A program made the translations under genes and the position numbers. From contig CAKOOK010000004.1 in assembly GCA_934098515.1 (NCBI GenBank), forward strand, positions 3,483-67,482: a stretch of DNA of 64,000 nt, in the 5' to 3' direction. Position 1 is the stretch's first letter; every line of letters begins with the position of its first letter. This stretch comes from an uncultured Bacilli bacterium. Lineage in GTDB: Bacteria; Bacillota_I; Bacilli_A; RF39; UBA660. The notes under the pieces were generated by a model. The model made no database searches, had not been told where the DNA came from, and saw nothing but the letters and a program-made list of their open reading frames with translations. Of this stretch, positions 1 through 64,000 are shown piece after piece.

Positions 1-1
1 T

Positions 2-1870
2 GGCGTTGCCTTTACTAGGGATCCAGCAACAGGAGAAAAACATTTAATGGGTGAATTTTTAATGAATGCTCAAGGAGAGGATGTTGTAGCGGGTGTTAGA
101 ACTCCAGAACCTATTGAACACTTAAAAGAGGTTATGCCTGAAGTTTATGATGAGTTTGTTGGTATTTGTAAGAAGTTAGAAGAACATTATCATGATATGC
201 AAGATATGGAGTTTACTATTGAAGATAAACACTTATATATGCTTCAAACACGTAATGGTAAAAGAACTGCTAAGGCTGCTTTAAAGATTGCTTGTGATTT
301 AGTTGATGAGGGTATGATTACTGATAAGGAAGCAGTTATGATGATTGATCCTCGTAATTTAGATACTTTGTTACATCCTACATTTGATGCTGAGGCACTT
401 AAGGGTGCTGAAGTAATTGGTAAGGGGCTTGCAGCATCACCTGGAGCAGCATCTGGTGAAGTAGTGTTTACTGCAGAAGATGCTAAGACTGCAAAAGCAA
501 ATGGTAAAAAAGTAGTATTAGTAAGACTTGAAACATCTCCTGAAGATATTGAAGGAATGAAAGCAAGTGAAGGCATTTTAACTGTTCGTGGTGGTATGAC
601 TAGTCATGCTGCAGTAGTAGCTCGTGGAATGGGTACTTGCTGCGTTTCTGGATGCCAAGAAATTACTATGGATGAAGAAAATAAAACATTTACTTTAGGT
701 GATAAGACATTTAGAGAATTTGATGAGATTTCTATAGATGGTTCTACTGGTAAGATTTATGCTGGATTAATTCCTAAGGTTGATGCCTCTATTACTGGTG
801 AGTTTGGTAGAATTATGGCTTGGGCTGATAAGTATAGAAGATTAAGAGTAAGAACAAATGCTGATACACCTAGAGATGCTTTAAAGGCTAGAGAACTTGG
901 TGCTGAAGGTATTGGACTATGTAGAACTGAGCATATGTTCTTTGATAAAGATAGAATTGCAGCAATTAGAGAGATGATTTGTTCTGATACTGTTGAGGAA
1001 AGAGAAACTGCTTTAGCAAAAATTGAGCCAATGCAGCAAAAGGACTTTGAAGCTTTATATGAAGCGATGGAAGACTATAGTGTTACTATTAGATATTTAG
1101 ATCCTCCTCTACATGAATTTGTTCCTACAGAGGAAGCTGACATTAAGTTACTTGCTGATTCTCAAGGAAAAACTGTTGAACAAATTAAAGCAATTATTGC
1201 TGGGCTTCATGAGTTTAATCCAATGATGGGACACAGAGGATGCCGCCTTGCTGTAACATTCCCAGAAATTGCTAAGATGCAAACTAGGGCTGTTATTAAG
1301 GCTGCTATTGCAGTATCTAAGAGAAAGAATGTAAAGATTGTTCCAGAGATTATGATTCCACTTGTTGGAGAAGTAAAGGAACTTAAATATGTTAAAAATA
1401 TTGTTTGTCAGACTGCAGATGAAGTTCTTAAGAATGAAAATTTTGAAATGGAATACCATGTTGGTACAATGATTGAAATTCCTAGAGCAGCATTAACTGC
1501 AGATGAAATTGCTAAAGAAGCTGACTTCTTCTCATTTGGTACTAACGACTTAACACAAATGACATTTGGATTCTCAAGAGATGATGCTGGTAAATTCTTA
1601 GGGTCATATTATGATAAGAAAATTTATGAAAATGATCCATTTGCTAAGTTAGATCAAAAGGGTGTAGGTAAGTTAGTTAAGATGGCTGCTACTCTTGGTA
1701 GAGAGGCTAATCCAGATATTCATTTGGGAATATGTGGAGAACATGGTGGAGATCCTTCATCTGTAGAGTTCTGTCATAATGTTGGACTAGATTATGTATC
1801 TTGTTCACCATACAGAGTTCCAATTGCTAGACTAGCAGCAGCACAGGCAGCAATTAAATCTGAAAATTAA
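2..1870 (+). CDS. ppdK: pyruvate, phosphate dikinase, C-terminal ~620 aa (5' end cut by window edge)
   Basis: Frame is open from nt 2 (GVAFTRDPATGEK...). Phosphohistidine swivel motif GGMTSHAAVVARGMG; PEP-utilizer barrel motifs GLCRTEHMF, FSFGTNDLTQ, CGEHGGDP. Confidence 0.95.
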   Translation, partial: GVAFTRDPATGEKHLMGEFLMNAQGEDVVAGVRTPEPIEHLKEVMPEVYDEFVGICKKLEEHYHDMQDMEFTIEDKHLYMLQTRNGKRTAKAALKIACDLVDEGMITDKEAVMMIDPRNLDTLLHPTFDAEALKGAEVIGKGLAASPGAASGEVVFTAEDAKTAKANGKKVVLVRLETSPEDIEGMKASEGILTVRGGMTSHAAVVARGMGTCCVSGCQEITMDEENKTFTLGDKTFREFDEISIDGSTGKIYAGLIPKVDASITGEFGRIMAWADKYRRLRVRTNADTPRDALKARELGAEGIGLCRTEHMFFDKDRIAAIREMICSDTVEERETALAKIEPMQQKDFEALYEAMEDYSVTIRYLDPPLHEFVPTEEADIKLLADSQGKTVEQIKAIIAGLHEFNPMMGHRGCRLAVTFPEIAKMQTRAVIKAAIAVSKRKNVKIVPEIMIPLVGEVKELKYVKNIVCQTADEVLKNENFEMEYHVGTMIEIPRAALTADEIAKEADFFSFGTNDLTQMTFGFSRDDAGKFLGSYYDKKIYENDPFAKLDQKGVGKLVKMAATLGREANPDIHLGICGEHGGDPSSVEFCHNVGLDYVSCSPYRVPIARLAAAQAAIKSEN

Positions 1871-1890
1871 TAATAAATTTAGTTATATTA

Positions 1891-1928
1891 AAAGACTAAG
1901 TAATATTATGTACAACTTAGTCTTTTTT
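1891..1928 (+). terminator. rho-independent terminator after ppdK
   Basis: Hairpin aagactaagt...acttagtctt followed by a T-run. Confidence 0.7.
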
Positions 1929-1982
1929 GTGGTAATTTAACCTGTTTTATAGTATACTATTTATAGTTATAGGGGTGATAAA

Positions 1983-2591
1983 ATGCTTGAAAATAAACTA
2001 AATATTACTAATGAGGTAGAACTAGCAAAAGAAGAAGAAAGAATAACAAAATTAAAAGCATTAGAATTATTTGATACAAATAAGATTAATGAATTTGAAG
2101 TAGGGACAACTAAAGGATTATGTGATATTCATAAATTTTTATTTAATGAAATTTATTCATTTGCAGGTGAAATAAGAGAAGTTAATTTAGCTAAAGGTAA
2201 CTTTAGATTCGCTGCATCAATGTATTTAAAGGATGCACTTTTTAAAATAGATTCTATGCCTGAAGATACATTTGAAAATATAGTAAAAAAATATATTGAA
2301 ATGAATATAGCACATCCTTTTAGAGAAGGCAATGGCAGAAGCACTAGAATATGGCTTGATATGATACTAAAAAATAGAATCGGCAAAGTTATAGATTGGA
2401 GTAAAATAGATAAAGAAGAATATTTACTTGCAATGGAAAGAAGTCCAATTAAAGATACTGAAATAACGATATTATTAAAGAATGCTTTAACTGCTAAAAT
2501 TAGTGATAGAGAAATATATATGAAAGGTATTGATACAAGTTATAAGTATGAAGGATATAATACTTATTCTATGGATGAATTAGATAAGTGA
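1983..2591 (+). CDS. Fic/DOC family protein (AMPylase-type fold)
   Basis: Canonical Fic motif HPFREGNGRSTR (HxFx[D/E]GNGRxxR); RBS aggggtga upstream. Confidence 0.9.
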   Translation: MLENKLNITNEVELAKEEERITKLKALELFDTNKINEFEVGTTKGLCDIHKFLFNEIYSFAGEIREVNLAKGNFRFAASMYLKDALFKIDSMPEDTFENIVKKYIEMNIAHPFREGNGRSTRIWLDMILKNRIGKVIDWSKIDKEEYLLAMERSPIKDTEITILLKNALTAKISDREIYMKGIDTSYKYEGYNTYSMDELDK

Positions 2592-2710
2592 TTTAGTTTT
2601 ATTATTTTGCTGCTAAGCTCGAATGTTTCGCGCAAACTATAATTAGGACAAAAAACTAATAATGAACAATTAGTAAACTTATTAAAAATGAATATAATAT
2701 AAAAATAGTA

Positions 2711-2799
2711 AATGTTAGCCGCTTATGGATGGTGCGGGGTATAAATGATTCCAATCGCGAAATGTTAGTCGCTTCCGAGTGGTGCGAGTTATAAATGAT
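2711..2799. repeat. two 39-nt direct repeat units at 50-bp spacing, each with a small GC hairpin; a loop-deleted third copy lies near 2623..2646
   Basis: aatgttagCCGCttatggatggtGCGGggtataaatgat (2711..2749) versus aatgttagTCGCttccgagtggtGCGAgttataaatgat (2761..2799). The stem changes are compensatory (C-G to U-A). Confidence 0.7.
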
Positions 2800-2852
2800 C
2801 TCGGTTGAAAATGTTTGAAAACTTTATCTTATGATAGAGTTTTTTCTTGAAG

Positions 2853-3557
2853 TTAAATTTTTCTAGAATCAAGAGTTATAGTTTTTTCGACATTATCTTC
2901 AGTAGTTATTTTTAAATATATGTTTGGTAAATTGTTATCTATATTTATTTTACCGTAATTAAATAGTTCACTAACGCTTCTTTTATCCTTCCATGTGAAA
3001 TTAAGAATATTGGTTCCTCCAGATAATATAATTCTTTTATCATTTTGTTCATAATAATAAATTTCTATATTTTTAATTTCTGCGCCATCTGAAAAATTTA
3101 GAACACATGGTTTAAATATAATCTTTTTAGGCGATGTTATAATTAACCCACTATTGCAAACTAATTCATTTGATCTATATTCAAGTTCGTAAATATTGTT
3201 TTTATTAAAAGTATAAAGTGTATAAAAAAGTGAAAATATTATTATTACAAATACTATCAGAATAATTATTATAATTTTAAATTTATTTATTATTTTTTGT
3301 TTATTAAAATTTTCAAAAGCTAAATTAAAATAGTATTTTTTATTTTTTACATTATTATCTTCAAAAAAATAGTCTATATTAACATTATAAAATTTACAAA
3401 TTAAGATTAGTGTCTGGTAATCTGGAATACTTTTACCAGTTTCCCATCTACTTACTGCTTGTCTACTAAGGTATAGATTTCTTGCTAATTCATCTTGGGT
3501 TATATTATTTTTGATTCTAAGTTCTTTAAGTTTAGTACCAATTTCATTCAAACTCAT
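2853..3557 (-). CDS. membrane-anchored XRE-family HTH transcriptional regulator
   Basis: N-terminal HTH_3-like LKELRIKNNITQDELARNLYLSRQAVSRWETGKSIPD, one TM segment (IIIILIVFVIIIFSLFY), extracellular C-terminal domain. Confidence 0.8.
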   Translation of the reverse strand: MSLNEIGTKLKELRIKNNITQDELARNLYLSRQAVSRWETGKSIPDYQTLILICKFYNVNIDYFFEDNNVKNKKYYFNLAFENFNKQKIINKFKIIIIILIVFVIIIFSLFYTLYTFNKNNIYELEYRSNELVCNSGLIITSPKKIIFKPCVLNFSDGAEIKNIEIYYYEQNDKRIILSGGTNILNFTWKDKRSVSELFNYGKINIDNNLPNIYLKITTEDNVEKTITLDSRKI

Positions 3558-3633
3558 ATGTGTATCACCATATTTAATTATACACTAATCTTAAAATAAG
3601 TAACGCAATTTATAATTTACTGCATATTATTAG

Positions 3634-4560
3634 TTAAAAGTCATATGTTTCGTATAGTTCATTATCTATATAATATATGACTTTTTTATGTTCGTAATTA
3701 TTTTTTATAGACAGGTTTATTGTGTATATTACTTTTTCAATTAGATTAGATTCATAAAGGTCATTAAAGAGTTTTTTGTTCATATTTAATGAGATAAAAT
3801 CATTTTCCATTTCATAACTTATTTCTCTTACATCTTTTAAATAACTAATTAGGCTTGTTTCGTAAACGCTTTTACTAGCAAGCTCAGATAAGATGATTTC
3901 TACTTTATCACTTTTATCATTATTTATTAAAGTTACTGGTACATAGTAATAGTAATCTTTATATTTAGATAGATAATAAATAGTTGTTTTTGTAGTACCG
4001 ATAATATCTGTAATATTGTATATTTGATTAATTCCATAGCTTTTATCTATTATTTGAGGTATTTTTTCATTTGAATTGGGTAGTCTATCAAGAAGATTAC
4101 CTTCTACATAAATGGTTATTTTATTAATTCCATCAATGCTTGTATAAGTGTATACTAAGGAACTTATTAATTTTTTTTCATCTTCTTCATTAATAGTTAA
4201 AAGTTTTTTAGAAAAGTTAAGGGTTAATAAGCCATCATCTATTTTAAAGTAGAGGAGTTTAGTACCTTTAGGAATTACAGGTTTAAATCCGTCTGATAGA
4301 TAATCTTTCTTGTTAGAGCCATCTGTTAAATATTCAGTTATTTCTTTGATTTGATTATCTATATTAGTGTTTTTAGTTACTACAGAAACTCTTGATAATA
4401 AATTATTTTGATCTATTAAATAAACGATACTAAAATCAGTATTTTCATTTTGAATATAAGTTTTATCCTCTTTCTTCGTTGGAAATAAATAGACGATTAA
4501 TAAAATAATTAAACTAGATAATATTAAAAAAGTTCTTTTCTTAACCATTTTAATTAGCAT
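3634..4560 (-). CDS. gerM: GerM-like protein (two Germane-type domains), N-terminal membrane anchor
   Basis: Pattern ...VIPKGTKLLYFKIDDGLLTLNFSKKLL... repeated in the C-terminal half. Start chosen at MLIKMVKK, behind the gaggtgg RBS. Confidence 0.6.
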   Translation of the reverse strand: MLIKMVKKRTFLILSSLIILLIVYLFPTKKEDKTYIQNENTDFSIVYLIDQNNLLSRVSVVTKNTNIDNQIKEITEYLTDGSNKKDYLSDGFKPVIPKGTKLLYFKIDDGLLTLNFSKKLLTINEEDEKKLISSLVYTYTSIDGINKITIYVEGNLLDRLPNSNEKIPQIIDKSYGINQIYNITDIIGTTKTTIYYLSKYKDYYYYVPVTLINNDKSDKVEIILSELASKSVYETSLISYLKDVREISYEMENDFISLNMNKKLFNDLYESNLIEKVIYTINLSIKNNYEHKKVIYYIDNELYETYDF

Positions 4561-4587
4561 AATCCACCTCATTTAAATATATTCTTA

Positions 4588-4620
4588 TTAAAAATAAAAA
4601 GTCGTATATTAACGACTTTT
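4588..4620 (-). terminator. hairpin terminator downstream of the GerE-like gene (bidirectional shape)
   Basis: aaaagtcgt-atatta-acgactttt with A/T runs on both sides. Confidence 0.6.
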
Positions 4621-4825
4621 ATAGATTTATTTCTCCTAATTTCAGAAGTTCAATAATAGCACCACTACGCCCCTTAACATTCATTTTTTGCATGACATTT
4701 GATATATGATTTCTTACGGTTTTTTCGCTTATTCCTAGATAAGTACTTATTTCTTTAGTAGATTTATTTAATATAAGGAGTTCAAAAACTTCTCTTTCAC
4801 GTGCTGTTAATATACCTTTAGACAT
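4619..4825 (-). CDS. gerE: LuxR/GerE-family single-domain HTH regulator
   Basis: 68 aa. LTAREREVFELL...STKEISTYLGISEKTVRNHISNVMQKMNV is a typical GerE/LuxR C-terminal HTH. Confidence 0.8.
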   Translation of the reverse strand: MSKGILTAREREVFELLILNKSTKEISTYLGISEKTVRNHISNVMQKMNVKGRSGAIIELLKLGEINL

Positions 4826-4890
4826 ATTTCCCTCTCTTTCAACTTCTCATAATATTTTATGACACAATTAAAGAGAGAGTGATTATTAGA

Positions 4891-5391
4891 TTATTGGTAC
4901 TTAACAGTTATATATTGTTTTTTGTCAAATTCTTTTTGAATTGTTCGCATAATTTGATTAGCTTTTTCATAACTACCATCCTTAGTTGGAATAGTAACGT
5001 TTATTTTATCTCCACTTATTTTTATAAATGATTTTATTTTATATTCTTTTAAAATTAATTCTTCTAAAGAGGTTTCTTTTCCTTTAGTTAAGTTAATTGA
5101 TAATAGTTTTTCATATGCATTATTTTTATCTTCACTAGAGGCTGTTGTATCTAATAATGTTTCTTGTAATTTAGCCATTTCTGCTAAGACTTCTTCGTCA
5201 TTACTTACCCTAAGAGCTGCTAAATTATCTTCATTATTTGTTTTAATTGTTGTTTTTTCACTGGAAGTATCACTTGATTTAATTAAGTTAGATAAACTTT
5301 CACCTGGCATAGATACATAATATACGCTTAAAACTAAAATAATACTAAATAAAGTTAGAAACCATAATTTCTGTTTATTAATCATATTCAA
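4891..5391 (-). CDS. membrane-anchored protein, SpoIIIAH-like (tentative)
   Basis: N-terminal TM segment; low-complexity linker; C-terminal region resembles SpoIIIAH/YscJ-like proteins (LLSINLTKGKE...IKSFIKISGDKINVTI). By eye only. Confidence 0.4.
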   Translation of the reverse strand: MNMINKQKLWFLTLFSIILVLSVYYVSMPGESLSNLIKSSDTSSEKTTIKTNNEDNLAALRVSNDEEVLAEMAKLQETLLDTTASSEDKNNAYEKLLSINLTKGKETSLEELILKEYKIKSFIKISGDKINVTIPTKDGSYEKANQIMRTIQKEFDKKQYITVKYQ

Positions 5392-5499
5392 TTCTCCTTG
5401 CTAGTAAATTATATTTAACTTGTACTAAAATATTCTATAAAATAGTTATAAAAGTTAAATATAGTGCTCTTAAAAATATTCTAAATAACATAATTTTTA

Positions 5500-5528
5500 C
5501 CTCCCTTCATTAGTTATTGTTGTAAGAA
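5500..5528. repeat. left arm of a perfect 29-bp inverted repeat (imperfect extension to ~5550)
   Basis: cctcccttcattagttattgttgtaagaa is the exact reverse complement of 6329..6357. Confidence 0.95.
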
Positions 5529-5551
5529 GAATCTCTATTTCCTTTTTTTTA

Positions 5552-5580
5552 TTGAAATATTTTTATTATTTAGATAAAAT
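5552..5580 (+). promoter_or_regulatory. sigmaA-type promoter inside the IR-bounded segment
   Basis: TTGAAA (5552..5557), 17-nt spacer, TAAAAT (5575..5580). Confidence 0.55.
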
Positions 5581-5599
5581 TATTAGGAGGAGATTAGTT

Positions 5600-6274
5600 A
5601 TGGATAAGTTATGTTATATATTTTTGTACTTTGTGTTTTATTCTATGATCGGATATGTGTGTGAAGTATTTTATGTTTATTTAGGTGATAAGAAATGGGT
5701 TAATAGGGGTTTTTTACATGGACCTTATATTCCTATATATGGAAATGGAGCAATGATTGTTAGTTTAGCTCTTATGCATGTTAAGAAAGATTCTTTTATT
5801 ATATTTTTAGTTGGATTAGTTTTATGCTCACTTTTAGAGTATATTACTAGTTATGCTATGGAAAAGATATTTCATAATAGATGGTGGGATTATTCAGAAA
5901 GAAAATATAATTTAAATGGTAGAGTATGTTTACAAAATTCAGTTTTATTTGGGTTAGGATCAGTAGCCATTATTTATGTATTTAATCCATTATTTAATAA
6001 GTTATATAATGCGTTAGGTGCTAAGGCAATATTGTGTGTGTCTATTATTTTATTTGTTGTAATGTTAATAGATTTTTCTGTAAGTTTTTTTGAAGCTGTT
6101 AAAGTATCTAATATTGCTAGTCATTTGGATAAATTTATGGAGGAATTTGAAAAGAAGAAAGAGTCTACTAAACGTATTAAGATTAGACTTATGGAGGCAT
6201 ACCCATATTTAGTTAAGAGAAATTTTAGTTTTTTAGATAAAGTTAAAAAGTATAAAAAGAAGAGTAAAAATTAG
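5600..6274 (+). CDS. polytopic membrane protein (putative ABC-transporter type IV / CmpB-like family)
   Basis: Start at ATG 5600 behind the aggagg RBS. Motifs GPYIPIYGNGA and ...NRWWDYS...NGRVCL typical of that family; about 5-6 TM segments. Confidence 0.6.
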   Translation: MDKLCYIFLYFVFYSMIGYVCEVFYVYLGDKKWVNRGFLHGPYIPIYGNGAMIVSLALMHVKKDSFIIFLVGLVLCSLLEYITSYAMEKIFHNRWWDYSERKYNLNGRVCLQNSVLFGLGSVAIIYVFNPLFNKLYNALGAKAILCVSIILFVVMLIDFSVSFFEAVKVSNIASHLDKFMEEFEKKKESTKRIKIRLMEAYPYLVKRNFSFLDKVKKYKKKSKN

Positions 6275-6328
6275 TTAAATTAAAAAATAACTAATTTTTT
6301 TTAAAAATAAAAAAGGAAATCGGGGATG

Positions 6329-6357
6329 TTCTTACAACAATAACTAATGAAGGGAGG
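6329..6357. repeat. right arm of the perfect 29-bp inverted repeat; contains the RBS of the exporter gene
   Basis: ttcttacaacaataactaatgaagggagg is the reverse complement of 5500..5528. Confidence 0.95.
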
Positions 6358-6366
6358 AAAAGATGT

Positions 6367-8370
6367 TTGAAAAATATAGTTGTAAGACAAGAGGATGAGG
6401 CTGACTGTGGAGCGTGCTGTTTATTATCTGTAATTAAGCATTATAATGGGTTTATTCCACTGGAATATGTTAAGGTTGATACACTTACTACAAAAGAAGG
6501 TACTACCTTTTATAATTTGAAAGTAGCTGCTGAAAAGTATGGATTTGAAGTTAGCGGGAAGAAAGAATATGATCTTAGTAAGATTAAACTACCTGCTATT
6601 GCTCAAATTAAAATTAATAATTTTTATCATTTTGTAGTAATTGTTAAAATAGACAAAGACACCATTATACTTATGGATCCTGCCATAGGTAAAAATAAGT
6701 TAAAACTATCTAAATTTAGTGAAATGTTTACAGGATATATTTTAGAATTATTCCCAATATCTAACATTGTAAATATAAAAGTGCAATCACTGTTTTTAAA
6801 ATTATTAAAAAATGTAATCCTTCAAAATAAATGTTTATTTATAAAAATATTTGTTTTAACTTTGGTAATATGTTTATTGCTTATAGTAAGTACACTTTTA
6901 GTTAATAGTATATTTTCGCTTTCATCGTTTAATTTAATAATTTTAATAATACTTATTTTAAGTAAAATAGTTATTAATTATTTAAAAAATGTTTATGTCT
7001 TTAAATTAAATAAAAGTTTAAATGAAAGTTTGTCTACTGATTATATTAGAAAAATATTTTTCTTACCCTTTAAATATTTGTGTTTAAGAAAGGAAGGAGA
7101 TTTAGTAAGCAGATTTGATGATATAAATGTCATTAAGGAAAACATATCGGTAACAATAGTAGAGTCTTTAGTAAACTTTCTAATTATTTTAAGTACATCT
7201 ATTATGCTATATATTTTAAATAAAAGAATATTTATGATAGTAATTATAATAACACTATTTGTATTATTAATAGTTTATTTTCATAATAAAAAGATATATC
7301 AAGATTTAGAAAGAACTATAGATAGTAATACTTCATTAACTGATACAGTAATAAGTTTTATATCTAATATATGGACGGTTAAAATAATTACTGATATAAA
7401 ATATTGTTTTAATAAGATAAAAGATATCATTATTGATAATAGTAATCAAAATTATTCTTTAAATAAAAAAATCGCATTAAATGAATTATTTATTAGTTCT
7501 TATACAGAGTTAGTTTTGATATTAATTATTGTTTTTAATGTTTATTTAAAATTAAATATGGGATCTTTATTATCATTTATTTTTATTAATAATTATTTTA
7601 TATCTGGTGTTAGTTACTTTTGTACTATGATGCCAAATATTATGTTTTTTAAAAGTGCTTACATGAGAATTAATAGTATTTATTATTTAGAAGATGAAAA
7701 TTATAAAGGTGAGTCTTTTATAAATGGCAATATATTAATTAAAAATTTAACGTATAGTATAGGACTTAATAATGTATTTAATAATTTTTCTTTAAATATA
7801 AATATGGGAGATAATATTTTAATTAAAGGGTCTAATGGGAGTGGAAAGTCATCTTTATTAAATATGTTTTATGGAATAATAGATGATTATGAAGGCTCTA
7901 TAAGTGTAGGTGGTATACCTATAAAAGATTTTAGTTTAAAGTCTCTTAGAAGTCATATTTCTTATGTTAATCAGAACCAGAAATTGATTCCAGGAACACT
8001 ATTGGAGAATATTATTTTAGGTGGTAAATTAGAGGAGGACAAACTTAAAATAATTGAAAAGATGCTTAATTTAGATAGAATATATCAAACTAAGTATAAT
8101 GGACTTAATTCAGTCATAAGGGATAATTTTAGTGGAGGTGAAGTTCAAAAAATTATACTTGCTAGAGCTTTATATAAAGATTTTGATATTCTCCTTTTAG
8201 ATGAAGCATTATCTCAAATAGATATTTCTGAAAGACGAAAGATTCTTCAAAATATTTGCGAGTATTATAAGACGAAAACTATTATAATGGTAAGTCATAA
8301 TAAAGAATATTATAAGTTTGATAAAATTATTTTCTTAAACAATAGAAAGGAGAAGGTTTATGTTAAGTAA
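6367..8370 (+). CDS. bacteriocin-processing ABC exporter with N-terminal C39 peptidase domain (SunT/LagD/ComA type)
   Basis: C39 catalytic context QEDEADCGACCL, YHFVVI, MDPA; six-TM domain; Walker A GSNGSGKSS; signature FSGGEVQK; Walker B ILLLDEA. TTG start. Confidence 0.9.
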   Translation: MKNIVVRQEDEADCGACCLLSVIKHYNGFIPLEYVKVDTLTTKEGTTFYNLKVAAEKYGFEVSGKKEYDLSKIKLPAIAQIKINNFYHFVVIVKIDKDTIILMDPAIGKNKLKLSKFSEMFTGYILELFPISNIVNIKVQSLFLKLLKNVILQNKCLFIKIFVLTLVICLLLIVSTLLVNSIFSLSSFNLIILIILILSKIVINYLKNVYVFKLNKSLNESLSTDYIRKIFFLPFKYLCLRKEGDLVSRFDDINVIKENISVTIVESLVNFLIILSTSIMLYILNKRIFMIVIIITLFVLLIVYFHNKKIYQDLERTIDSNTSLTDTVISFISNIWTVKIITDIKYCFNKIKDIIIDNSNQNYSLNKKIALNELFISSYTELVLILIIVFNVYLKLNMGSLLSFIFINNYFISGVSYFCTMMPNIMFFKSAYMRINSIYYLEDENYKGESFINGNILIKNLTYSIGLNNVFNNFSLNINMGDNILIKGSNGSGKSSLLNMFYGIIDDYEGSISVGGIPIKDFSLKSLRSHISYVNQNQKLIPGTLLENIILGGKLEEDKLKIIEKMLNLDRIYQTKYNGLNSVIRDNFSGGEVQKIILARALYKDFDILLLDEALSQIDISERRKILQNICEYYKTKTIIMVSHNKEYYKFDKIIFLNNRKEKVYVK

Positions 8371-8491
8371 TCAAGAATTAGCTTTGGTTAGTGGTGGCGC
8401 TATTAAGTGGACTATTGGCATTGTACTAGGAGCTATTGGAGCATTTTTAGCTGGTGTACTAGATGGTTATTTAAGGCCTAAATGTAATTAA
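8360..8491 (+). CDS. double-glycine-leader peptide 1 (43 aa; predicted 30-aa mature bacteriocin-like peptide)
   Basis: Own translation: MLSNQELALVSGG|AIKWTIGIVLGAIGAFLAGVLDGYLRPKCN. RBS aaggag; ATG overlaps the exporter stop. Not in the supplied ORF track. Confidence 0.75.
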   Translation: MLSNQELALVSGGAIKWTIGIVLGAIGAFLAGVLDGYLRPKCN

Positions 8492-8637
8492 TGAAAGATG
8501 AAGAATTAGTACTTATTAAAGGTGGAATAACTACAACACTTTTAAACTCTGTAGCTAGAATTATCTCAGTTATTTTTAATATTGGTAAGTCTATCGGAAC
8601 ATCTATAAGAATGATCAGATCTAAGACAAGTTGTTAG
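8491..8637 (+). CDS. double-glycine-leader peptide 2 (48 aa; predicted 36-aa cationic mature peptide)
   Basis: Own translation: MKDEELVLIKGG|ITTTLLNSVARIISVIFNIGKSIGTSIRMIRSKTSC. TAATG stop-start overlap with peptide 1. Not in the supplied ORF track. Confidence 0.7.
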   Translation: MKDEELVLIKGGITTTLLNSVARIISVIFNIGKSIGTSIRMIRSKTSC

Positions 8638-8681
8638 TTACAAACTGATATAATTTTGTTATAATTATATTGGGTGCTGTA

Positions 8682-9767
8682 ATGGATAAAGAAATAAAGA
8701 AAATCCTTAAAAAAATAGAAAGTAATGGATATGAAGCATATATAGTTGGTGGTTATGTAAGAGATTATATCTTACATAACCCTACAACTGATGTTGATAT
8801 ATGTACTAATGCTTTACCTAAAGATATTTTACGTATATTTGATATCAAGAAGGAAAATCCTTCTTATGGGTCTATTAAGATTGCTACTAAGAAATTTAAT
8901 TATGATATAACAACTTATCGTAGAGAAGAGAATTATAAAAATAGAAAACCAGAAACTATAACTTATGTTAATAATTTAATAGATGATATTAAAAGAAGAG
9001 ACTTTACTATTAATGCTTTATGTATGAATAGTGATGGATTAATTATAGATCTTTTGGATGGTACTCGTGATTTGGAAAATAGAATTATAAGAGTTATTGG
9101 GGATACTAAGCAAAAGTTAACTGAGGATCCTTTACGTATTTTAAGAGCTATAAGGTTTTCTATAGTTTTAGATTTTGAATTAGATAAAGAGATAAAAGAT
9201 TTTATTTCTAATAATAGAAGTATTATTAAAACTTTATCTTATACAAGAAAAAAAGAAGAATTAGAAAAGATACTTGTATCTAAGAAAGCAGAAGAAGGAT
9301 TAAAATATTTAAAAAATAATCATTTTTGTGATGAATTAGAGATTAAGTATGATAGAATAGTACCGATTAAGGATTTACTTGGTATGTGGGCTCAGATGGA
9401 ATTTAGTGATAAATATCCTTTTACTAAGTCTAATATAAAGACTATTAAGGATATTAGAACAATTCTTAATCAGAGAGTAATTAATAATGAGACACTGTTT
9501 AATTATGAATTATATACTGTTTTAGTTAGTGCTGAGATTATGGGAGTAACTAAGAAAGAGGTTTATAAGATTAATAATTCTTTAAAGATTCATAGTAAGA
9601 GTGAACTTAAGATTAGACAAGAGGATGTTATTAAGATTTTAGATATTGAGCCATCATGCAGGGTTAAAGTTATTTATAATGATGTGTTGATAAAAGTTGT
9701 TAATAATGTTTTACCTAATAATTATAAAAAAATTAAAGATTATATATTAAAAAATTGGAGTGATTGA
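8682..9767 (+). CDS. cca: CCA-adding tRNA nucleotidyltransferase
   Basis: GGYVRDYIL...DVDI polymerase-beta-type head; RRDFTINA; EDPLRILRAIRF. Confidence 0.85.
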   Translation: MDKEIKKILKKIESNGYEAYIVGGYVRDYILHNPTTDVDICTNALPKDILRIFDIKKENPSYGSIKIATKKFNYDITTYRREENYKNRKPETITYVNNLIDDIKRRDFTINALCMNSDGLIIDLLDGTRDLENRIIRVIGDTKQKLTEDPLRILRAIRFSIVLDFELDKEIKDFISNNRSIIKTLSYTRKKEELEKILVSKKAEEGLKYLKNNHFCDELEIKYDRIVPIKDLLGMWAQMEFSDKYPFTKSNIKTIKDIRTILNQRVINNETLFNYELYTVLVSAEIMGVTKKEVYKINNSLKIHSKSELKIRQEDVIKILDIEPSCRVKVIYNDVLIKVVNNVLPNNYKKIKDYILKNWSD

Positions 9768-9768
9768 C

Positions 9769-10410
9769 ATGAGTAATAGTATATTAGAGGGATTAATTAA
9801 GGAAAAAGATTATACTTTTAAGAAGTTGCTTTTTAAGCTTATTAAGGACTTTGATTTATCTCTTGAAGAATTACTATTACTAGTATATTTTATTAATCAG
9901 GATAAGCCTGTATTTGATATTAAAAGGATATCTCTTATCACTTATTTAAGTAGTAATGAGATAATGACGGCTTTTTCTTCTTTAACTGGTAAAGGACTGG
10001 TGTCTATTAAAACTAGTAAGGAAGATGGTAAAATAACTGAAGTTATAGATATTACTAATACTTATAGAGCAATGGTTAGTGATATTAATATAAATATAAA
10101 AAAACAAGCTACAACTAATATTTATACTATATTTGAAAAGGAATTTGGTAGACCACTAAGTCCAGTTGAGTATGAAATTATTAAAGCATGGATTACTAAT
10201 GGTATTAGTGAAGAACTTATAAAAGGAGCATTGAAAGAGGCAGTATTTAATAATGTAAGGAACCTTAGATATATAGATAAGATTTTATCTGAATGGGAGA
10301 AGAAGGGTTTTAAATCAGTTGATGAGGTTGATTCTTATTTAAAAAAGAAGGAGTCAAATAATCCTAAACAGGAGTTGTTTGATTATAATTGGTTAGAGGA
10401 TGAAGAGTAG
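9769..10410 (+). CDS. dnaD: DnaD-domain replication initiation/membrane attachment protein
   Basis: C-terminal DnaD/DnaB-2 domain FEKEFGRPLSPVEYEIIKAWI...NLRYIDKILSEWEKKG; precedes nth as in other Bacillota. Confidence 0.8.
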   Translation: MSNSILEGLIKEKDYTFKKLLFKLIKDFDLSLEELLLLVYFINQDKPVFDIKRISLITYLSSNEIMTAFSSLTGKGLVSIKTSKEDGKITEVIDITNTYRAMVSDININIKKQATTNIYTIFEKEFGRPLSPVEYEIIKAWITNGISEELIKGALKEAVFNNVRNLRYIDKILSEWEKKGFKSVDEVDSYLKKKESNNPKQELFDYNWLEDEE

Positions 10411-11011
10411 TTTTTATGAATATTTAGATTATTATATTCCGAATCCTAAGTGTGAACTTAATTATTCTACTGATTATGAATTATTAATAGCGACTGTTTT
10501 AAGTGCACAATGTACAGATAAAAGAGTTAATGAGGTAACTAAGATTTTATTTAAATATAATTTAGAGGAAATCTCTTTAATGAGTTTTAATGATATAGAA
10601 AAGATAATTAGAAGTTGTGGTTCATATACTAAAAAGGCTGTTTATGTAAAAAATATTGCTGATATATTACTTCATGATTATAATGGTAAAGTACCTAATA
10701 GTAGGGAAATTTTAGAAACATTTCCAGGAGTTGGGCCTAAGACTTGTAGTGTTGTTTTAAAAAATATTTATAATGTTCCAGCAATACCAGTTGATACTCA
10801 TGTAGAAAGAGTATGTAAAAGATTAGGTATAGTTTTTGATAATGCGACGCCTAGAGATGTTGAATATATTTTAAAAAATGAGATACCAGTGGATAAGTGG
10901 AATAGGGTAAGCGAACAGATTCTTCTTTTTGGGAGATACTACTGCACGGCGATTAATCCTAAATGTGATAATTGCTTATTTAAGAATTTTTGTAAATATA
11001 AAAGGAGCTAG
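10400..11011 (+). CDS. nth: endonuclease III
   Basis: HhH-GPD motif FPGVGPKTCSVV...VDTHV and C-terminal 4Fe-4S cluster CX6CX2CX5C (CTAINPKCDNCLFKNFC). Confidence 0.9.
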   Translation: MKSSFYEYLDYYIPNPKCELNYSTDYELLIATVLSAQCTDKRVNEVTKILFKYNLEEISLMSFNDIEKIIRSCGSYTKKAVYVKNIADILLHDYNGKVPNSREILETFPGVGPKTCSVVLKNIYNVPAIPVDTHVERVCKRLGIVFDNATPRDVEYILKNEIPVDKWNRVSEQILLFGRYYCTAINPKCDNCLFKNFCKYKRS

Positions 11012-11029
11012 TTTTGTCTAGCTCCTTTT
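11001..11029. terminator. bidirectional hairpin between convergent nth and ponA
   Basis: aaaaggagctag-ttttgt-ctagctcctttt. Confidence 0.6.
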
Positions 11030-13793
11030 AGCATCCATTAGTTAATGTTCTAGTAAAACTTTTTGTTTTACCATTATAAGTTACATTATGTATAATTGTG
11101 TATGAACTTGTGCAGTCTAAACTTTTGCAATCTACACTGTTGTTATTTTGATCAGAACAATAATTTTTAGTTACTGCTTGATTTGTTACATCAATGCCAT
11201 TATTTGTGACTTTAACTGGGCTTTTATTAGTATCGTTATTAATCATATCATAGTATCCAGATACGGTCATTGTATTATTACCATTTAGGGTTATTTCAAC
11301 ATCTCCTGTACTTGAAGAGTTACCATCAGGATTAACTGTAACTGAAACTCCACTACTCATATTATTTTTAAATTTAGAGTAGGCTGATTTAATGGTAAAT
11401 GTTGCTTTGCTACTAAGAAGACCAGTATATGTAAATTTGTTATTAGTAGTAAATCCTAAATCTGTAGTGTTACCATTAACTGTAATATATACGTGATAAC
11501 CATTTGTACCAATGTTATTAGCGTTATAAGTTATACGTTCTTCATAGTATTTTTCACTCCAAGGTTTATAACCTTCATCAAAGTATTCTTTTAGGTATGC
11601 TTCATCTATAGCTTTAGGTGTTGCTATATCTTCCCAAGATAGTTCTACAGCACCAAGTAAATAATTGGCTTTTAAATTTGTTGGGTTTTCTAATTGACTA
11701 AATCTAAATGATTCTTCACTCGGAACTGTTCCTTTTTTGAAGTAAGCCGTTGTTCTTAAATTAGATGGAGTAGCTGCACTAGCAAGAGCAAGAGGCTCAG
11801 TACCAAGTTCTACTTCTGCAGTAACAACACTTGATGGTTGTTTCCATCTTGAGTTTGTTTCGAATATATCTTTAATAAGTTGTCTTACCATTGGTTTTTT
11901 AATTTTACCGGCATCACTATTTAATAGATAAGTTTCTTTAGTTGTTTCTTTGTAACCAATCCATAAGCCGATAGTGTAATCTGGAGAGTAAACCATTTGC
12001 CATGAGTCACCAATAACATCACCTTTAATTCCTAAACTTTTAATATATTTTGAATCAATTGTTGATGTACCAGTCTTACTTGCAATGTCAGTTCCAGATT
12101 TAGAACCAGCTGATACGTAATTATTTGTAACTGCGTTTCTTAGTATTATATTAATCATATAAGCTGTTGCTTCACTCATTACTGTACGTTTTTCTGGTGT
12201 TACTGTATATACTTCACCAGTGTCTAGGAATTCAGCACTTGTAAATGAGTATGGTTCTATATAAATGCCACCTCTAGCAAATGTTGCATATGCTGCCGCC
12301 ATTTCAAGTGGGTTTGTACCATTAAATCCACCAATACTATGAGCTTCATTAATAAAACCATTTTCGTATTCTGGTGTAATTCCTAAGTTTGTTACAAATG
12401 TTTTAATTTGGGATTGTGAAACGGCTTGAAATGCTTGAAGAGCAGGGATGTTTCTTGATGATCCAAGAGCTGTTTCAATAGTCATAATTCCTTTGTAACT
12501 ATTATCCCAGTTTTTTAAATAACCGCCACCAGAGTATGTGTATTTATCATCGATAATCATTTTACCAGTTGACCAGTTTAAATATTCAATAGCTGGACCG
12601 TAGTCAAATATTGGCTTAGCGGTTGAACCAGGGTGTCTTTTAATCATAGTTGCATAGTTGTATTCTCTTAATCTTTTTCTATTACGTCCTGCACCTACTG
12701 CAATAAGTGAGCCATTATCATTATCTACTACTGCAATACCGGCTTGAACTGTATCATTTAACCATTTGTACGTTGTACCATTATATATACTATTAATTGC
12801 TTCTTGTTTTTCTCTAACCATTGTTGTTTTAATTGACATTGGTGTTTCGTATGGATTCTTACCAGTTCTATCAATTACTTCTTCAACTACTGTATCAATG
12901 AATCCTTGATATTGGTTTGTTGTGCTTTCACTTTCAACTAGTAAGCTTTTAAGTGGAATAGATTTAGCAATTTCACATTCTTCTTCACTAATATAACCAT
13001 GCCTTTTCATTAGGTTAAGTACTTGATTTCTTCTTGATTCTGCTTTTTCAGGATAATCGAATGGATCGTAAGCAACTGGTGCTTGGAATAGTCCAGCGAT
13101 TGTTGCTGCTTCTGGTAAAGATAATTCACTAGCGCTTTTACCAAAGTATACTTGACTAGCTTGTTCTATACCATATGAACCACTACCTAAATAAGGAATG
13201 TTTACATAAAATTCAATTAATTGTTCTTTAGAGTATTTTTTTTCTAAGACGAATACTGATAAGTAAACATCAGTAAATTTACGAATAATACCTCTAATAC
13301 CAGATGCTTCACTATTTGTAAGTCTTTGTTTAGCAACTTGCATTGTTAGGGTAGAAGCTCCACCAGCACCGCTTTGACCAAATACTTGTCCAATTGTTGC
13401 TTTTAAGAATCTTGCCATATCGACACCACTATGTTGGAAGTATCTTGAGTCTTCTGTTGCTACTAGTGCATCAATAAATACTTCTGGAAGTTCATCATAA
13501 GTTACTTTTTGTCTATTTTCAGTACCAAGTCTAGCAAGTTCTTCTCCTTTACTATCAAATAGGATAGATGCTTCTTTAGTGTACAAACTTTGTGGATCAA
13601 ATTTAGGTGCTGCTATAACTACATAAATGAAAAAAGCAAGTCCACAAGCAAATCCACTAACAAGTATGAGCATTATAACAATTAGTATTTTTTCAAATAT
13701 ATTTCCTTTTTGCCAGTTCTTTTTAAATTGACTGGTTGTTATATTTTCTTTTTTTACCTTATTAACTTTTCTTTTAAGTTTAATCTTTTTCAT
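11028..13793 (-). CDS. ponA: bifunctional class A penicillin-binding protein (glycosyltransferase + transpeptidase) with ~230-aa C-terminal extension
   Basis: GT51 motifs EDSRYFQHSGVD, GGSTLTMQ; transpeptidase STAKP, SRN, KTGT; upstream of recU as in Bacillus. Confidence 0.9.
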   Translation of the reverse strand: MKKIKLKRKVNKVKKENITTSQFKKNWQKGNIFEKILIVIMLILVSGFACGLAFFIYVVIAAPKFDPQSLYTKEASILFDSKGEELARLGTENRQKVTYDELPEVFIDALVATEDSRYFQHSGVDMARFLKATIGQVFGQSGAGGASTLTMQVAKQRLTNSEASGIRGIIRKFTDVYLSVFVLEKKYSKEQLIEFYVNIPYLGSGSYGIEQASQVYFGKSASELSLPEAATIAGLFQAPVAYDPFDYPEKAESRRNQVLNLMKRHGYISEEECEIAKSIPLKSLLVESESTTNQYQGFIDTVVEEVIDRTGKNPYETPMSIKTTMVREKQEAINSIYNGTTYKWLNDTVQAGIAVVDNDNGSLIAVGAGRNRKRLREYNYATMIKRHPGSTAKPIFDYGPAIEYLNWSTGKMIIDDKYTYSGGGYLKNWDNSYKGIMTIETALGSSRNIPALQAFQAVSQSQIKTFVTNLGITPEYENGFINEAHSIGGFNGTNPLEMAAAYATFARGGIYIEPYSFTSAEFLDTGEVYTVTPEKRTVMSEATAYMINIILRNAVTNNYVSAGSKSGTDIASKTGTSTIDSKYIKSLGIKGDVIGDSWQMVYSPDYTIGLWIGYKETTKETYLLNSDAGKIKKPMVRQLIKDIFETNSRWKQPSSVVTAEVELGTEPLALASAATPSNLRTTAYFKKGTVPSEESFRFSQLENPTNLKANYLLGAVELSWEDIATPKAIDEAYLKEYFDEGYKPWSEKYYEERITYNANNIGTNGYHVYITVNGNTTDLGFTTNNKFTYTGLLSSKATFTIKSAYSKFKNNMSSGVSVTVNPDGNSSSTGDVEITLNGNNTMTVSGYYDMINNDTNKSPVKVTNNGIDVTNQAVTKNYCSDQNNNSVDCKSLDCTSSYTIIHNVTYNGKTKSFTRTLTNGC

Positions 13794-14356
13794 AAAATTT
13801 CCTCCTTTTTGCTAATAAGTGTATCTAACACTGTTATATAGTCTAGTGTTGGACTAAATTTTAATTTAATTTCTAATCCTTCTTTTTGGATAAATTCAAA
13901 TGGTATACTTTTTCTATCATTATTATTTACAAAATTCATTAAAACATTTCCATCTAAAATAAAAAATCTGTCATTCATTTCAATTATTAAAAAACTTATA
14001 CCTTTATGTTTTAAGACTCTTTCAATATGAAGCATTTGGTGTTTATGGATGTTTGCTAAAGGAAAGCTTGTTTTACTTTTAGAACTTTTAGCATCAAAAT
14101 CTAGATAATACCCTTTATAAACTCCAGTGTAGTCGAGAGTAGATTTTTCTCTTAAGACGCCTTCAATATATTCTGTTTTACCTTTGTAAGAGACTTTTTT
14201 AATTTCTACGGGAGTGGGTTTTTTATAAATTACGGCAATGTCATTATCTAAGTAGTATTTATTTGCTTCGTTTATAAGGTTTTCTAAATCCATTCCACGT
14301 TTTGCATAATTTACAGGTTTTTGATAAGCCTTTTTGGCTTTTCCTGGATAGAGCAT
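13790..14356 (-). CDS. recU: Holliday junction resolvase RecU
   Basis: Length, position next to ponA, and RecU-like sequence (GMDLENLINEAN...DYTGVYKGYYLDFDAK). ATG behind the ggtgg RBS was preferred over the upstream TTG. Confidence 0.85.
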   Translation of the reverse strand: MLYPGKAKKAYQKPVNYAKRGMDLENLINEANKYYLDNDIAVIYKKPTPVEIKKVSYKGKTEYIEGVLREKSTLDYTGVYKGYYLDFDAKSSKSKTSFPLANIHKHQMLHIERVLKHKGISFLIIEMNDRFFILDGNVLMNFVNNNDRKSIPFEFIQKEGLEIKLKFSPTLDYITVLDTLISKKEEIL

Positions 14357-14474
14357 TGTAACCACCAATATAATTATACTTAAAAAATGTGATAATTTCT
14401 ATAAGTAGTTATATAATTTGCATTTTTTTACACTATTTTATATAATAAGGATGCAAGTGTTAAAAGGAGCTTAT

Positions 14475-15065
14475 ATGAAAATTGAAAATTCAAATTTAAA
14501 TGTTATTGCGGTTAGAACTAGTCAGTATCCTGATGATGGGAAGAAGGAGTTTTTACTTGTTGGTCGTAGTAATGTAGGCAAAAGTAGTTTTATAAATACT
14601 TTATTAGGTAGAAAGAATTATGCTAAAACTAGTAGTACACCTGGTAAGACACAGACACTAAACTTTTATATATGTAATGATGAGTTTTATTTAGTTGATG
14701 TGCCTGGTTATGGTTATGCACAAAGAGATAAAGTTACGCAGAAAAAGTTTGGCTTAATGATTGAGGAGTATCTTAAAACAAGAGAGAATCTAGTACGTGT
14801 GTTTATGCTTGTCGATAGTCGTATGAAACCTACTGAAAATGATATTTTGATGTATAATTATTTAAAATATTTTAATATTAAGACAACTATTGTTGCTACT
14901 AAGTATGATAAGTTAAAGGCTAAAGAGCGTGATAAGAATATTAAGAATGTAGCAAGTACTCTTAATTTAGTTGAGGATGATAAAGTAGTAGCGTTTTCTT
15001 CAGTTACTAAGAAGGGTAGAGATGAAGTTTTAAGTATTATTAATGAGGCACTAAATGAAGAATAA
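14475..15065 (+). CDS. engB: ribosome biogenesis GTPase YsxC/EngB
   Basis: G1 GRSNVGKSS, G3 DVPGYG, G4 TKYDK. Start at ATG 14475 behind aaggag. Confidence 0.9.
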   Translation: MKIENSNLNVIAVRTSQYPDDGKKEFLLVGRSNVGKSSFINTLLGRKNYAKTSSTPGKTQTLNFYICNDEFYLVDVPGYGYAQRDKVTQKKFGLMIEEYLKTRENLVRVFMLVDSRMKPTENDILMYNYLKYFNIKTTIVATKYDKLKAKERDKNIKNVASTLNLVEDDKVVAFSSVTKKGRDEVLSIINEALNEE

Positions 15066-15492
15066 AAGAGGTTTTACCCTAGTGGAGTTATTAGCAGTAA
15101 TAGTAGTTCTTAGTTTGGTTATGATTATTGCAATACCAGCTATTTCTAAAAATACTAGAAGTGCTAGAGAAGCGGTTTTAAAAACTAAAGTTGATTTGAT
15201 TATAAATGAGTCTGTAATTTGGGCAGAAGATAATTTAAATTATTTTTTAACTTCTAATAAAGGACCACTTAAGTCTTGTACTGAGGGAAGTACAATTACT
15301 TGTGAGATAACATTTAATGATCTAGCTGCAGCTGGTTATATAAAATATGATAATGAAGAGGAAAAACTTATTACGGATTCTACTAAGAAAAAGGATAGTT
15401 TAAATGATGAGATTATACTTCTTACTTATGACAAGAGTACAAGAAAAGTAAGTAGTAGTCTTAAAGATTCGTCACTTATTTCTGATAATTAA
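15055..15492 (+). CDS. type IV pilin/pseudopilin-like protein with prepilin N-terminal cleavage/methylation motif
   Basis: MKNKRG|FTLVELLAVIVVLSLV class III signal. The ATG overlaps the engB 3' end by 11 nt. Confidence 0.8.
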   Translation: MKNKRGFTLVELLAVIVVLSLVMIIAIPAISKNTRSAREAVLKTKVDLIINESVIWAEDNLNYFLTSNKGPLKSCTEGSTITCEITFNDLAAAGYIKYDNEEEKLITDSTKKKDSLNDEIILLTYDKSTRKVSSSLKDSSLISDN

Positions 15493-15494
15493 TA

Positions 15495-15522
15495 GAAAAA
15501 CCCAAACAAGGGTTTTTATTTT
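15495..15522 (+). terminator. rho-independent terminator
   Basis: aaaaaccc-aaacaa-gggttttt plus T-run. Confidence 0.7.
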
Positions 15523-15566
15523 GGCTTATTTATGGTAAAATATTGAAGAAAAAAGAGGTGGTTTTT

Positions 15567-16877
15567 ATGAGAAAAACTGTATGTTTAATTGGTAGACCAA
15601 ATACAGGTAAGTCTACTTTATTTAATCGTCTTATAAATGAAAAGAAATCTATTATTGATGATGCTCCGGGAGTTACTAGAGATCGTATTTATGGTATTGT
15701 TAATTATGGAAATAAAAGTTTTCAACTTATTGATACTGGTGGTATTGATTTAGCAAAAGAAGACTTTAACCATAATATTAAAATGCAAGCAGAACTAGCA
15801 ATTGATGAGAGTGATGTTATTGTTTTTGTAATTGATGGAAAGACAGATTTAACTAGTAATGATTTACTTATTAGTGAGAATTTAAAAAGAACTAAGAAAA
15901 AGGTAATTGTAGCGGTTAATAAGTTAGATGAAACACATCAAAATAATTTAATGTATAATTTTTATGAACTTGGTTTTGATACGTATTTACCTATTAGCGC
16001 AGAGCATAATAAGGGGATTAATTCTTTATTAGATGAGATTACTAGAGATTTTCCGGATTATACTACTGAAGAAGATGATGCTACATTAAAATTTTCTATT
16101 ATTGGTAGACCAAATGTAGGTAAGAGTTCTTTAATTAATGCTCTTTTAAATGAGGATAGAGCTATTGTATCAAATATTGCTGGTACTACTAGAGATGCTA
16201 TTGATACTAAGTTTACTTATGAAAAGAAAGATTATATTGTTATTGATACTGCTGGTATGCGTAAAAAGGGACGTATTTATGAGAATATTGAAAAGTATAG
16301 TTTAATTAGAAGTATGAAAGCTATTGATAGATCTGATGTGTGCGTTCTGGTAATTAATGCTGAAGAAGGAATAATAGAACATGATAAACATATAGCATCA
16401 TATGCATTAGATGCAGGTAAAGCAATGGTTATTGTGGTAAATAAATGGGATACTGTTGAAAATAAAGATGAAGAGATGAAAAAATGGATAGCAAATATTA
16501 GGGCTAATTTTCAGTTTATTCCGTATGTTAATATTGTTTTCTTATCTGCTAAGACTAAGTCAAGAATTCATACACTTATGCCAGAGATTATTAAAGCATA
16601 TGAAAGTGCGACTAAAGAAATTAAGACTAGTGTACTAAATGATATTATTAGAGAAGCTGTTGCTATGCATGAACCACCTAGTTATAAGGGAAAGAGACTT
16701 AAAATATATTTTGTTAATCAGTGTGATACAAGACCACCTAAGTTTGAATTTCAAGTAAATAATAAAGGACTACTTCATTTTAGTTATGAAAGATATTTAG
16801 AAAATCAAATAAGAAATAATATTGATTTAACTGGGACACCAATTATTTTAAAATTTACTAATAAGGGTGAAAAATAA
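15567..16877 (+). CDS. der: ribosome-associated tandem GTPase Der/EngA
   Basis: Two G domains (GRPNTGKST, GRPNVGKSS; DTGG, DTAG; NKLD, NKWD) and a KH-like C-terminus. Confidence 0.95.
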   Translation: MRKTVCLIGRPNTGKSTLFNRLINEKKSIIDDAPGVTRDRIYGIVNYGNKSFQLIDTGGIDLAKEDFNHNIKMQAELAIDESDVIVFVIDGKTDLTSNDLLISENLKRTKKKVIVAVNKLDETHQNNLMYNFYELGFDTYLPISAEHNKGINSLLDEITRDFPDYTTEEDDATLKFSIIGRPNVGKSSLINALLNEDRAIVSNIAGTTRDAIDTKFTYEKKDYIVIDTAGMRKKGRIYENIEKYSLIRSMKAIDRSDVCVLVINAEEGIIEHDKHIASYALDAGKAMVIVVNKWDTVENKDEEMKKWIANIRANFQFIPYVNIVFLSAKTKSRIHTLMPEIIKAYESATKEIKTSVLNDIIREAVAMHEPPSYKGKRLKIYFVNQCDTRPPKFEFQVNNKGLLHFSYERYLENQIRNNIDLTGTPIILKFTNKGEK

Positions 16878-17785
16878 TGAAAAAGAAAATAATATTTATT
16901 GTGATACTTCTTTTAATCATGACATTAACAATTTTTCTAATATTTAAATTAAGAAGTGATGATAAAACTAAGATGACGAGTAATGAATTTTATGCAGTAG
17001 TAAGAGAAAGCTATGCTGGTTATGCTTTAGTTAAACCTTTAGATGAAGATATTAATTATGATGTTTTAAGTATTTCAGTAAAGGATTTAAAAGTTGGAGA
17101 TATTATTAGATTAAAAATAAAAGATATTAAAGAAATATATCCACCTGAAGCAGAAGTAGAAGAAATAGAAGTGCTACAAACAGATAAAATATCTGAGTTA
17201 GAACCGGATATTAAAGAAGAAGTAACTACTAAAATTACTGAACAAATAAAAAATGATATAACCACATCACAAACAACTTCGGTAAGCAAAAATGAAACAA
17301 CGACAACTAAAAAGAAAGATATTAAAAATGCTGATGAAGAGGTTCTAGCTTATTTTAATAATGAAGTTAATACAGCTGATAGTAAATCTAAAGGTACGTT
17401 AAAGAATACTTTTATTAAAGTAGTAGATTTTATATTTTATGATAAAGATATAAATGGGTATTATTTTAAAAATTTAACGAATTCGGCTAAGTTAAAAGTA
17501 ATAGGGCTTGCATTAAAACTAGATAATATAATTGATAGTCATTTTCCAGGATATAAAGATGAATTATCTAGTAGTTATAATAAAGCAAAAGATAATTTAA
17601 TTACACTTTATTTAAATCTTACTAGTGAGTTTTGTAAAAATAATGATAGTATATGTGAAAGTGCTAAAAATGATTTTTCTCTTTTAAAAGAAAGCTTAAA
17701 TTTAAGCTGGGATGTTATTAAGAATCTAACTAAAAGTGGTACTAATAAATTAAAAGAATGGTATGAGATATTTAGTGGAAAATAA
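16877..17785 (+). CDS. hypothetical membrane-anchored protein
   Basis: Single N-terminal TM segment; T/E/K-rich linker. No motif recognised. Confidence 0.45.
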   Translation: MKKKIIFIVILLLIMTLTIFLIFKLRSDDKTKMTSNEFYAVVRESYAGYALVKPLDEDINYDVLSISVKDLKVGDIIRLKIKDIKEIYPPEAEVEEIEVLQTDKISELEPDIKEEVTTKITEQIKNDITTSQTTSVSKNETTTTKKKDIKNADEEVLAYFNNEVNTADSKSKGTLKNTFIKVVDFIFYDKDINGYYFKNLTNSAKLKVIGLALKLDNIIDSHFPGYKDELSSSYNKAKDNLITLYLNLTSEFCKNNDSICESAKNDFSLLKESLNLSWDVIKNLTKSGTNKLKEWYEIFSGK

Positions 17786-18398
17786 AATTATACTTGATAG
17801 TGCTGAAATAACATATATATTTGTACCAAAAAGAATTAAAAATATTTATTTTAGATTTAAGGATGATGGGAAACTTTATATATCAGGACCTAGTAGAACT
17901 CAAAAAAATATTGAAAAGTTACTATTACAAAATAAAGAGAGTATTTTAAAACTATATCAAAAGAATGCTTTAAAAAAAGATAAACCAATTACATATTTAG
18001 GCCGTGAATTAAGTTTAATTATTACTAATACAAAGCCTGCTTTATATGAAGATGTTATATATGCTGAAAGTAGTGAAAAGGCGTTAAGTTATCTTTATAA
18101 ACTAAGTTTACCTTACTTTGAAAAGAGAGTAGAAGTTTTAAAACAAGAATTTGATAATTTACCTAATTTTAGAGTAAGAGCAAGACTTATGAAAACTAAA
18201 TGGGGAGTATGTAATACTAAGAGTATGACTGTTACCCTAAATACTACTTTAATTACTAAAAGAGAAGAATTAATAGATTATGTAATTATTCATGAGTTAT
18301 CACATTTTAAACATATGAATCATAGTGCTGCCTTCTGGGATGAAGTTGGAAGACATTATCCAGATTATAAAAGAGCAAGAAAGGAATTAAATGCATGA
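17763..18398 (+). CDS. YgjP-like (DUF45/WLM-type) zinc metallohydrolase
   Basis: HELSHFKHMNHSAAFW (HExxH...H) near the C-terminus. Confidence 0.8.
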   Translation: MRYLVENKIILDSAEITYIFVPKRIKNIYFRFKDDGKLYISGPSRTQKNIEKLLLQNKESILKLYQKNALKKDKPITYLGRELSLIITNTKPALYEDVIYAESSEKALSYLYKLSLPYFEKRVEVLKQEFDNLPNFRVRARLMKTKWGVCNTKSMTVTLNTTLITKREELIDYVIIHELSHFKHMNHSAAFWDEVGRHYPDYKRARKELNA

Positions 18399-19108
18399 TT
18401 ATAGAGTCATTAAATAATGAAAAGATTAAAAGATATACAAAATTACAAAATAAAAAATATCGTGAAGAAGAAGGACTTTATATTGCTCCAGGTGAGCATT
18501 TGGTTAGAGAGGCATTATCTTTAGATTTAGTAAAAGAAGTGTTTCTATTAGAAGGCGAAGATAATACTTATGGTAATGTAACTTATTTAAAAGAAGCAGT
18601 TATGAAGAAGTTATCTGGCTTAGAAAATGCTCCTAAGGTACTTGCAATAGTTAAGAAGAATGTTACTAATGATATTAAAGGTAATGTAATAATCTTAGAT
18701 AATTTAAAAGATCCAGGTAATATCGGAACGATTATACGTAGTGCAGTAGCATTTAATTATGAAACAATTATAATAAGCCCTAATTCAGCAGATGTTTATA
18801 ATATTAAAACAATTAGAGCAACTGAAGGGATGCTTTATAAAGTAAATATCATTATTAAAGATTTAAATGAAATAATTCCTGATTTAAAAAATAAAGGTTA
18901 TATGATTGTTGGAACGGACGTTCAAAAAGGAAGTCATCCATATAAAATAAGTGGTGCTCATGCACTTATTATTGGATCAGAAGCAAAAGGTATGAGTGAA
19001 GAAGTAAAAAAATTATGTGATGAATTTTTCTATATTCCAATGAATGAAAAGTGTGAAAGTTTAAATGCTGGAGTATCAGCAAGTATTCTTATGTATACAC
19101 AATTATAA
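18395..19108 (+). CDS. TrmH/SpoU-family RNA 2'-O-methyltransferase
   Basis: SPOUT motifs LDNLKDPGNIGTIIRSA, ALIIGSEAKGMS, IPM...ESLNAGVSASILMY. Confidence 0.85.
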   Translation: MIIESLNNEKIKRYTKLQNKKYREEEGLYIAPGEHLVREALSLDLVKEVFLLEGEDNTYGNVTYLKEAVMKKLSGLENAPKVLAIVKKNVTNDIKGNVIILDNLKDPGNIGTIIRSAVAFNYETIIISPNSADVYNIKTIRATEGMLYKVNIIIKDLNEIIPDLKNKGYMIVGTDVQKGSHPYKISGAHALIIGSEAKGMSEEVKKLCDEFFYIPMNEKCESLNAGVSASILMYTQL

Positions 19109-19118
19109 GAGGTAGGTT

Positions 19119-19598
19119 ATGAATATAGTAATTGGTAAAATAGTAAATACTTTTGGTATTAAAGGTGAACTTAAAATAGTTAGTAATTTTGAAATGGCAA
19201 GTCGTGCCTTTAAAAAAGGAAACAAAATAATTATTAATAATAAAGAACGTTTGATAACAAATTCTAGATTTCATCATCATAATTATTTAGTAGAGATAGA
19301 TAATATTAAAGATATTAATGAAGTAACATATTTAATTGGGACAAAAGTATTAATAAATAAAGATGAACTTAAATTAGAAGAAAATGAATACTTAATGTGT
19401 GAACTTAACGGATACACTTTATATAATGAGGATAAGTGTATTGGTAATGTTGATGAAGTAGTGATAAATGAAGTTAATCCTTTAATTAAAGTTAATGGGC
19501 ATTATATTCCACTTCAAAAGAACTTTATTAAAAAAGTAGACGTAAATAACAAAAAAATAATTTGTCAAAATATTGATGAATTAGTAAAAGAGGGATAA
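19119..19598 (+). CDS. rimM: 16S rRNA processing protein RimM
   Basis: IGKIVNTFGIKGELKI N-terminus; precedes trmD. Confidence 0.85.
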   Translation: MNIVIGKIVNTFGIKGELKIVSNFEMASRAFKKGNKIIINNKERLITNSRFHHHNYLVEIDNIKDINEVTYLIGTKVLINKDELKLEENEYLMCELNGYTLYNEDKCIGNVDEVVINEVNPLIKVNGHYIPLQKNFIKKVDVNNKKIICQNIDELVKEG

Positions 19599-19599
19599 C

Positions 19600-20262
19600 A
19601 TGAAAATTACAATTTTATCATTATTTCCAAATATGTTTGATGGATTTCTTACTGAATCTATCATTAAAAGAGCAATTCAAAATGAAAAAGTTGAAGTTAA
19701 AATAATTAATTTTAGAGATTACTCAGTGTATAATAATAAGCAAGTTGATGATACTCCTTATGGTGGGGGAGCCGGAATGGTATTAATGTGCGATCCGATA
19801 TTTAGATGCTTAGATGAAATAAGAACACCTAAATCACATATAATTATTTTAAGCCCAGAAGGAAGTATTTATAATGAAAAAAAGGCAAGAGAACTTTCTA
19901 AATATGAAGATATTATTTTAATTTGCGGTCATTATGAAGGCTTTGATGAAAGAATTAAAACTTTAGCTGATGAAATAATATCGGTAGGAGACTTTATACT
20001 TACTGGTGGAGAAATCCCAGCAATGCTAATTGCAGACTCTATTATAAGACTTCTTCCAGGAGCTATTACTAATGAAAGTCTCGAATCAGAAAGTTTTAAT
20101 GAAAATTTATTAGATTATCCTGTGTACACAAAGCCAGCAGTTTACCGAGATATGAACGTACCAGATATTTTATTATCTGGAGACCATAAAAAAATAGATG
20201 ACTATAGGGAAAGTGAAAGAATCAGACTTACTAAGGAAAAAAGACCTGATTTATTAAAGTAA
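19600..20262 (+). CDS. trmD: tRNA (guanine37-N1)-methyltransferase
   Basis: ILSLFPNMF, DDTPYGGGAGMVL, CGHYEGFDERI, GDFILTGGE. Confidence 0.95.
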   Translation: MKITILSLFPNMFDGFLTESIIKRAIQNEKVEVKIINFRDYSVYNNKQVDDTPYGGGAGMVLMCDPIFRCLDEIRTPKSHIIILSPEGSIYNEKKARELSKYEDIILICGHYEGFDERIKTLADEIISVGDFILTGGEIPAMLIADSIIRLLPGAITNESLESESFNENLLDYPVYTKPAVYRDMNVPDILLSGDHKKIDDYRESERIRLTKEKRPDLLK

Positions 20263-20263
20263 T

Positions 20264-20641
20264 ATGTTAAAGTTAGATAAAAGTAAAAATACGGGGATTA
20301 TATTTATTTATGATCTTGTTGGGTATGAATTTAAAATTAAGAAAAATATTGTTTACATTTTTTATGAGCCTTGGCTTAAAGAAATTTTAAAAAAAGATTT
20401 TGATCCAGAGTATTTAAAATTAGTTGCACGAATTATTTCATTTTTAAATGATGAAACAGATGATGATCCAAATGCGCTTATGGTGGAACTAGAAGAGATG
20501 ACAATGGTTTTCTATAATAAATATGCAAAGTATTTAAGCAAAGATACGATAAAAAAATATTTAAAACAAATAAATATATTAAATAATGAATTAAATCTTT
20601 ATGAGTATAAAAAAGATATTTTATCTTCTAGAAGGCGCTAA
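20264..20641 (+). CDS. hypothetical protein
   Basis: ORF with operon-like spacing. No motif recognised. Confidence 0.4.
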   Translation: MLKLDKSKNTGIIFIYDLVGYEFKIKKNIVYIFYEPWLKEILKKDFDPEYLKLVARIISFLNDETDDDPNALMVELEEMTMVFYNKYAKYLSKDTIKKYLKQINILNNELNLYEYKKDILSSRRR

Positions 20642-20760
20642 AGCACTTGATTTTATATATTAGGTTTGCTATAATAAATGTGCTTTTTGAAAGAAAAGTG
20701 TTATAATCCGCTCAAAACTGAAGATTATAAGAAAAAATAGTTTATAGAAAGGAAATATTT

Positions 20761-21099
20761 ATGAATCTTATTGACAAAATTAATCAAAAACAAATTAAAC
20801 CAAACACTCCTGAATTTCGTGTTGGTGATACAGTAAGAGTTGATGTATGGATCAAAGAAGGTAAGAAAGAAAGAATCCAAGCTTTTGAAGGACTAGTAGT
20901 TTCTAAAAAAGGTGGTTCTGTTTCTGAAAGATTTACTGTAAGAAAGAAAAGTGGAAGTGTTGGCGTATCAAGAGTATTTGCTGTAAACAGCCCTGAAATT
21001 GACAAAATTACTGTTGTTAAAAAAGGTATGGTACGTAGAGCAAAACTTAACTTCTTAAAGGGTATGAAGAAAGAATACAAAGTTAAAGAAAGAAACTAA
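20761..21099 (+). CDS. rplS: 50S ribosomal protein L19
   Basis: FRVGDTVRV...KEGKKERIQAFEG.VI.KKG...ERFTVRK; follows rimM-trmD. Confidence 0.95.
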   Translation: MNLIDKINQKQIKPNTPEFRVGDTVRVDVWIKEGKKERIQAFEGLVVSKKGGSVSERFTVRKKSGSVGVSRVFAVNSPEIDKITVVKKGMVRRAKLNFLKGMKKEYKVKERN

Positions 21100-21127
21100 G
21101 TTAGGATTAAATTCCTAGCTTTTTTTG

Positions 21128-21156
21128 TTTACAAAAAGACTATCATGTTTTATAAT
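21128..21156 (+). promoter_or_regulatory. sigmaA-type promoter of variable-protein paralog 1
   Basis: TTTACA (21128..21133), 17 nt, TATAAT (21151..21156). Confidence 0.5.
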
Positions 21157-21181
21157 TTTAATTATGATAGGAGACAATAAA

Positions 21182-22726
21182 ATGGATAAACAATTAAAAA
21201 AAATATATTTATATATAGGAATATTTGTTGCAATAATCTTTATTGGAGCAACATATGCATTCTTTACTGCCGGAATGAGTTCTGAAACAAGCACCACAGT
21301 AAGAGCAGATGCCGGAACAATGAAAATAACTTATGATGGAGGAAAAGATATAAATCTAGCTGGAATATATCCTAAAGATGATGTATGGGCTACAAAAACT
21401 ATAACTGTAACTGGTAATAATACAACTGATGCACAGATGTATTATAAGTTAACTTTAATAGTAGACTCAAATACATTTAAAACAGATGATCCATTACAAT
21501 ATGAATTAGTAAGTACTAATACAAGTACTAATGGAGAAATAATCCCAAATATATCTAAAAAAGATATAACTGGAACATCTATTGAACTAGGTAGTGGACA
21601 CTTTGTAAAAGCAAATAATGCAAGTCATACATATCTATTAAAGATATATTATCCTAAAAAGGCAACTAGTCAAAATGCAAATCAAGGAGCAGCATTTAGT
21701 GCTCATGTAGAGATAACAAGTGCTAAAGCACCTAAAACTAATGGGAAATTATCAGAATTAGTATTATATAATAATGAAGTTAAAGCTCCAATTACAACAC
21801 CAGGAGCAGCAATATCTACTGCTGATGAAGCACTTTTAGCAAGTGCAGAAGATGATTATGGAACTTCTTATTATTTTAGAGGCGCTGTAACAAATAACTA
21901 TGTAGAATTTGCTAATAAATGCTGGAGAATAGTTAGAGTTGGAGGAGATGGCTCTGTAAAACTTATCTTACACAATGATAATACTGCAGGAGCTGCTAAT
22001 CCTTGTGATGCTGCAAATAATAGTACTAGTGCAGCATTTGCTAGATACAATGGAACAACATATATAAGTGCATTTAATACAAATTATAATGATAATGCAT
22101 ATGTTGGATTTAAGTATGGCACTGCTGGAGCTAGTGATTATGCAACTACTCATGCTAACATAAATAATAGTACAATACTAACTAATTTAGAAACTTGGTA
22201 TGATAATAATCTAAAAATATATGAAAGCGTAATAGATGATAATGTATGGTGTAATGATAAAACAAATGTAACAGATACAACACATGATCCTTGGGGTTGG
22301 TCACCAAATGGTTTGGGTTATGCTAAGAATCTAACTTATTATGGTGCTACACAAAGATTAGTAAGTGCAGGTGCTAGTGCTGGTGGCACGGGTCCAAGTT
22401 TAAAATGTAATGGAGAATTAAGTAAAATAAATTCAAAAATAGGATTAATAACTGCTGATGAATTAGCATATGCAGGATATGCTTATAGTCAAGTTAATAC
22501 TACAACATATTTACAAGAAAATGCTACAGATACTTATTGGTGGTCTTTGTCTCCTATCGGCTTCTATGGCAGCCGTGCTCGCGTTTGGCTCGTTGTCGGC
22601 AGCCTTGGCCGCTTCGATCGCAGCGACGTGGTTGGCACTGACGCGGTTCGTCCTTCGATTTCTCTTAAGTCGACGACCAACGTAACCGGTGAAGGAACCA
22701 GTGATAAACCTTTTGTTGTAGATTAA
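21182..22726 (+). CDS. secreted/surface protein paralog 1 with C-terminal hypervariable lectin-like module (candidate DGR target)
   Basis: ATG 21182 behind the aggaga RBS. N-terminal signal/anchor IGIFVAIIFIGATYAFFTAG...SSETS resembles TasA/camelysin-type signals. The C-terminal ~315 aa is paralogous to 38562..39854 and ends ...YWWSLSP-[31 variable aa]-RPSISLKSTTNVTG. Confidence 0.8.
   Translation: MDKQLKKIYLYIGIFVAIIFIGATYAFFTAGMSSETSTTVRADAGTMKITYDGGKDINLAGIYPKDDVWATKTITVTGNNTTDAQMYYKLTLIVDSNTFKTDDPLQYELVSTNTSTNGEIIPNISKKDITGTSIELGSGHFVKANNASHTYLLKIYYPKKATSQNANQGAAFSAHVEITSAKAPKTNGKLSELVLYNNEVKAPITTPGAAISTADEALLASAEDDYGTSYYFRGAVTNNYVEFANKCWRIVRVGGDGSVKLILHNDNTAGAANPCDAANNSTSAAFARYNGTTYISAFNTNYNDNAYVGFKYGTAGASDYATTHANINNSTILTNLETWYDNNLKIYESVIDDNVWCNDKTNVTDTTHDPWGWSPNGLGYAKNLTYYGATQRLVSAGASAGGTGPSLKCNGELSKINSKIGLITADELAYAGYAYSQVNTTTYLQENATDTYWWSLSPIGFYGSRARVWLVVGSLGRFDRSDVVGTDAVRPSISLKSTTNVTGEGTSDKPFVVD
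22556..22648 (+). other. hypervariable, GC-rich, A-depleted 93-nt core (VR-like) of paralog 1
   Basis: Hand count: 59/93 G+C and 9 A. 41/93 mismatches to 39684..39776, then 42 identical nt (22649..22690). Confidence 0.75.
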
Positions 22727-22745
22727 TTTATTTAGTAGGAGTGTT

Positions 22746-23969
22746 ATGAATATTATTGATATAATTACTAAGAAGAAGAACAAGCAAGTGTTAAATTATG
22801 AAGAACTGAAATATGCTTTTGATGGGTTTTTAAATAATAAAATTAAAGATTATCAAATGAGTGCTTTGCTTATGGCAATAACTATTAATGGGATGACTTA
22901 TGAAGAGACTTTGGATCTGACTGATATTTTTATTAAGAGTGGTGAGGTTTATACGTTTGATAAGCCGGTATGTGATAAGCATAGTACTGGGGGAATTGGT
23001 GATACTGTTACTTTAATAATTGCTCCTATTGTAGCTGCTTTAAATGTGCCAATGGCTAAGATGAGTGGTAGAGGTTTAGGCATTACTGGCGGTACTATAG
23101 ATAAGTTAGAAAGTATTCCTGGATTTAATGTTAATTTGACTAAGGATGAGTTTTATAAGGGAGTTAAGGAGATAGGCTTAGCCGTTAGTTCTCAGACTAA
23201 AAGTTTAGTTCCACTAGATAAGGTTATATATTCTTTAAGGGATGTTACTGGTACTACGGAAAGTATTCCTCTTATTGCTTCGTCTATTATGAGTAAGAAG
23301 ATTGCTTCTGGAGCTACATATATTGTAATTGATATTAAGTGTGGTGAAGGTGCTCTTATTAAGAGTGAAAAGGACGCTGAGGAATTATCCTTGTATTTGA
23401 CTAAGATAGGTGAGCATTTTGGAAGAAATGTTAAAACACTTATTACTGATATGGATGAGCCTTTATCTAGTGCGGTTGGTAATGCTTTAGAGGTTTTAGA
23501 GGCTAAAGAAGTGCTTGAAACTAATAAGCTATGTAGGCTTAGAGAGGTGTCTTTAGAGGTATCTGCTAATATTATAAGTATGGCTAAGAATATTAAGGTG
23601 AGTGAAGCTAAGATATTGTGTGCTAAGGTTTTAGAAAATAAGACTGCGTATAAGATGTTTGAGAAGTGGATTAGCTACCAACATGGTGATTTGAGTAAAG
23701 TTAAAGTAAGTGATAAGATTATTAAACTTAAAAGTAATAAAGATGGTGTTATAACTAAAATAAGTGCTTTAAAGGTTGGTAAGCTTGCTGGATTACTTGG
23801 AGCTAGTCGTAAGACTAAAGAGGATAATATTGATTATAGTGTTGGGGTTAAGTTGTTATGTGAGGCTGGAGATAGTGTTATAAAGGGACAGGATTTAGCT
23901 TTATTATATGTTAATGATTTGAATGTTAAATTAGATGAAGAAGATTTAAAAATATTTGAAATAAAATAG
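22746..23969 (+). CDS. pdp: pyrimidine-nucleoside phosphorylase
   Basis: DKHSTGGIGD, SGRGLGITGGTIDKLES, typical length of ~407 aa. Confidence 0.9.
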   Translation: MNIIDIITKKKNKQVLNYEELKYAFDGFLNNKIKDYQMSALLMAITINGMTYEETLDLTDIFIKSGEVYTFDKPVCDKHSTGGIGDTVTLIIAPIVAALNVPMAKMSGRGLGITGGTIDKLESIPGFNVNLTKDEFYKGVKEIGLAVSSQTKSLVPLDKVIYSLRDVTGTTESIPLIASSIMSKKIASGATYIVIDIKCGEGALIKSEKDAEELSLYLTKIGEHFGRNVKTLITDMDEPLSSAVGNALEVLEAKEVLETNKLCRLREVSLEVSANIISMAKNIKVSEAKILCAKVLENKTAYKMFEKWISYQHGDLSKVKVSDKIIKLKSNKDGVITKISALKVGKLAGLLGASRKTKEDNIDYSVGVKLLCEAGDSVIKGQDLALLYVNDLNVKLDEEDLKIFEIK

Positions 23970-24033
23970 ATAATCTTCTTTTTTTTGTGAGTTACATGTG
24001 ATATACTAATTGTATATGATAGGGGAGGCTAGT

Positions 24034-24345
24034 ATGAGTAAGAAAGGGCAAGCACTTATTGAGTTTATTTTGATTATGCCGGTTATGGTTTATCTTATAT
24101 TGGTGTTTGTGGATTTTTCTTTGATACTAAGTACTAAGAATAAGTTAGAGAATAATGTTAGTAATTTAGTTATGGAGTATAAGGAAACGGGCTTATGCCC
24201 TGAAGGGGCTTTGTGTGAATCTAGTGATAAGTATGAAAAGATTGCTCTTAGAGAGAAATATGTTCCTAAAACTCCTGGTCTAAGTTTAATCCTTAAAGAA
24301 CCTTATTATATTAAAAGTGAAAGAGTGGTTTTAAAGGATGAATAA
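24034..24345 (+). CDS. TadE-like pseudopilin/pilus assembly protein
   Basis: N-terminus KKGQALIEFILIMPVMVYLIL (G/xxxxEF-type TadE motif). First gene of the Tad-like operon; extended -10 tgatatact upstream. Confidence 0.6.
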   Translation: MSKKGQALIEFILIMPVMVYLILVFVDFSLILSTKNKLENNVSNLVMEYKETGLCPEGALCESSDKYEKIALREKYVPKTPGLSLILKEPYYIKSERVVLKDE

Positions 24346-24661
24346 AAAAGCTCAGGCACTTGCACTTTTTATTACGATAATTCCAGTTATATTCATTGTT
24401 ATTATCTTTGTTTATGAGTCTGGTGTATTTGTAAATGAGAAAAATCGTGTTCTAGGTGTTCTTGATAGTACAGTTGAAGAAGCTAAGAGATATGATTTAA
24501 GTGATGATGAGATAATAGATTTATTAAATAAAAATAGTATTCGTAAAGAAGATATAGAGATAGTTAATCATGAAGGGATAAAGACAATTATTATTAAAGT
24601 TAAATATCCGGTAATAAATAAAACTTATGAGATAAAAACAAAGATGAAGGAGGCAGAATAA
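24338..24661 (+). CDS. small membrane-anchored protein of Tad-like operon (TadE/TadF-like, tentative)
   Basis: N-terminal hydrophobic segment KKAQALALFITIIPVIFIVIIFV; overlapping start. Confidence 0.4.
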   Translation: MNKKAQALALFITIIPVIFIVIIFVYESGVFVNEKNRVLGVLDSTVEEAKRYDLSDDEIIDLLNKNSIRKEDIEIVNHEGIKTIIIKVKYPVINKTYEIKTKMKEAE

Positions 24662-25404
24662 TGGCTAGAGGAACAAGTATAGCGGTCTTTGGTGCTAAGG
24701 GTGGAACTGGTAAGACTATTTTTGCACTTAATTTGGCTGGTGCTATGTCTAAGCTTGATAAGAAATGTTTGATTATTGATGCTGATCTTTATTCAGGACA
24801 AATAGATTGTGCTCTTAATAAGAAACCAAAAAAAGATATATATAATTTTGCAGATGATTATAGTAATAATCGTTATAAAGATTTTGAAGATTATGTTACG
24901 GTTTATAATAAAAATATTTCTTTTATTGGGGCTCCTACTGATCCTAGAAGAGCTAATAAGATTGATCCTAAGTATTTAAGTATAATTTTAGATAAGGCTC
25001 TTTTTAAGTATGATTTTGTTATATTTGATATGTCACATATATTAAATGAGGTTAATGTTAATATTTTGGATATGGTTGATAAGATTTTACTTGTTACGAC
25101 TAATGATCCACTAGATTTAAAGAATTTAAAGACAGTTCTAAGTTTATTTAAGGATAGTAGTATAAATAAGTATAAGGTTATTTTAAATGATTCAGTGGCA
25201 AATAATCGTGATTATTTTTCTTTATATGATTTAAAGGTGATTATTGATAATAATATTGATTATATTATAAGTAATAAGTTTTATGTACCTAATATGGATG
25301 CTTATGTGTTTGATGGGAAGATTTTTACTCTTGAGGCTAGAAAGTATCCTGATGAGGATGTGTTTAATTTGATTATTAAGGATGCAGGTGGTAAAGATGA
25401 GTAA
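24661..25404 (+). CDS. CpaE/TadZ-like ParA/MinD-family ATPase
   Basis: Deviant Walker A FGAKGGTGKT; position upstream of the CpaF-like ATPase. Confidence 0.75.
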   Translation: MARGTSIAVFGAKGGTGKTIFALNLAGAMSKLDKKCLIIDADLYSGQIDCALNKKPKKDIYNFADDYSNNRYKDFEDYVTVYNKNISFIGAPTDPRRANKIDPKYLSIILDKALFKYDFVIFDMSHILNEVNVNILDMVDKILLVTTNDPLDLKNLKTVLSLFKDSSINKYKVILNDSVANNRDYFSLYDLKVIIDNNIDYIISNKFYVPNMDAYVFDGKIFTLEARKYPDEDVFNLIIKDAGGKDE

Positions 25405-26716
25405 AAGCTTAACTGAGAATTTTGATTTTAAGCCAATATATAATGCTGAGGATAGTATAGTTAGTGATTATGAGGTATTTAAAGATAAGAAGTTACTTGA
25501 TAATCTTAGAAAGATAATTATTGAGGATTTGATTGATAAGGAGATACCTACTAATAAGGAGTTAAGTGAGTTTGTTAATGAGGAGATTGATAGGTGTTTA
25601 GAGGGATATGATTTAACTAATTTGGAGAGAAATCATATATTTAATTTGATTGAATCAGAGATAAATGGTTATGGACCGATTACTGAGCTTTTAAATGATC
25701 CTAATGTTACAGAGATTATGGTTAATGGACCTAGTGAGGTTTATGTAGAGATTGATGGTAAGTTAGTTAAGGATACTAGTGTTTCTTTTATTAATGATAA
25801 TCACATAGAGCGTACTATTCAAAGGCTTATTCAGCCTCTAGGAAGAACTATTGATAGTTCTAATCCTATGGTAGATTCTAGGCTTAAGGATGGGTCAAGA
25901 ATTAATGCGGTATTGCCTCCTTTAAGTGTAAATGGGCCGGTTATTACTATACGTAAGTTTAAGCATAATATGACTAAGGTAGAGGATTTGCTTAGAGTTG
26001 GTACTATGACTACTGATATGGCTAAATTTTTAGAGGCGTGTGTTAGAGGAAAACTTAATATTATTGTTTGTGGTGGAACTGGTTCTGGTAAGACGACTCT
26101 TTTAAATATTATAAGTGGTTTTATTGGAAATGATGAACGTATTATTACAATAGAGGATGCTGCTGAGTTAAAGTTAGAACAGGAACATGTTATATCGCTT
26201 GAAACAAGAACTGCTAATTATAATAAGGGGAGTGTTGTTACTGTTAGAGATTTGGTTATTAATGCTCTTCGTATGAGGCCAGATAGAATAATTGTTGGAG
26301 AATGTCGTGGTAAAGAGGCTTTTGATATGTTACAAGCAATGAATACTGGACATGATGGATCACTTACTACGTTACATGCTAATAGTCCAGAAGATGCTTT
26401 AAATAGATTAGAGACTTTAGTGCTTATGAGTGGTATTGATATTCCAATTAAAGCAGTTAGGGAATATATTGAAAATGCAATAAATATTGTTGTAAATATT
26501 CAAAGAATGCATGATGGTAAAAGAAAAATAACTTCTATATGTGAAGTTGATGGGTTTGATAAAGATATGATTAAACTTATTCCTATATTTGAGTTTGTTC
26601 AAATGGGACTTACAGATACTGGTGAGGAAAGAGGAGAGTTTACTTGTAAGAATAAAAAACCTAATGTTGCTAAATTACTTAAATCAAGGGGAATTAAATT
26701 AGATATGCTTAAATAG
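25397..26716 (+). CDS. tadA: CpaF/TadA-type secretion ATPase (type II/IV secretion NTPase family)
   Basis: Walker [10 protein letters not shown], Asp box ITIEDAAEL, Walker [13 protein letters not shown], His box [13 protein letters not shown]. Confidence 0.9.
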
Positions 26717-26730
26717 AAAGGAGTACTTTT

Positions 26731-27729
26731 ATGGATAAGATATTAAAACTTGCTATATTTATAAGTGCGATTATTTTACTTTTAGTAATTGCTATTTATG
26801 AAATTTTAAAGATTAGAAGAACGATTAAAATAGCTAATAGAATAGATAAGTTTACTCTTAAGGTTCCAGGTAATAGTGAACCAACTATTGGCGATGATTT
26901 TAATAAAAGTGTTAATGCTTTAATTAGTAAGATGAGTAGTATTTTATCTAGAAGTGCATACTTTACTAAAAGAGCATGTAAATATGATAAGTATGTTACG
27001 ATAAAGAAGAATTCTAATTATAAGTTTGATGTTTATAGTATTAAGATTTTAATTAGTATTTTGGTTTTTATAATATATACTTTAACTTCTGTTTTAAATA
27101 GAACTTTTGAGTTACCACTTGGATTAGTTTTTTTGGTACTGGGATATTTTGTTACAGATATTTATTTGGAGATTTTAAATCAAATTAGAATAAAGAATAT
27201 TGAAGGTGATTTGCTTAAAGCAATTATTATTATGAATAATGCTTTTAAGTCAGGGTTAAATATTACTAATGCGATTGATGTTGTTATAAATGATTTAGAT
27301 GGTCCAGTAAAGGATGAGTTTATGCTTATTAAGAAAGATTTATCTAGTGGTATAGATACATCTGAGGCTTTTAATCGTTTTTATAGGAGAGTAAGGTTAG
27401 AAGATGCTCAGTATATATCTAGTAGTTTAAGTATTTTAAATGTTACTGGAGGTAATATTACATTTATTTTTTCAAATATTGAGGAGGCTTTAACTAATAA
27501 GAAGAGGCTTAAGGATGAACTTAAAGCGATGACAGCATCTAGTATGGTTGTTTATCGAATTCTTACTTTTATGCCATTTATATTAATTTTTATTATTTTA
27601 ATGCTTAACAAGGATTATTTTAATCCATTATTTAATAATGTATTAGGTATATTTGCAATTGTTTTGGTTCTTGTTCTTTATACAATATATATCTTTGTTA
27701 TTAGAAAGATTCTTAAGGTGGAGTTATGA
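26731..27729 (+). CDS. tadB: TadB-like (type II secretion system F family) membrane protein
   Basis: T2SSF-like domain with flanking TM segments; operon position. Confidence 0.7.
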   Translation: MDKILKLAIFISAIILLLVIAIYEILKIRRTIKIANRIDKFTLKVPGNSEPTIGDDFNKSVNALISKMSSILSRSAYFTKRACKYDKYVTIKKNSNYKFDVYSIKILISILVFIIYTLTSVLNRTFELPLGLVFLVLGYFVTDIYLEILNQIRIKNIEGDLLKAIIIMNNAFKSGLNITNAIDVVINDLDGPVKDEFMLIKKDLSSGIDTSEAFNRFYRRVRLEDAQYISSSLSILNVTGGNITFIFSNIEEALTNKKRLKDELKAMTASSMVVYRILTFMPFILIFIILMLNKDYFNPLFNNVLGIFAIVLVLVLYTIYIFVIRKILKVEL

Positions 27730-28427
27730 GAAGTGTTACATTAAAATTATTTAGTAATAAAACTATTTCAAGGTTTAAGAAGAAAAGTATGGCTTTAGGA
27801 ATTAAGAATAAGAGTTCTTATGTAAGTGATTTAAGTTTATATCTTTTGATAATTATTATTGCTTTTGTTGTTAGTATCATGTTTTGTTATCATAGGTTTT
27901 ATCTTATAATATTATTACCAATTGGAGCAGCTTTGCTATTTGAGTTTTTGTATTATGATGTAAGACTTGCTAAGAGAAGAGCACTTCTAAATAAGCAGGC
28001 GTTATTCTTTTTTCAAATTTTAAGTTTGACTTTGGAGTCTGGTAATAATTTAAAGGGTGCTATTGAGCTTACTACGTCAAGTATATCTAATGATTTATCT
28101 GATGAATTTAAGAAAGCACTTAGTGATATGAGGATGGGTAGTACAATGAATGAAGCATTACTAGATTTAGAGAAAAGAATTCCTAGTGAGGTAATTACTA
28201 ATATTATATTAAATTTAACTGAGTCTAATGTTTATGGTAGTGATATGATTAAGAGTCTTAATACTCAGATAGATTATTTAAATAATAAACTTGTATTAAG
28301 TGTTAGGGAACAAATTAATAAGATGCCAATTAAGATAAGTGTAGTTAGTGTTCTATTATTTATTCCAATAATTTTACTTATTATTTTATCGCCACTTATT
28401 ATAGAGTTAATTGGATTGTCAAATTAA
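27726..28427 (+). CDS. tadC: TadC-like (type II secretion system F family) membrane protein
   Basis: T2SSF-like domain with TM segments at both ends; overlapping start with the tadB-like gene. Confidence 0.65.
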   Translation: MRSVTLKLFSNKTISRFKKKSMALGIKNKSSYVSDLSLYLLIIIIAFVVSIMFCYHRFYLIILLPIGAALLFEFLYYDVRLAKRRALLNKQALFFFQILSLTLESGNNLKGAIELTTSSISNDLSDEFKKALSDMRMGSTMNEALLDLEKRIPSEVITNIILNLTESNVYGSDMIKSLNTQIDYLNNKLVLSVREQINKMPIKISVVSVLLFIPIILLIILSPLIIELIGLSN

Positions 28428-28456
28428 AACATATATTTTGCGTATATGTTTTTTTC
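28428..28456 (+). terminator. rho-independent terminator after the Tad-like operon
   Basis: aacatata-ttttgcg-tatatgtt plus T6. Confidence 0.7.
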
Positions 28457-28491
28457 ATGGTATACTTTACTATAGAGTGTAGGTGACGAAA

Positions 28492-29640
28492 ATGAAGAGT
28501 AACTTTAAAAAAATGGATAAATTATTGCTTGTTTTAATGCTTGCATTTACTATTTTTGGCTTGGTAATGATCTTTAGTGCTTCGTCAATTACAGCTGTAC
28601 TTTATAATGGCACTTATGAATCTTATTATTTTAATAAACAGCTTATTGTTGTTATTGCTTCTTGGATTATTGGATTTACAATTGTTTTAAAGTTAAAGAC
28701 AAAGAGTTATGATTTTTTAGCTCCGGTTGGAATGATTGGTGTTTTGCTTTCGCTTATTTTGGTAATGAGTTATGGAACGATTACTAATGGATCTAAGAGC
28801 TGGTTTGATTTAGGGTTTGTTAGTGTTCAGCCATCTGAGTTTTTGAAACCAATTATGATTGTTTATTTAGCGGTATATTTTGATAAGCTTTTAAAAAGGA
28901 AAAATTATAATATATTTTTAATATTTGTGCCTTTTATTTTTATTGGTATATGTTTTGGCCTTATTGCTTTGCAGCCGGATTTAGGAACGGGATTAATTGT
29001 TGCTGGTATTGCGGGAATTGTTTTTATGTTTTTGCCAGTTAATACTAAAGAGATGACTAAAATTAAAGTTGGGTGTGCAGGAGCTGCTATTTTAGGTTTG
29101 ATTTTAATTTTTACTTATTCATTAAATGGTGAGCAGACTAGTCGTTTAAACTTTAGAGCACCTTGTACTAGATATACGCAGAAGACTGGTTATCAGGTTT
29201 GTAATGGAATGATTGCAATATCTAATGGGGGATTATTTGGGGTAGGTCTTGGTAATTCTACACAGAAGTATTTATATTTGCCAGAGGCTCATACTGACTT
29301 TATTTTTCCAATAGTTTGTGAAGAATTAGGTGCAGTTACTGGAGCGGTTGTTATTATTTTATATTTAGTTTTATTAATTAGACTTTTACAAATTGCTAGA
29401 AGAGCTGGTACTGTTAAAGGGTATATTATTGCTTTAGGAACATTTGCTTATATTTTATTACATTTGCTTATTAATTTTATGGGTATATTAGCACTTATTC
29501 CCCTTACTGGTGTTCCGGTTCCTTTCTTATCTTATGGTGGTTCTTATTATTTATGTTTAATTATGATGTTATTTGTTTGCGAAAGGGTAGTTATTGAATC
29601 TAAAAGTGAAGCTACTAAGAAAATTATAAATAGTATCTAA
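28492..29640 (+). CDS. FtsW/RodA/SpoVE-family peptidoglycan glycosyltransferase
   Basis: SEDS motifs QPSEFLKP, LQPDLGT, PEAHTDFIF, TGVPVPFLSYGGS. Confidence 0.9.
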   Translation: MKSNFKKMDKLLLVLMLAFTIFGLVMIFSASSITAVLYNGTYESYYFNKQLIVVIASWIIGFTIVLKLKTKSYDFLAPVGMIGVLLSLILVMSYGTITNGSKSWFDLGFVSVQPSEFLKPIMIVYLAVYFDKLLKRKNYNIFLIFVPFIFIGICFGLIALQPDLGTGLIVAGIAGIVFMFLPVNTKEMTKIKVGCAGAAILGLILIFTYSLNGEQTSRLNFRAPCTRYTQKTGYQVCNGMIAISNGGLFGVGLGNSTQKYLYLPEAHTDFIFPIVCEELGAVTGAVVIILYLVLLIRLLQIARRAGTVKGYIIALGTFAYILLHLLINFMGILALIPLTGVPVPFLSYGGSYYLCLIMMLFVCERVVIESKSEATKKIINSI

Positions 29641-30490
29641 TATAAATTAGTGTTAGTATTAAGAAAAGAAATATATGCATAATTCTTGATTTGTAATAAA
29701 GGGTATAATCTAGTTTATACTCTTTTAATATACCTTTAATTTGGTAGATGATAGATAAGCCACCAAAGCTAAGCATAAGAGTGCACATAAATAAGGCGTT
29801 AATTTCACTAGTGTTTATTTTACTTATTCCGTTTGTAATTTCAAATATTCCGGTAAATAATGGATGATTAATTTTAAATATAGAAGTTAGTGCACTAAAT
29901 GTGACAATTACACCTAGAATGTTTAAAAGGGTATTTATGGCATTATTTATACTATTAGTTAAAGAGAAAGTTATTTGTTTTTTAATGGCTTTATAATAGT
30001 TACATTTAATGTGACGGTTTATTAAACCGATAAGTAAGTTACAAAATAGATTACCGATTATTAAAAATAGCTTGCTTTTAGATGTTAGAAATGGGGTTAT
30101 GGTGATTATTAAATTGGGGTTGTATAACTGTGCTATGGATAGTATTTTAATTGCTCCAGTGTTATCAATCATTTTATTATCCAATAGATCTTTTATGTAT
30201 TTGGCATTACTTGGGCATCCGGTAAAGAATGACATAAATAGAACGTATGCTGCTTCTTTTGGGATATTAAATATTTTTTTAAATATTAGACCAATGCTTT
30301 CACTTATTATTTTAATGATATTAGTTGATAAGGCTAGGTCACTTAGGATTAAAAGGGGAAAGATTGAAGGAAATAAGCATGTTTTCCATAGGTTAATTCC
30401 ATAAATAACTCCGTTAATTAGACTGGGCCTTTTAATTAGACATAAGGAAAGTAATAGTAAAAATACGATAGTTTTTGAAATATTTTTCAT
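29624..30490 (-). CDS. ylbJ: YlbJ-like nucleoside-recognition/gate-domain membrane protein
   Basis: Polytopic membrane protein beside the ylbL-like gene as in Bacillus. By-eye family call. Confidence 0.5.
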   Translation of the reverse strand: MKNISKTIVFLLLLSLCLIKRPSLINGVIYGINLWKTCLFPSIFPLLILSDLALSTNIIKIISESIGLIFKKIFNIPKEAAYVLFMSFFTGCPSNAKYIKDLLDNKMIDNTGAIKILSIAQLYNPNLIITITPFLTSKSKLFLIIGNLFCNLLIGLINRHIKCNYYKAIKKQITFSLTNSINNAINTLLNILGVIVTFSALTSIFKINHPLFTGIFEITNGISKINTSEINALFMCTLMLSFGGLSIIYQIKGILKEYKLDYTLYYKSRIMHIFLFLILTLIYIRYYL

Positions 30491-30534
30491 AAAATCACCT
30501 GAAGTCTGTTATAATTTAGTAAAGAGGAATGATT

Positions 30535-31557
30535 ATGATTAATAAAATTTATGCAAAGTTGAAAAACTTTATTAAGGAAAATTATGGATTTTTAATTAGT
30601 GCATTTTTAATTATTGCGTTTTTTAATATTGATACTGGTTATAGTGTTTATAAGCCAGGGGGAGTTATTAATATGAATGATCGGGTAAGTTCTTTATATA
30701 AGAGTGAAGGCTCATTTAATATGGCTTATGTTGGTTATATGGAAGGTCTGCTTCCCTTTTATTTGATTGGTAAAATTAATCCTTCATGGGAACTTGTTAA
30801 GAATAATGATTTAAAGGAAGATAATGAAACAATTGAGGATGCTAATGCAAGGAACCGATTAGATTATTTAAATGCTACTAGTAATGCTAAGATAGTTGCT
30901 TATAAGTATTCTAATACACCTTATGAAATTAGGAGTCATCATTTTTATGTTATTTATGTAACTAAAGATAATGATAGTGGTCTTAAGGTTGGAGATGAGA
31001 TTATAAGTTATGATAATAATAAGATGACTAGTTTTGATGATTTTAAGGATTATATAGATGGTAAGAGTGCTGGTGATAAAATTAGTATAACTTATTTAAG
31101 GGATGATAAGGAGCATGATACTAGTTCTACTATATATGAAGAGGATAATGAACTTTATGCAGGTCTTGTTATTTTGGATGATAAGGAAGTTTATTCTGAT
31201 AAGAAGATTGATCTTAAGACTAAGGAAAGCGAGTCTGGACCTAGTGGTGGGTTAATAACTGCTCTTAGCATGTATAATGCTTTGATTAGTGAAGATATTA
31301 CGTATGGTATGAAGATTGTTGGGACTGGTACGATAGATGAAGATGGTAATGTTGGGGAAATAGGTGGTGTTACTTATAAACTTGCAGCTGCTGTTAAGGC
31401 TAAGGCTGATTTGTTTATTTGTCCTAGCAAGAATTATGAAGATGCTATTAATTATGCTAAAGAGAAAAAGTATGAGATTACTATTAGAGGAGTAGATACT
31501 TTTGAAGATGCTTTAAAGGTACTTAAAGAGGAGGGTGAAGGTAATGAAGTTAATTGA
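30535..31557 (+). CDS. ylbL: YlbL/SepM-family PDZ + Lon-like (S16) protease
   Basis: PDZ segment LKVGDEIISYDN; Lon protease-like SGPSGGLITALSMYNAL...GTGTIDEDGNVGEIGGV. Confidence 0.8.
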   Translation: MINKIYAKLKNFIKENYGFLISAFLIIAFFNIDTGYSVYKPGGVINMNDRVSSLYKSEGSFNMAYVGYMEGLLPFYLIGKINPSWELVKNNDLKEDNETIEDANARNRLDYLNATSNAKIVAYKYSNTPYEIRSHHFYVIYVTKDNDSGLKVGDEIISYDNNKMTSFDDFKDYIDGKSAGDKISITYLRDDKEHDTSSTIYEEDNELYAGLVILDDKEVYSDKKIDLKTKESESGPSGGLITALSMYNALISEDITYGMKIVGTGTIDEDGNVGEIGGVTYKLAAAVKAKADLFICPSKNYEDAINYAKEKKYEITIRGVDTFEDALKVLKEEGEGNEVN

Positions 31558-32632
31558 TCCAGATGCAATGGGAAGTGTTCTTAAAAAACTTAAGGGTGAT
31601 AAGTATCGTATGATTAATTTAATGGATGCGGGTTCTTATTACTATAAAACTGATATGGAGGAGGTTTTAACTAGACCTCATGATTTGGCTGAATCAAAGC
31701 CTGGTACAGGAATATATATATTAACTGATGATGAAGAAGTGCTGGATGAGGCTAGATCTTGGATTACTGAGGTTGAAGAACGTGGTGATAAGTATGTTAT
31801 TACTAAAAAGGATTATTTTGTTTTAAGAGAAAGTAATAATATGCCAAAGGCACTTAGGAAAATAGTTAAATATTTACCTAAGGTGTATACTGATGATACG
31901 CCAATGATTTATAGTTTTAAACCTAAAGATAAGGATACTTTTGAAGGTTATATAACTGAAAGATTTGCTTTTGAAGAGCTTAAAAGATATGGTTTATCCT
32001 TAGAGGAGTTAAATAATTATTTTGATGTATATACGCAAAGGATTGACCATTTAGAGAAAAGAAGTTTAATTGATGCTTTAGATATTACAAGGACTGTTAT
32101 TAAAAAGGGAAGTACTAGTTATAAGAAGGCGAGAAAGATTATTTTGACTTTTGTTTATGATCCTGTTCAAGGAATACCTGCGTTTCTTGAAAATGGGGAT
32201 ATCTGTGAGTTAGAACCTGTTAATATGACTGATGATGGTAATGTAATATATAAGTTATCTTATAAGATTGTTAGTAATATGAGTAATGCTGAGTATAAGG
32301 AGAGGATGCAAAGAAAGAATAATAGGGCGGTAATCCTTTTGGGGGATAACCTACCTAGAGAGATAAAGGATATTTTAGAAAGAATTTATACTAATATGGG
32401 GTATGATGATTTACTTGATGGTAGTCCATCTAAGGAATACGTTAAATTATGTAATAGACTAGGTTTAGAACCTATACTAAATAAAGAGAATATTTTATAT
32501 ATATTTGGTGGAGAAGTAGGCTTGGGCCTTATTAAAGATAGTATTAAGGAGCTATCGGAATATCCTGCTGGTAATGAGAAACTTTATATAGAAAGAGCAA
32601 GTAATTATAAAACTATATCTAAAATGATATAG
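31544..32632 (+). CDS. hypothetical protein
   Basis: ORF with RBS gaggagg. No motif recognised. Confidence 0.4.
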   Translation: MKLIDPDAMGSVLKKLKGDKYRMINLMDAGSYYYKTDMEEVLTRPHDLAESKPGTGIYILTDDEEVLDEARSWITEVEERGDKYVITKKDYFVLRESNNMPKALRKIVKYLPKVYTDDTPMIYSFKPKDKDTFEGYITERFAFEELKRYGLSLEELNNYFDVYTQRIDHLEKRSLIDALDITRTVIKKGSTSYKKARKIILTFVYDPVQGIPAFLENGDICELEPVNMTDDGNVIYKLSYKIVSNMSNAEYKERMQRKNNRAVILLGDNLPREIKDILERIYTNMGYDDLLDGSPSKEYVKLCNRLGLEPILNKENILYIFGGEVGLGLIKDSIKELSEYPAGNEKLYIERASNYKTISKMI

Positions 32633-32726
32633 TTTTTTTGTAAATGAAACCTAAAATTTACAAGATGTAAGTGAAAAAGGGTAGACAGATAATATAATTA
32701 TGGTAAACTTTTCTTAGAGGTAAGAG

Positions 32727-33917
32727 ATGAAAACATTAGAAGTCATAAATATAATTATCATGTTATTAATTGGAGTTTATAGTATTTATTTTTTATTAAC
32801 GGCTCTATTTTTATTTAAGAAAAGAAAAATGAATGCAGGTGTAAGTGATAAGTATAATCATTTTACGATTTTAATTCCAGCACGTAATGAAGAAGCAGTA
32901 ATAAAAGATGTTATATTAAGTTTTAAAAATCAAAAGTATCCTAAAGATAAATGTGAAATAATTGCAGTAGTTAATAATACAACAGATAATACATTAGGTG
33001 TATGTAATACTGAAGGGGTTAGAAGTATTCTGTGTGAAAGAAAAATTAAAAATAAGGGTGATGCCTTAAAAGAGGCTTTTGATAGATTAAAAAATAATAA
33101 TACTGATGCTTATATAATAATGGATGCTGATAATGTAGTTAATAATGAGTTTTTAAGTGAGATGAATAAATGTTTAAATGAAGGAGCTTTAGTTGCTAAA
33201 TCTAATATGGATATTAAAGCTAAGGAAAACACTTGGGTGTCGTCTTGTTATGCTATTTATTTCTTTATTCAGGGTATTTTGTTTAGTATTCCAAGAAATA
33301 ATATAGGGGCTTCTGGAGCAATTAATGGAACCGGTATTATGATTAAAAAAGAAGTAATTGATAAGTATGGCTTTAATGTTAAGACAATTACTGAAGATTT
33401 AGAATTTATGGCAATATGTGCCTTAAATAATATTAAGATTAGATATGTTAGGGGAGCTGTATGTTATGCTGAGCATCCATCTGATTTTAAAGTTAGTATG
33501 GTTCAAAGAAGAAGGTGGACTAGAGGAATATATGAAGGGTTTTTTATTTATTTTAGTAGACTTATTAAGTCTTTACTAAAAAAGCCAAGTATTGAAGTAA
33601 TTGATTCTTTACTTATTTATAGTACACCACTAGTTTTTATATTTAGTATGATATCTAGTTTAATAAATTTATTAGTTGTTCCTTTAAAAATATTTCTTAT
33701 AATTTCTGCATTTGGCTTATTAGTTAGTTATATAGCAGTTTCTTTATGTGCTCTTTTTGTATGTGTTAAGAGTAAGAAAAGAGTAAAGGAGTATTTAACT
33801 GGCATTATTATGTTTCCTATATTTCTTTTATCTTGGCAGTATTTAAATATTGCTGTTCTATTTAAAAAAGAAGTTGTCTGGGATGAAATAAAACATATTG
33901 AGACGCAAAATATCTAA
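32727..33917 (+). CDS. family 2 glycosyltransferase, membrane-integrated
   Basis: ILIPARNEE, MDADN (DxD), QRRRWTRG (QxxRW-like); TM segments at both ends. Confidence 0.8.
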   Translation: MKTLEVINIIIMLLIGVYSIYFLLTALFLFKKRKMNAGVSDKYNHFTILIPARNEEAVIKDVILSFKNQKYPKDKCEIIAVVNNTTDNTLGVCNTEGVRSILCERKIKNKGDALKEAFDRLKNNNTDAYIIMDADNVVNNEFLSEMNKCLNEGALVAKSNMDIKAKENTWVSSCYAIYFFIQGILFSIPRNNIGASGAINGTGIMIKKEVIDKYGFNVKTITEDLEFMAICALNNIKIRYVRGAVCYAEHPSDFKVSMVQRRRWTRGIYEGFFIYFSRLIKSLLKKPSIEVIDSLLIYSTPLVFIFSMISSLINLLVVPLKIFLIISAFGLLVSYIAVSLCALFVCVKSKKRVKEYLTGIIMFPIFLLSWQYLNIAVLFKKEVVWDEIKHIETQNI

Positions 33918-33972
33918 AAATAATTAAGCAAATCACCATTATTTATGATAAAATATGTAGTGGTGATTTTGT

Positions 33973-36507
33973 ATGAAAAGAAGCGACGTAGATTATAATG
34001 AATTGTCTCCAATGATGAGACAGTATATGGATATAAAAAAGAAGCATGAAGATGAATTGCTTTTCTACCGAATCGGAGACTTTTATGAATTGTTTTTTGA
34101 GGATGCCTTGGAAGCATCACATGCGTTAGAACTTACTTTAACTGGTAAAAATGCTGGTTTAAAAGAAAGGGTACCAATGTGCGGAGTTCCCCATCATGCA
34201 TCTAAAGGTTATATTGAAAAAGCAGTTAATTTAGGATATAAGGTAGCAGTTTGTGAGCAGGTAGAAGATCCTAGATTTACTAAAGGCATGGTTAAAAGAG
34301 AAGTTATTAATGTAGTATCAAAAGGAACTCTTGTTGATTTAGATTTTTTATCAGCTTATGACTTTAACTTTATTGGAAGTATTTTAGATTTAGAATATGC
34401 TTATTTAATTACATATGCTGATATTAGTACGGGTAATATTTATAGTGAGCTTACTACTCATGATAAGAATACTCTTATAAGTAGAGTTTTAAACTTAAAT
34501 TTAAAAGAAGTAATACTTACAAATACTTTTGATTTAGAGCTTCTTAATACTTTAAAGAATAATTATAATTTAAGTATTAGTATATCTGATAAATTTTATG
34601 AGGAAAAAACTAAACTTACTGATAATATTACTGATGAAAGAGTTCGTGATGGAGTAAATCATTTACTTTATTATTTAGTAGTTAGAGAACTTAAAGATAT
34701 AACACATTTAAGTAATGTTATTATTATTGATAATAATGCTAGACTTAGAATGGATGTACATTCAGTAAGGAATTTAGAGATATTTGAGACTTTAAGACTT
34801 AAAGAAAGACAATATAGTTTAATATGGCTTATAGATAAGTGTAAGACCAGTATGGGTTCAAGAACACTTAAGGGATGGCTTATGAATCCTCTTAGAGATG
34901 AAAAAATGATTAATGGTAGGCTTGACTCTATAGATAAACTTAATAATGAATTTATTAAAAGAAGTGAGCTTACTAAACATCTATATGAAATATATGATTT
35001 AGAAAGATTATGTGGCAAAGTAATATGCGGGTCATTTAATGCTAGAGATGCACTTCAGATTAAGAAGAGTTTAGAGCACCTTCCTTATGTTAAAACGCTT
35101 GCTAGTGAAATTGGTTTAAATATAGATATTAATACTCATGAAGAGTTATATAAATTACTTGAGAGTTCTATTTATGAAGAAGCACCAATAACTTTAAAAG
35201 ATGGTTATTTAATTAAAGAAGGGTATAATAAAGAACTAGATGAACTTAAGGAAATTAGAAGTGGTGGCAAGTCTTTTATTGCTGGTATGGAGCAAGAGTT
35301 AAAAGAACAGTCTGGTATATCTAATTTAAAGGTTGGTTATAATAAAGTTTTTGGGTATTATATTGAAGTATCTAAAGGTAATGCTAGTAAAGTAAAAGAA
35401 GAGTTTGGTTGGATTAGAAAACAGACTTTAACTACGGGGGAGAGATATATTTCACCATTATTAAAAGAAAAAGAAGCATTAGTACTTAATGCTGAAGAAA
35501 GAATTATTGATTTAGAATATAACCTATTTATGGAAGTTAAAGAAGCAATAAAGAAGGAAGTACCTTTAATGCAAAAGACTGCTAGTGGTATTGGGGTAAT
35601 TGATGCTTTAACATCACTTAGTGTTGTAAGTGAAGAACAGAAATTTGTAAGACCGGTATTTAATAATAAACATGTTATAGATATTAAAGATGGTTTTCAT
35701 CCGGTAATAAATGCTCTTAATGAAAAAAATTATGTTAAAAATGGATGCATGATGGATGAAAATACAACAACCCTTCTAATAACTGGGCCTAATATGAGTG
35801 GTAAAAGTACTTATATGAGACAACTTGCTATTATTATAATACTTGCACAAATTGGTTCTTTCGTGCCAGCAAGTTTTGCAAATCTTCCTTTATTTGATGC
35901 AATATATACAAGAATAGGTGCTAGTGATGATCTAGTTAGTGGTGAGTCAACATTTATGGTTGAGATGAAGGAAGCAAATAATGCGATTAGTAATGCAACT
36001 GAAGACTCTCTTATCTTATTTGATGAACTAGGAAGAGGTACGGCAACATTTGATGGTATGAGTTTAGCAGCAGCAATTTTAAAGTATGCAACTAAACATA
36101 TTAAATGTAAGACTTTATTTAGTACACATTATCATGAACTTACTAGTTTAGATGAAACAATTCCAAGCATTAGAAATATTCATGTTAGTGCTGAAGAAGA
36201 TGATGGTAAGTTAGTGTTTTTGCATAAGATTAAAGAAGGCGCTGCAGATAAGAGTTATGGTGTGCATGTAGCAGCACTTGCGGGCATGCCAGAAGAGATA
36301 ATTAATGAGGCTAATTTAATTTTAAGTAAGTATGAAAATAAAGAAACGTCTCCTAAGATAGAACATGCTGAGCAGATTACTTTTAATTTAACAGAAGAAA
36401 AGAATGAATTGAAAGAATATTTAAAAGATATTGATCCGCTTAAACTTACACCAATTGAGGCTTTGATTAAATTAAATGAGCTTAAAGAAATATCTAGAAA
36501 ATCTTAA
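33973..36507 (+). CDS. mutS: DNA mismatch repair protein MutS
   Basis: N-terminal MMRQY...FYRIGDFYELF, Walker A GPNMSGKST, DELGRGT, STHYHEL. Confidence 0.95.
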   Translation: MKRSDVDYNELSPMMRQYMDIKKKHEDELLFYRIGDFYELFFEDALEASHALELTLTGKNAGLKERVPMCGVPHHASKGYIEKAVNLGYKVAVCEQVEDPRFTKGMVKREVINVVSKGTLVDLDFLSAYDFNFIGSILDLEYAYLITYADISTGNIYSELTTHDKNTLISRVLNLNLKEVILTNTFDLELLNTLKNNYNLSISISDKFYEEKTKLTDNITDERVRDGVNHLLYYLVVRELKDITHLSNVIIIDNNARLRMDVHSVRNLEIFETLRLKERQYSLIWLIDKCKTSMGSRTLKGWLMNPLRDEKMINGRLDSIDKLNNEFIKRSELTKHLYEIYDLERLCGKVICGSFNARDALQIKKSLEHLPYVKTLASEIGLNIDINTHEELYKLLESSIYEEAPITLKDGYLIKEGYNKELDELKEIRSGGKSFIAGMEQELKEQSGISNLKVGYNKVFGYYIEVSKGNASKVKEEFGWIRKQTLTTGERYISPLLKEKEALVLNAEERIIDLEYNLFMEVKEAIKKEVPLMQKTASGIGVIDALTSLSVVSEEQKFVRPVFNNKHVIDIKDGFHPVINALNEKNYVKNGCMMDENTTTLLITGPNMSGKSTYMRQLAIIIILAQIGSFVPASFANLPLFDAIYTRIGASDDLVSGESTFMVEMKEANNAISNATEDSLILFDELGRGTATFDGMSLAAAILKYATKHIKCKTLFSTHYHELTSLDETIPSIRNIHVSAEEDDGKLVFLHKIKEGAADKSYGVHVAALAGMPEEIINEANLILSKYENKETSPKIEHAEQITFNLTEEKNELKEYLKDIDPLKLTPIEALIKLNELKEISRKS

Positions 36508-36570
36508 AAAATGTATATCAAAAGTCTTAAAAAATGTATATCAAAATCGTTAAAAAATGTATATCGTATT
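36502..36570. repeat. three tandem 23-bp direct repeats immediately 3' of mutS and 5' of a TTGACA box
   Basis: tcttaaaaaatgtatatcaaaag / tcttaaaaaatgtatatcaaaat / cgttaaaaaatgtatatcgtatt. TTGACA at 36572..36577. Confidence 0.9.
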
Positions 36571-36634
36571 GTTTGACATAATGAAACATGATAAAATTAT
36601 TTATAGAAAAGAACCGTAGAAAGAGGTAATTAAA

Positions 36635-37027
36635 ATGACTAATAGAAGTAAATTAAGAGAAACCATAATGACTATTATTTACCAAATAACTTTATATAAA
36701 AAAAATAATATGGAGTATAACGTAGATGATGTTATTAAAGAAAATTTAGAGATAGATAATGAATTTGTTAAAGATATTGTTTATGGAGTTGTAACAAGTT
36801 TTGATGAACTTACTGATGAAGCAAATAAGTATCTTAAGGACTGGACGATAGATAGAATAGATGCTACTGGAGCAGCAATTCTTAGAATGGCTTTATATGA
36901 AATTAAATATACTGATACACCTAATGTAGTAGTAATTAATGAAGCAGTAGAGCTTGCTAAAAAGTATAGTGATGAAGAAGTTCGTAAGATGATTAATGCT
37001 GTTTTAGATAAGGTAATTTCTGAGTAA
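36635..37027 (+). CDS. nusB: transcription antitermination factor NusB
   Basis: Length and NusB-like sequence (LRMALYEI...NEAVELAKKY); followed by xseA-xseB. Confidence 0.9.
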   Translation: MTNRSKLRETIMTIIYQITLYKKNNMEYNVDDVIKENLEIDNEFVKDIVYGVVTSFDELTDEANKYLKDWTIDRIDATGAAILRMALYEIKYTDTPNVVVINEAVELAKKYSDEEVRKMINAVLDKVISE

Positions 37028-38292
37028 TGGAGAAAAGATATATTACTGTATCAACTTTAAATCGTTATTTAAAGAATAAGTTTGATACAGATCCGAATAT
37101 TCAAAGAGTATCTTTAAAGGGAGAAATATCTAATTTTAAGGGACATACGAGAGGCCATTTATACTTTACTTTAAAAGATGAAGAAGGAAGAATAAATGCG
37201 GTAATGTTCTCTTTTAATGCAAGTAAACTTACGTTTGTTCCAGAAGATGGGATGAAAGTATTAGTAACTGGTAGAGTATCCGTTTATCCACCAACTGGAT
37301 CATATCAAATTTATGTTGAAGAGATGGAAAGTGATGGACTGGGTAATCTTTATTTAATGTATGAAGCTTTAAAAAAAGAACTTGCTGAAAAAGGTTTATT
37401 TGATGCAGGACATAAAAAACAAATACCTAAATATCCTCATAGGATTGGTATAGTTACGGCCCCTACTGGGGCTGCCATTAAAGATATACTTAGTACTATT
37501 AAAAGAAGATATCCTATATGTGAGACAATTATCTTTCCATGTTTAGTACAAGGAGAACTTGCAAAAGATGATATTGTAAAAGCTATTAATGAAGCAGAAA
37601 AGTATGATTTAGATGTTCTTATTGTAGGCCGTGGTGGTGGTTCATATGAAGACTTGTGGGCTTTTAATGAGAAAGTTGTTGCTTATGCTATTTATAACTG
37701 CACAATTCCAGTAATAAGTGCAGTAGGGCATGAAATAGACTTTACGATAGCAGACTTTGTTGCAGATTTAAGAGCACCAACACCAACAGGAGCAGCTGAA
37801 ATGGCTGTACCAAACATGGCAGATTTATTTACATTCTTAGAACAAATTAAGATAAGATGCACAAGCACTATATCAAATAAGATTAATATTAATAAGAAGC
37901 ATTTATTGGATTTAAAAGATAATTATGTCTTAAAGAACCCTCTAGCAGTTTATGAAATAAAAGAGCAAAAACTATCTAGTTTAATTGATACATTAAATAG
38001 TACAATAACTAATAAATTAGCAAATGCTAAGTTAAGATATAGCCATATAAGGGAAAACTATATTTTAAATAATCCAGAAGAGTTATTAAAAAAGAAAAAG
38101 CATGATTATACACTTATTTTAAATAAATTAGAAATACTTAATCCAATTAGTATATTATCTAAAGGGTACTCTGTAGTATCAATAAATGATAAAACTATAA
38201 ATAGTACTGAAAATATATCTAAGGGAGATGTGTTAAATATTAAATTATATAAAGGAAGCTTAAAAGCAAAAGTAGAAAGTGTAGGTAAATAA
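37027..38292 (+). CDS. xseA: exodeoxyribonuclease VII large subunit
   Basis: OB-fold N-terminus, GIVTAPTGAAIKD, RGGGSYEDLWAFN. Confidence 0.95.
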   Translation: MEKRYITVSTLNRYLKNKFDTDPNIQRVSLKGEISNFKGHTRGHLYFTLKDEEGRINAVMFSFNASKLTFVPEDGMKVLVTGRVSVYPPTGSYQIYVEEMESDGLGNLYLMYEALKKELAEKGLFDAGHKKQIPKYPHRIGIVTAPTGAAIKDILSTIKRRYPICETIIFPCLVQGELAKDDIVKAINEAEKYDLDVLIVGRGGGSYEDLWAFNEKVVAYAIYNCTIPVISAVGHEIDFTIADFVADLRAPTPTGAAEMAVPNMADLFTFLEQIKIRCTSTISNKININKKHLLDLKDNYVLKNPLAVYEIKEQKLSSLIDTLNSTITNKLANAKLRYSHIRENYILNNPEELLKKKKHDYTLILNKLEILNPISILSKGYSVVSINDKTINSTENISKGDVLNIKLYKGSLKAKVESVGK

Positions 38293-38513
38293 TGAAAGAG
38301 AAAAAGTTTGAAGATATGTTAAGTGAATTAGAAACACTTGTAAAAAAATTAGAAAATGGAGATACTGATCTAGATACATCTATTGAGACATATCAAAAAG
38401 CAATGAAATTAGCAAAAGAGTGCGGAGATAAATTAAATAGTGCTGAAGAAGCAGTCAATAAAATTTTAAGCGAAGACGGAACCCTAAAAGATTTCCACAT
38501 TGAAAACGCTTGA
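38292..38513 (+). CDS. xseB: exodeoxyribonuclease VII small subunit
   Basis: 73 aa; FEDMLSELETLVKKLENGD..LDTSIETYQKAMKL. Confidence 0.9.
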   Translation: MKEKKFEDMLSELETLVKKLENGDTDLDTSIETYQKAMKLAKECGDKLNSAEEAVNKILSEDGTLKDFHIENA

Positions 38514-38538
38514 CACGGGGGGGGGGTTGTTATATACT
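38510..38538 (+). promoter_or_regulatory. consensus-like promoter of paralog 2 with a G10 homopolymer in the spacer
   Basis: TTGACA (38510..38515), 17-nt spacer c-G10-ttgtta (G run 38517..38526), TATACT (38533..38538). ATG at 38562. Confidence 0.6.
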
Positions 38539-38561
38539 AAAAGAGAAAGATAGAGGTATTT

Positions 38562-39854
38562 ATGAACAAAAAACTTCCGATAATTTCTCTTTTTTTTATG
38601 AGTATAGTTAGCATAATGTATTGGGCATTTAAACCAAAGGACGAATTATATGAGGCTAAATGGAATGCGCCAGACACAACTTTAGCAATTACGATCAATG
38701 GTGAAATTAGTACAACATTTCCAACAACAGATATGTACACTGGAACAGTAGAATGTACTACAGGAACAGGTAAAGTAGAATGGAATGGTACTAAATGGAT
38801 TCTTACAACAAGTGGAATAACTAAAGGAAGCACTAAATGCAATGTTATTTTTAAGCAAACTTTTAATGGTGTAATATTAGCAAAGAATGAAGTAAAGACT
38901 CCGTTTACAACACCAGGAGCAGCAGTATCTACTGCAAGTGAAGCATTACTTGCAGCTGCAGAAGATGATTATGGTACATCTTATTACTTTAGAGGTGCTG
39001 TAACAAATAACTATGTAGAGTTTGCTAATAAATGCTGGAGAATAGTAAGAGTTAGTGGAGATGGTTCAGTAAAACTTATCTTACATAATGACAATACAAC
39101 TGGAGTTGCTAATCCTTGTGATGCTGCAAATAATAGTGCTAGTGCAGCATTTGCAAGATACTCTGGTGAAACATATACAAGTGCATTTAACACAATTGTA
39201 AATGATAATGCTTATGTAGGATTTAAGTATGGAACACCAGGTTCAAATACATATGAAGCTACACATGCAAATACCAATAAAAGTACAATACTAACTAATT
39301 TAGAAGTTTGGTATAATAAGAATCTTAAAACATATGAAAAAGTAATAGCTGATACTGTATGGTGTAATGATAAAACAAATGTGACTGATACATCTTTTGA
39401 CCCATGGAATTATAGTAGTTATAGTAATGTAACTGGTTTAGGATATGCTAAAAATATAACATATTATGGTGCTACCCAAAGACTAGTAAGTAAAAGTAAT
39501 AGTGCTGGAGGCACTGGCCCAAGTTTGAAATGTAATGGAGAATTAAGTAAAATAAATTCAAAGGTAGGCTTAATAACAGCAGATGAACTAGCATTAGCAG
39601 GATATGCTTATGATTATTTTGAAAATACTACACCATATTTACAAGAAAATGCTACAGATGATTATTGGTGGTCCTTGTCGCCTGACAACTTCTTTGGTGG
39701 CTACGCTTACGTTTGGTGCGTTGGCATCAGATATGGCGTCTTCAGAGTCGAATACGTGAACCACGCCTACGGGCTTCGTCCTTCGATTTCTCTTAAGTCG
39801 ACGACCAACGTAACCGGTGATGGAACCAGTGAAAATCCATACGTAGTAAAATAG
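38562..39854 (+). CDS. secreted/surface protein paralog 2 with C-terminal hypervariable lectin-like module (candidate DGR target)
   Basis: N-terminal signal/anchor LPIISLFFMSIVSIMYWAF. From ~aa 110 it is paralogous to 21182..22726 and ends ...YWWSLSP-[31 variable aa]-RPSISLKSTTNVTG. Confidence 0.8.
   Translation: MNKKLPIISLFFMSIVSIMYWAFKPKDELYEAKWNAPDTTLAITINGEISTTFPTTDMYTGTVECTTGTGKVEWNGTKWILTTSGITKGSTKCNVIFKQTFNGVILAKNEVKTPFTTPGAAVSTASEALLAAAEDDYGTSYYFRGAVTNNYVEFANKCWRIVRVSGDGSVKLILHNDNTTGVANPCDAANNSASAAFARYSGETYTSAFNTIVNDNAYVGFKYGTPGSNTYEATHANTNKSTILTNLEVWYNKNLKTYEKVIADTVWCNDKTNVTDTSFDPWNYSSYSNVTGLGYAKNITYYGATQRLVSKSNSAGGTGPSLKCNGELSKINSKVGLITADELALAGYAYDYFENTTPYLQENATDDYWWSLSPDNFFGGYAYVWCVGIRYGVFRVEYVNHAYGLRPSISLKSTTNVTGDGTSENPYVVK
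39684..39776 (+). other. hypervariable 93-nt core (VR-like) of paralog 2
   Basis: Hand count: 48/93 G+C and 18 A. Rich in NAC codons (gac aac tac tac ... aac cac tac). Followed by a 42-nt block identical to paralog 1 (39777..39818). Confidence 0.75.
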
Positions 39855-39917
39855 AATCACAATTTGATAAAACTCCCTAAATATGCTATAATTGTAGTAA
39901 TTAAGGGGGTTTTTATT

Positions 39918-40826
39918 ATGGAGGTTATTAATTTATCTAGTAGGTCTTTTAAAGGGTTAAGGACTCTTGAATTACCTAATATTGTATATAATACTGAGGG
40001 TAAGATATATGTTTATGAGGATAAAGATAAGTGGAATAAGAGGATGCATTTAGTTAAGAGGCTATATATTAATAGTGGTCCTATATTTAGTAATAAGCTT
40101 GCGACTATAAATTCTTTGGTTGATTATGAAGAACAGATTGATATGCCTGAACTTGTTTATCCTGAAAAGTTACTTACTGTAGGTAGAGAAATAGTTGGGT
40201 TTACTATGCCTTATGTTCCATCTACTAATTTAAAAGAAATATTAACTAGTTCTAAGACTCCTGCTGAAGTTAAGATTAAGTATTTAAAGGATATTGGTAC
40301 TATTTTAGAGAAGATGGAAGAGGTTCGTAAGTATGCTGATCTTGAGGATTTTTATTTAAATGATTTACATGAGGGAAATTTTATAGTAGATGAAGAAGGT
40401 ACTTTAAGAGTAATTGATTTAGATTCTTGTAAGATTGCTGGTAATATGCCATTTTGTTCTAAGTATTTATCTAGAATGAATCCTTCTATTAGTAATCTTC
40501 CTGGTAAATATAAGTTAAGTAATTTTAGATGTTCTGGAGATATTATTCCTAATAAAGATACTGATTTGTATTGTTATATAATTACAGTTTTAAATACACT
40601 TTTTGGTAGAGAAACACATAGATTACCTCTTGAGACTTTTTATGATTATTTAGAGTATTTAAGAAGGATTGGTGTATCTACTGAACTTATTGATATAATT
40701 TCTGATATTTATTCAAATAAACCTAATACTAATCCTATGGAATTATTGGATGGGTTAGAGCCAGTATTTTATAAGTGTCATGAAAGTGTGTTTAAGAGTT
40801 TGACGAAGCAAAGAAGATGCCAATAG
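39918..40826 (+). CDS. protein-kinase-like fold protein (eukaryotic-like/APH-type catalytic loop)
   Basis: LNDLHEGNFIVDEEGTLRVIDLDS resembles the HxDLxxxN catalytic loop plus DxD/DFG metal site. ATG behind aaggggg; hairpin terminator at the stop. Confidence 0.55.
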   Translation: MEVINLSSRSFKGLRTLELPNIVYNTEGKIYVYEDKDKWNKRMHLVKRLYINSGPIFSNKLATINSLVDYEEQIDMPELVYPEKLLTVGREIVGFTMPYVPSTNLKEILTSSKTPAEVKIKYLKDIGTILEKMEEVRKYADLEDFYLNDLHEGNFIVDEEGTLRVIDLDSCKIAGNMPFCSKYLSRMNPSISNLPGKYKLSNFRCSGDIIPNKDTDLYCYIITVLNTLFGRETHRLPLETFYDYLEYLRRIGVSTELIDIISDIYSNKPNTNPMELLDGLEPVFYKCHESVFKSLTKQRRCQ

Positions 40827-40840
40827 TGGCATTTTTTCGT

Positions 40841-40890
40841 TTGCAAAACTTGTCAAAAAAAAGAAGTTTTGCAAATAGACTTGCAAAACT
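40841..40890. repeat. TTGCAAAACTT motif: 11-bp-stem palindrome plus a third direct copy overlapping the next promoter region
   Basis: ttgcaaaactt (40841..40851) pairs with aagttttgcaa (40864..40874). ttgcaaaact occurs again at 40881..40890. Confidence 0.8.
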
Positions 40891-40935
40891 TTACAAAAAT
40901 ATTTTTTTGTGTTATTATAAATTTGGTGATGAAAT

Positions 40936-42141
40936 ATGGTAATAAGAGAAGATTATTTAAAAAAAATGATTGATGCAAAAGATACTGATTTTATTAAGGT
41001 AGTAACTGGTGTTAGAAGAAGCGGAAAGTCAACACTATTATTAATGTTTAGAGATTATTTACTGAATAATGGTATAAGTGAAAATAATATTATACATATG
41101 AATTTTGAATCTGGTATATATGATGAAATTAATGATTACAAAAAATTATATAATTATGTAAAAGATAAAATAGATAAAAAAAAGACGTATTTATTGCTTG
41201 ATGAAATACAAAATGTTGATAAATGGGAGAAAGCAATAAATTCATTTAAAGTCGATTTTGATATTGATATTTATATAACTGGTTCAAATGCGTATTTATT
41301 ATCAAGTGAGTTATCTACTTTGCTATCAGGTAGATACATAGAAATAAAAATGTATCCATTATCTTTTAAGGAATTTTTAATTTTTAATGAATATACTCAT
41401 ACTAATTTAGAAGAAAAATTTAACGAATATTTAAAGTATGGTGGTTTACCTGCAGTAACATTGATAAAAGGCAATGACGAACTGGTTTTATCTTACCTAA
41501 GTGGAATTTATAATACAATTGTAAAAAAAGATATAATAGATAGAAATAATATAAAAGATTCAGTGCTTTTAGAAAATATAATAAAATATATATCTAACAA
41601 TATAGGAAGTCCTGTTTCTTCTACAAAAATTAGTGATTATTTAAACAGTAATAAAATAGTTGATAAATCAAATCATCAAACTATTGATAATTATTTAAGT
41701 ATGTTAGAAAAGTCTTTCATAATGTATAAAGCAGATCGAACTGATATAAAGAATAAATCTATTTTAAAAACACTTGGCAAATATTATATTTCTGATTTAG
41801 GAATAAGAAATATAATATTAGGTTTTAGAAATATAAATGAGGGACATTTACTTGAAAATGTTATTTATTTAGAATTATTAAGAAGAGGATATAAAGTTAA
41901 TATTGGTAAATTCGATGAATATGAAGTTGATTTTGTTGCTGAAAATCCAACTAGCGTGAAGTATTATCAAGTTACCCAAAGCTTAATAAATGAAGATGTT
42001 AAAACAAGGGAATTAAGAAGTTTGGAAAGCATATCAGATAATTATGAAAAAATTATTTTAACAATGGATAAGTCTATTAATAATGATATTAACGGAATAA
42101 AAATTGTTAATATAATAGATTGGTTATTAAAAGAAAATTAA
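40936..42141 (+). CDS. AAA-family ATPase (AAA_14 + DUF4143 architecture)
   Basis: Walker A GVRRSGKST, Walker B YLLLDEIQ, C-terminal DUF4143-like region. By-eye call. Confidence 0.75.
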   Translation: MVIREDYLKKMIDAKDTDFIKVVTGVRRSGKSTLLLMFRDYLLNNGISENNIIHMNFESGIYDEINDYKKLYNYVKDKIDKKKTYLLLDEIQNVDKWEKAINSFKVDFDIDIYITGSNAYLLSSELSTLLSGRYIEIKMYPLSFKEFLIFNEYTHTNLEEKFNEYLKYGGLPAVTLIKGNDELVLSYLSGIYNTIVKKDIIDRNNIKDSVLLENIIKYISNNIGSPVSSTKISDYLNSNKIVDKSNHQTIDNYLSMLEKSFIMYKADRTDIKNKSILKTLGKYYISDLGIRNIILGFRNINEGHLLENVIYLELLRRGYKVNIGKFDEYEVDFVAENPTSVKYYQVTQSLINEDVKTRELRSLESISDNYEKIILTMDKSINNDINGIKIVNIIDWLLKEN

Positions 42142-42287
42142 TAAAGCAACATAAAATATAAGGTGTTTTGATTAACATCTTTTTTATTATTAGTATTTTT
42201 TTAAGATTTTTAAGTGTCTTTTGATCTTCAATTTATTGAAAAAAGAGTACTCTCGTGCTAAAATACTGACAAGGGAAGAGTGATATT

Positions 42288-43607
42288 ATGAAAAATAAAG
42301 TTGAACCTAAAACATTATCTGGTTTTATGGAGTTAATGCCACAAGATCAAATACTTTTTAGTAATATTAAAAGAACTATTGAAGAGGTATATGCTAGTTA
42401 TGGTTATTATGAACTAGATACTCCTATTATTGAGTCTTCTGAAGTTTTGCTTGCTAAAGCTGGAGGAGAAACGGAAAAACAAATTTATCGTTTTCAAAAG
42501 GGAGACAGTGACTTATCTTTAAGATTTGATTTAACTGTGCCACTTGCTAAGTATGTTGCTGCTAGATATAATGAGCTTACTTTTCCATTTAAGAGATATC
42601 AAATTGGAAAGGTATATCGTGGAGAGCGTGCTCAAAAGGGAAGATTTAGAGAGTTTTATCAGTGTGATATAGATGTTATTGGTAATGAGTCTTTATCACT
42701 TATGTATGATGTTGAAATTCCAAGTGTTATTTATGATATTTTTAAGAAATTAAATTTTGGTAAGTTTCAAATTCAAATTAATAATCGTAAACTTTTATCT
42801 GGATTTTTTGATGCTTTAGAGCTTAATGATTTAGTATCTGATATTTTAAGAGTTATTGATAAGATTGATAAGATTGGTTTAGATGCAGTTAAGGATGAGT
42901 TAAGATTACTTGATATTGCTGATGATAAGATTGGAAAAATAGCTGAGTTTATTTTAATTGAAGGAACTACTGAAGAAAAATTAGAAAAATTAGAAAATTT
43001 AGGTATTCAAAATGATACATTTAAGGAGGGATTAGAAGAATTAAAGTTTGTTATTGAAGGACTTAAGTGTATGAATGTTGATAGTGATTATTATACTATT
43101 AATTTAACTATTGCTAGAGGCCTAGATTATTATACTGGAACTGTTTATGAGACTAAACTTGTTGATTATCCTTCTATTGGTAGTGTATGTTCTGGTGGTA
43201 GATATGAAGATTTAGCTGGTTACTATACAGATCAAAAGCTTCCTGGTGTAGGTATTTCAATTGGTTTAACTAGATTATTCTATCAGTTAAAGGAAGCAGG
43301 AATTATTACAAGTAGTGAAGTATCAGCATCAGATGTAGCAATTTTACCAATGACGATGAATTATGCTTATATTTGTAATGTTTTAAATAAAGTTAAGGGC
43401 GAAGGCTTAAAAGCAGAGGTAGTATACTTAAATAAGTTTAAACAATTAATGAGATTTGCAGATAAGAATAATATTCCTTATGTAATTATTATTGGTGATG
43501 ATGAGATTAATAATAATGAAATAGCGATTAAGGATATGGCTACAGGAGAGCAAACTAAACTTAAACTAGATGATATTTCTAAAATTAAAGAAATTGTTAA
43601 AAGATAG
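42288..43607 (+). CDS. hisS: histidine--tRNA ligase
   Basis: Class II motifs YRGERAQKGRFREFYQ, RGLDYYTG, GGRYEDL, plus a C-terminal anticodon-binding domain. Confidence 0.95.
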   Translation: MKNKVEPKTLSGFMELMPQDQILFSNIKRTIEEVYASYGYYELDTPIIESSEVLLAKAGGETEKQIYRFQKGDSDLSLRFDLTVPLAKYVAARYNELTFPFKRYQIGKVYRGERAQKGRFREFYQCDIDVIGNESLSLMYDVEIPSVIYDIFKKLNFGKFQIQINNRKLLSGFFDALELNDLVSDILRVIDKIDKIGLDAVKDELRLLDIADDKIGKIAEFILIEGTTEEKLEKLENLGIQNDTFKEGLEELKFVIEGLKCMNVDSDYYTINLTIARGLDYYTGTVYETKLVDYPSIGSVCSGGRYEDLAGYYTDQKLPGVGISIGLTRLFYQLKEAGIITSSEVSASDVAILPMTMNYAYICNVLNKVKGEGLKAEVVYLNKFKQLMRFADKNNIPYVIIIGDDEINNNEIAIKDMATGEQTKLKLDDISKIKEIVKR

Positions 43608-43608
43608 T

Positions 43609-43637
43609 TTGACATTATAAAAAAACTAACGTAAAAT
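43609..43637 (+). promoter_or_regulatory. sigmaA-type promoter of the T-box leader
   Basis: TTGACA (43609..43614), 17 nt, TAAAAT (43632..43637). Confidence 0.65.
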
Positions 43638-43643
43638 ATAAAT

Positions 43644-43847
43644 AGATTTTTGTTAAAAGACTATTATTACAAGGTTATATTTAAGAGAGGGCTAGATGGT
43701 GTAAATGCCTAATATATAGTAATAATGGAACACTTTGTTAAATAACAAAACGCTAGAAAAGCGATAAAATTATAAGACTGCACTAAGTGAAGTAAGGTGG
43801 TACCGCGGATATGTTTCGCCCTTACGTAATTAGTGCTTTTATTTTTT
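43644..43847 (+). promoter_or_regulatory. T-box riboswitch leader, probable Asn (AAC) specifier
   Basis: Conserved T-box aaggtggtaccgcg (43794..43807). Terminator arms gcactaa...gtaagg / ccttac...ttagtgc plus T-run. Stem I attattac/gtaataat with the 3' internal loop ggAACa. Confidence 0.85.
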
Positions 43848-43860
43848 AGAAAGGATTGTT

Positions 43861-44577
43861 ATGGAAGAGATTATAATTGAAAATAAAAAGAGGGAGTATG
43901 TTGCAGATATTATTAAGTCTATCTGTGAAAAGTATAGATTTAATAAAGTTAATAATGATGAACTTAGTAAGGTTACTGGTAAGGTTTATAGTTTGGATAG
44001 TAAGCTTATTATAAAAAGTGATAGTGATATTTTAATTAAAGATGCTGAAGTAATTAGTTTAGTGTATCAAATATTTAATCTTTTAAATGTAGATGCACTC
44101 ATTAAGATTAATATAAGCGATTCTAAATATGATAAGTTAAAAGAGTATCTTGATCTTTTAGAGATTAACTTTGAAATTGATGATAAGATAAAGACTGATG
44201 AGTATGCTTATGAAGTATACTCTAATGATATTAAATTAGGTGAAGGTAATAGTAAGATAGAAGTTAAGATTGATTTAGAGAAAACTATTAAAGAAATAGA
44301 AGATAATGGTACTAATATTCCAGTAGAAGAAAATATAGATGTTTTATTTACAGCAACAAGTGAGAATGAATTAGAGACAGCGTCTTATTTAATGCAGAAT
44401 TTAAGACTTAATGGATTTATTACTGAAATAGGTGATAAGTTAAGTGCTAAGTTTAATATTATTTTGAAAGATAAAGATTTAGAACATAATGAAGTTATTA
44501 TTAAGGATAATGTAACTGGGGAAGAGACTAAGTCTAATATAAATGATATAGCAGAATATCTAGAGATGAATATATAG
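43861..44577 (+). CDS. degenerate HisRS/HisZ-like class II aaRS paralog retaining an anticodon-binding-type domain
   Basis: 238 aa. The C-terminal ~90 aa looks like an HGTP anticodon-binding domain (IDVLFTATSENELETASYLMQNLRLNG...VIIKDNVTGEE). No class II catalytic motifs 2/3 recognised. Confidence 0.45.
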   Translation: MEEIIIENKKREYVADIIKSICEKYRFNKVNNDELSKVTGKVYSLDSKLIIKSDSDILIKDAEVISLVYQIFNLLNVDALIKINISDSKYDKLKEYLDLLEINFEIDDKIKTDEYAYEVYSNDIKLGEGNSKIEVKIDLEKTIKEIEDNGTNIPVEENIDVLFTATSENELETASYLMQNLRLNGFITEIGDKLSAKFNIILKDKDLEHNEVIIKDNVTGEETKSNINDIAEYLEMNI

Positions 44578-44591
44578 AAAGAGGGATAGAG

Positions 44592-45977
44592 ATGAAACTA
44601 GATGTAAAAGATTTATATGATGGTATAAAGGATTATATGGATAAGGAGGTAACACTTCAAGGATGGATTAAGAATCATCGTAAGCAAAAGGAATTTGGAT
44701 TTATTGATTTTTCTGATGGTACAAGTTTTAAGCATGTGCAGTTAGTTTATGATAATAGTTTAGAAGAGTTCGATGAGATAGCAAAACTTCATATTGGATG
44801 TGCAATTACAGTTACTGGAACAATTATTAAATCAGAAGGTGCTGGGCAAGATTTTGAGTTAAAGGTTAAATCTATTAAGTTAGAAGGAGACTGTCCAGAA
44901 GATTATCCAATACAGCCAAAGAGACACTCTAATGAGTTTTTAAGGGAGATGGCTTATTTAAGACCTAGAACAAATTTATTTAATGCGGTGTTTAGAGTTA
45001 GAAGTGTGGCAGCGTATGCTATTCATAATTATTTTCAAAGTCGTAACTATATATATGTTCATACGCCACTTTTAACTACTGCTGATTGTGAAGGAAGCGA
45101 TCAGATGTTTAAGGTAACAACACTTAATTTAAATAATTTACCACTTACTGAAGATAAACGTGTAGATATGTCTAAAGATTTATTTGGTAAGCTTGCTTTT
45201 ATTACAGGATCTGGTCAGTTACATGGTGAAGCATTTGCTATGGCTTATAAGAAGATTTATACTTTTGGGCCTACTTTTAGAACAGAAAATTCAAATACAA
45301 AAACCCATGCTAATGAGTTCTGGATGATTGAGCCAGAGATAGCATTCTGTGATTTAGCTGGACTTATGGATATTGAAGAAGAAATGCTTAAGTATATTGT
45401 GTTTTATGTTTTAGAGAGATGTTCTGATGAGATTGATTTCTTTGATAAGTTTGTGAGTAAAGGTTTGAGAGAAAAACTAGAAAAGTTAGTGTCTTCACAT
45501 TTTACAAGAATTACACATCATGAAGCAGTTGATATTTTACTTAAGGCTGATAAGAAGTGGGAGTTTACTCCTTCATATGAGGATGATATTGCTAAGGAAC
45601 ATGAGAAGTATATTACTGAATACTTTAATGGTCCAGTATTTATTACTGATTGGCCTAAGGATATTAAGGCTTGGTATATGAAAGTTAATGAAGATGGTAA
45701 GACTGTTGCTGCTGTTGATTTAGAGGTTCCTGGTGCTGGAGAACTTATGGGAGGCTCTCAAAGAGAAACTAACCTTGCTATATTAGAAGAGAGAATGAAC
45801 GAGCTTGGTGTTGATAAGAGTGCTGTTGATTGGTATGTTAATTTGCGTAAGTTTGGTGGCTGTTATCACTCTGGGTTTGGGATGGGATTTGAAAGATTAG
45901 TTATTTATTTAACTGGTGTTGAAAATATTCGTGATGTTATACCATTTCCAAGAACACCTGGTAACTGTGAATTTTAA
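44592..45977 (+). CDS. asnS: asparagine--tRNA ligase
   Basis: FRTENSNTKTHANEFWMIEPE, GGSQRE, GFGMGFERLV..., IPFPR; ~460 aa. Confidence 0.95.
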   Translation: MKLDVKDLYDGIKDYMDKEVTLQGWIKNHRKQKEFGFIDFSDGTSFKHVQLVYDNSLEEFDEIAKLHIGCAITVTGTIIKSEGAGQDFELKVKSIKLEGDCPEDYPIQPKRHSNEFLREMAYLRPRTNLFNAVFRVRSVAAYAIHNYFQSRNYIYVHTPLLTTADCEGSDQMFKVTTLNLNNLPLTEDKRVDMSKDLFGKLAFITGSGQLHGEAFAMAYKKIYTFGPTFRTENSNTKTHANEFWMIEPEIAFCDLAGLMDIEEEMLKYIVFYVLERCSDEIDFFDKFVSKGLREKLEKLVSSHFTRITHHEAVDILLKADKKWEFTPSYEDDIAKEHEKYITEYFNGPVFITDWPKDIKAWYMKVNEDGKTVAAVDLEVPGAGELMGGSQRETNLAILEERMNELGVDKSAVDWYVNLRKFGGCYHSGFGMGFERLVIYLTGVENIRDVIPFPRTPGNCEF

Positions 45978-45985
45978 GGAGGATT

Positions 45986-46282
45986 ATGAAGGAGTTTACT
46001 GAAGAGGAGATAATTTCTTATGCTGATAAGTTACTTATTGGTTTATCCAGTGAGGAGAGTTTGTCTATTAAGGAAGAGTTTAAGTTTATAGATAAGAATA
46101 TTGATAAGATTAATGAGATACCTAATTTAGCTAGTATTAAGCCAGCTACTAGTCCTTTTAATTTATATGAAGGAACGCTTCGCGAGGATGTTGCAGAAGA
46201 AAGTGTAGATATTGATGACTTACTTAGAAATACTGGTGAAGTTGATGGAAGAGAAGTAAAGGTTCCAAAGGTGGTAGAGTAA
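45986..46282 (+). CDS. gatC: Asp/Glu-tRNA amidotransferase subunit C
   Basis: 98 aa; precedes gatA-gatB with an overlapping stop/start. Confidence 0.9.
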   Translation: MKEFTEEEIISYADKLLIGLSSEESLSIKEEFKFIDKNIDKINEIPNLASIKPATSPFNLYEGTLREDVAEESVDIDDLLRNTGEVDGREVKVPKVVE

Positions 46283-47700
46283 TGATTGATGAGTTAAAGA
46301 GTAAAAATAGTGAAGAGTTAGTTAGTGAAAGTATTAAGAAAGCTAAAGAAACTAATGTAGAGATCAATTCATTTGTAACTATAATTGATAATCCAGAACA
46401 TGTTAATAATGAAGAGAGTCCTCTTAATGGAATACCTTATGCTGCTAAGGATTTGTTTAGTACTAAGGATATTTTAACTACTGGTTCGTCTAATATTTTA
46501 GCAAATTATGTGCCATTTTATGATGCGACTGTTATTAAGAGATTAAAGGATGCTGGAGCTATTCTTATTGGTAAGACGGTATGTGATGAGTTTGGTTTAG
46601 GTGGAACTGGTACTACTGGGCATACAGGGGTTGTTAAGAATCCATGGGATATTACTAGAGGAGCTGGTGGTTCGTCATCTGGTTCTGCTACTAGTGTAGC
46701 ACTAGGCATTGTACCTTTTTCTTTAGGAACTGATACAGGGGATTCTGTTAGAAAGCCGGCATCATTTTGTGGGGTAGTTGGGTATAAACCTACATATGGG
46801 CTTATTCCTAGATATGGAGTGTTACCTTTTGCATCATCCTTAGATCATGTTGGTTTATTTACTACGTGTGTTAAGGATGCTGCAGTAGTAACTGATGTGA
46901 TTAAAGGCTTTGATGGTAAGGATATGACTAGTTTAAAAACTGAAGAGAGTTTGGCTTCTGGTCTTAATGGTATTATTTCTGGTAAGAAGTTATTTTATAT
47001 TAAAGAATTAACTGATATAGAATATTATGATAATCCTAGTGAGGATGTTATTAGTACTTTAAGTTTGTTTAAGGAGAATATTGCTAAGATAAAAGAGCTT
47101 GGGGTTGAAGTTTATGAAGAAAGTCTAGATGAAAAGATAATTGATGCACTGGGGCCAGCTTATACTATTATTTCTTGTGCTGAAGCAACTAGTAATTTGT
47201 CTATGTATACTGGAATTAATTTTGGTATGCGTGGTGTTGGTAATAATATTAAAGATATGATTAAGGATCATCGTACTAAAGGATTTAGTTCTTTAATTAA
47301 GAGAAGACTTGTTATTGGTAGTTATGTTTTAGAGGAGAAAAATCAAGAAAGATATTATTTAAATGCATGCAGGGTAAGACAATTAGTAATTGATAAGATG
47401 AATGAGTTTTTAAGTAAGTATGATGCGTTAGTTATGCCGGCTAGTTTTAAAGCACCACTTTTAGTTTCTGCCAATGATGTTATTACAGAGAGTAAGAAAG
47501 ATGTTGCTAGTACACTTTTAATTGGTAATTTTGGAGGTTATCCTTCTATTACTATTCCTTGTGGTTTTGTAGATGATATGCCATTGGGGCTTAACTTAAC
47601 TGGAAGAGTTAAAGGGGATAAAGATTTATTAAATATTGCATATGGCGTTGAGCAAAAACTAGGGTTTGCTGGACAAATTGTAGGAGGTAAACATGAGTAA
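46282..47700 (+). CDS. gatA: Asp/Glu-tRNA amidotransferase subunit A
   Basis: Amidase signature GGSSSGSATSVA...GTDTGDSVRKPA. Confidence 0.95.
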   Translation: MIDELKSKNSEELVSESIKKAKETNVEINSFVTIIDNPEHVNNEESPLNGIPYAAKDLFSTKDILTTGSSNILANYVPFYDATVIKRLKDAGAILIGKTVCDEFGLGGTGTTGHTGVVKNPWDITRGAGGSSSGSATSVALGIVPFSLGTDTGDSVRKPASFCGVVGYKPTYGLIPRYGVLPFASSLDHVGLFTTCVKDAAVVTDVIKGFDGKDMTSLKTEESLASGLNGIISGKKLFYIKELTDIEYYDNPSEDVISTLSLFKENIAKIKELGVEVYEESLDEKIIDALGPAYTIISCAEATSNLSMYTGINFGMRGVGNNIKDMIKDHRTKGFSSLIKRRLVIGSYVLEEKNQERYYLNACRVRQLVIDKMNEFLSKYDALVMPASFKAPLLVSANDVITESKKDVASTLLIGNFGGYPSITIPCGFVDDMPLGLNLTGRVKGDKDLLNIAYGVEQKLGFAGQIVGGKHE

Positions 47701-49132
47701 ATATAAAACAATTATTGGGTTAGAGTTACACTGCGAACTTATTACTAATTCTAAAGTTTTTTCTCCTAGCCGTAATAGTTACTGTGAAGTGCCAAACTCT
47801 AATGTTAATGAGATTGATATGTCTTTTCCAGGTATTATGCCTTATTTAAATAAAGAAGCTGTTAAGAAAGCTTTAAAGATGAGTATGGTTTTAGGGTGCA
47901 CACAACCTGATGAACTAGTATTTGATCGTAAGAATTATTTTTATCCTGATTTACCTAAAGGGTATCAAATTACTCAAGTTACGAAACCAGTTGGTATTAA
48001 TGGTCATGTAGAACTTATTTCTAATGGAAAACCATTTGTAGCTGAGATTCATGATATTCATTTAGAAGAAGATACGGCTTCCCTTGATCATTATGATTTC
48101 TTTTCATTAATAGATTATAATAGAGCAGGTGTTCCATTAATTGAGATAGTTACAACGCCTTGTTTTGAAGGTGCTGATGAAGTTGTTGAGTTCTTAGAAT
48201 ATTTAACAAATAGTCTTAAGTATTGTGGTATTTCAGAAGCTGATACTAAGAAAGGGCAAATTAGATGTGATGTTAATGTTAATCTTAAAAATGATGCTGG
48301 TGAGTATGTAACACCTAAAGTAGAGATTAAGAATATTAACTCATTTAGTAATGTAGCAAGTGCAATTAAGTATGAAACGTATAGACAAACTAAAGCATTA
48401 GAACTTAATCAAACTGATGAGTTATGTCAGGAAACAAGAAGATATGATGAGACTACTAATACTACTATACGTATGCGTAAAAAAGAAGGAAGCATTGATT
48501 ATAAGTATTTTGTTGAGCCTAATATTCCAAGAATTAAAATAGATTCTAAGTGGCTTGAGGAGATAAAAAGTGAGATACCAACACTTCCTAATGAAAGACT
48601 TAAGACCTATATGGAAAAGTATGGATTAAGTGAATATGATGGTAAGATTCTTGTTCGTAATAAAGATATATCTGATTATTTTAATAAATGTTTGCTTCTT
48701 GGAATTAATCCTAAAATAGCATCTAACTGGATAACTACGGAGATTATGTCTGTTATTAATAAGGAAAGCATTAATATTAAAGATTTATTCTTAACACCTG
48801 AAAGATTACTTCAAATAGTTAAAGCATTAGAATCTAATACAATATCTTCTAAGCAAGCTAAAGAGTTATTTGCTCTTACTCTAAAAGAGATGGCTGAACC
48901 AAATGCTTTAATTGAAAAGTATGGGATGAAACAACTAGATAATGATGATGAGTTAGAGTCTATTATTAAAAAGATTTTAGATAATAATGCATCTCAAATA
49001 GAGGCATACTGGAATGGTAAAACTAATATGTTTGATTATTTTGTAGGTCAAACAATGAAAGAAACTAGAGGTAAAGCTAATCCAGTTAAAGCAAAAGAAA
49101 TTATTACAAGAGAGTTAAATGCAAGAAAGTAA
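47693..49132 (+). CDS. gatB: Asp/Glu-tRNA amidotransferase subunit B
   Basis: IGLELHCEL, DRKNYFYPDLPKGYQITQ, NRAGVPLIEIV, C-terminal YqeY-like domain. Confidence 0.95.
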   Translation: MSKYKTIIGLELHCELITNSKVFSPSRNSYCEVPNSNVNEIDMSFPGIMPYLNKEAVKKALKMSMVLGCTQPDELVFDRKNYFYPDLPKGYQITQVTKPVGINGHVELISNGKPFVAEIHDIHLEEDTASLDHYDFFSLIDYNRAGVPLIEIVTTPCFEGADEVVEFLEYLTNSLKYCGISEADTKKGQIRCDVNVNLKNDAGEYVTPKVEIKNINSFSNVASAIKYETYRQTKALELNQTDELCQETRRYDETTNTTIRMRKKEGSIDYKYFVEPNIPRIKIDSKWLEEIKSEIPTLPNERLKTYMEKYGLSEYDGKILVRNKDISDYFNKCLLLGINPKIASNWITTEIMSVINKESINIKDLFLTPERLLQIVKALESNTISSKQAKELFALTLKEMAEPNALIEKYGMKQLDNDDELESIIKKILDNNASQIEAYWNGKTNMFDYFVGQTMKETRGKANPVKAKEIITRELNARK

Positions 49133-49151
49133 CTTAATATTTGACATAAAG

Positions 49152-49176
49152 CAACCATAAAATGGTTGTTTTTTTG
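49152..49176 (+). terminator. rho-independent terminator after gatB
   Basis: caaccat-aaa-atggttg plus T7. Confidence 0.75.
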
Positions 49177-49215
49177 AGCTTTTCTTTAGTATAATTAAAC
49201 TTGAAGGAGAATATT

Positions 49216-51369
49216 ATGATCAAATTAAAAGATGTATCTAAGTATTATTATAATAAGGGCCTTATAACTTCAGGTATTACTAAGATTAATGCTGAGTTTA
49301 ATATAGGTGAGTTTATAGTAATTACTGGTGAGAGTGGTAGTGGTAAGTCAACTTTACTTAATGTTATATCGGGGCTAGATACTTATGAAGATGGTGAGAT
49401 GTATATTGAAGGTAAGGAAACTAGTCATTACGGAGATGAAGACTTTGAAGAGTACCGTAAGGAATATATTAGTAATATCTTTCAAAATTTTAATTTAGTT
49501 GGAAGTTATACTGTATATCAAAACATTGAACTAGTTATGCTTATTAATGGATATACTAAAAAGGAAGCTAGACCTAAGATATTAAAGCTTATTAATGAGG
49601 TAGAACTTACTAAGTATAAGAATACTAGAGTGTCTAAACTATCTGGTGGGCAGAAACAGAGAGTAGCTATTGCTAGAGCACTTGCTAAGAATACGCCAAT
49701 TATTATTGCGGATGAGCCAACTGGTAATTTAGATAAAAGGGCTGCTGAAAGTGTACTTAAAACGCTTGCTCTTACGGCTAAAGATAAACTAGTTATTGTT
49801 GTAACACATAACTATGAACAGGTTGAAAAGTATGCGACAAGAAAAATAACAATGTTTGATGGGAAAATTTTAGAAGATAAGGTTATTACTAAGATTGATG
49901 AAGTGAAAACAGATGGTAATTTGGAAAGTAAGAAAATGAAACCATTATCTAAATTTAGGTTAGGTGTTAGAAATACGTTTAATATTGTTCCTAAGTTCTT
50001 ATTACTTCTTGCTGTGTTTTTATTTATGTTTGCAGCTATTACTACTGAGATGGCTGGTTTTAGAGAAAATAAGTACGAGGAAGAACGTATTGGTTATAAT
50101 TCATATTTACAGAATAAGGACACAAGTAGAATTATAATTAATAAGAGTGATAAATCGCCGTTTACTGATGAGGATTATCAAAGAATAGAGGCACTAGGTA
50201 ATATTTCCAGAATTCAGAAAGATGATTATTTGGAGGATTTAAGTGCTAGTTTATATTCAGATTATTATTATATAAGTGGTAGAGTTATTAAGAAAACTAG
50301 TCAAAAACTTGATTTAGGTAGAAATATTGAGAAAGATAACGAAGTTGTTATTCAAATGAATAAAGAAAATAATTCAATAGGTGATCCTGAGAAAATTCTT
50401 AATAAGGAGTTTATGTATAATTATCAAGATAATACTGATAAGTTAAAGGTTGTTGGGATTATCTTTAATGATGATTTGGATTATGAATCTATTATAGAAG
50501 TGTCTGATAATAAGATAAGTGAGTTTGTTTTAAATTATGTAATTAGTCATACTTCACAAACTTTAGCGGTTAATGGTGCGGATACTTATTGTAATTTATT
50601 ATATATTGATAGTGTTAATGATAGCTCTATTTATGTTAATGAGAATTTAAATAATAATAGTTATCCTATTAAGATGATCAGTTTATCTTTAGGTAATACG
50701 TATGTTAATAAGGTGTTTGATTTGAAGGTAGAACATGTAATAAATAAGTATAATTCTAAAAGGTTAACTGGTTATTCCTATGAAGAAAATACTTGTTATT
50801 TAAGTAAAAATTTAATTAGAAATACTTTAATAAGTGATAAGTATCAAACTAGTATATTTGTTAAAGATGAAGTTAAGATAAATGATACGATAGAAGAGTT
50901 AATGAATTTAGGATATAGTACTTATGCTGTTAAAGATATGCTGATTAATGAAAGTGCGACAATGACATATATTTATAATATTATTAATTTAGTTTTGATG
51001 ATTATTATACTTGTGGCGATGTTCTTTATTTCATATTTAATTATTAAATTAATTTTAAAATCACGTAAGAATTATTATACGATTATTAGAATACTCGGTG
51101 GAAGTAAGAAAAACTGTAAGAGTATCTTAAAGATAGAGTTATATACTATTTTAAATATAGCGTTCATTATAATTGCTTTCCTTGTGTATATGATAACTCG
51201 TGGTATGATAGATATTTCTTTAAGAAGTAGTTTAAAATTATTAAATATAAAAGATTATGTTCTAATTTATATTTTGATATTTGCACTAACTTATTTAATA
51301 AGTGTTCGTTTTGGCAGATTTATCTTTAAAGAAAGTGCGATTAAGACTTATAACGAAAAGGAAGAGTAA
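49216..51369 (+). CDS. fused ABC ATPase / FtsX-like permease (MacB-type architecture)
   Basis: Walker [29 protein letters not shown]; large extracytoplasmic segment; C-terminal FtsX-like TM bundle. Confidence 0.85.
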   Translation: MIKLKDVSKYYYNKGLITSGITKINAEFNIGEFIVITGESGSGKSTLLNVISGLDTYEDGEMYIEGKETSHYGDEDFEEYRKEYISNIFQNFNLVGSYTVYQNIELVMLINGYTKKEARPKILKLINEVELTKYKNTRVSKLSGGQKQRVAIARALAKNTPIIIADEPTGNLDKRAAESVLKTLALTAKDKLVIVVTHNYEQVEKYATRKITMFDGKILEDKVITKIDEVKTDGNLESKKMKPLSKFRLGVRNTFNIVPKFLLLLAVFLFMFAAITTEMAGFRENKYEEERIGYNSYLQNKDTSRIIINKSDKSPFTDEDYQRIEALGNISRIQKDDYLEDLSASLYSDYYYISGRVIKKTSQKLDLGRNIEKDNEVVIQMNKENNSIGDPEKILNKEFMYNYQDNTDKLKVVGIIFNDDLDYESIIEVSDNKISEFVLNYVISHTSQTLAVNGADTYCNLLYIDSVNDSSIYVNENLNNNSYPIKMISLSLGNTYVNKVFDLKVEHVINKYNSKRLTGYSYEENTCYLSKNLIRNTLISDKYQTSIFVKDEVKINDTIEELMNLGYSTYAVKDMLINESATMTYIYNIINLVLMIIILVAMFFISYLIIKLILKSRKNYYTIIRILGGSKKNCKSILKIELYTILNIAFIIIAFLVYMITRGMIDISLRSSLKLLNIKDYVLIYILIFALTYLISVRFGRFIFKESAIKTYNEKEE

Positions 51370-53762
51370 TGATAAGACTAGAAAAAGTAAATAAATATTA
51401 CAATAAGGGTAAGAAAAATCAAATCCACGTTATAGATAATACAAGTTTAGAATTAGGGGAGAAAGGTTTAGTTGCTCTTTTAGGTCCTTCTGGATGTGGT
51501 AAAACAACTCTTTTGAATGTTATTGGCGGTTTAGATAAAATTAAAAAGGGAAAAATTTATGTAAATGGACAGAAGATAAGTACAAGAAGGTCTTATAAGG
51601 TAGATAAGATACGTAATTTAAATATTGGATATATTTTTCAAGATTATAAGTTAATAGATAATTTGTCTGTATATGATAATGTTGCGATTGTCTTAAAGAT
51701 GATTGGTATTAAGGATAAAAATGAGATTAAAAAGAGAGTTGAATATATTTTAAATAGTCTTAATATTTATCGTTTTAAATCAAGACCAGCATCAATGCTT
51801 TCTGGAGGGCAAAGACAAAGAGTTGGAATTGCTAGAGCGTTAGTAAAGGATCCGGATATTATTTTAGCAGATGAACCAACTGGTAATTTAGATTCTAAAA
51901 ATTCTTTAGAGATTATGAATATTATTAAAGCAATTTCTAAAAATAGATTAGTTATTTTAGTTACACATGAGACAGAACTTGCACATTTTTATGCTGATCG
52001 CATTATTGAGATTGAAGATGGTAAGATTGAGAAGGATTATACTAATGATAATAAGAATGGTTTAGATTATCGTATTGAAAATAATATTTATTTAAAAGAT
52101 TTAAAGCATCAAGAAGTTAATGATAAAAATTTAAAATTTCAAATTTATGAAAATAAGGAAACTAATTTAAATATTACTTTGGTTGTTCAAAATGGTAATA
52201 TTTATATAAAGAATGACGGGCCTGAAAAAGTAGAAGTTATTGGTACGGATTCTAATATTGAACTTATTGATGATCATTATAAGACAATTGCTAAAGAAGA
52301 TGCTGAAAAATATAATTTTGATTTTCAAAGTATTATTAGTAAAGATTTTAAGAAGAGGTATTCTAGTATTTTTAATCCGATAACGTTTATAAAAAGTGGT
52401 TTTAAAAAGATTATTAATTATAAACCACTTAAGAAGTTTTTACTTCTTGGGTATATGGCGGCAGCTATGTTTATCTTATTTAGTGTAAGCAGAATAGCAG
52501 CAACTTTTGTAGTAAAAGATGAAGATTTTATTAAGTATAATGATACATATATTCAAATTAGTACTAATAAGTTAAATGTTGCAGATTATAATAAGGTAAC
52601 TAATATAGATGATATTAATTATGCTATGCCAGGAGATTCTTTAGTTAGTCTACCTTTAGTGTATAATAATTTACTTCAAACTACTGGTGTAAGAGAGTAT
52701 GTTACGGGATCTCTTGCTAGTGTTAAATTACTTAAGAATGAAGATATTTTATATGGTAAGATGCCAGTAAATAAGAATGAGATAGCAATAAGTAAGACTG
52801 TTGCTGAAAAGGTTTTAAGTAATGGTTATGCTAAGGAAGCAGGTATTAATACTATTAATGGATTTGTTGGTAAGATTATTAGGTTAGATTATTCTAGTGA
52901 TATGATAGTAACTGGTATAGTGGATACGTCTAATCCTTCGGTTTATGCTTTTGAAGAAGAGTTTACTAATATCTTATATAATAATGCTTTAAATGAAGAT
53001 AAAGCTATTGAACTTTCTAATATGGGAAGCGTGGAGTATGTTTTAAAGGAAGGCAAGAATCCAGAAAATACTTATGAGATTATAGTTCCTTATAGTCAAA
53101 GATATGCTTATCCATTAAATGAAAAAGTAGATGAGAAAATTAATGATAAGAAATTAAAAGTTGTTGGTTATTATTTATCTAGTAAGACAAGTAAGTATAT
53201 AACTAATGAAGAGACGATGAAGATGCAACTTATTAATAATTCTAGAAGTATTACAATTAGTTCTAATGATAAGGAAACTGTAATAGAAGAGTTAAAAAAT
53301 AGAGAAATAAGTGCCAGAGATACTTATGAAATAGCAAGAAATGAATATATTAGGGATAATGAGAGTGCAACGAATGCAATTTTAATATTTTCGGCAGTTA
53401 TTATAGTAATATCTTTAATTGAGGTATTCTTAATGATAAGATCATCATTCTTATCTAGAATTAGAGAAATTGGTATTTATAGAGCAATTGGTGTTAAGAA
53501 GAAAGATATTTATAAGATGTTCTTAGGTGAAATTCTTGCAATATCATTTACTGCATCTTTAGGTGGTATTATCTTAATGACTTATGTTTTATATAATATT
53601 ACTCAGATTAAATTTTTAACAGATTTCTGTGTTCTTAATCCATTTACTATTGGTATTTCGGTTATTATTTGTTTTGGATTTAATATAATTGTTGGACTTA
53701 TTCCAGTAGCAAATACCATGCATAAAAGACCAGCAGAGATTTTATCGAGAAAAGACATTTAG
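51369..53762 (+). CDS. fused ABC ATPase / FtsX-like permease (second copy)
   Basis: [28 protein letters not shown]; C-terminal FtsX-like domain ([15 protein letters not shown]). Confidence 0.85.
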
Positions 53763-53776
53763 AGTGTCTTTTTTTC
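53751..53776 (+). terminator. rho-independent terminator
   Basis: aaagaca-tttagag-tgtcttt plus T-run, overlapping the stop codon. Confidence 0.65.
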
Positions 53777-53827
53777 TTGAAGTAAAATTAAATAAATGTT
53801 AATATTAAATAGGAAAGTAGGGATAAG

Positions 53828-54799
53828 ATGAAACATATTATGCCAGTAAAAGATGATACAGATCCTATACTTAAAGCATATTTCAAAGTTGAAGAAGAGG
53901 CTTTTCCTAGTAAAGTAGAAGAACTTTATATTAAACTTGCTAATTTAGTAAGTGATTATTTTGAGTATTATGGTGTGCTTAGTAAAAAACAAACTGATTA
54001 TGATGCTAGTTTTAATATAATTACTAGTTATGGTTCGAAAATGATGACTTTAAAAGCTAAAATATTTGTTATAGAAGAGCAAATTAGAAGTATTGTTTCT
54101 GGACAGATGAACAGTAGTGATGTTAATCTTTTACATAAGTTATCATCACAACTTTATCCATTAAAACGCAGTTTAGAAACAATGCAGAGACAAGATGATA
54201 ATAATAGAAGAGTGGTAAACTCTAAAAATAATGAAATAAGTTCGGTTCATAGTTTACTTATGAATATAATAAGTGGTATTCGTGATATTCTAAAAGAAAT
54301 TGTTAGTTTGGATATAAATGGGGTTAGAAAATTAGATAGAATAAAAGTAACTGATAAACATGAAAATGAGATAAGGGAAATTTTTAAATTTAGTAAAGAT
54401 TATGGGGATATTTTTATTTCTTATTTACATTCTAGTGTAGATGCTAGAATTGCGGCTTTTAATATGATTGAAGCAATTGCCGAGAAGATTATTTCTTTAT
54501 ATAATCATAATGTTTTAGGTGAAGGCTTTAGTATTGAAGAGACTGATAGGTATAGGGTTGCTGATCATGTTATTGCTTCGGCTTCTTTGGATAATCTTAT
54601 TAATGGTAGGGATGTTAATGATATTGAAAAGTTGCAATCTGAGGATATTCCTATTTTAAATGAAAGTACAAAGTTTTTAACTACTGGTTTAATTAATCCG
54701 CAACTTATCGAAAGGTATAAGACAGAAGTTGTTAGTTATAATAATAGAATGCTTTTAAAATCATTAGAAAATGGTGCTCTTAGAAGTTATTATATTTAA
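53828..54799 (+). CDS. hypothetical, predicted all-helical/coiled-coil protein
   Basis: ORF with an RBS and its own terminator. No catalytic motif recognised. Confidence 0.4.
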   Translation: MKHIMPVKDDTDPILKAYFKVEEEAFPSKVEELYIKLANLVSDYFEYYGVLSKKQTDYDASFNIITSYGSKMMTLKAKIFVIEEQIRSIVSGQMNSSDVNLLHKLSSQLYPLKRSLETMQRQDDNNRRVVNSKNNEISSVHSLLMNIISGIRDILKEIVSLDINGVRKLDRIKVTDKHENEIREIFKFSKDYGDIFISYLHSSVDARIAAFNMIEAIAEKIISLYNHNVLGEGFSIEETDRYRVADHVIASASLDNLINGRDVNDIEKLQSEDIPILNESTKFLTTGLINPQLIERYKTEVVSYNNRMLLKSLENGALRSYYI

Positions 54800-54803
54800 A
54801 ATT

Positions 54804-54831
54804 AAGGGAAATATCTAGATTTCCTTTTTTT
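54804..54831 (+). terminator. rho-independent terminator
   Basis: aagggaaat-atctag-atttcctt plus T6. Confidence 0.7.
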
Positions 54832-54871
54832 AGTGTGATATACTAATTTTATAGTAAAGAGGTTGGATAAA

Positions 54872-56632
54872 ATGTTTGGAAAGATAAAGTATATTAGTGA
54901 TAATACTGCGGTTGTTGAAATTAATAAAGATGGTAATCTCGTTAGTAATTTAATGAATTTACATGTTGTATTTGAATCTAATGGTGATAAACTTTTGGGT
55001 GAAGTTAAGAATGTTGATGAAAACTCTGTAAAGATAGAGTTATTAGGTGAGTTTGCTGGTACTCGTTTTATTGCAGGTACTATTAAGAAACCTACTTTAA
55101 CAAGTACTCTTAGAGTAATTAATGAAGAAGAACTTGATATTATAATGGGTAAGGCTGATGAAAACTCATTATATATTGGTAAGAGTCCGATTTATAAAGA
55201 TAGAAGTATTTATGCAAATATTAATGATTTATTTTCAAACCATTTAGCAATATTTGGTAACTCTGGTTCAGGTAAATCTTGTTCAGTTTCAAGAATAGTA
55301 CAAAATATATTTTTAAATCAAAACTTCTTAGCACAGAATGCAAACCTTTTTATTTTTGATGCTTATGGTGAGTATAAGAATGCTTTTAGAGATATAAATA
55401 AGATTAATCAAGCATATCAATATAAGTTTTTAACGACTAATCCAACAGAAGAAACGGATATGTTATTTCAGTTACCTGTTTTCTTATTTACTAATGATGA
55501 TGTAGCACTTTTGCTTAATGCAGATAATCATGCACAACTTACAATTATTGAACGTATGATGAAACTCGCTAAATTATTTAGTCGTAATGATGCAGTTACT
55601 GAGAAACTTAAGAATCACTTAATTGCTAAAGCTATTCAGTCAGTATTATTTAGTAATCAAAATGCTTCTGGTAAGAAAAATGATATTTTTACAATTATTT
55701 CATCTTGTCAAACACCTGCATTTAATATGAATACGGAGATTCAAGGTATTGGTTATACAAGAAGATTTAGTGAGTGCTTTAAAATTGATAGTAAAGGTGA
55801 GTTTGGTGAAAGTGTTCTTATTAATGAATATATTGCTAAAAATCTTAATGAAGAGTTAGAAAGTACTATTGAGGTTCCTAGTCAGGCTTTCTTTACATTA
55901 AGGGATATGGAGAAGGCTTTAGAGTTTACTTTAATTGGTGAAGGGTTCTTAAATAATAGATTAATGCAAGATTCAGCAATTATTTTAAAGGTTAGATTAC
56001 ACTCTATTATTAATAGTCGTAATGCATTGTATTTTGATATTAAGCAGTATATTACTTTAGAACAGTATATATCTAGTTTGATTGTCCTAAATCATAGACG
56101 TAGTCAAATTATTAATATTAATTTAGAAGATGTTGATGATAATTTAGCGAAGGTTATTGTTAAGATTGTTAGTAAGATGATATTTGATTTTTCTAAGTCA
56201 CGCAAGATTAGAGCATCTATTCCATTTCATTTAATTATAGAAGAAGCACATAGATATGTAGTTGCAGATAATGATAAGTTCCTTCTTGGTTATAATATAT
56301 TTGAACGTATTGCTAAGGAAGGCCGTAAGTATGGCGTACTTATTGATTTAATTAGTCAAAGACCAGTTGATATTTCAGAAACTGTTGTAGCACAGATGAG
56401 TAACTTCTTAGTTTTAAAGATGACCCATCCAAAAGATTTAGAATATATTGAAAAGATGCTTCCAAATGTATCAAGTGATATTATTGAAAAACTTAATTCT
56501 TTGCAGTCTGGTACGTTAGTATCATTTGGTAATGCCTTTAAGATACCATTACTTATTAAGATGGATTTACCAAACCCATTACCATACTCTAGTAACTGTG
56601 ATGTTATTGCTAGATGGAAAGGAAATAACTAA
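54872..56632 (+). CDS. HerA/FtsK-superfamily ATPase (HAS-barrel + DUF87-like ATPase)
   Basis: N-terminal barrel-like segment GKIKYISDNTAVVEI; Walker A GNSGSGKS; Walker B HLIIEEAHRYV; GRKYGVLIDLISQRP. ATG 54872 behind aagagg. Confidence 0.75.
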   Translation: MFGKIKYISDNTAVVEINKDGNLVSNLMNLHVVFESNGDKLLGEVKNVDENSVKIELLGEFAGTRFIAGTIKKPTLTSTLRVINEEELDIIMGKADENSLYIGKSPIYKDRSIYANINDLFSNHLAIFGNSGSGKSCSVSRIVQNIFLNQNFLAQNANLFIFDAYGEYKNAFRDINKINQAYQYKFLTTNPTEETDMLFQLPVFLFTNDDVALLLNADNHAQLTIIERMMKLAKLFSRNDAVTEKLKNHLIAKAIQSVLFSNQNASGKKNDIFTIISSCQTPAFNMNTEIQGIGYTRRFSECFKIDSKGEFGESVLINEYIAKNLNEELESTIEVPSQAFFTLRDMEKALEFTLIGEGFLNNRLMQDSAIILKVRLHSIINSRNALYFDIKQYITLEQYISSLIVLNHRRSQIININLEDVDDNLAKVIVKIVSKMIFDFSKSRKIRASIPFHLIIEEAHRYVVADNDKFLLGYNIFERIAKEGRKYGVLIDLISQRPVDISETVVAQMSNFLVLKMTHPKDLEYIEKMLPNVSSDIIEKLNSLQSGTLVSFGNAFKIPLLIKMDLPNPLPYSSNCDVIARWKGNN

Positions 56633-56649
56633 TTATAGTTAAAGTGATT

Positions 56650-58851
56650 ATGAAGAAAGAAATGAAAAGGGAAGTAGAGGATGCATTAGAGATATTAAAT
56701 GGCTTAATTAGTAATTATAATGATTTCTTTATTAATGAAAGTAAGCCGATTCCAGATGAGATAAAAGATACTTATTTAAATGTTGCTAAAGCGTTTATGA
56801 ACGATCTTAAAGAAGAAGATTTAAAGAAATATCAAAAGTCTTCTTCTTATGAAGATTTGGTAAGTAAATATAATACTCTTAAAAGTAATGTTAGTGAAGC
56901 AGAATCTAGAATAAAAGATCATAATGATAAAGTAATAATGCTTGATAAAGAAAATAAAATTAAAGATATGGGTGAGATTAGTAGTGATGCATCTATTCAA
57001 GATGATATTATTACTGTGCCTAGTGAAGAACTTCTTTTGGCAAGTAGTGCTGATGATAAACTTAAATATGTTACTGATAAGATTAAGTATGTAACTTCTT
57101 TAGAAGGCACTTTAGAAGAAGAAATATTAATTCTTACTTATACTAATAAGGATTCTAAGAGTTATATGAATGCTCTTAAAGATTATCCTAATGTTGGGGT
57201 TATGCCAATAAATAAGTTTATTTATTCATTAAGTGATATTAAAACAACAGAGGTGTCACTTAATAAAGTGATAGATGAAGAATTATCTAATAACTTAAAG
57301 GATGATAATTATACTAGAAATTTAGTTTTATATTTATTACATTATCATCAAAATACATATTCTTCTTTAGCGTTTAGTGATAAAAATTCTTATAATGATT
57401 ATCTCGATAGTTTGAATTTAAAGACACTTAAGGGTGAAACAGTAAGTAGTCCAGCGATTTTAAATATTACTGATTTTCTTACTGAGAATAAAGTTAATTA
57501 TAAGATTAAGAATATTTTAGAAGATAATGAGATATTTAATGTAATTAGTTTAGATAATGATATAGATATTATTTATTTTGAGTTAGATGAAAAAGGTGAG
57601 AGGCCAGTATTTTTTAAAGATAGTTATAAGGAGATTATTGATAAGATTAGAAGTGATTATGAAAGTAGTCATACTAAGTTAGTTGAGTGTTATGCTTACG
57701 AAAAGAAAAACGGTTCTATTATTAATAATTTATATACTAAGTTATATGATGCTGGTGTTAAGTTTGCTTTAGAAGATGCTAGTGTTCTTTTAGAATTATT
57801 AGAAAAACAAAATCCTAATTTAATGGTATCTATTAAAGAAGCAATGCAAATAACAATTAATGCTTTAATTCAAGAAAATAAAACTCTTGATGAATTTAAT
57901 GATTCATTAAGTGAACGTAAGCTTGCCGAACTTTTAAAACCTATTTATGATAAGTGTGATGTTTTAAATGATTTAGGTACAGAAACATATAAAATAGCAG
58001 ATAGTCTTAAAGATAATTTAAATTATAAGTATATAGTAGTTGATAGTTTTGAAGAAATAACTACTTCTAAGTTTAAATTAATTCAAAGGATTAAAGATAT
58101 TACGCAGGCTAATTTACTATTTTTAGGTGATGACTGGCAAAGTATCTATTTAAATAGTGGAACTAATCCTAAATATATTAAAAATATTAAGAAGTATTAT
58201 CCTAATATTAAAATTACACTTCTTCCATATAATCCAGTTAACTATAAACTTTATGAAATTGCTAAGTTAGTTATTGGGAAGACAAATAATTATTATGATA
58301 AAAAAGTTACTGGTACGAGTAATGGTTCATCTATTGGAGTAGTGTATGTTAAAGATAAAAATGAGATTAAAGATAAAATAGCAAATAAGATTAAAGATTT
58401 AACTGGTAGTATTACTCTTTTAGGTAGATATGCTAGTGATAATCCTAATATTCCTGATGTGAAATTTGCTTTAATAAATGATTCTAAAACTTATAATTCA
58501 GACTATACTTTTATAATAAATACAGAAAAAGGTTTATGTGGTTATCCAAATGAATTAATTAATAATGTTATCTTAAATAAAATAATTGAAATAGAGCCAG
58601 CAATATATAATGAGTATCGGTCTTTAGCAAATGTTATTAGAAATACTAATAAAAGAGTGTATTTGGTAGTTAATGAAGAAAACACCTCTAAAGTATTTAA
58701 GGATATTTTTAATATTTATAAGGATGATATTTCGAGAGAAGAAAATGAGTGCCCGGTATGTGGAAGTGCTCTTGTTATAAAACCAGTTCTTGATAAGGAA
58801 GAACTAGCGTGTTCTAATGAAAAATGTAGTTATTACAGAGAGATAAATTAG
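56650..58851 (+). CDS. UvrD/Rep/helicase IV-like protein with degenerate ATPase motifs and a C-terminal C4 zinc ribbon
   Basis: Motif Ia-like ILILTYTNKDSKSY; motif III-like LLFLGDDWQSIY; motif II position reads VVDSFEE instead of DEFQD; Walker A position reads SSADDKL. C-terminus CPVCGS...CSNEKC. Confidence 0.55.
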   Translation: MKKEMKREVEDALEILNGLISNYNDFFINESKPIPDEIKDTYLNVAKAFMNDLKEEDLKKYQKSSSYEDLVSKYNTLKSNVSEAESRIKDHNDKVIMLDKENKIKDMGEISSDASIQDDIITVPSEELLLASSADDKLKYVTDKIKYVTSLEGTLEEEILILTYTNKDSKSYMNALKDYPNVGVMPINKFIYSLSDIKTTEVSLNKVIDEELSNNLKDDNYTRNLVLYLLHYHQNTYSSLAFSDKNSYNDYLDSLNLKTLKGETVSSPAILNITDFLTENKVNYKIKNILEDNEIFNVISLDNDIDIIYFELDEKGERPVFFKDSYKEIIDKIRSDYESSHTKLVECYAYEKKNGSIINNLYTKLYDAGVKFALEDASVLLELLEKQNPNLMVSIKEAMQITINALIQENKTLDEFNDSLSERKLAELLKPIYDKCDVLNDLGTETYKIADSLKDNLNYKYIVVDSFEEITTSKFKLIQRIKDITQANLLFLGDDWQSIYLNSGTNPKYIKNIKKYYPNIKITLLPYNPVNYKLYEIAKLVIGKTNNYYDKKVTGTSNGSSIGVVYVKDKNEIKDKIANKIKDLTGSITLLGRYASDNPNIPDVKFALINDSKTYNSDYTFIINTEKGLCGYPNELINNVILNKIIEIEPAIYNEYRSLANVIRNTNKRVYLVVNEENTSKVFKDIFNIYKDDISREENECPVCGSALVIKPVLDKEELACSNEKCSYYREIN

Positions 58852-58868
58852 AATTAATTGTATGGGAC

Positions 58869-58897
58869 TTGAAAAGCACATTAAATTGTGATAGACT
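58869..58897 (+). promoter_or_regulatory. promoter of the thrS T-box leader
   Basis: TTGAAA (58869..58874), 17 nt containing a TGTG -16 element, TAGACT (58892..58897). Confidence 0.55.
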
Positions 58898-58903
58898 TGA
58901 AGT

Positions 58904-59117
58904 TAGTTAAAAAAGTTTTGATTAGGACATGGCATTATTCTTAGTCTTATTAAGCGAAGTTATGATGGTGAGAGATAACTAAAGAAAAGAGTATTTGTTA
59001 CTACCTATGAACTGGTCTTGAAAAAGAACCCCGGTGATGAGCCGTTACTTAAATAAAGGTAAAAATGGATGGTACCGTGTTTATGCACTCCTGCTAATTA
59101 TGGCAGGAGTTTTTTTA
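58904..59117 (+). promoter_or_regulatory. T-box riboswitch leader of thrS
   Basis: T-box aatggatggtaccgtg (59064..59079); terminator cactcctgc-taattatg-gcaggagt plus T7 (59087..59117); Stem I AGAGA/AGTA elements; ACU/ACC codons in the candidate specifier region. Confidence 0.85.
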
Positions 59118-59135
59118 ACTAAGAAGGAGGATTTT

Positions 59136-60899
59136 ATGATAAATATTAAAGAAAATGAAGAACTTCATGTATTAAACCATAGCTGTGCTCATTTACTAGC
59201 ACAAGCTGTAAAGCATTTATATCCAAATGCTAAGTTCTGGGTAGGACCTGTAACCACAGAAGGATTCTACTATGATATCGATTTAGGAGATGTTACTTTA
59301 ACAAATGATGATTTACCTAAGATTGAAAAAGAGATGAAAAAAATTAGTAAAGATGGTAAGAGAATTGTTCGTGAAGAAATATCTAAAGAAGAGGCTTTAG
59401 AAAAGTTTAAGGAAGATCCATATAAAATTGATTTGATAAGCCGTATGGATGAAGATAATACAGTTATTTCAATGTATACTCAAGGAGATTTTACTGATCT
59501 TTGCCGTGGACCACATGTAGCAACGGTTAAAGAACTTAAGCATTTTAAACTTTTAAAAGTAAGTGGTGCTTATTGGAAGGGTGATGTTAAAAATAAGATG
59601 CTTCAAAGAATCTATGGTGTTTGCTTTACTAATGAAGAAGATTTGAATAATTGTCTTGCGGAAATAGAAGAAGCTAAGCAAAGAGATCATCGTAAGATTG
59701 GTAAAGATATGGAAATATTCATGACTGATGAATTAGTTGGTGCTGGTATGCCTTTATGGCTTCCAAATGGAGCAATTATTAGAAAACAACTAGAAAACTA
59801 TATCTATGATAAGGAACAAAAGTTAGGATATAATCATGTATACACTCCATGTGTTGGTACAGTAAATCTATATAAGACTAGCGGACACTGGGATCATTAT
59901 AAAGAAAATATGTTCCCAATGATGAAAGTTGATGATGAAGAATTTGTTTTAAGACCAATGAACTGCCCTCATCATATGCTTGTTTATAAAAATAAGTTAC
60001 ATTCATATAGAGATTTACCTATTAGAATTGGTGAATTTGCGACTGACTTTAGATATGAAGCAAGTGGTGCTGTTAAAGGACTTGAAAGAGTTAGATGCAT
60101 GTGTCAAAATGATGCACACTTATTTGTAACTCCTGAACAAATTGGTGATGAATTTAAAAAAGTTGTAAGTCTAATTCTAGATGTATATAAAGATTTTGGT
60201 ATTAAGAATTATAAGTTTAGATTATCTTTAAGAGATAAAGAAGATAAAGAAAAATACTTTGATGATGATGAAATGTGGGATATGGCTGAAAATAAGCTTA
60301 GAGAAGTACTTAATGACTTAGGTGTTGAGTATTTTGAAGCTAAGGGTGAAGCAGCATTCTATGGACCTAAATTAGATGTTGAGGTTAAACCAGCAGTAGG
60401 GCCTGAGGTTACATTATCAACTTGTCAGTTAGACTTCTTACTTCCTAGAAGATTTGAATTATCTTACATTGATAATAAGGGTGAGAAACAAATACCAGTA
60501 GTTCTTCATAGAGCTATCTTTGGAACTTTTGATAGATTTACGGCATTTATTATTGAAGAAACTAAGGGTGCATTTCCTCTATGGCTTGCTCCTTTACAAG
60601 TTAATATTATTCCAGTAAATCCCGACTTACATTTGGACTATGCTGATAAAATATGCAAACTTTTAAAGGATAACAACGTAAGAGTAGAGGTAGATGATCG
60701 TAATGAAAAGATTGGCTATAAGATGAGAGAAAGTCAAACTAAAAAAGTACCTCTAACACTTGTTCTTGGAGATAATGAAAAAGATAATAATCAAATAAGT
60801 TATAGAGAATATGGTAAACAAGAAACAATTACTTGCTCTATAGATGAGTTTATTAGTAGGGTTAATAATTGTATTAAGAATAAGGAACAAAACTTATAA
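59136..60899 (+). CDS. thrS: threonine--tRNA ligase
   Basis: Start ATG 59136 behind aaggagg. [32 protein letters not shown]; anticodon-binding C-terminus. Confidence 0.95.
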
Positions 60900-60921
60900 A
60901 ATATGTCAAAAATACAAAAAT

Positions 60922-62054
60922 GAATATTAGTCAATGATGTGAAACAAAAAAATATAAAATAACTTAGTAAATAACTGAGTTGTTTTTTTATAATTGTAAT
61001 AATTTATTTCTCATTTCTATTGGTGATAAAAAATTTAAAACCTGCATAGGAATATTATTTGATCTTTTTAAATACAATTTTCCTTGATATCTTAAATCTT
61101 CTAATGAGTAAAATGATAAAAAAGAATAAAATCGTTCATTATCATTTCTGTGGCTTCTTTCGACTTTGCCATTATGTCTAGGTGTGCGAGGTCTAATTTT
61201 ATGATGATAAATGTTGTTAGCCAAACAATACTTGTCCATTGGATGAATAACTTTAACTTTTTCTTGATTATAAGTGAATTCTATACCATTATCAGTCTGA
61301 ATTTCTTCTGGTTTATATTTGTAATAATCAATACATTTTTTTATAAAGTCAACTGTGCTTTCTGGTGTGTGTTCAGTATACCAATATAAAAACCTTTCAC
61401 GTGATGCCTCGTCGATGCATGTATATTGATAAAATCTTATATCGTCAGGTAAATTATTAGTTTTACATTCGTTAGGAACGTATTTAACATCTATTTGCCA
61501 TTTTATTCCAAGCTGTTTTGGAGTTTCATAATGTTTTATTTGTTTTTTTGAAGTACCACTAATTAATACTTGATTATAAAATCCGATTCTTCTTAATAGT
61601 CTATACAAACTAACAATATGTCTTGTATATCCTTTATTTCTTTTTAATTTAATCCATAATTCACATAAGGTTATATGAGGATTCCTTTTTATAAAAGCTT
61701 TTATCCATTTTACTTCTTCATCAGTATGAGCATTTGGATGTTTCGATTTTGGCCTATGAGAACCATCCATTAATGATTCTGGTGTACCATTATATTTTTT
61801 ATTCCACCTCCATAAAGAAGTTCTTGAAATATGATATTTTCTACATACATATTCAATTGAATTTCCGTTTCTATATGTTTCTACAGCATGAAGTCTTGTT
61901 TTTAATTCATGGGGTAGATATCTCACATTATTTTGTGTTATACTTGTCATGACTTAAGTCCTTTCTTATATTTATTGATTTTGGTTCAACTCAATTATAT
62001 AAGACTTAAGTCATTTTTTATATAATAATGTTTCACATCTATTGTATTACAACA
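60922..62054 (-). mobile_element. IS481-like insertion sequence (~1.1 kb, single DDE transposase); exact ends uncertain by ~10-15 nt
   Basis: Imperfect terminal IRs tcaatgatgtgaaaca (60931..60946) and tgtttcacatctattg (62028..62044). Possible 5-bp TSD tatta (60925..60929 / 62045..62049). A 26-bp direct repeat lies outside the element on both sides. Confidence 0.75.
60988..61950 (-). CDS. DDE (rve/integrase-core) transposase with N-terminal HTH, IS481-family-like
   Basis: HTH YVCRKYHISRTSLWRWNKKY. DDE triad context WQIDVKY, IQTDNGIEF, HNGKVERSHRN. Confidence 0.85.
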   Translation of the reverse strand: MTSITQNNVRYLPHELKTRLHAVETYRNGNSIEYVCRKYHISRTSLWRWNKKYNGTPESLMDGSHRPKSKHPNAHTDEEVKWIKAFIKRNPHITLCELWIKLKRNKGYTRHIVSLYRLLRRIGFYNQVLISGTSKKQIKHYETPKQLGIKWQIDVKYVPNECKTNNLPDDIRFYQYTCIDEASRERFLYWYTEHTPESTVDFIKKCIDYYKYKPEEIQTDNGIEFTYNQEKVKVIHPMDKYCLANNIYHHKIRPRTPRHNGKVERSHRNDNERFYSFLSFYSLEDLRYQGKLYLKRSNNIPMQVLNFLSPIEMRNKLLQL

Positions 62055-62103
62055 ATAAAATATGTCAAAAATACAAAAATAACTTTTAATAATACAATAA
62101 TAA

Positions 62104-62112
62104 TGATATAAT
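62104..62112 (+). promoter_or_regulatory. extended -10 element (TGaTATAAT) upstream of the candidate ncRNA
   Basis: tgatataat at 62104..62112. The predicted start at ~62119 coincides with the 5' arm of the closing stem. Confidence 0.5.
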
Positions 62113-62118
62113 TAAAGT

Positions 62119-62280
62119 ACCTAGAAGATGGTCAAATATAAAACCGACTAATGGTGAATATAGGGAATCTAATTAGCAGTGGTGTTGAAAACTAGCTAGC
62201 CTAGGCTCCTAAAGCTGTCTATGTGATGCCCACCTTGCGTGCGCGCGGGTTTTTATCACTGCGGCTGTCTTCTAGGTTTT
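62119..62280 (+). ncRNA. ssrS: structured ~160-nt RNA, candidate 6S RNA (SsrS)
   Basis: Locally GC-rich. 14-bp closing stem: cctagaagatggtc (62120..62133) pairs with ggctgtcttctagg (62263..62276), followed by UUUU. Internal hairpin gcccacc...gcgggt and a CUGCGGC element in the 3' half. Lies upstream of tcdA. No plausible CDS. Confidence 0.5.
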
Positions 62281-62303
62281 ATTATATTTATAAAGGAGAA
62301 TAT

Positions 62304-62975
62304 ATGTTCGAGAGATTAATAACATTAATTGGTGAAGATAATTTAAATAAATTAAAAAAAGCAAATGTTTTAATTGTTGGTTTAGGTGGAGTAGGTGGCT
62401 ATGCCTTAGAAGCACTAGTAAGATCAGGTATTTATAACTTAACAATTGTAGATGGTGATATAGTAGAACTTAGCAATTTAAATAGGCAGATAATATCTAA
62501 GCGGAATGTTATAGGGAGACCTAAAGCTTTAGTAGCACAAGCAAGAACTCTAGAGATAAATCCGGACGTTAACTTAAGAGTTATTAATGAGTTTATTAGT
62601 GAGGATAATTTTTCTTTACTTAAAATAGATGAATATGATTATGTTATTGATGCGTGTGATGATTTGAATTTAAAGATGCTTCTTATAAAGAATGCTGATA
62701 AATATAAGTTAATTTCTTCTATGGGGACAGCTAATAAGATGGATATGACTAGATTTAAAATTACTACAATTGATAAGACTTCATATGATCCACTTGCTAA
62801 GATGATCCGTAAAAAGATAAAAGATGAGAAGATACGAACTAAATTTAAGGTGGTATCAAGTGATGAAAAAGTAATGAAAAATGGGACTAAGTTAGGCACT
62901 ATAGCATATATGCCAGCAGTATCTGGTTTACTTTGTGCATCATATGTAATTAATGATATAATAGATAATAATTAA
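62304..62975 (+). CDS. tcdA: tRNA threonylcarbamoyladenosine dehydratase (ThiF/MoeB/HesA family)
   Basis: ATG 62304 behind aaaggag. Rossmann motif VGLGGVGG, LSNLNRQ. Confidence 0.8.
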   Translation: MFERLITLIGEDNLNKLKKANVLIVGLGGVGGYALEALVRSGIYNLTIVDGDIVELSNLNRQIISKRNVIGRPKALVAQARTLEINPDVNLRVINEFISEDNFSLLKIDEYDYVIDACDDLNLKMLLIKNADKYKLISSMGTANKMDMTRFKITTIDKTSYDPLAKMIRKKIKDEKIRTKFKVVSSDEKVMKNGTKLGTIAYMPAVSGLLCASYVINDIIDNN

Positions 62976-62987
62976 AGGAGTTCATAC

Positions 62988-63728
62988 ATGGAAATATATA
63001 AGATTAAAACTGAATTAATTGAACAAATGAAATCGAAATTTAAAGGTAATATTTATCATTTTTCTCAAGTGAATTTTGCCTATAATTCAAATAAGATTGA
63101 AGGCAGCCATTTAACAGAAGAAGAAACTGAAGCGATTTTTGAAACAAATTCATTTATTCCTAAAGCCGATGAAGCTGTAAAACTAGATGATTTAATTGAA
63201 ACTATAAATCATTTTAGATTATTTGATTATGCTTTAAATATAATTGATGACGAACTTAGTAAAGAAAATATCATTAAAATGAATATGATATTAAAGAGAA
63301 ATACTACTGATGAAATAAATCCAAGATATAATGTTGGTGGCTTTAAAATTGTTCCTAATAGGATTGGTTTAATTAATGTTGTTGAAACTTCTAATCCTGA
63401 TAATGTAGAAAAAGATATTGACGAGTTATTAATGTGGTACAAAGATATTAAAAATATTACTTTAGAAGATATTATTGAATTTCATGTAAGATTTGAAAAA
63501 ATTCATCCTTTTGCGGATGGCAATGGAAGAGTAGGCAGAATGCTAATGTTTAAAGAATGCCTTAAAAATAATATTATGCCTTTTATTGTATTAGATAGAG
63601 ATAAAGCATTTTATATGAGAGGCTTAAAAGAATATAATAACGATAAAATGTTTTTAATTGATACAATAAAAAACGAACAAGATATTTTTGAAAATGTTTG
63701 TAATGAATTATTAAATTTTGAAATATAA
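62988..63728 (+). CDS. Fic/DOC family protein
   Basis: Fic motif HPFADGNGRVGR. Confidence 0.9.
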   Translation: MEIYKIKTELIEQMKSKFKGNIYHFSQVNFAYNSNKIEGSHLTEEETEAIFETNSFIPKADEAVKLDDLIETINHFRLFDYALNIIDDELSKENIIKMNMILKRNTTDEINPRYNVGGFKIVPNRIGLINVVETSNPDNVEKDIDELLMWYKDIKNITLEDIIEFHVRFEKIHPFADGNGRVGRMLMFKECLKNNIMPFIVLDRDKAFYMRGLKEYNNDKMFLIDTIKNEQDIFENVCNELLNFEI

Positions 63729-63839
63729 AAGGAAAAGTATATTTATTATTGCTTTTCTTTTTTTAATTAACAACATTATGAATAAAAATGTTTGTTAAAT
63801 TACGTTTGATATAGTATAATGTATTAAAGGAGGAATACT

Positions 63840-64000
63840 ATGCTTAAGGAAAGCAAAAATAAGATTGTAGTAATTGCTTCAGTAGTTGGTGTTATACTTG
63901 TTGCAATAATTATTTTCTTATTGTGGTTTAATAACCGCAAATTTAATGTATCGTTTGATCTTAATAATGGCACTGAAGTAAAAACCATAAAGGTTAAATA
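63840..64000 (+). CDS. membrane-anchored protein, N-terminal fragment (runs off the window)
   Basis: RBS aaaggagg; MLKESKNKIVVIASVVGVILVAIIIFLLWF then VSFDLNNGTEV (Listeria/Bacteroides-repeat-like start). Confidence 0.5.
   Translation, partial: MLKESKNKIVVIASVVGVILVAIIIFLLWFNNRKFNVSFDLNNGTEVKTIKVK

Follow-up and report, generated by a model that had tools for sequence, protein, structure and literature searches.

The C39 ABC exporter and the two small genes directly behind it form, in our preferred reading, one operon for a two-peptide, class IIb-like bacteriocin (probability roughly 0.6). The operon lies in a window of 64 kb, the whole stretch of DNA that was analysed. Judged from sequence, the pair most likely represents a new sequence family of two-peptide bacteriocin from an uncultured low-GC gut bacterium. 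Wherever double-glycine-leader peptides are encoded beside a C39 exporter, it is routine to label them putative bacteriocins, and the kind of system is in itself unsurprising. The same assignment had been made in a preliminary description, and it was borne out in part: selection, leaders, exporter, pairing, GxxxG motifs and a match of peptide 1 to the model TIGR03949 speak for it, whereas the lack of an immunity gene, the short leaders and the vertical inheritance speak against it. The features of the operon are as follows.

6367..8370, forward strand: peptidase-containing ABC exporter (PCAT), 667 aa from a TTG start, with C39, ABC transmembrane and ATPase domains
8347..8352, forward strand: Shine-Dalgarno AAGGAG of peptide 1, read from the sequence, within the 3' end of the exporter gene
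8360..8491, forward strand: peptide 1 precursor gene, ATG start, 43 aa, MLSNQELALVSGG|AIKWTIGIVLGAIGAFLAGVLDGYLRPKCN, stop at 8489..8491
8360..8398, forward strand: peptide 1 leader MLSNQELALVSGG, 13 residues
8399..8488, forward strand: peptide 1 mature part AIKWTIGIVLGAIGAFLAGVLDGYLRPKCN, 30 aa, hydrophobic, net charge +2, with GIVLG, GVLDG and Cys29
8491..8637, forward strand: peptide 2 precursor gene, ATG start, 48 aa, MKDEELVLIKGG|ITTTLLNSVARIISVIFNIGKSIGTSIRMIRSKTSC, stop at 8635..8637
8491..8526, forward strand: peptide 2 leader MKDEELVLIKGG, 12 residues
8527..8634, forward strand: peptide 2 mature part ITTTLLNSVARIISVIFNIGKSIGTSIRMIRSKTSC, 36 aa, amphipathic, net charge +5, with GKSIG and the C-terminal Cys36

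The two short ORFs claimed directly behind the exporter were confirmed, with their sequences and overlaps, at 8360..8491 and 8491..8637. The ATG of peptide 1 follows AAGGAG after 7 nt, and its ORF shares its first 11 nt with the 3' end of the exporter gene. The start of peptide 2 overlaps the stop of peptide 1 by one base (TAATG), and no Shine-Dalgarno at normal spacing could be read from the sequence for peptide 2. Its translation is therefore probably coupled to that of peptide 1. We scanned the 64 kb window in six frames for the leader pattern [ED][LIVM]xx[LIVM]xGG with a Met upstream and 15–80 residues downstream. The sole matches were the two peptide ORFs, and 100 Markov-1 shuffles gave a mean of 0.01. 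At 28% GC, about 4% of shuffles contain an ATG ORF of at least 43 aa per 400 nt. Both peptide genes are kept in nine syntenic relatives (dS approximately 1), across which dN/dS is 0.12 for peptide 1 and 0.15 for peptide 2. Chance ORFs are thus ruled out by dN/dS and by the shuffled-sequence leader scan and, by their substitution patterns, both small ORFs are genuine, selected genes. Constraint is stronger on the mature parts than on the leaders in both peptides, with a pN/pS of 0.16 in each mature part and of 0.39 and 0.84 in the leaders of the syntenic relatives. The ORFs had been described as unannotated. However, public gene callers find both ORFs on homologous contigs, and NCBI names a homologue of peptide 1 'class IIb bacteriocin, lactobin A/cerein 7B family'; homologues of peptide 2 are only called 'unknown' or 'hypothetical'. 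Paralogy of the two mature peptides was considered and rejected; hhalign aligned columns 2–29 only, and the leader is the sole common part. The window contains neither paralogues of either peptide nor further peptides with GG leaders.

The C39 ABC exporter reported ahead of both ORFs has all of its domains in Pfam (Peptidase_C39, 7e-31; ABC_membrane, 2e-14; ABC_tran, 1.5e-26), with the C39 domain in residues 1 to about 140. Its NCBIfam matches include TIGR01193 (1e-81, 275.5 bits against a cut-off of 523.85) and NF045998 (3.5e-80, 270 bits, also below cut-off), and no NCBIfam subfamily model gave a score that reached its curated cut-off. It is a divergent PCAT member by its domain architecture, not by the NCBI equivalog rule. 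Its best solved relatives are ComA (8hf7, 2.6e-68) and then PCAT1 (4ry2, 5.6e-63). In the alignment with ComA, Q8 and C14 align to QVDQMDCG, the H of FYHFVV to LLHYYV and the D of LMDP to IADP; we take these aligned Q, C, H and D to be the catalytic residues of ComA. The protease active site thus appears intact, with Gln, Cys, His and Asp kept, and the ATPase motifs are present. The exporter is the fastest-evolving gene of its neighbourhood (mean identity 67%, dN/dS 0.22).

Both leaders match the double-glycine consensus, with L/M at −12, E at −8, L at −7, V/I at −4 and GG at −2/−1. Every key position of the C39-type leader attributed to the two peptides is therefore present. The GxxxG motifs expected in both mature parts were also found: G7xxxG11 (GIVLG) and G19xxxG23 (GVLDG) in peptide 1 and G20xxxG24 (GKSIG) in peptide 2. 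One GxxxG per peptide is conserved across its family, and so is the single Cys that had been pointed out near each C-terminus. The peptide 1 family carries the motif G-x-x-[DN]-G-x-x-R-P-x(1,2)-C in 14 sequences, and in the peptide 2 family the GG, the GxxxG and the C-terminal Cys are invariant in 60/60 aligned members. The mature parts, described as small and amphipathic or hydrophobic, are a hydrophobic one of 30 aa and an amphipathic one of 36 aa. The structure models show a single long helix for each peptide and nothing further, over residues 4–38 of peptide 1 (pLDDT 80) and 2–46 of peptide 2 (pLDDT 81). Peptide 1 is accordingly predicted as a hydrophobic helix and peptide 2 as a cationic amphipathic helix. 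Predicted single helices of this type, translationally coupled to a transporter gene, could also be small membrane proteins that stay in the membrane of the producer, for example as transporter subunits or regulators, with the GG left unprocessed. We consider this highly improbable: across hundreds of members the leader consensus (−12, −8, −7, −4, GG) is kept and the other leader positions are variable, the faster evolution of the leaders relative to the mature parts is what a removable targeting signal would show, and the protease active site of the exporter appears intact.

A search of the peptides against HMMs, which the preliminary description had called for, gave a divided result. The peptide 1 precursor passes TIGR03949 over residues 2–37 (27.4 bits, E 2.2e-6, cut-off 21.5 bits), but its mature part alone gives no match to this model, and peptide 2 passes none. 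TIGR03949 describes class IIb bacteriocins of the lactobin A/cerein 7B family (NCBIfam). Because the match vanishes without the leader, it rests on the leader together with the glycine-rich start of the mature part. Distant partners of the peptide 1 type score 14–25 bits on the same model. For peptide 2, no Pfam or NCBIfam model was passed, the best being DUF5592 (E 0.11) and NF046113 (14.2 bits; cut-off 40). Its family spans 171 representative clusters at E≤1e-3 among 1.84 billion proteins. Clustered at 50% identity the family numbers at least 171 groups, and at 90% identity 340; all of them are 'hypothetical' or unnamed. Sixty members of this family gave just weak matches to bacteriocin models in Pfam and NCBIfam, which probably come through the leader. 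A profile search of solved structures returned nothing for peptide 1 and, as the best hit for peptide 2, the leader of the PCAT1 substrate CtA (weak, E 0.15); among class IIb peptides of solved structure there was no match to either mature part. By tblastn, neither peptide matches any plasmid record.

The pair recurs in unchanged order in about a dozen more distant lineages, and whenever the contig extends far enough to show it, a C39 ABC exporter precedes the pair. A gene of the peptide 1 type is directly upstream of one of the peptide 2 type in loci L001, L036, L014, L025, L026, L027, L038, L039, L042, L043, L044 and L049, and the two are joined in the same order in one fused gene call (P0168). 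The exporters of the paired loci are 30–46% identical to that of the window. Of the nine loci returned by a genome scan with the exporter, L001 alone was a true relative; eight encoded generic ABC ATPases and were set aside. The chromosomal position on the GerM-GerE-SpoIIIAH side is the same across deep divergence (SpoIIIAH 41–45%, exporter 30–34% identity), and in L025, L026, L047 and L049 the module adjoins rpsU instead. The module occupies one chromosomal site and is passed on by vertical descent, unlike an accessory island. Many bacteriocin loci are patchy, mobile and diversifying, whereas this module is syntenic and its peptides are under purifying selection. Such vertical inheritance is atypical for bacteriocins, and other roles therefore stay open. 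In distant relatives, a single-pass membrane protein of approximately 145 aa is encoded between the exporter and peptide 1; it gives a weak full-length alignment to NF045999 (E 3.7e-4 and 0.064). The window clade has no HlyD-type or other accessory protein and no MAG1140-like gene.

The fixed pairing also bears on a signalling role. Pheromones of the ComC/BlpC type have identical leaders and PCAT exporters, and the closest solved relative of the exporter is ComA, so that the two peptides could be double-glycine signalling pheromones exported by such a transporter and sensed by a kinase. However, no histidine kinase or response regulator is found at 2.8–13.8 kb of the window or in the related loci examined. 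The mature peptides, with 30–36 residues and a conserved GxxxG, resemble membrane helices, and two different families that are always together are not required by pheromone systems. We regard a pheromone pair as improbable.

The two-peptide operon is flanked by conserved non-coding elements, listed below.

5493..5557, reverse strand: left arm of a 65-nt inverted repeat, facing the SpoIIIAH-like gene and followed by a conserved small ORF of 17–18 aa
6300..6364, forward strand: conserved leader region upstream of the exporter, the right arm of the inverted repeat
8637..8665, forward strand: promoter-like site GTTACA-17 nt-TG-TATAAT between the peptide 2 stop and cca, present in all ten aligned loci

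The right arm contains a perfect core of 27 nt (CTTACAACAATAACTAATGAAGGGAGG) at 6331..6357, which includes the GGGAGG ribosome-binding site of the exporter. The region 6300..6364 is conserved in all ten aligned loci, including L036, whose exporter is 46% identical, and it probably holds the promoter/operator and the 5'UTR of the operon. The inverted repeat suggests a regulation shared between the SpoIIIAH-like side and the exporter operon. An invertible segment between the arms found no support, with 18/18 assemblies in the same orientation, although assemblies report only the majority form. The site at 8637..8665 probably marks where the function of the peptide operon ends and the transcription of cca itself starts. 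No terminator was found after peptide 2 by the promoter/terminator scan, which is uninformative at 28% GC (49 sites against 45.8 expected).

These elements raise the question of whether the peptides are secreted in connection with sporulation, as a developmental factor or one aimed at the producer itself, for example of the cannibalism type or a membrane-active pair made by the mother cell. They would then belong to the core biology of the clade and would not be a bacteriocin used in competition. The neighbourhood of GerM, GerE and SpoIIIAH-like genes is kept as far as L027, L038 and L043. The 65-nt repeat puts near-identical sequence before the exporter and before the unit of the small ORF and the SpoIIIAH-like gene, and L036 carries the identical change in both arms. 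The missing immunity gene and the strong purifying selection on the mature peptides fit such a factor as well. However, a neighbourhood by itself does not establish co-regulation, and no convincing sigma-factor promoter, of sporulation type or otherwise, was recognised in the shared element when it was compared by eye with consensus sequences. More distant lineages have kept the module but do not show the repeat. In L025, L026, L047 and L049 the neighbour is rpsU. A membrane-active pair would, moreover, still act like a class IIb bacteriocin. We therefore give a sporulation factor some weight but hold it to be unlikely. A bolder proposal joins several of these points: an ancient, undescribed two-peptide system of uncultured low-GC Bacillota, its hydrophobic and cationic peptides joined by a disulfide between their conserved C-terminal cysteines, needing no dedicated immunity protein and co-regulated with the SpoIIIAH-like gene through the duplicated inverted-repeat element, which would be core and development-linked and not an accessory weapon. 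This is quite doubtful.

No immunity gene was found in the operon, and none is conserved beside it across the lineages examined; common to all related loci are only the exporter and the two peptide genes. The earlier statement that none follows downstream agrees with our data, as cca starts 44 nt after peptide 2 behind its own conserved promoter-like site. One upstream gene had been put forward as the only candidate.

5600..6274, forward strand: multi-pass membrane protein of PF06541 (ABC_trans_CmpB; Pfam 3.3e-50)

This putative immunity gene adjoins the exporter in the window clade, L036, L038, L043 and L049, but it is absent in L025, L026 and L027, and between its stop and the exporter lies an AT-rich hairpin with a T-run at about 6271..6302. 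Wherever the gene is present it is found in the same conserved gene order, so that common descent by itself may explain why it adjoins the exporter. In relatives, the membrane protein of approximately 145 aa and leaderless small ORFs resembling peptide 2 (L026 6143..6310, L039 4765..4926) are further candidates. We found nothing on the function of PF06541 in the searchable literature.

The genes and the selection on them, their leaders, the motifs of protease and ATPase, the conserved pairing and the peptide features (helix, GxxxG, Cys) were all observed here, and from them we propose how a two-peptide bacteriocin would work. Transcription of the operon would start in the conserved stretch immediately ahead of the exporter. 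Peptide 1 would be translated from its own Shine-Dalgarno and peptide 2 by TAATG coupling, giving roughly equal amounts. The C39 domain of the exporter would recognise each leader of 12–13 residues and cut after GG, and the transporter would move the mature peptides out. The predicted products are a hydrophobic helix of 30 residues (average mass 3130.8 Da) and a cationic amphipathic helix of 36 residues (3895.6 Da). Outside the cell, by analogy with lactococcin G and the plantaricins, the helices would pack via their single conserved GxxxG motifs in the membrane of a target cell, which would become leaky. A covalent link through the conserved C-terminal cysteines is possible (heterodimer 7024.4 Da), although disulfide formation in the environment of a strict anaerobe is uncertain.

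If active, the pair would enlarge the two-peptide bacteriocins by a sequence family that is new and widespread, from uncultured, reduced-genome gut Bacillota of almost unknown ecology. Paired conserved cysteines, minimal leaders of 12–13 residues and the absence of an immunity gene would then extend what is known of class IIb and offer compact scaffolds. Given the vertical inheritance in the core genome, one may ask if pairs of this kind have a function in the biology of the producer itself.

Class IIb bacteriocins are marked by neighbouring genes within a single operon, leaders of the double-glycine type, an ABC transporter of their own and cationic helical peptides with GxxxG in both (PMC2850506). 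The pair resembles lactococcin G, plantaricin EF/JK and the lactobin A/cerein 7B group in its adjacent precursor genes, GG leaders and dedicated C39 ABC transporter, and its mature peptides of 30–36 residues are cationic, predicted to be helical and equipped with GxxxG; peptide 1 also passes TIGR03949. In contrast to class IIb, where leaders typically have 15–30 residues and an immunity gene accompanies the peptide genes in their operon (PMC2850506), the leaders here have 12–13 residues and the operon has neither an immunity gene nor an accessory protein. The mature parts show no detectable similarity to characterised class IIb peptides, each carries one family-conserved Cys, and the locus is chromosomal, syntenic and inherited vertically. 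We found no two-peptide bacteriocin with an interchain disulfide in the searchable literature.

Compared with the Mycoplasma Mbov_0121/MAG1140 system, the exporter scores nearly as well on the Mbov_0121 family transporter model (NF045998) as on the general bacteriocin exporter model, and the protein of approximately 145 aa of distant relatives has a weak full-length likeness to the MAG1140 family (NF045999). All of these scores are, however, well below the curated cut-offs, and the window clade lacks a MAG1140-like gene; nothing on the substrate of the Mycoplasma system was found in the searchable literature. The ComC/BlpC pheromones share the leader type and the exporter type, whereas the operon described here has no nearby sensor kinase or regulator and its peptides are longer, membrane-helix-like, GxxxG-bearing and fixed as a pair. 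With ComA of S. pneumoniae and PCAT1 of C. thermocellum, the exporter shares the three-domain layout, a full-length alignment, the aligned Q/C/H/D residues and the ATPase motifs; it differs from them in its putative substrates, a pair of membrane-type peptides.

Directly behind the C39 ABC exporter gene lie two small genes, which are best read as encoding a putative two-peptide bacteriocin of class IIb type that would be processed and exported by the adjacent transporter (probability roughly 0.6).

6367..8370, plus strand: exporter gene, 667 aa, with Peptidase_C39, ABC_membrane and ABC_tran domains (Pfam)
8360..8491, plus strand: peptide 1 gene, 43 aa
8491..8637, plus strand: peptide 2 gene, 48 aa

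Direct reading of the window sequence (28% GC) reproduced both ORFs and their overlaps as given in the preliminary description. The ATG of peptide 1 lies 11 nt within the exporter 3' end and 7 nt downstream of an AAGGAG. Peptide 2 starts in a TAATG overlap with the peptide 1 stop and has no Shine–Dalgarno sequence at normal spacing, so it is probably translated in coupling with peptide 1. The double-glycine leaders claimed for both ORFs carry each consensus residue ahead of the GG: L/M (−12), E (−8), L (−7) and V/I (−4). A six-frame scan for the leader motif with an upstream Met and a tail of 15–80 residues returned only these two ORFs in 64 kb (shuffle mean 0.01), and no further copies of either peptide were found in the window.

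Both peptide ORFs are real genes. Homologues of each (77–100% identity) occur in public protein collections, from human-gut metagenomes and 'Clostridium sp. CAG:533'; the same searches gave a single distant peptide 2 homologue at 55% identity (P0012). Nine syntenic loci share one gene order: a minus-strand block of GerM, GerE and a SpoIIIAH-like gene, then a plus-strand block of PF06541, the exporter, peptides 1 and 2, cca, dnaD and nth.

Nei–Gojobori estimates from the nine syntenic loci
Peptide 1: dN/dS 0.12 (dS about 1)
Peptide 2: dN/dS 0.15 (dS about 1)
nth: dN/dS 0.12
Exporter: dN/dS 0.22
Mature parts, peptides 1 and 2: pN/pS 0.16
Peptide 1 leader: pN/pS 0.39
Peptide 2 leader: pN/pS 0.84

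By dN/dS, the constraint on the peptides equals that on nth and exceeds that on the exporter, which is the fastest-evolving gene of the neighbourhood (mean identity 67% versus 80% for the peptides). The mature parts are under tighter constraint than the leaders, the pattern expected of a removable targeting signal. The exporter start codon differs between relatives (TTG in the window, ATG elsewhere).

The best solved relatives of the exporter are ComA and PCAT1, with full-length alignments. Exporter Gln8 and Cys14 (QEDEADCG) are aligned with ComA QVDQMDCG, and its His (FYHFVV) and Asp (LMDP) with ComA LLHYYV and IADP; these ComA residues are the catalytic ones. The ATPase region aligns too, and Walker A (GSNGSGKS), signature (FSGGE) and Walker B (LLLDEA) motifs were read by eye in the query. 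Judged from its sequence, the exporter is competent. The predicted products are as follows.

Mature peptide 1: 30 aa, average mass 3130.8 Da, net charge +2, two GxxxG
Mature peptide 2: 36 aa, average mass 3895.6 Da, net charge +5, one GxxxG

By computation, mature peptide 1 is very hydrophobic (GRAVY 0.94) and mature peptide 2 is amphipathic (18-residue hydrophobic moment 0.66). In AlphaFold models each precursor is one long helix (pLDDT about 80), with the RPKCN tail of peptide 1 outside it. That such helices are small membrane proteins which never leave the cell is a very improbable reading.

The peptide 1 precursor passes NCBIfam TIGR03949 ('class IIb bacteriocin, lactobin A/cerein 7B family'; 27.4 bits, cut-off 21.5), a name already applied by NCBI to a peptide 1 homologue, but mature peptide 1 alone has no match to this model and peptide 2 matches no curated model in Pfam or NCBIfam. 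The TIGR03949 match thus rests on the leader and the glycine-rich mature N-terminus, and the membership is generic, not close. A peptide 2 profile of close homologues found 171 clusters at E≤1e-3 among 1.84 billion representative proteins, nearly all 49–56 aa; a second profile search gave 340 clusters at 90% identity, whose sole name, where any, is 'hypothetical protein' (one such case is from a 'Mollicutes bacterium' MAG). Family members follow the consensus xxLxxxELxxIxGG-AxIxxTLLNSIxRxxxxxxxLGRxxGSSIRRxxxxxxC. Against Pfam and NCBIfam, a minority of 60 members gave weak matches to bacteriocin models, which probably come through the leader; likeness between the two peptide families is confined to the leader. 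In each peptide one GxxxG and the near-C-terminal Cys hold family-wide. All 60 aligned peptide 2 members share the GG, one GxxxG and the C-terminal Cys without variation, and each of the 14 distinct peptide-1-type sequences retains one GxxxG together with a single Cys, in the RPx(1,2)C tail (pattern GG-...W/G-rich...-G-x-x-[DN]-G-x-x-R-P-x(1,2)-C). This conservation of one Cys each lends backing to a possible intermolecular disulfide between the partners.

The pairing extends to distant lineages. Wherever the upstream region is on the contig, a peptide-1-type gene lies directly 5' of the peptide-2-type gene, in the more distant loci L036, L014, L025, L026, L027, L038, L039–L041, L042, L043, L044–L046 and L049, and in the fused gene call P0168; L047 has a partial peptide-1-type copy at the contig edge. 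A C39 ABC exporter, 30–46% identical to that of the window, lies upstream wherever the contig extends far enough. There are two exceptions to the pairing. L048 has no peptide 1, and in L016 (1636..1785, P0011) a 131-nt deletion between two GGTGG sites joins the peptide 1 leader to mature peptide 2, with loss of mature peptide 1; since coverage of this contig is only 2.8x, this could be either a rare deletion in nature or an artefact of assembly. In two peptide 1 homologues (P0023 and P0024) the C-terminal end has changed and the RPKC tail is lost: one sequence ends in …LDGQIKLK, the other in a longer stretch unrelated to it. With P0023 present on contigs as long as 220 kb, peptide 1 seems to decay now and then in certain strains. 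That the two peptides are signalling pheromones is improbable; the bacteriocin is the best-supported reading.

The module keeps its position, on the GerM/GerE/SpoIIIAH side, across deep divergence (identities of 41–45% for SpoIIIAH, 30–34% for the exporter and 39–48% for the peptides), and neither peptide was found in plasmid records. It looks like a module vertically inherited from old rather than an accessory island. The features on this side are as follows.

2853..5391, minus strand: sporulation-type neighbourhood with an HTH_3 membrane regulator, a GerM-like (Germane) protein, a 68-aa GerE-family regulator and a stand-alone SpoIIIAH-like gene (no other spoIIIA genes before it)
5437..5493, minus strand: small ORF of 17–18 aa, MLFRIFLRALYLTFITIL, beginning 8–10 nt past the GGGAGG of the left repeat arm
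5493..5557 and 6300..6364: arms of a 65-nt inverted repeat around the PF06541 membrane protein gene, 85% complementary and perfect over a 27-nt core, CTTACAACAATAACTAATGAAGGGAGG

The sporulation-type neighbourhood indicates a spore-forming, very low-GC Bacillota host. A development-linked or self-directed peptide pair is an unlikely reading, if the least far-fetched of the alternatives to the bacteriocin. The right repeat arm provides the exporter ribosome-binding site; the left arm is oppositely directed, followed by the small ORF and then the SpoIIIAH-like gene. The amino-acid sequence of the small ORF is conserved, with substitutions, in nine loci and absent in L036. All close syntenic relatives keep the repeat, and so does L036, whose two arms show an identical TGA-to-TAG change; more distant lineages lack it. 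Most simply, the repeat would be read as a duplicated promoter/operator and 5'UTR, which would co-regulate both divergent units. An invertible segment bounded by the repeat is not supported, with one orientation in 18/18 assemblies carrying it. No Rfam family, those for tRNAs, riboswitches and T-boxes included, matched the 64-kb window at gathering thresholds.

No immunity gene was found in the peptide operon. As described earlier, cca comes next, 44 nt after peptide 2, and probably has its own promoter, since a promoter-like site (GTTACA-17-TG-TATAAT, extended −10; 8637..8665, from the last base of the peptide 2 stop) is conserved in 10/10 aligned loci. Across all related loci, only the exporter gene and the two peptide genes are shared. 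PF06541, the immunity candidate of the preliminary description, adjoins the exporter in the close relatives, L036, L038, L043 and L049, but it is missing in L025, L026 and L027, and an AT-rich hairpin with a T-run separates it from the exporter. Where present, it sits in the same conserved gene order, so the adjacency may be simply inherited; no function for PF06541 was found in the literature. In three loci (L026 6143..6310, L039 4765..4926 and L040 1063..1224), a leaderless 53–56-aa peptide directly follows peptide 2, with a membrane helix and a peptide-2-like C-terminus (GRxxGxxI...C). Its role may be decoy-type immunity, or it may form a third component; the window has no comparable leaderless ORF.

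Mycoplasma systems offer one comparison. The exporter's score with the Mycoplasma 'Mbov_0121' model is only slightly below that with the general bacteriocin exporter model (NCBIfam). In most distant relatives, a protein of roughly 140–150 aa with one N-terminal membrane helix lies between exporter and peptide 1.

L026: 5420..5854
L027: 5419..5835
L039: 4001..4450
L043: 4392..4832
L044: 404..838
L049: 4386..4835

It aligns weakly, over its full length, with the Mycoplasma 'MAG1140 family' (NCBIfam; E 3.7e-4 at best), and may serve as a miniature accessory factor or immunity protein. The window and its close relatives, in contrast, have neither this gene nor any other accessory protein gene.

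Class IIb bacteriocins are marked by neighbouring genes, double-glycine leaders of 15–30 residues, a dedicated ABC transporter and helix–helix pairing through GxxxG (Nissen-Meyer et al., PMC2850506). Both leaders here are shorter, and the operon has no immunity gene; that gene is one defining feature of the class, alongside the activity itself, and the pair is filed as a putative member, not a proven one. The class itself is known; the partner family, that of peptide 2, is uncharacterised and some features are atypical. Shared with class IIb are the side-by-side genes, the dedicated transporter and a GxxxG in both peptides; the leaders carry the double-glycine consensus residues.

Follow-up and report, generated by a model that had tools for sequence, protein, structure and literature searches.

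DGR-type variable regions at the C-terminal ends of two DUF6273-like surface-protein paralogs in an uncultured gut Bacilli bacterium, with the retroelement outside the analysed window

In the 64,000-nucleotide stretch analysed here (the window), we found two paralogous genes with variable 3' ends; these genes and their features described below lie on the forward strand. Paralog 1 (21182..22726) is a surface protein of the type targeted by diversity-generating retroelements (DGRs), as assigned from the ORF list, its translation and gene calls elsewhere. Its reading frame is open from a TTG at 21125, and metagenome gene calls begin at an ATG at about 21182. The protein has a transmembrane/signal anchor at its N-terminus, an N-terminal module that is variable, and a module of about 320 aa at its C-terminus. 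Paralog 2 (38562..39854, 430 aa) has the C-terminal module in common with paralog 1 and carries a different N-terminal module. A preliminary reading made from the letters alone (the sequence-only reading) had estimated 85-90% identity between the paralogs upstream of the variable cores; the mild divergence holds, at a measured 83-86%. The genes flanking the paralogs are housekeeping genes (rplS/pdp and xseAB), and the paralogs are cellular, membrane-anchored proteins. The host lineage is common in Hadza and other human-gut metagenomes, and database labels call it "Tenericutes" or "Bacilli".

The C-terminal module of paralog 1 (21746..22723, 326 aa) is DUF6273-like and carries the variable region at its extreme C-terminus. 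The window proteins themselves gave no Pfam match; homologs about 84% identical in DNA match DUF6273 (PF19789) above the cutoff, over profile positions 78-172 of 172, and 15 of 65 family members match this Pfam entry. The AlphaFold2 model of the module, built from a 65-sequence alignment, reached a pLDDT of 97.5 (an earlier prediction from a shallow 29-sequence alignment, with pLDDT 31.6, was discarded), and a Foldseek search with it returned DUF6273 proteins of phages at E = 8e-7 and a prob of 1.0. By way of the homologs and the model, the variable region is thus placed at the C-terminal end of a DUF6273-type domain. The label "lectin-like" proposed for this module is retained in the sense of DUF6273-like only; a direct structural match to the C-type lectin (CLec) fold was not significant. 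Paralog 1 has at least 6569 homologs, and the family of the C-terminal module comprises 4938 cluster representatives at 50% identity.

Variable region 1 (VR1, 22538..22655) is a 118-nt segment running from TGGTGGTC to CGTCCTT, defined by gapless alignment to the template repeats (TRs) of relatives and of a co-occurring cassette, and VR2 (39666..39783) is the TR-homologous segment of paralog 2. The hypervariable core of VR1 (22556..22648; 93 nt, 31 codons) and that of VR2 (39684..39776) differ at 41 of 93 nt with no indels on a recount of the window sequence. The mismatches are distributed over codon positions 1, 2 and 3 as 18, 16 and 7, so that positions 1 and 2 take 34. The 52 unchanged bases comprise 17 C, 16 T, 16 G and 3 A, and every codon invariant between VR1 and VR2 is free of A. 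G+C is 63.4% (59/93) in the VR1 core and 51.6% in the VR2 core, compared with 31-33% in the remainder of both genes and 28.3% in the window. These measurements reproduce the hand counts of the sequence-only reading, including the A-free invariant codons. The identical tail after both cores is also real, and it is 44 nt long (22649-22692 = 39777-39820) rather than 42; no third copy exists in the window with up to 3 mismatches allowed.

The pattern is well beyond chance. Using a TR that was recovered later from the co-occurring cassette and assigned to the same species by co-occurrence and coverage, we found that 30 of the 41 mismatches between VR1 and VR2 sit on its 35 adenine positions (Fisher p = 2e-10). 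The TR core has 46% G+C and 35 A in 93 nt; random substitution of those adenines predicts about 65% G+C, which explains the G+C jump in the VRs. The TR core predicted by hand from the two paralogs is identical to the real one at 76 of 93 positions and wrong at the rest. Among 98 homologs, which encode 54 distinct VR peptides, the columns that vary are those with AAC codons in the TR.

At the 3' boundary, the homology shared by VR and TR stops at CGTCCTT, which is followed by CGATTTCTCTTAAG in the VR and by ATTTTCTCTTAAAT in the TR. The segments after it (CGATTTCTCTTAAGTCGACG in the VR, ATTTTCTCTTAAATTTAAAA in the TR) are alike yet distinct, as for an IMH in the VR and an IMH* in the TR, and this arrangement is conserved across the VRs and TRs examined. 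The IMH-like element with its conserved 3' segment occupies 22656..22692 in VR1, starting at the point where VR and TR diverge, and 39784..39820 in VR2, with the same sequence. The earlier suggestion that the invariant tail marks the VR 3' boundary or an IMH-like element is therefore borne out by the VR-TR comparison at CGTCCTT. A small inverted repeat, TCGATTT-CTCTTAAGTCGA, lies at 22655-22673 and includes the T preceding the IMH-like segment. A hairpin at the IMH was predicted in all four VRs folded, with an energy not better than that of shuffled sequences (z = -0.1 to -1.5), and we mention a DNA hairpin there as a possibility. VR1 and VR2 are variable regions of DGR type, each at the C-terminal end of a module of the ligand-binding type.

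Related uncultured gut Bacilli possess complete cassettes, in which a target gene with its VR is accompanied by an AAC-rich TR of 118 nt, by genes for a MutS_I-like and an Avd-like protein, and by a reverse transcriptase (RT). Each of six loci (L021, L023, L030, L031, L035 and L050) carries such a cassette. A contig scan by the pattern of invariant positions returned relatives with full cassettes and not the VRs of the window itself, which means that the species is not readable in that contig collection. The cognate VRs of the relatives depart from their own TR only at adenines, at 16-24 of them; the range is 16-21 for the six loci taken together with another relative, UMGS1021. UMGS1021 has one TR and six VRs on four contigs, and two of its remote VRs (L019 and L022) also show 0 non-adenine mismatches. 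The RT matches RVT_1 (Pfam), and nine lineages keep an uninterrupted RT frame of 356 codons. Between TR and RT, a 120-aa protein matching Pfam MutS_I (E = 1e-6) sits together with the Avd-like gene. The 117-aa product of the latter aligns over its full length with Pfam bAvd (E = 0.003; 18 bits, below the cutoff of 40) and with NCBIfam DivGenRetAVD (E = 6e-6; 26.5 bits, below the cutoff of 80). The TR region matched nothing in Rfam. The scan of viral contigs for the TR returned 0 matches and so provides no evidence for a phage-borne element. Natural RT knock-outs were also observed, by an IS insertion in same-species strains and by a premature stop in a relative.

The sequence-only reading had expected a TR beside an RT gene, with or without an Avd-like gene. 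This arrangement exists in the relatives and on co-occurring contigs, and not in the window, where neither TR, Avd nor RT was detected by a 44-mer search with up to 3 mismatches, by direct repeats or by blastn-short of a relative's TR region. Searching the window by tblastn with MSL (MutS-like), Avd, RT and Mbeg1 found nothing, and the same search over 35 loci of the species and its near relatives, reaching to about 10 kb past each window end, recovered 0 of the 4 cassette proteins. Walking beyond the right end of the window gave no cassette, and walking beyond the left end led to another paralog, whose variable region we call VR0, with no TR or RT; the 89-kb scaffolds break at this paralog. 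When all window proteins were compared by tblastn with the cassette loci in search of shared synteny, the one match was a distant AAA_14 paralog. VR1 and VR2 are real DGR-written variable regions, and the retroelement is outside the window.

A cassette with an intact RT (IGNMTSQ, YMDD) was found on separate contigs, L070-L079, on which the TR is followed by RT P0127 (365 aa); a TR near a DGR-type RT ([ILV]GxxxSQ, YxDD), absent from the window, is thus present there. The P0127 contigs derive from 10 samples, of which 5 also contain the window species. SPAdes coverage of the cassette and of the window species was 3.9 versus 3.4-3.7 in one Hadza sample and 3.5 versus 3.5-4.1 in another. In the shared samples, the five cassette contigs are 99.8-99.99% identical to one another, and of the six window-species contigs compared, five show 99.96-100% identity with the window and one, L012, shows 99.4%. 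L012 continues into VR1 and pdp, and over its first 265 nt it matches L074's TR-adjacent target gene at 100% identity. From co-occurrence, coverage and strain-level correlation, rather than from a physical join, we infer that the cassette belongs to the same genome as the window. This cassette, next to polC and outside the window, is most likely the source of the template and enzymes of this species, and its order there would be target gene with VR, TR, MutS_I-like (120 aa), Avd-like (117 aa), RT (365 aa) and Mbeg1-like. Four further RT lineages (P0024, P0026, P0121 and P0139) were set aside as other strains, species or contexts, sharing 0 samples with the window species.

The VR adjacent to this TR is still being rewritten. 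Over 8.2 kb, L074 and L070 share 99.26% identity; of the 61 differences between them, about 25 lie inside the TR-adjacent VR. Three alleles occur in five assemblies, each with 0 non-adenine mismatches, and between strains about 99% identical the changes fall at TR adenines only, which indicates that the cassette is active there. A comparison of L031 with L035 as a same-strain, different-VR control was dropped in favour of L074 and L070, because those two loci also differ elsewhere (91% identity).

The VRs of the window present a different picture. Measured against the co-occurring TR, VR1 has changes at 26 of 35 adenines and at 8 of 82 other sites, and VR2 at 21 of 35 and 14 of 82; against the TRs of relatives, the adenine bias is significant for both (Fisher p ~1e-12 for VR1 and ~1e-7 for VR2). 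In both VRs the substitutions are focused on template adenines. The sequence-only reading had required adenines at the mismatch positions of any TR found, and most changes comply; the 8 and 14 non-adenine mismatches do not. Over eight TR variants the non-adenine mismatches never fall below 7 for VR1 and 10 for VR2, whereas cognate VRs of intact cassettes have 0, so that the window's VRs are out of register with the TR. Of the eight non-adenine changes that VR1 carries, six affect third codon positions and are synonymous.

Nor do the two VRs vary between strains. VR1 is the same in six assemblies, although in three of them (L008, L010 and L012) the sequence outside the VR is 0.5-1% diverged from the window, and VR2 and VR0 show no change in any assembly carrying those alleles; the first VR2 loci were picked by exact protein identity, a choice partly corrected through the xseB locus. 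As the sampled strains are close (>=99%), this invariance spans a limited evolutionary time. Strain heterogeneity confined to the variable sites, as foreseen by the sequence-only reading, is therefore not seen at assembly level in VR1 or in the present allele of VR2; the VR next to the TR does vary in this way. The DGR interpretation was right in kind, given the adenine bias and the cassettes in relatives, and apparently wrong as to ongoing diversification.

We consider it likely that VR1 and VR2 are stale remote VRs, which the DGR wrote at some earlier time and has since left untouched; judged from these comparisons, their diversification does not appear to be ongoing. Most likely, the species has at least two further stale paralog VRs, VR3 and VR0, the latter lying about 4.5 kb upstream of the window. 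By analogy with the family, the RT would copy the RNA of the 118-nt AAC-rich TR with misincorporation opposite adenines, and the cDNA would then replace the VR as far as the IMH boundary, where CGTCCTT meets CGATTT... The element would be a chromosomal DGR of MSL plus Avd architecture, with VRs at the C-terminal tip of the DUF6273-like binding module in two membrane-anchored paralogs. VR1 and VR2 were probably last written from an older version of the TR and then fixed, with subsequent drift being mainly synonymous C/T. Each VR has three mismatches in the G+C-rich 11 nt beside the IMH (VR form GCGGTTCGTCC, repaired form GGCGTCCGTCC), which could be a cause of the staleness.

It is unlikely that VR1 and VR2 are instead currently active remote targets whose single allele reflects selection or recent common descent. 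Their IMH-like element and 3' segment are intact and identical to those of VRs with 0 non-adenine mismatches in L022 and L023, which speaks against staleness in that both might remain targetable; adenine-only remote VRs do exist in UMGS1021, and an apparently intact cassette is found alongside the species. However, some of the 8 and 14 non-adenine mismatches lie in the last 12 nt before the IMH, where any homing would overwrite them. In addition, VR1 is constant across strains at a divergence at which the TR-adjacent VR turns over, and the 89-kb scaffolds assemble straight through VR1 and VR2.

We give little credence to a further idea, that the stale paralog VRs act as a reservoir which, by gene conversion, exchanges segments with the active target gene beside the TR. 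Three observations hint in this direction: the differences between strains in paralog 1 are patchy, one patch is 100% identical to the TR-adjacent target gene, and contig junctions repeatedly fall inside the paralogs. If true, DGR hypermutation at one "expression/writing" locus would be combined with cassette-style recombination among at least five paralogs, as in antigenic-variation systems.

Very unlikely, in our judgement, is a second TR or DGR in the same genome, different from the eight TR variants seen, which would make the non-adenine mismatches only apparent. About half of these mismatches lie at positions polymorphic among known TR variants, so a second TR could explain part of them and weaken the case for staleness. 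Several of the third-codon positions concerned (56, 98, 101, 107, 110 and 113) also vary among the TR variants, and at their 3' ends VR1 and VR2 agree more closely with the L030-type TR (GGGGTTCGTCC) than with the co-occurring one. Yet no variant among about 30 TR loci improves on the minima given above, and VR1 and VR2 conflict with each other at 11 non-adenine positions, so that no single TR can fit the two; this reading would also leave the constancy between strains unexplained. The absence of any DGR, with ordinary diversifying selection or gene conversion among paralogs, accords with the patchy differences and contig junctions within paralogs (recombination or mis-assembly among copies being frequent) and with the xseB locus, where relatives with flanks 95-97.5% identical have alleles differing across the whole C-terminal half, but it is effectively refuted by the adenine specificity, by the A-free invariant codons and by the homologous genes of relatives, bona fide DGR targets in which the adenine-only pattern is perfect.

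On the preferred reading, in which VR1 and VR2 are past products of the DGR, a VR that is still rewritten stands apart from frozen paralog VRs within one species, and together with the RT knock-outs this offers a natural comparison of what keeps a remote VR targetable. The results also indicate that an uncultured low-G+C, small-genome lineage of gut Bacilli invests heavily in DGR-diversified, membrane-anchored binding proteins of the DUF6273 type.

Among the closest known systems is the DGR of Bordetella phage BPP-1, with Mtd, TR, Avd and bRT. The system described here resembles it in the signature of adenine-specific mutagenic retrohoming from a TR to a VR that ends the target gene on its 3' side, in a TR made of AAC codons, in an IMH (VR) and IMH* (TR) that differ at the 3' boundary, and in an Avd-like gene with an RT bearing the [ILV]GxxxSQ motif. 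Unlike BPP-1, it is chromosomal, with 0 viral-contig matches, and has an extra MutS_I-like accessory gene, a DUF6273-like scaffold instead of Mtd, and many paralogous VRs, of which the two in the window are out of register with the TR. DGRs with MSL and Avd constitute "architecture D" of Wu et al. 2018, for example the Legionella DGR (PMC5758913). Our system resembles that architecture in gene content, since a small MutS_I-like protein of 120 aa and an Avd-like gene lie side by side in the interval from TR to RT, while the host, an uncultured low-G+C gut Bacilli bacterium, and the target domain are different. Multiple remote targets are known from the TvpA-type DGR of Treponema denticola (PMC5758913), and one TR and RT likewise serve several scattered VR paralogs here, as in UMGS1021 with its two adenine-only VRs. 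In the T. denticola DGR the accessory gene is HRDC and the scaffold a C-type lectin of FGE-sulfatase type, whereas ours has MSL and a DUF6273-like scaffold, and the remote VRs of the window species appear stale. DUF6273 targets of DGRs have been described in Faecalibacterium prophages and as "tentaclins" (PMC11792537, PMC10743442), with the VR at the C-terminal end of the same domain family; those are phage receptor-binding proteins, whereas the proteins described here are cellular, membrane-anchored and encoded among housekeeping neighbours. The system is of a known sort, and it adds a well-resolved further example that leaves the understanding of DGRs unchanged.

The window holds two paralogous genes, paralog 1 (21125/21182-22726), which neighbours rplS and a pyrimidine-nucleoside phosphorylase gene (pdp), and paralog 2 (38562-39854), which neighbours xseA/xseB and an AAA_14 gene. 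Both are embedded in housekeeping-gene surroundings, and a Pfam search gave no match of its own for either. They share ~81-86% identity across the C-terminal 970 nt, and their N-terminal parts differ. The cores of their variable regions (VR1, 22538-22655, core 22556-22648; VR2, 39666-39783, core 39684-39776) align without gaps at 41 mismatches in 93 nt, split 18, 16 and 7 between the first, second and third codon positions; of the 52 bases that do not vary, 17 are C, 16 T, 16 G and three A. These figures, recounted by script, reproduce exactly the mismatches, codon-position skew and adenine count of the sequence-only reading. The cores are followed by an identical tail of 44 nt (22649-22692 = 39777-39820), and a search across the window found no third copy of it. 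G+C content reaches 63% in the VR1 core and 52% in the VR2 core, compared with 31-33% in the remainder of both genes and 28% in the window, and the jump is visible in a sliding profile. A 90-aa ORF on the reverse strand (22511-22783) overlaps VR1; most likely it is not a real gene but a by-product of the locally raised G+C and the absence of stop codons.

That reading had proposed a diversity-generating retroelement (DGR), which is right in kind, given the adenine bias and the cassettes that we found in relatives. A scan of one genome per species, using only positions invariant among VR1, VR2 and a third paralog, returned relatives, and the window's own genome was not among the matches. 'Uncultured Tenericutes bacterium UMGS1021' gave seven matches over four contigs, namely one template repeat (TR; contig L015) and six VRs. 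A Hadza MAG contig (L021) gave two matches 643 nt apart. The upstream one closes a homologous gene at its 3' end; the downstream one repeats this sequence with almost every variable codon reading AAC, and after it come genes of 120 and 117 aa and a reverse transcriptase (RT). The 120-aa gene matches MutS_I (E = 1e-6; MutS_I-like, MSL), the 117-aa gene (Avd-like) has a weak bAvd/DivGenRetAVD match below the curated cutoffs, and the RT matches RVT_1. The combination of MSL and Avd is architecture D in Wu et al. 2018 (PMC5758913). In a metagenome scan, a TR-specific pattern added 12 TR loci together with a VR that has hardly diversified (L033); a viral-contig scan gave no match.

Where the cassette's RT is open, the VR next to the TR shows changes at 16-21 adenines of that TR and at none of its other bases, which is the canonical DGR signature. 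VR/TR homology spans TGGTGGTC to CGTCCTT, 118 nt; past this point the VR continues CGATTTCTCTTAAG and the TR ATTTTCTCTTAAAT, alike yet distinct, which makes an IMH/IMH* arrangement of 3' boundary elements. It falls in the first part of the identical tail, which the sequence-only reading had measured as a 42-mer and where it had suspected an IMH-like element. The TR core predicted from the window was 82% correct against the recovered TR.

Compared with seven TR variants from relatives, VR1 has 24-26 of 33-35 adenines changed and 7-13 of ~84 other sites, and VR2 has 20-22 adenines and 10-15 other sites changed, an overwhelming adenine bias (p from 1e-12 to 1e-6). The pattern is not clean: non-adenine mismatches to the cognate-lineage TR number 8 in VR1, 14 in VR2 and 11 in VR0, the VR of a further paralog of the same species. 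UMGS1021 is mixed in the same way: two remote VRs have no non-adenine mismatch and four VRs have 2-7. The TR also accounts for the G+C jump. Of the 93 nt in its core 35 are A and 46% are G+C, and random replacement of these adenines predicts ~65% G+C, with which VR1 agrees; the non-adenine positions are 64-67% G+C because the template is built of NNC codons.

TR, MSL, Avd and RT are all absent from the window, and none of the four cassette proteins was found in 35 fetched loci of the window species and near relatives. RT homologs are numerous, and one RT lineage, P0127 (365 aa, with IGNMTSQ and YMDD), occurs on ten contigs, five of them from samples also holding window-species contigs (ERZ28615459, ERZ27287061, ERZ4566944, ERZ4562320 and ERZ28615693). 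Coverage agrees in the two SPAdes-assembled Hadza samples (3.9 versus 3.4-3.7; 3.5 versus 3.5-4.1). The five shared-sample cassette contigs are pairwise 99.8-99.99% identical, and five of the six window-species contigs compared from these samples match the window at 99.96-100%. The sixth, L012 (99.4%), runs into VR1 and pdp, and its first 265 nt are 100% identical to the cassette's TR-adjacent target gene. From these lines of evidence we assign the P0127 cassette to the window species with high confidence, by a non-physical link. The expectation of a TR beside an RT holds on these co-occurring contigs and in relatives, but not within the window.

The cassette is laid out as target-VR / TR / MSL / Avd-like / RT / Mbeg1-like / AbiE / polC. 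Past the RT, L070-L077, as well as L023/L024, carry Mbeg1-like, AbiEi/AbiEii or ToxN, and a Schlafen/AlbA_2 gene, on either side of polC; the genes next to the cassette are a small defence-gene cluster. Natural knock-outs of the element also exist: in some strains of the cassette's species (L025-L028, 98.2-99.2% to L074), an ISAzo13-type DDE transposase truncates the RT at residue 79, and in a relative (L048/L049) the RT has an in-frame stop and the adjacent VR has 7 non-adenine mismatches.

Five assemblies contain three alleles of the TR-adjacent VR of the P0127 cassette, all of which depart from the TR at 18-24 adenines and nowhere else, and two cassette contigs, L074 and L070, with 99.26% identity across 8.2 kb, have ~25 of their 61 differences within the VR. 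This shows activity of the element at the VR beside its TR. VR1, by comparison, is the same in six assemblies picked via the neighbouring pdp, and is unchanged in L008, L010 and L012 though these are 0.5-1% off the window outside the VR. VR2 is the same in all assemblies with its allele, xseB-picked ones included, and VR0 in five assemblies. Six of the eight non-adenine mismatches of VR1 are synonymous third-position changes, five of these C/T transitions. Some non-adenine mismatches sit in the last 12 nt ahead of the IMH, where any homing would overwrite them, so no homing has replaced these VRs since they arose. Each VR has three mismatches to the TR in the 11 G+C-rich nt directly before the IMH (VR1 GCGGTTCGTCC, VR2 GGGCTTCGTCC, TR GGCGTCCGTCC), which may be the cause of the apparent staleness. 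The variation among strains anticipated by the sequence-only reading was not seen: VR1 and this VR2 allele are invariant in the strains sampled, and the evidence indicates that their diversification is past, not ongoing. VR3, of a third paralog (L008/L057), has a six-codon insertion.

We consider it improbable that the stale paralogs swap segments with the active locus by gene conversion. The differences between strains within paralog 1 (L007, L008, L012) form dense patches at 21295-21772 and 22143-22411, with none in the VR, and the patch of L012 matches the TR-adjacent target gene (L074:19-283) at 100% identity; either the paralogs have undergone gene conversion or these assemblies are chimeric. 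Several contigs change genomic context exactly inside a paralog, through either inter-paralog recombination or chimeric assembly: in L008 (1-8510), PS-decarboxylase leads into the 3' part of paralog 1; in L057, xseB is connected to the 3' part of paralog 3, with FNT after it; and L064 and L065 do not match each other upstream of the VR0 paralog. At the xseB-adjacent locus of relatives (L061:1422-3035 and L056:4270-5904; flanks 97.5% and 95% identical), the positional orthologue of paralog 2 carries another allele across its entire C-terminal half (84-87% identity), with the IMH region replaced or decayed; allele replacement there is therefore not due to the DGR only.

The VR0 paralog (L065:3618-5189, VR0 at L065:4998; 523 or 601 aa, weak DUF6273 match) lies ~4.5 kb upstream of window position 1 and is followed by a XerC/D-type integrase gene; 89-kb scaffolds in three assemblies stop near it, ~2.8-3.2 kb upstream of the window start. 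Paralog 1 and pdp are immediately followed by a Tad/type IV pilus-like operon (24010-28427; TadE, CbiA/ParA-type ATPase, T2SSE, two T2SSF), and a prepilin-type N_methyl gene is at 15055-15492. A reverse-strand rve-family IS transposase (60988-61950) between thrS and a ThiF-family gene is missing in the Hadza contig L045 (gap 246 nt versus ~1.4 kb), so the insertion is polymorphic. A Germane domain gene (3634-4572, reverse strand) and a SpoIIIAH gene just outside the window (L064:12909-13403) adjoin PBP, RodA and RecU genes, which marks the organism as a relative of Bacilli that has a wall and possibly sporulates, even though databases label its relatives 'Tenericutes'. Two genes upstream of a paralog, L008 encodes a 181-aa FGE-sulfatase-domain protein (6866-7411) of low G+C, in which a VR-like segment is absent; FGE-sulfatase is the other classic DGR target fold.

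The C-terminal module of the targets (~320 aa) has 4938 representatives at 50% identity, with multiple copies in some proteins, and >6500 close homologs, most of which stay singletons when clustered at 90% identity. The 98 homologs whose core has 31 codons yield 54 distinct VR peptides, which vary at the columns where the TR has AAC codons. A structure model from 65 diverse sequences (pLDDT 97.5) matches phage DUF6273 proteins (E = 8e-7), and Pfam DUF6273 is matched by 15 of the 65. Against solved structures the model gave nothing significant, the best PDB entry being the C-terminal domain of Legionella Lcl (E = 1.1), with several C-type lectin domains next (E = 2.6-6, likewise non-significant). 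DUF6273 is known as a C-type-lectin-like DGR target domain with a C-terminal VR (PMC10743442, PMC11792537). The system is a DGR of an uncultured gut Bacilli lineage with an MSL plus Avd-like architecture, DUF6273-type targets and several remote paralogous VRs, all features of which are already documented for DGRs elsewhere.

Follow-up and report, generated by a model that had tools for sequence, protein, structure and literature searches.

A run of ten G nucleotides fills much of the space between the two hexamers of a promoter-like sequence in the DNA analysed here, a stretch of 64,000 nt (the window) from an uncultured gut Bacilli bacterium, and directly downstream lies a gene for a 430-aa protein. 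The question raised by this locus is whether the run is a passive part of the promoter or a hypermutable element through which the strength of the promoter is set. A preliminary description of the window had named the site as a candidate phase-variable promoter, a proposal that gains support from the recurrence of the same arrangement in related genomes, from length polymorphism of the run on invariant flanks, and from the invariance of family promoters that lack it. We conclude that the run is probably a slippage-driven contingency locus within the promoter spacer, which would tune the gene for the 430-aa protein.

The site reads ...gcTTGACAcGGGGGGGGGGttgttaTATACTaaaagagaaagatAGAGGTatttATG in the window sequence, and the coordinates of its elements are collected in Table 1. 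As the preliminary description had stated, the two hexamers are exactly 17 nt apart and the G run lies within their spacer, where it accounts for most of the 17 nt and is flanked by a single C (38516) and by TTGTTA (38527-38532). The stop codon of the upstream gene xseB (TGA, 38511-38513) is contained in the -35 hexamer. Judging from the position of the -10 hexamer, transcription would start at about 38545; a Shine-Dalgarno sequence, AGAGGT, follows at 38552-38557, and the ATG of the controlled gene is found 23 nt after the end of the -10 hexamer (in the fixed, that is tract-less, promoters of the same gene family this distance is 23-29 nt). An alternative register for the -10 element, TGnTATATA at 38528-38536, which would leave a spacer of 15 nt with G10, was considered and rejected: paralogous cassettes carry TATAAT, matching at 6/6 positions, in the register of TATACT, and the TG motif is absent from the T-type cassettes (TTATTAGTATAAT).

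Table 1. Coordinates in the window of the promoter switch, the adjoining genes and the sites used for comparison
Feature	Position	Strand	Remark
xseB, exonuclease VII small subunit (Pfam Exonuc_VII_S)	38292..38513	+	Final gene of nusB-xseA-xseB
-35 hexamer TTGACA	38510..38515	+	Hexamer kept in 84/84 cassettes (TTGACA, rarely TAGACA or TGGACA)
Promoter spacer, 17 nt	38516..38532	+	C + G10 + TTGTTA
G10 homopolymer, hypermutable element	38517..38526	+	Sole G or C run of at least 6 in the window; varies in length elsewhere
-10 hexamer TATACT	38533..38538	+	TATAAT (6/6) in the same register in many paralogous cassettes
Predicted short 5' leader	38545..38561	+	Leader ...AAGAGAAAGATAGAGGT... also conserved among the cassettes of paralogues and orthologues
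Controlled gene, paralogue 2 (430 aa)	38562..39854	+	ORF directly downstream of the switch
DGR-type variable region (VR), G+C-rich	39667..39782	+	Paralogue differences at adenines of the template of locus L004
38-nt stretch 3' of the VR	39783..39820	+	Identical in both window paralogues (also 22655-22692)
Fixed promoter of paralogue 1, TTTACA-17 nt-TATAAT	21128..21156	+	Comparison promoter, without tract

The G+C content of the window is ~28%, and with the observed base frequencies (G = 0.182, C = 0.101) the numbers of runs expected from composition in 64 kb are 0.0025 for G10 and 7e-6 for C10. The preliminary description had noticed no other long G/C homopolymer and had regarded a chance origin as very unlikely; the first statement holds down to a run length of 6, and the expected number of G10 runs bears out the second. 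The hexamers, by comparison with shuffled sequence, are less telling. In a consensus scan of positions 36400-41000 the site ranks best, with an 11/12 match, and the same segment contains 27 promoter-like sites compared with 27.6 in shuffles; since the count is no higher than in shuffles, the promoter match alone is weak evidence. What places the site above chance is that the same cassette, consisting of the -35 hexamer, the G tract, the -10 hexamer and the leader, recurs upstream of paralogues in many independent assemblies.

With regard to the upstream context, a scan of the intergenic region found no terminator on the + strand between xseB and the controlled gene, hence basal expression by read-through from nusB-xseAB is possible, and such read-through could blunt the OFF state at the window locus. 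An Rfam search returned no match anywhere in the window, the intergenic region included. A phage origin of the cassette was also considered and was rejected, as it had no match in IMG/VR viral contigs. Because xseB ends in TGA at its full Pfam length, the organism is taken to use the standard code 11 and not the Mycoplasma code 4. The gene mutS (33973-36507) is located two genes upstream of the switch, and over the window (1-64000) the GC skew is strongly positive and nearly all genes are on the + strand.

The recurrence of the cassette was assessed in related loci totalling ~936 kb, taken from assemblies of uncultured Bacilli/'Tenericutes' of the human gut; 52 of these loci were collected by protein homology and further ones by a pattern search of metagenome contigs and by identical-protein look-ups. 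In the 52 homology loci, every G/C run of at least 7 is found in the same cassette context, (A)TTAAC-TTGACA-C/T-Gn-TTGTTA-TATA(C/A)T or TTATTAG-TATAAT, followed by a short conserved leader and the ATG of a family gene. The same is true of the entire ~936 kb for intact G/C runs of at least 8, each of which lies in this cassette directly upstream of a family gene. Runs of at least 6 outside the cassette number nine (all G6-G7), besides one cassette copy (L117, G10) that a contig end cuts off. Altogether 84 cassette tracts were recorded, with G9 the most common length (42 tracts), followed by G10 (15), G8 (14), G7 (7), G6 (3), G11 (2) and G12 (1); short tracts are under-sampled and the distribution is clipped at its low end because the metagenome pattern required at least 6 G. 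All downstream ORFs that entered the comparison are members of one superfamily, with varied N-terminal domains, apart from three: two of the G6 matches have an unrelated context, and in one case the ORF is short and lipoprotein-like. Counted over species-representative genomes, an intact tract precedes ~13 of ~50 complete family genes. Most cassettes are situated in AT-rich intergenic regions; that of the window comes directly after a coding gene. A G tract is also seen within the coding sequence of family genes, at a DDGISYYFRG motif, where it is G7 in L057 (- strand, position 9772) and G6 in L018 (position 445), a difference that may represent a frameshifting tract (translational phase variation) or an assembly error.

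The preliminary description had suggested comparing tract length across strains, and when this was done on public assemblies the lengths were found to differ on identical flanks. At the locus of the window, recognized by an identical XseB upstream, six independent contigs have G10 (the window, L109, L115, L116, L117 and L053, the last being the same as L110) and five have G9 (L111, L112, L113, L114 and L118). Between the window with G10 and L112 with G9 there are 0 mismatches in 1470 nt of flanking sequence (1140 nt upstream and 330 nt downstream). Similar pairs were found at other loci, including L084 (G9) and L101 (G10) with 0/800 nt flank mismatches, L081 (G10) and L083 (G11) with 1/800 nt, and L085 (G9) and L105 (G8) with 0/429 nt. 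An identical 428-aa protein, P0013, is encoded in three samples behind tracts of G11 (L125, at 90x coverage), G10 (L126) and G12 (L127), the flanks of which differ at 0/3580 and 1/2057 nt, and across assemblies this locus, downstream of NifU, displays G8, G9, G10, G11 and G12.

These comparisons use consensus assemblies, some of whose contigs have only 2-7x coverage and correspondingly less safe homopolymer lengths; assemblies at high coverage (30-90x) show G8, G9 and G11. As a negative control we used a paralogue located downstream of an MMPL gene (L119-L121 and L129-L135), which has a fixed TTGATT-17-TAAAAT promoter; in the 10 contigs, sampled in the same manner, the length of the promoter spacer is constant. 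The proteins of this paralogue, P0116, P0108 and P0094, are each identical, VR included, across their 4-16 contigs, and this copy appears, from its sequences, to be neither phase-variable nor actively diversified.

Strains that have the same promoter and identical upstream DNA can carry different gene bodies. The 23 substitutions that separate L053 from the window are confined to 160 nt (39167-39326), and L112 (434 aa; from 39092 on) and L114 (537 aa) part from the window sequence within the gene itself. The pattern resembles that of gene conversion or mosaic recombination between paralogues, which would constitute a third layer of variation. The possibility that the tract serves as the recombination breakpoint for this exchange was rejected, since the breakpoints are inside the gene and not at the tract in L112 (gene position 531), in L114 and in L053 (39167-39326).

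The length of the tract is reflected in the length of the spacer, which varies from 12 to 19 nt in the 84 cassettes. Spacers with intact tracts are most often 16 nt long (50/84), followed by 17 nt (18/84) and 15 nt (10/84). The tract-less promoters of the family, each represented by its best promoter-like site, have a spacer of 17 nt in 17 of 23 cases and of 18 nt in another three. Paralogue 1 of the window provides one such promoter: it follows the rplS terminator (21098-21121) and is of the ordinary kind that the preliminary description had reported, with 17 nt between its hexamers and no tract. In another species, the orthologue downstream of xseB (L034) has the same leader and both hexamers (TTGACA, TATAAT), and its AT-rich spacer, 18 nt long, is unrelated; a paralogue, L036, likewise retains TTGACA and TATAAT with the tract replaced by an unrelated AT-rich spacer of 17 nt, and L122-L124, from one further species, are also without tract. 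That the tract-less promoters of L034 and L036 keep both hexamers backs the assignment of the hexamers in the window, and the use of the same hexamers by tract-less orthologues suggests that the promoter can work without the G's. Where the tract has been interrupted ('fossil' tracts), the spacer has become fixed at 17 nt in L001, L015 and L028 and at 19 nt in L128; a promoter simply 'locked ON' would not be expected at the length seen in L128. Being at the normal 17-nt spacing of the family, the G10 of the window is the predicted high-expression state. The mode of 16 nt among intact cassettes would mean either that most copies are in a reduced state or that the difference between 16 and 17 nt is small in this bacterium.

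We propose that the tract makes this sigma-A-type promoter a simple-sequence contingency locus, in which G's would be gained or lost, reversibly, through slipped-strand mispairing at replication; with ten G's it exceeds the ~7 at which frequent slippage can be expected. The tract would thereby set the distance between TTGACA and TATACT at 15 nt with G8, 16 nt with G9, 17 nt with G10 and 18 nt with G11, altering the strength of the promoter for the controlled gene. The switch, if it behaves like porA, probably grades expression rather than turning it fully ON or OFF. Since each family member with a cassette has its own, each copy could, according to this proposal, be tuned independently and heritably; the same cassette would govern about a quarter of a large paralogous family that is itself a target of a diversity-generating retroelement (DGR).

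Three other explanations of the G run were weighed against this mechanism. One holds that the tract is hypermutable but nearly neutral, either because read-through dominates or because a spacing anywhere between 15 and 18 nt barely matters, and it draws on the absence of a terminator between xseB and the gene, on a modal intact spacer of 16 and not 17 nt, and on the one interrupted tract that became fixed at 19 nt. We regard it as unlikely, given that a run so improbable at ~28% G+C persists at one and the same promoter position in dozens of family genes and several species, that 17 nt strongly predominates among the tract-less promoters of the family, and that like arrangements in porA and tp0126 do alter expression. 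Somewhat less probable still is the view of the run as a recognition or structural element, for example an operator for a regulator of the family, with its length variation incidental. Such an element would account for a tract that consists of G in every case, in an AT-rich genome where runs of A or T should form more readily, and for the joint conservation of the whole cassette, -35 hexamer through Shine-Dalgarno sequence; yet the same hexamers and leader occur with unrelated AT-rich spacers (L034, L036, L122-L124), a binding site is unlikely to tolerate lengths from 7 to 12, and no candidate regulator was identified. A regulator could nevertheless act jointly with length variation at the switch.

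An origin of the run, or of its length differences, in sequencing or assembly (poly-G artefacts of two-colour chemistry, homopolymer miscalls) is very improbable. Indel errors of Illumina sequencing do increase in long homopolymers, and the compared contigs include the low-coverage ones noted above. The tract, however, is found in the interior of long contigs that come from numerous studies, assemblers and samples, its position in the promoter never changes, different lengths are also seen in the 30-90x assemblies, and the fixed promoters exhibit no such variation. The contingency locus in the promoter spacer remains the explanation that we favour.

The gene downstream of the switch is one of two family members in the window. 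The N-terminus of its 430-aa product comprises a basic and hydrophobic signal/anchor segment, from which the protein would be membrane-anchored or secreted and may be located at the surface. Neither Pfam nor the PDB sequences gave a match to the 430-aa protein; some other members of the family carry DUF6273 (PF19789). Public metagenomes, chiefly those of the human gut, contain more than 7,000 of its relatives, and related genomes, labelled as uncultured 'Tenericutes' or Bacilli MAGs (UMGS1021, UMGS1372 and several Hadza MAGs), have many copies of the family per genome. An AlphaFold model, made from a 29-sequence alignment with the question of a C-type-lectin-like fold in mind, reached a pLDDT of 39.7, too low to be usable. 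Taken together, the N-terminal segment and the status of the family as a DGR target suggest an exposed ligand-binding protein.

Paralogue 1 (21182-22726) is 64% identical to paralogue 2, and most of the differences fall within the N-terminal domain and within a block of ~40 G+C-rich codons close to the C-terminus. The N-terminus of paralogue 1 resembles a signal peptide of the SipW/TasA type (...GATYAFFTAG). One gene past paralogue 1, after a gene for pyrimidine-nucleoside phosphorylase, begins a Tad/Flp-type pilus cluster (24010-28427) that consists of a TadE-like protein, a ParA/CpaE-like ATPase, a T2SSE ATPase and two T2SSF proteins.

The preliminary description had further proposed that the switch acts on top of sequence hypervariation of the same protein. 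At the level of the family this part of the proposal stands, in that a DGR signature is present. In L004 a family gene is followed by a template repeat (TR), all VR-TR differences fall on TR adenines, and the family gene is adjoined by a reverse transcriptase (RT) gene of the RVT_1 family and by a bAvd-like gene, the latter a weak Pfam match (E = 0.005) below the curated cut-off; it is because of this template with adenine-only differences, the bAvd-like gene and the RT that we consider the family a DGR target family. Homologues of the bAvd-like gene and the RT of L004 are present in L044. The complete DGR cassette beside the family gene occupies positions 1688-3846 of L004 (also 2260-3683 of L044), and that of L004 includes a small ORF with a match to MutS domain I (2062-2424), which is unusual inside a DGR.

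The VR of the window gene itself differs from paralogue 1 and from the TR of L004 at adenine positions of that foreign TR, which is suggestive only of DGR targeting. The 38-nt stretch that follows the VR (Table 1) resembles the 3' end of the VR of L004, in a part where the TR copy diverges, and is a candidate for an IMH-like DGR recognition element. A mismatch-tolerant scan of the window for a TR with both VRs matched only the two VRs, and tblastn searches with the RT and Avd of L004 detected nothing in the 64 kb. No ongoing DGR activity was seen at the window gene, the VR being identical in the three nearly identical strains that were compared, the window, L053 and L109.

Several features of the neighbourhood may be recorded here. 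In the syntenic contigs that reach far enough, L053 and L109-L111, the gene of the paralogue 2 type is followed by a 302-aa ORF (ATG at ~39918; 39864-40826 with its promoter), which has its own promoter, TTGATA-17-TATAAT with a TG motif (39864-39892), no Pfam match, and a kinase-like 'DLHEGNF...IDLD' motif. The intergenic region 40835-40900, upstream of a gene for an AAA_14/DUF4143 ATPase (40936-42141), contains repeated TTGCAAAAC motifs and an inverted repeat with a 12-bp stem (40864-40891), and could be an operator or a bidirectional terminator. Elsewhere in the window, a 65-nt inverted repeat (5493-5557 and 6300-6364, 85% complementary) flanks a 240-aa ORF (5552-6274), and the unit 5493-6364 may be a small mobile or invertible element.

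The kind of mechanism proposed here is already known as promoter-spacer phase variation of the porA, tp0126 and vlp type. What is new is its occurrence in an uncultured lineage of gut commensals and its use as a reusable cassette throughout a gene family. The coupling of a simple-sequence-repeat (SSR) promoter switch to DGR targets appears to be unreported; literature searches returned no paper that links the two and none that describes DGRs in RF39/Tenericutes gut bacteria. It is possible, and we offer this as a tentative reading, that variation has two layers in which one trans-acting DGR rewrites the tips of the paralogues and the poly-G tracts, acting as dimmers, choose the copies that each cell displays. 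In this scheme the DGR would act on at least a dozen paralogous surface proteins, at the tips that bind the ligand. If it is correct, DGR mutagenesis could try out new sequences in copies whose expression is low, and slippage could bring forward variants that succeed or silence those that have become targeted; it would also be, judging by the literature searches, the earliest example of DGR targets under SSR phase variation. Homopolymers in promoter spacers are textbook contingency loci of pathogens (Neisseria, Treponema, Mycoplasma), and here the arrangement is found in an abundant, uncultured lineage of gut commensals. If expression tracks tract length, the stochastic choice of paralogues would be combined with targeted hypermutation of the binding site, which bears on how DGR hosts handle many targets, on the evasion of phages or of immunity in the gut, and on strain heterogeneity that is masked by consensus metagenome assemblies. 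The tract lengths furthermore constitute a ready marker of within-host population dynamics.

The closest single-gene parallel is porA of Neisseria meningitidis, where a G homopolymer of ~9-11 likewise occupies the promoter spacer; the porA promoter is of the sigma-70 type, and its gene encodes a surface protein. Expression of porA is high with 11G, ~2-fold lower with 10G and ~13-fold lower with 9G (PMC3639595), with the optimum at 17 bp (PMC7864442). Unlike porA, which is a single gene of a Gram-negative pathogen, the cassette described here serves many paralogues in a low-G+C gut commensal, the proteins that it would control are DGR targets, and the effect of length on expression is a prediction.

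The tpr genes of Treponema pallidum resemble the present family in having poly-G tracts upstream of several paralogous putative surface proteins. The poly-G of tp0126 is located between -35 and -10 and is optimal at 17 nt, and the tracts of tp0126 and of the tpr genes, 7-11 long, set promoter activity and vary within and between isolates (PMC7864442). In tprL 9 G is the commonest length (PMC7864442), which is also the mode of the cassettes examined here. At the tprE, tprG and tprJ promoters a regulator acts together with length variation (PMC7864442). In contrast to the cassette, the tract of tprE, G, J and L is placed just upstream of the start site, with 8 or fewer G's being permissive; sequence variation in this unrelated spirochaete arises by gene conversion (tprK) and involves no retroelement.

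As a DGR target, the family is comparable to Mtd of the Bordetella phage and TvpA of Treponema denticola, with which its member L004 shares a C-terminal VR and differences confined to template adenines. In L004 the bAvd-like gene and the RT adjoin the target gene, as in the Mtd/TvpA type, whereas the family gene of the window is remote from any TR or RT.

Nearest in lineage is the vlp family of Mycoplasma hyorhinis, in which, as reportedly described by Yogev et al. in 1991 and by Citti & Wise in 1995, each gene has a poly-A tract in the spacer from -35 to -10; the tract length reportedly switches that gene independently, which gives rise to combinatorial expression. The vlp family and both of these references are cited in PMC4198240, which does not describe the tract itself. 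No relationship exists between the family studied here and the Vlp proteins, which are lipoproteins whose repeats vary in size; the vlp genes have poly-A where the cassette has poly-G, and they are without a DGR. What the two systems have in common is a multigene family of surface proteins, putative ones in the present case, within the Mollicutes/Bacilli lineage, whose promoters carry a homopolymer in the spacer.

Follow-up and report, generated by a model that had tools for sequence, protein, structure and literature searches.

Two paralogous genes on the chromosome of an uncultured RF39 bacterium end in a short, highly variable segment. This raises two questions: whether the segment was written by a diversity-generating retroelement (DGR), a known hypermutation system of bacteria, and whether it is still being rewritten. 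The window (the whole stretch of 64,000 nt that was analysed) is a chromosome segment of 28% G+C with the housekeeping genes rplS, mutS, nusB, xseA/B, hisS and gatCAB. Within it, paralog 2 is preceded by xseB and followed by an uncharacterised 302-aa ORF (39918-40826). Paralog 1 is located 17 kb further upstream, between rplS and the pyrimidine-nucleoside phosphorylase gene (pdp). The following features are referred to below:

38562..39854, plus strand: target gene of paralog 2, 430 aa, its product having a hydrophobic anchor at the N terminus and a DUF6273-like domain at the C terminus (from the ORF and its translation)
21182..22726, plus strand: gene of paralog 1, 514 aa from the ATG at 21182, with its VR at 22538..22656
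39483..39800, plus strand: Pfam DUF6273 (PF19789) stretch with the VR at its C-terminal end (C-terminal 184-aa fragment, 27.9 bits against a cut-off of 23.5)
39666..39784, plus strand: variable region (VR) of 119 nt, homologous to the template repeat (TR), at the 3' end of paralog 2, aligned without gaps to the TRs of loci L004, L009, L020, L024 and L026
39684..39770, plus strand: mutable core, bounded by the outermost codons that read AAC/AAT in the TR family (placed at 39684..39776 in an earlier note on this DNA)
39726..39774, plus strand: span of six private non-adenine substitutions (39726, 39727, 39731, 39746, 39752 and 39774)
39771..39799, plus strand: IMH-like 3' end, reading GGGCTTCGTCCTTCGATTTCTCTTAAG, with the TR counterpart GGGGTTCGTCCTTATTTTCTCTTAAAT
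39775..39820, plus strand: block of 46 nt identical to 22647..22692 of paralog 1 in pairwise alignment

Both loci are represented in other assemblies. The exact paralog 2 protein was found on 16 contigs and the exact 514-aa paralog 1 protein on 8, and scaffold_450 (89,462 bp) of ENA ERZ28613926 MERR22-1_SAMEA4765817-S002 is 100% identical to the window. Both paralogs also occur together on an NCBI/ENA contig of 198,977 bp. The 302-aa ORF at 39918-40826 was considered as a degenerate reverse transcriptase (RT) and rejected, having neither a Pfam match nor any similarity to RT. Following paralog 1 and pdp, a TadE-like gene, a 107-aa ORF, a CbiA/ParA-type ATPase gene and a further ORF (24010-26716) resemble a Tad/Flp-pilus-like cluster adjoining a DGR-type surface protein gene. 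Near the window end, an rve-family transposase gene on the minus strand (60988-61950) is followed by a ThiF-like gene and then a Fic-domain gene (62988-63728).

The VR of paralog 2 stands out by composition, with 53% G+C against 32% in the rest of the gene and 28% in the window. Its scaffold pattern has exactly two matches in the window and none in 100 shuffles. Much of what the earlier note had described could be reproduced: the 93-nt core at 39684..39776 holds 18 A against 9 in paralog 1 (22556..22648), and NAC/NAT codons dominate in paralog 2. The 3' block shared by the paralogs is identical as stated, although it is 46 nt (39775..39820) and not 42 nt long, and the encoded residues differ at 22 rather than 23 of 31 positions. 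The suspicion that the VR begins upstream of the core is borne out as well, the TR homology starting about 18 nt before the first variable codon. The upstream differences that had been offered as further template adenines are of another kind. Two of them (tcc/tct and tcg/tct) lie inside the TR homology at sites where the TRs carry C/T and T/G, never A, and are ordinary polymorphisms; the third (gat/act) lies upstream of the homology start at 39666.

Both paralog proteins carry an N-terminal hydrophobic helix, and the paralog 2 protein is membrane-anchored and presumably surface-exposed. The full-length paralog 2 protein gave no Pfam match at E <= 0.01. A precomputed PF19789 match exists for some homologs, and annotation pipelines may miss the DUF6273 domain in this family. 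AlphaFold2 reached a pLDDT of 40 for the full-length protein with its close homologs, and 92.6 (pTM 0.87) for residues 219-430 with 79 diverse representatives from a 50%-identity library. In the model of residues 219-430, the VR (model residues 157-187) forms a beta-hairpin, a loop and a third strand, along which invariant and variable residues alternate. Foldseek comparison of this model with the PDB found no match at E < 0.001, several C-type lectin-like domains appearing only among the weak matches (E = 2-9), and PDB profile searches gave no match. The best BFVD matches of the model were DUF6273 phage proteins (E = 0.02-0.09), and a CLec-like fold has been reported for DUF6273 (PMC10743442). 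The C-terminal domain family comprises 2,639 representatives at 50% identity (E <= 1e-3), and some proteins carry the domain in many tandem copies, with 15 matched stretches in P0121 (4905 aa).

The window lacks a cassette. Searches for a TR, by repeats and by the scaffold pattern with up to 3 mismatches, matched only the two VRs in the window; no YxDD reverse-transcriptase context was found in it, and tblastn of the window with RT, Avd, MutS-like (MSL) and Mbeg1-like proteins gave no match. Nor did the 10 kb past the window end hold a cassette, TR or RT. That is, the template and RT that the earlier note had supposed are absent from the window and from 10 kb beyond its end, and the TR family is found in related genomes. 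The serS-polC interval, the usual cassette site in these relatives, lies outside the window. Deletion of a cassette next to paralog 1 was considered and rejected, since the cassette of the relatives is flanked by serS and polC rather than by rplS and pdp.

Scanning species-representative genomes with the scaffold pattern, we found seven matching loci. At one of them (L009, on a 6-kb contig), a VR ends a paralog-1-like gene, and 643 nt later a second copy follows in which all variable codons are AAC or AAT. This TR is succeeded by a 120-aa MutS_I-like ORF, a 117-aa bAvd-like ORF (a weak match, its 17.7 bits falling short of the Pfam cut-off, 40) and an RVT_1 reverse transcriptase of 328 aa that bears a YMDD motif. 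The same cassette is present at L004 in "uncultured Tenericutes bacterium UMGS1021". Scanning metagenomes for the TR core added 10 further TRs, so that six TR variants were sampled overall, five of them full-length. The gene order is constant in these related gut RF39/"Tenericutes"-like genomes: long-form target, TR, MutS-like gene, Avd and RT. Where flanks are present, serS lies upstream and polC-rluA downstream, which places the cassette on the chromosome. The TR core had no matches in viral contigs, and Rfam had none in the window and two cassette loci. Lookups of more divergent RTs (P0292 and P0293) yielded a further TR end of the GGGGTTCGTCC type and otherwise only short contigs. The 3' flank of the TR reads TTCATGGCAATGTCTATTAGGGAACAAGACC.

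The MutS domain I-like ORF of 120 aa lies between TR and avd-like gene in every cassette (L009:2062-2424; L023:7512-7874; L020:12057-12419, minus strand), and in the RT homolog P0340 (508 aa) RVT_1 and MutS_I are fused in one protein. The non-coding stretch of ~840 nt that separates the stop codon of the target from the start of the MSL gene (L009:1237-2061; L023:6685-7511) is 94% identical among four cassettes whose target genes are only about 85% alike. It contains the TR mid-way and a terminator-like hairpin (GGAAGCACGCAAATGCGTGCTTTTT) at its end, has no Rfam match, and may represent a long structured DGR RNA. Downstream of the RT (region L009:3883-5847; L020:7590-9025, minus strand), a 339-aa Mbeg1-like protein is always encoded, and the toxin-antitoxin module after it varies by cassette (ToxN in L009, AbiEi/AbiEii in L020 and L024).

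Measured against these templates, 30 of 36 TR-adenine sites are different between the two paralogs, as opposed to 13 of the 82 sites at which none of the four compared TR variants has an adenine (Fisher p = 2.9e-12). This contrast shows that the VRs are of DGR origin. With TRs of AAC/AAT codons beside Avd and an RVT_1 reverse transcriptase in relatives, the origin that had been proposed from the window stands. Compared with the L004-type TR, paralog 2 has 22 of 35 TR adenines changed and 13 kept, and paralog 1 keeps 8, so that paralog 2 retains the greater number, in line with the earlier note. Four of its 18 A's (39726, 39731, 39746 and 39752) stand where none of the four TR variants compared has an A, and would be drift products instead of kept template adenines. 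The scaffold is not exactly common to both paralogs, as had been thought, given the 13 differing never-A sites. Nor can the template be cleanly reconstructed from the two copies: placing A at every difference creates 13 false adenines, including AAA codons, which occur in no observed TR.

The same alignments speak to the second question. Aligned to any one of the five full-length TR variants, paralog 2 shows 10-15 non-adenine mismatches, and at six sites it is mismatched to all six variants (39726 G>A, 39727 G>T, 39731 C>A, 39746 C>A, 39752 C>A and 39774 G>C). These sites are never A in TRs, and clean VRs have no such substitutions. Four of the changes run from G/C to A/T and one more from G to A, a pattern that would fit ordinary drift in a 28% G+C genome. 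Paralog 1 carries four private non-adenine substitutions. At the protein level, three residues of paralog 2 (I15, E23 and L31) fall outside the TR-/NNC-encodable set, and among the 98 family members whose VR has 31 residues, 59 stay entirely within the TR-encodable set. Leu at position 31 (CTT) recurs in 12 of 84 distinct family VRs, so that some TR lineage may encode L31; the private mismatches would then number 5, not 6. Between the paralogs, 16% of the non-adenine sites differ, about as in the flanks, which indicates that no common template has homogenised them recently. The view that two copies of one template had recently been written here is not upheld by this divergence.

The 3' end of the VR is altered as well. 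VR and TR share GG(C/G/T)GT(C/T)CG(T/C)CCTT and diverge after CCTT, the VR continuing with CGATTTCTCTTAAG and the TR with ATTTTCTCTTAAAT. The G+C-rich 3' segment reads GGGCTTCGTCC in paralog 2, GCGGTTCGTCC in paralog 1 and GGGGTTCGTCC in the closest TR variant (L020, L031). Each paralog is mismatched by a C within this homing segment, at 39774 in paralog 2 and at 22644 in paralog 1. The G+C-rich 3' part is exact in the four VR/TR pairs that adjoin a cassette, but not in paralog 2, and the single change may block homing at these sites. The conserved 46-nt 3' block, folded as single-stranded DNA, showed no notable hairpin (z = -0.54). An active target should have a TR in its own genome from which it differs only at adenines; the window holds no such TR, and paralog 2 does not show this relation to the TRs of relatives.

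Comparison of strains gave a corresponding result. The 196 nt at 39659-39854 recur exactly in seven loci from at least five samples, among them two MERR22-1 subjects, ERZ27287438 and two Hadza samples; the identity of the flanks is 98.9-100%. In the 90% cluster of paralog 2, all three sequences (18 contigs) have the same VR and 1-10 residue differences elsewhere; in the cluster of paralog 1, the VR is the same in six of six sequences (17 contigs) that differ at up to 42 residues elsewhere. No ortholog that combines this backbone with a different VR came up in the protein search, the next match being 79% identical. The orthologs on record are thus identical in the VR while differing elsewhere, the outcome that the earlier note had named as speaking against its proposal, and ongoing diversification of the locus is not what we see. 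A separate observation concerns a patch of paralog 2 (39167-39326), in which 23 nt / 10 aa differences are concentrated between strains that are 99% identical overall. Paralog 1 has a comparable dense patch at aa 185-197, and these patches look like mosaic gene conversion between the paralogs.

Elsewhere in the family the element is at work. Four cassette-adjacent VR/TR pairs have 16-21 changes at TR adenines and 0 elsewhere over 118 nt. Two VRs that lie apart from the L004 cassette, L007 (on another contig of the same assembly) and L001 (on a 1.09-Mb contig of another assembly), differ from the L004 TR at adenines only, which indicates that the element works in trans on distant paralogs. Of the four remote VRs in the UMGS1021 assembly, three (L003, L006 and L008) have 5-7 non-adenine mismatches to the L004 TR, and only L007 is clean. 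Decayed or retired VRs seem to be common in the family, unless this metagenome-assembled genome mixes strains with different TRs. Paralog 2 has homologs in more than 7,391 clusters at 90% identity. Among the best 120 of these, proteins with 100% identity outside the VR have only 48-61% of VR residues in common, and VR identity is below 0.7 in 70% of the pairs with a backbone identity of 98-100%. Family-wide, 10-14 residue types occur at the AAC-derived positions, all of them NNC-encodable, and the scaffold residues are nearly invariant.

We therefore hold with good confidence that 39666-39784 is a genuine DGR VR by descent, which was formerly overwritten by cDNA, is no longer rewritten and has become fixed in the sampled strains. 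The foremost competing explanation, which we consider unlikely, is that paralog 2 is still a live remote target, rewritten rarely or held by strong selection, its mismatches stemming from a lineage-specific TR elsewhere in the genome. The UMGS1021 assembly does offer a case of trans action on a remote target (L007, compared with the L004 TR). Lineage-specific TRs do exist, as is evident from GGG/GTT-type bases that both window VRs share with the L020/L031 TR variant, and 21% of family pairs with 98-100% backbone identity share their VR. A cassette may lie beyond the window, typically between serS and polC; a divergent TR of its own could explain more of the mismatches, the TR variants sampled being six; and strong selection could in principle keep VRs identical despite an active element. 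However, no single TR fits both VRs of the window, since 13 never-A sites differ and AAA codons would be needed that are known from none of the observed TRs. In addition, no VR variant occurs in the 18 contigs of paralog 2 or the 17 of paralog 1 despite their backbone differences, and each paralog is mismatched in the G+C-rich 3' segment that is exact in every clean VR/TR pair. That the region owes nothing to a DGR, being a G+C-rich segment in which the paralogs diverged through gene conversion or through ordinary mutation with diversifying selection, is hardly credible: the window holds no template and some paralog differences sit at third codon positions, but TRs with AAC/AAT exactly at the variable codons adjoin an RT in relatives, the differences are strongly enriched at TR-adenine sites, and the residues at variable positions are confined to the NNC-encodable set across the family.

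The reading as a VR that has ceased to be rewritten implies the following course of events. cDNA from an AAC-rich TR would in the past have overwritten 39666-39784, the writer being an adenine-mutagenic reverse transcriptase of the MutS-like and Avd type. Cassettes of the putative source type still reside between serS and polC in RF39/"Tenericutes"-like relatives and can serve remote paralogs in trans. Paralog 2 would be such a remote target, with no cassette in view, at which rewriting has ceased. After the last rewrite it would have acquired ordinary point mutations, mostly GC-to-AT, including one within the G+C-rich 3' homing segment. Its VR is probably a retired or orphan copy of a known DGR system, and as the cause of stasis we infer either the loss of the cassette from the species or the loss of homing competence at the site. 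We tentatively raise the possibility that targets are retired singly by a point mutation in the homing segment (39774; 22644) with the element continuing to diversify other paralogs, or else that the whole cassette was lost, and that two surface proteins of fixed specificity have in this way been conserved across Hadza and other human cohorts. If this were true, the paralog family would be a natural record of DGR-generated variants worth keeping.

These small-genome gut RF39/"Tenericutes"-like bacteria carry a very large family of DGR-diversified surface proteins (>7,000 clusters at 90% identity), in which live and frozen VRs coexist; the two copies in the window are clear frozen examples. As orphan VRs without a TR nearby, such copies can help to calibrate DGR-detection pipelines, and they allow one to ask which variants become fixed.

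Several known systems offer themselves for comparison. In the Bordetella phage BPP-1, VR1 of Mtd is diversified by IMH-directed retrohoming, with an IMH/IMH* arrangement at the 3' ends of VR and TR. As in BPP-1, the VR of paralog 2 lies at the 3' end of its gene and has a G+C-rich stretch in common with the TR, after which the two diverge in a way that resembles IMH versus IMH*. On the other hand, neither sequence nor Foldseek searches gave a significant match to Mtd or to anything in the PDB, and a marked downstream hairpin is missing. DGRs with MutS-like (MSL) and Avd accessory genes correspond to Architecture D of Wu et al. 2018 (PMC5758913), to which the Legionella DGR also belongs. The relatives agree with it in carrying a TR, a 120-aa MutS_I-like ORF, a weak bAvd-like ORF and an RT, with adenine-only VR/TR differences. 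They depart from it in that their TR comes before the MSL and avd genes, and the window departs further, being without any cassette component and having only the two target paralogs.

Remote, non-adjacent targets have been described for Treponema denticola (PMC4891356) and Lineage 4 DGRs (PMC5758913). In the present family, too, paralogous targets are scattered on the chromosome, and a relative has at least one target on a separate contig that agrees with the TR save at adenines. In contrast to those targets, paralog 2 cannot be assigned to a TR by A-to-N changes only, and it is invariant between strains. DUF6273-type DGR targets are known from gut phages, as tentaclins (PMC10743442) and as targets of Faecalibacterium prophages (PMC11792537). 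Paralog 2 resembles them in its match to DUF6273, the position of the VR at the C-terminal end and the beta-hairpin of the VR in the model, whereas it differs in being chromosomal and cellular, located amid housekeeping genes, with an N-terminal membrane anchor. No new mechanism comes to light; the architecture is the known one of a DGR with MSL and Avd, remote targets and a DUF6273 target domain.
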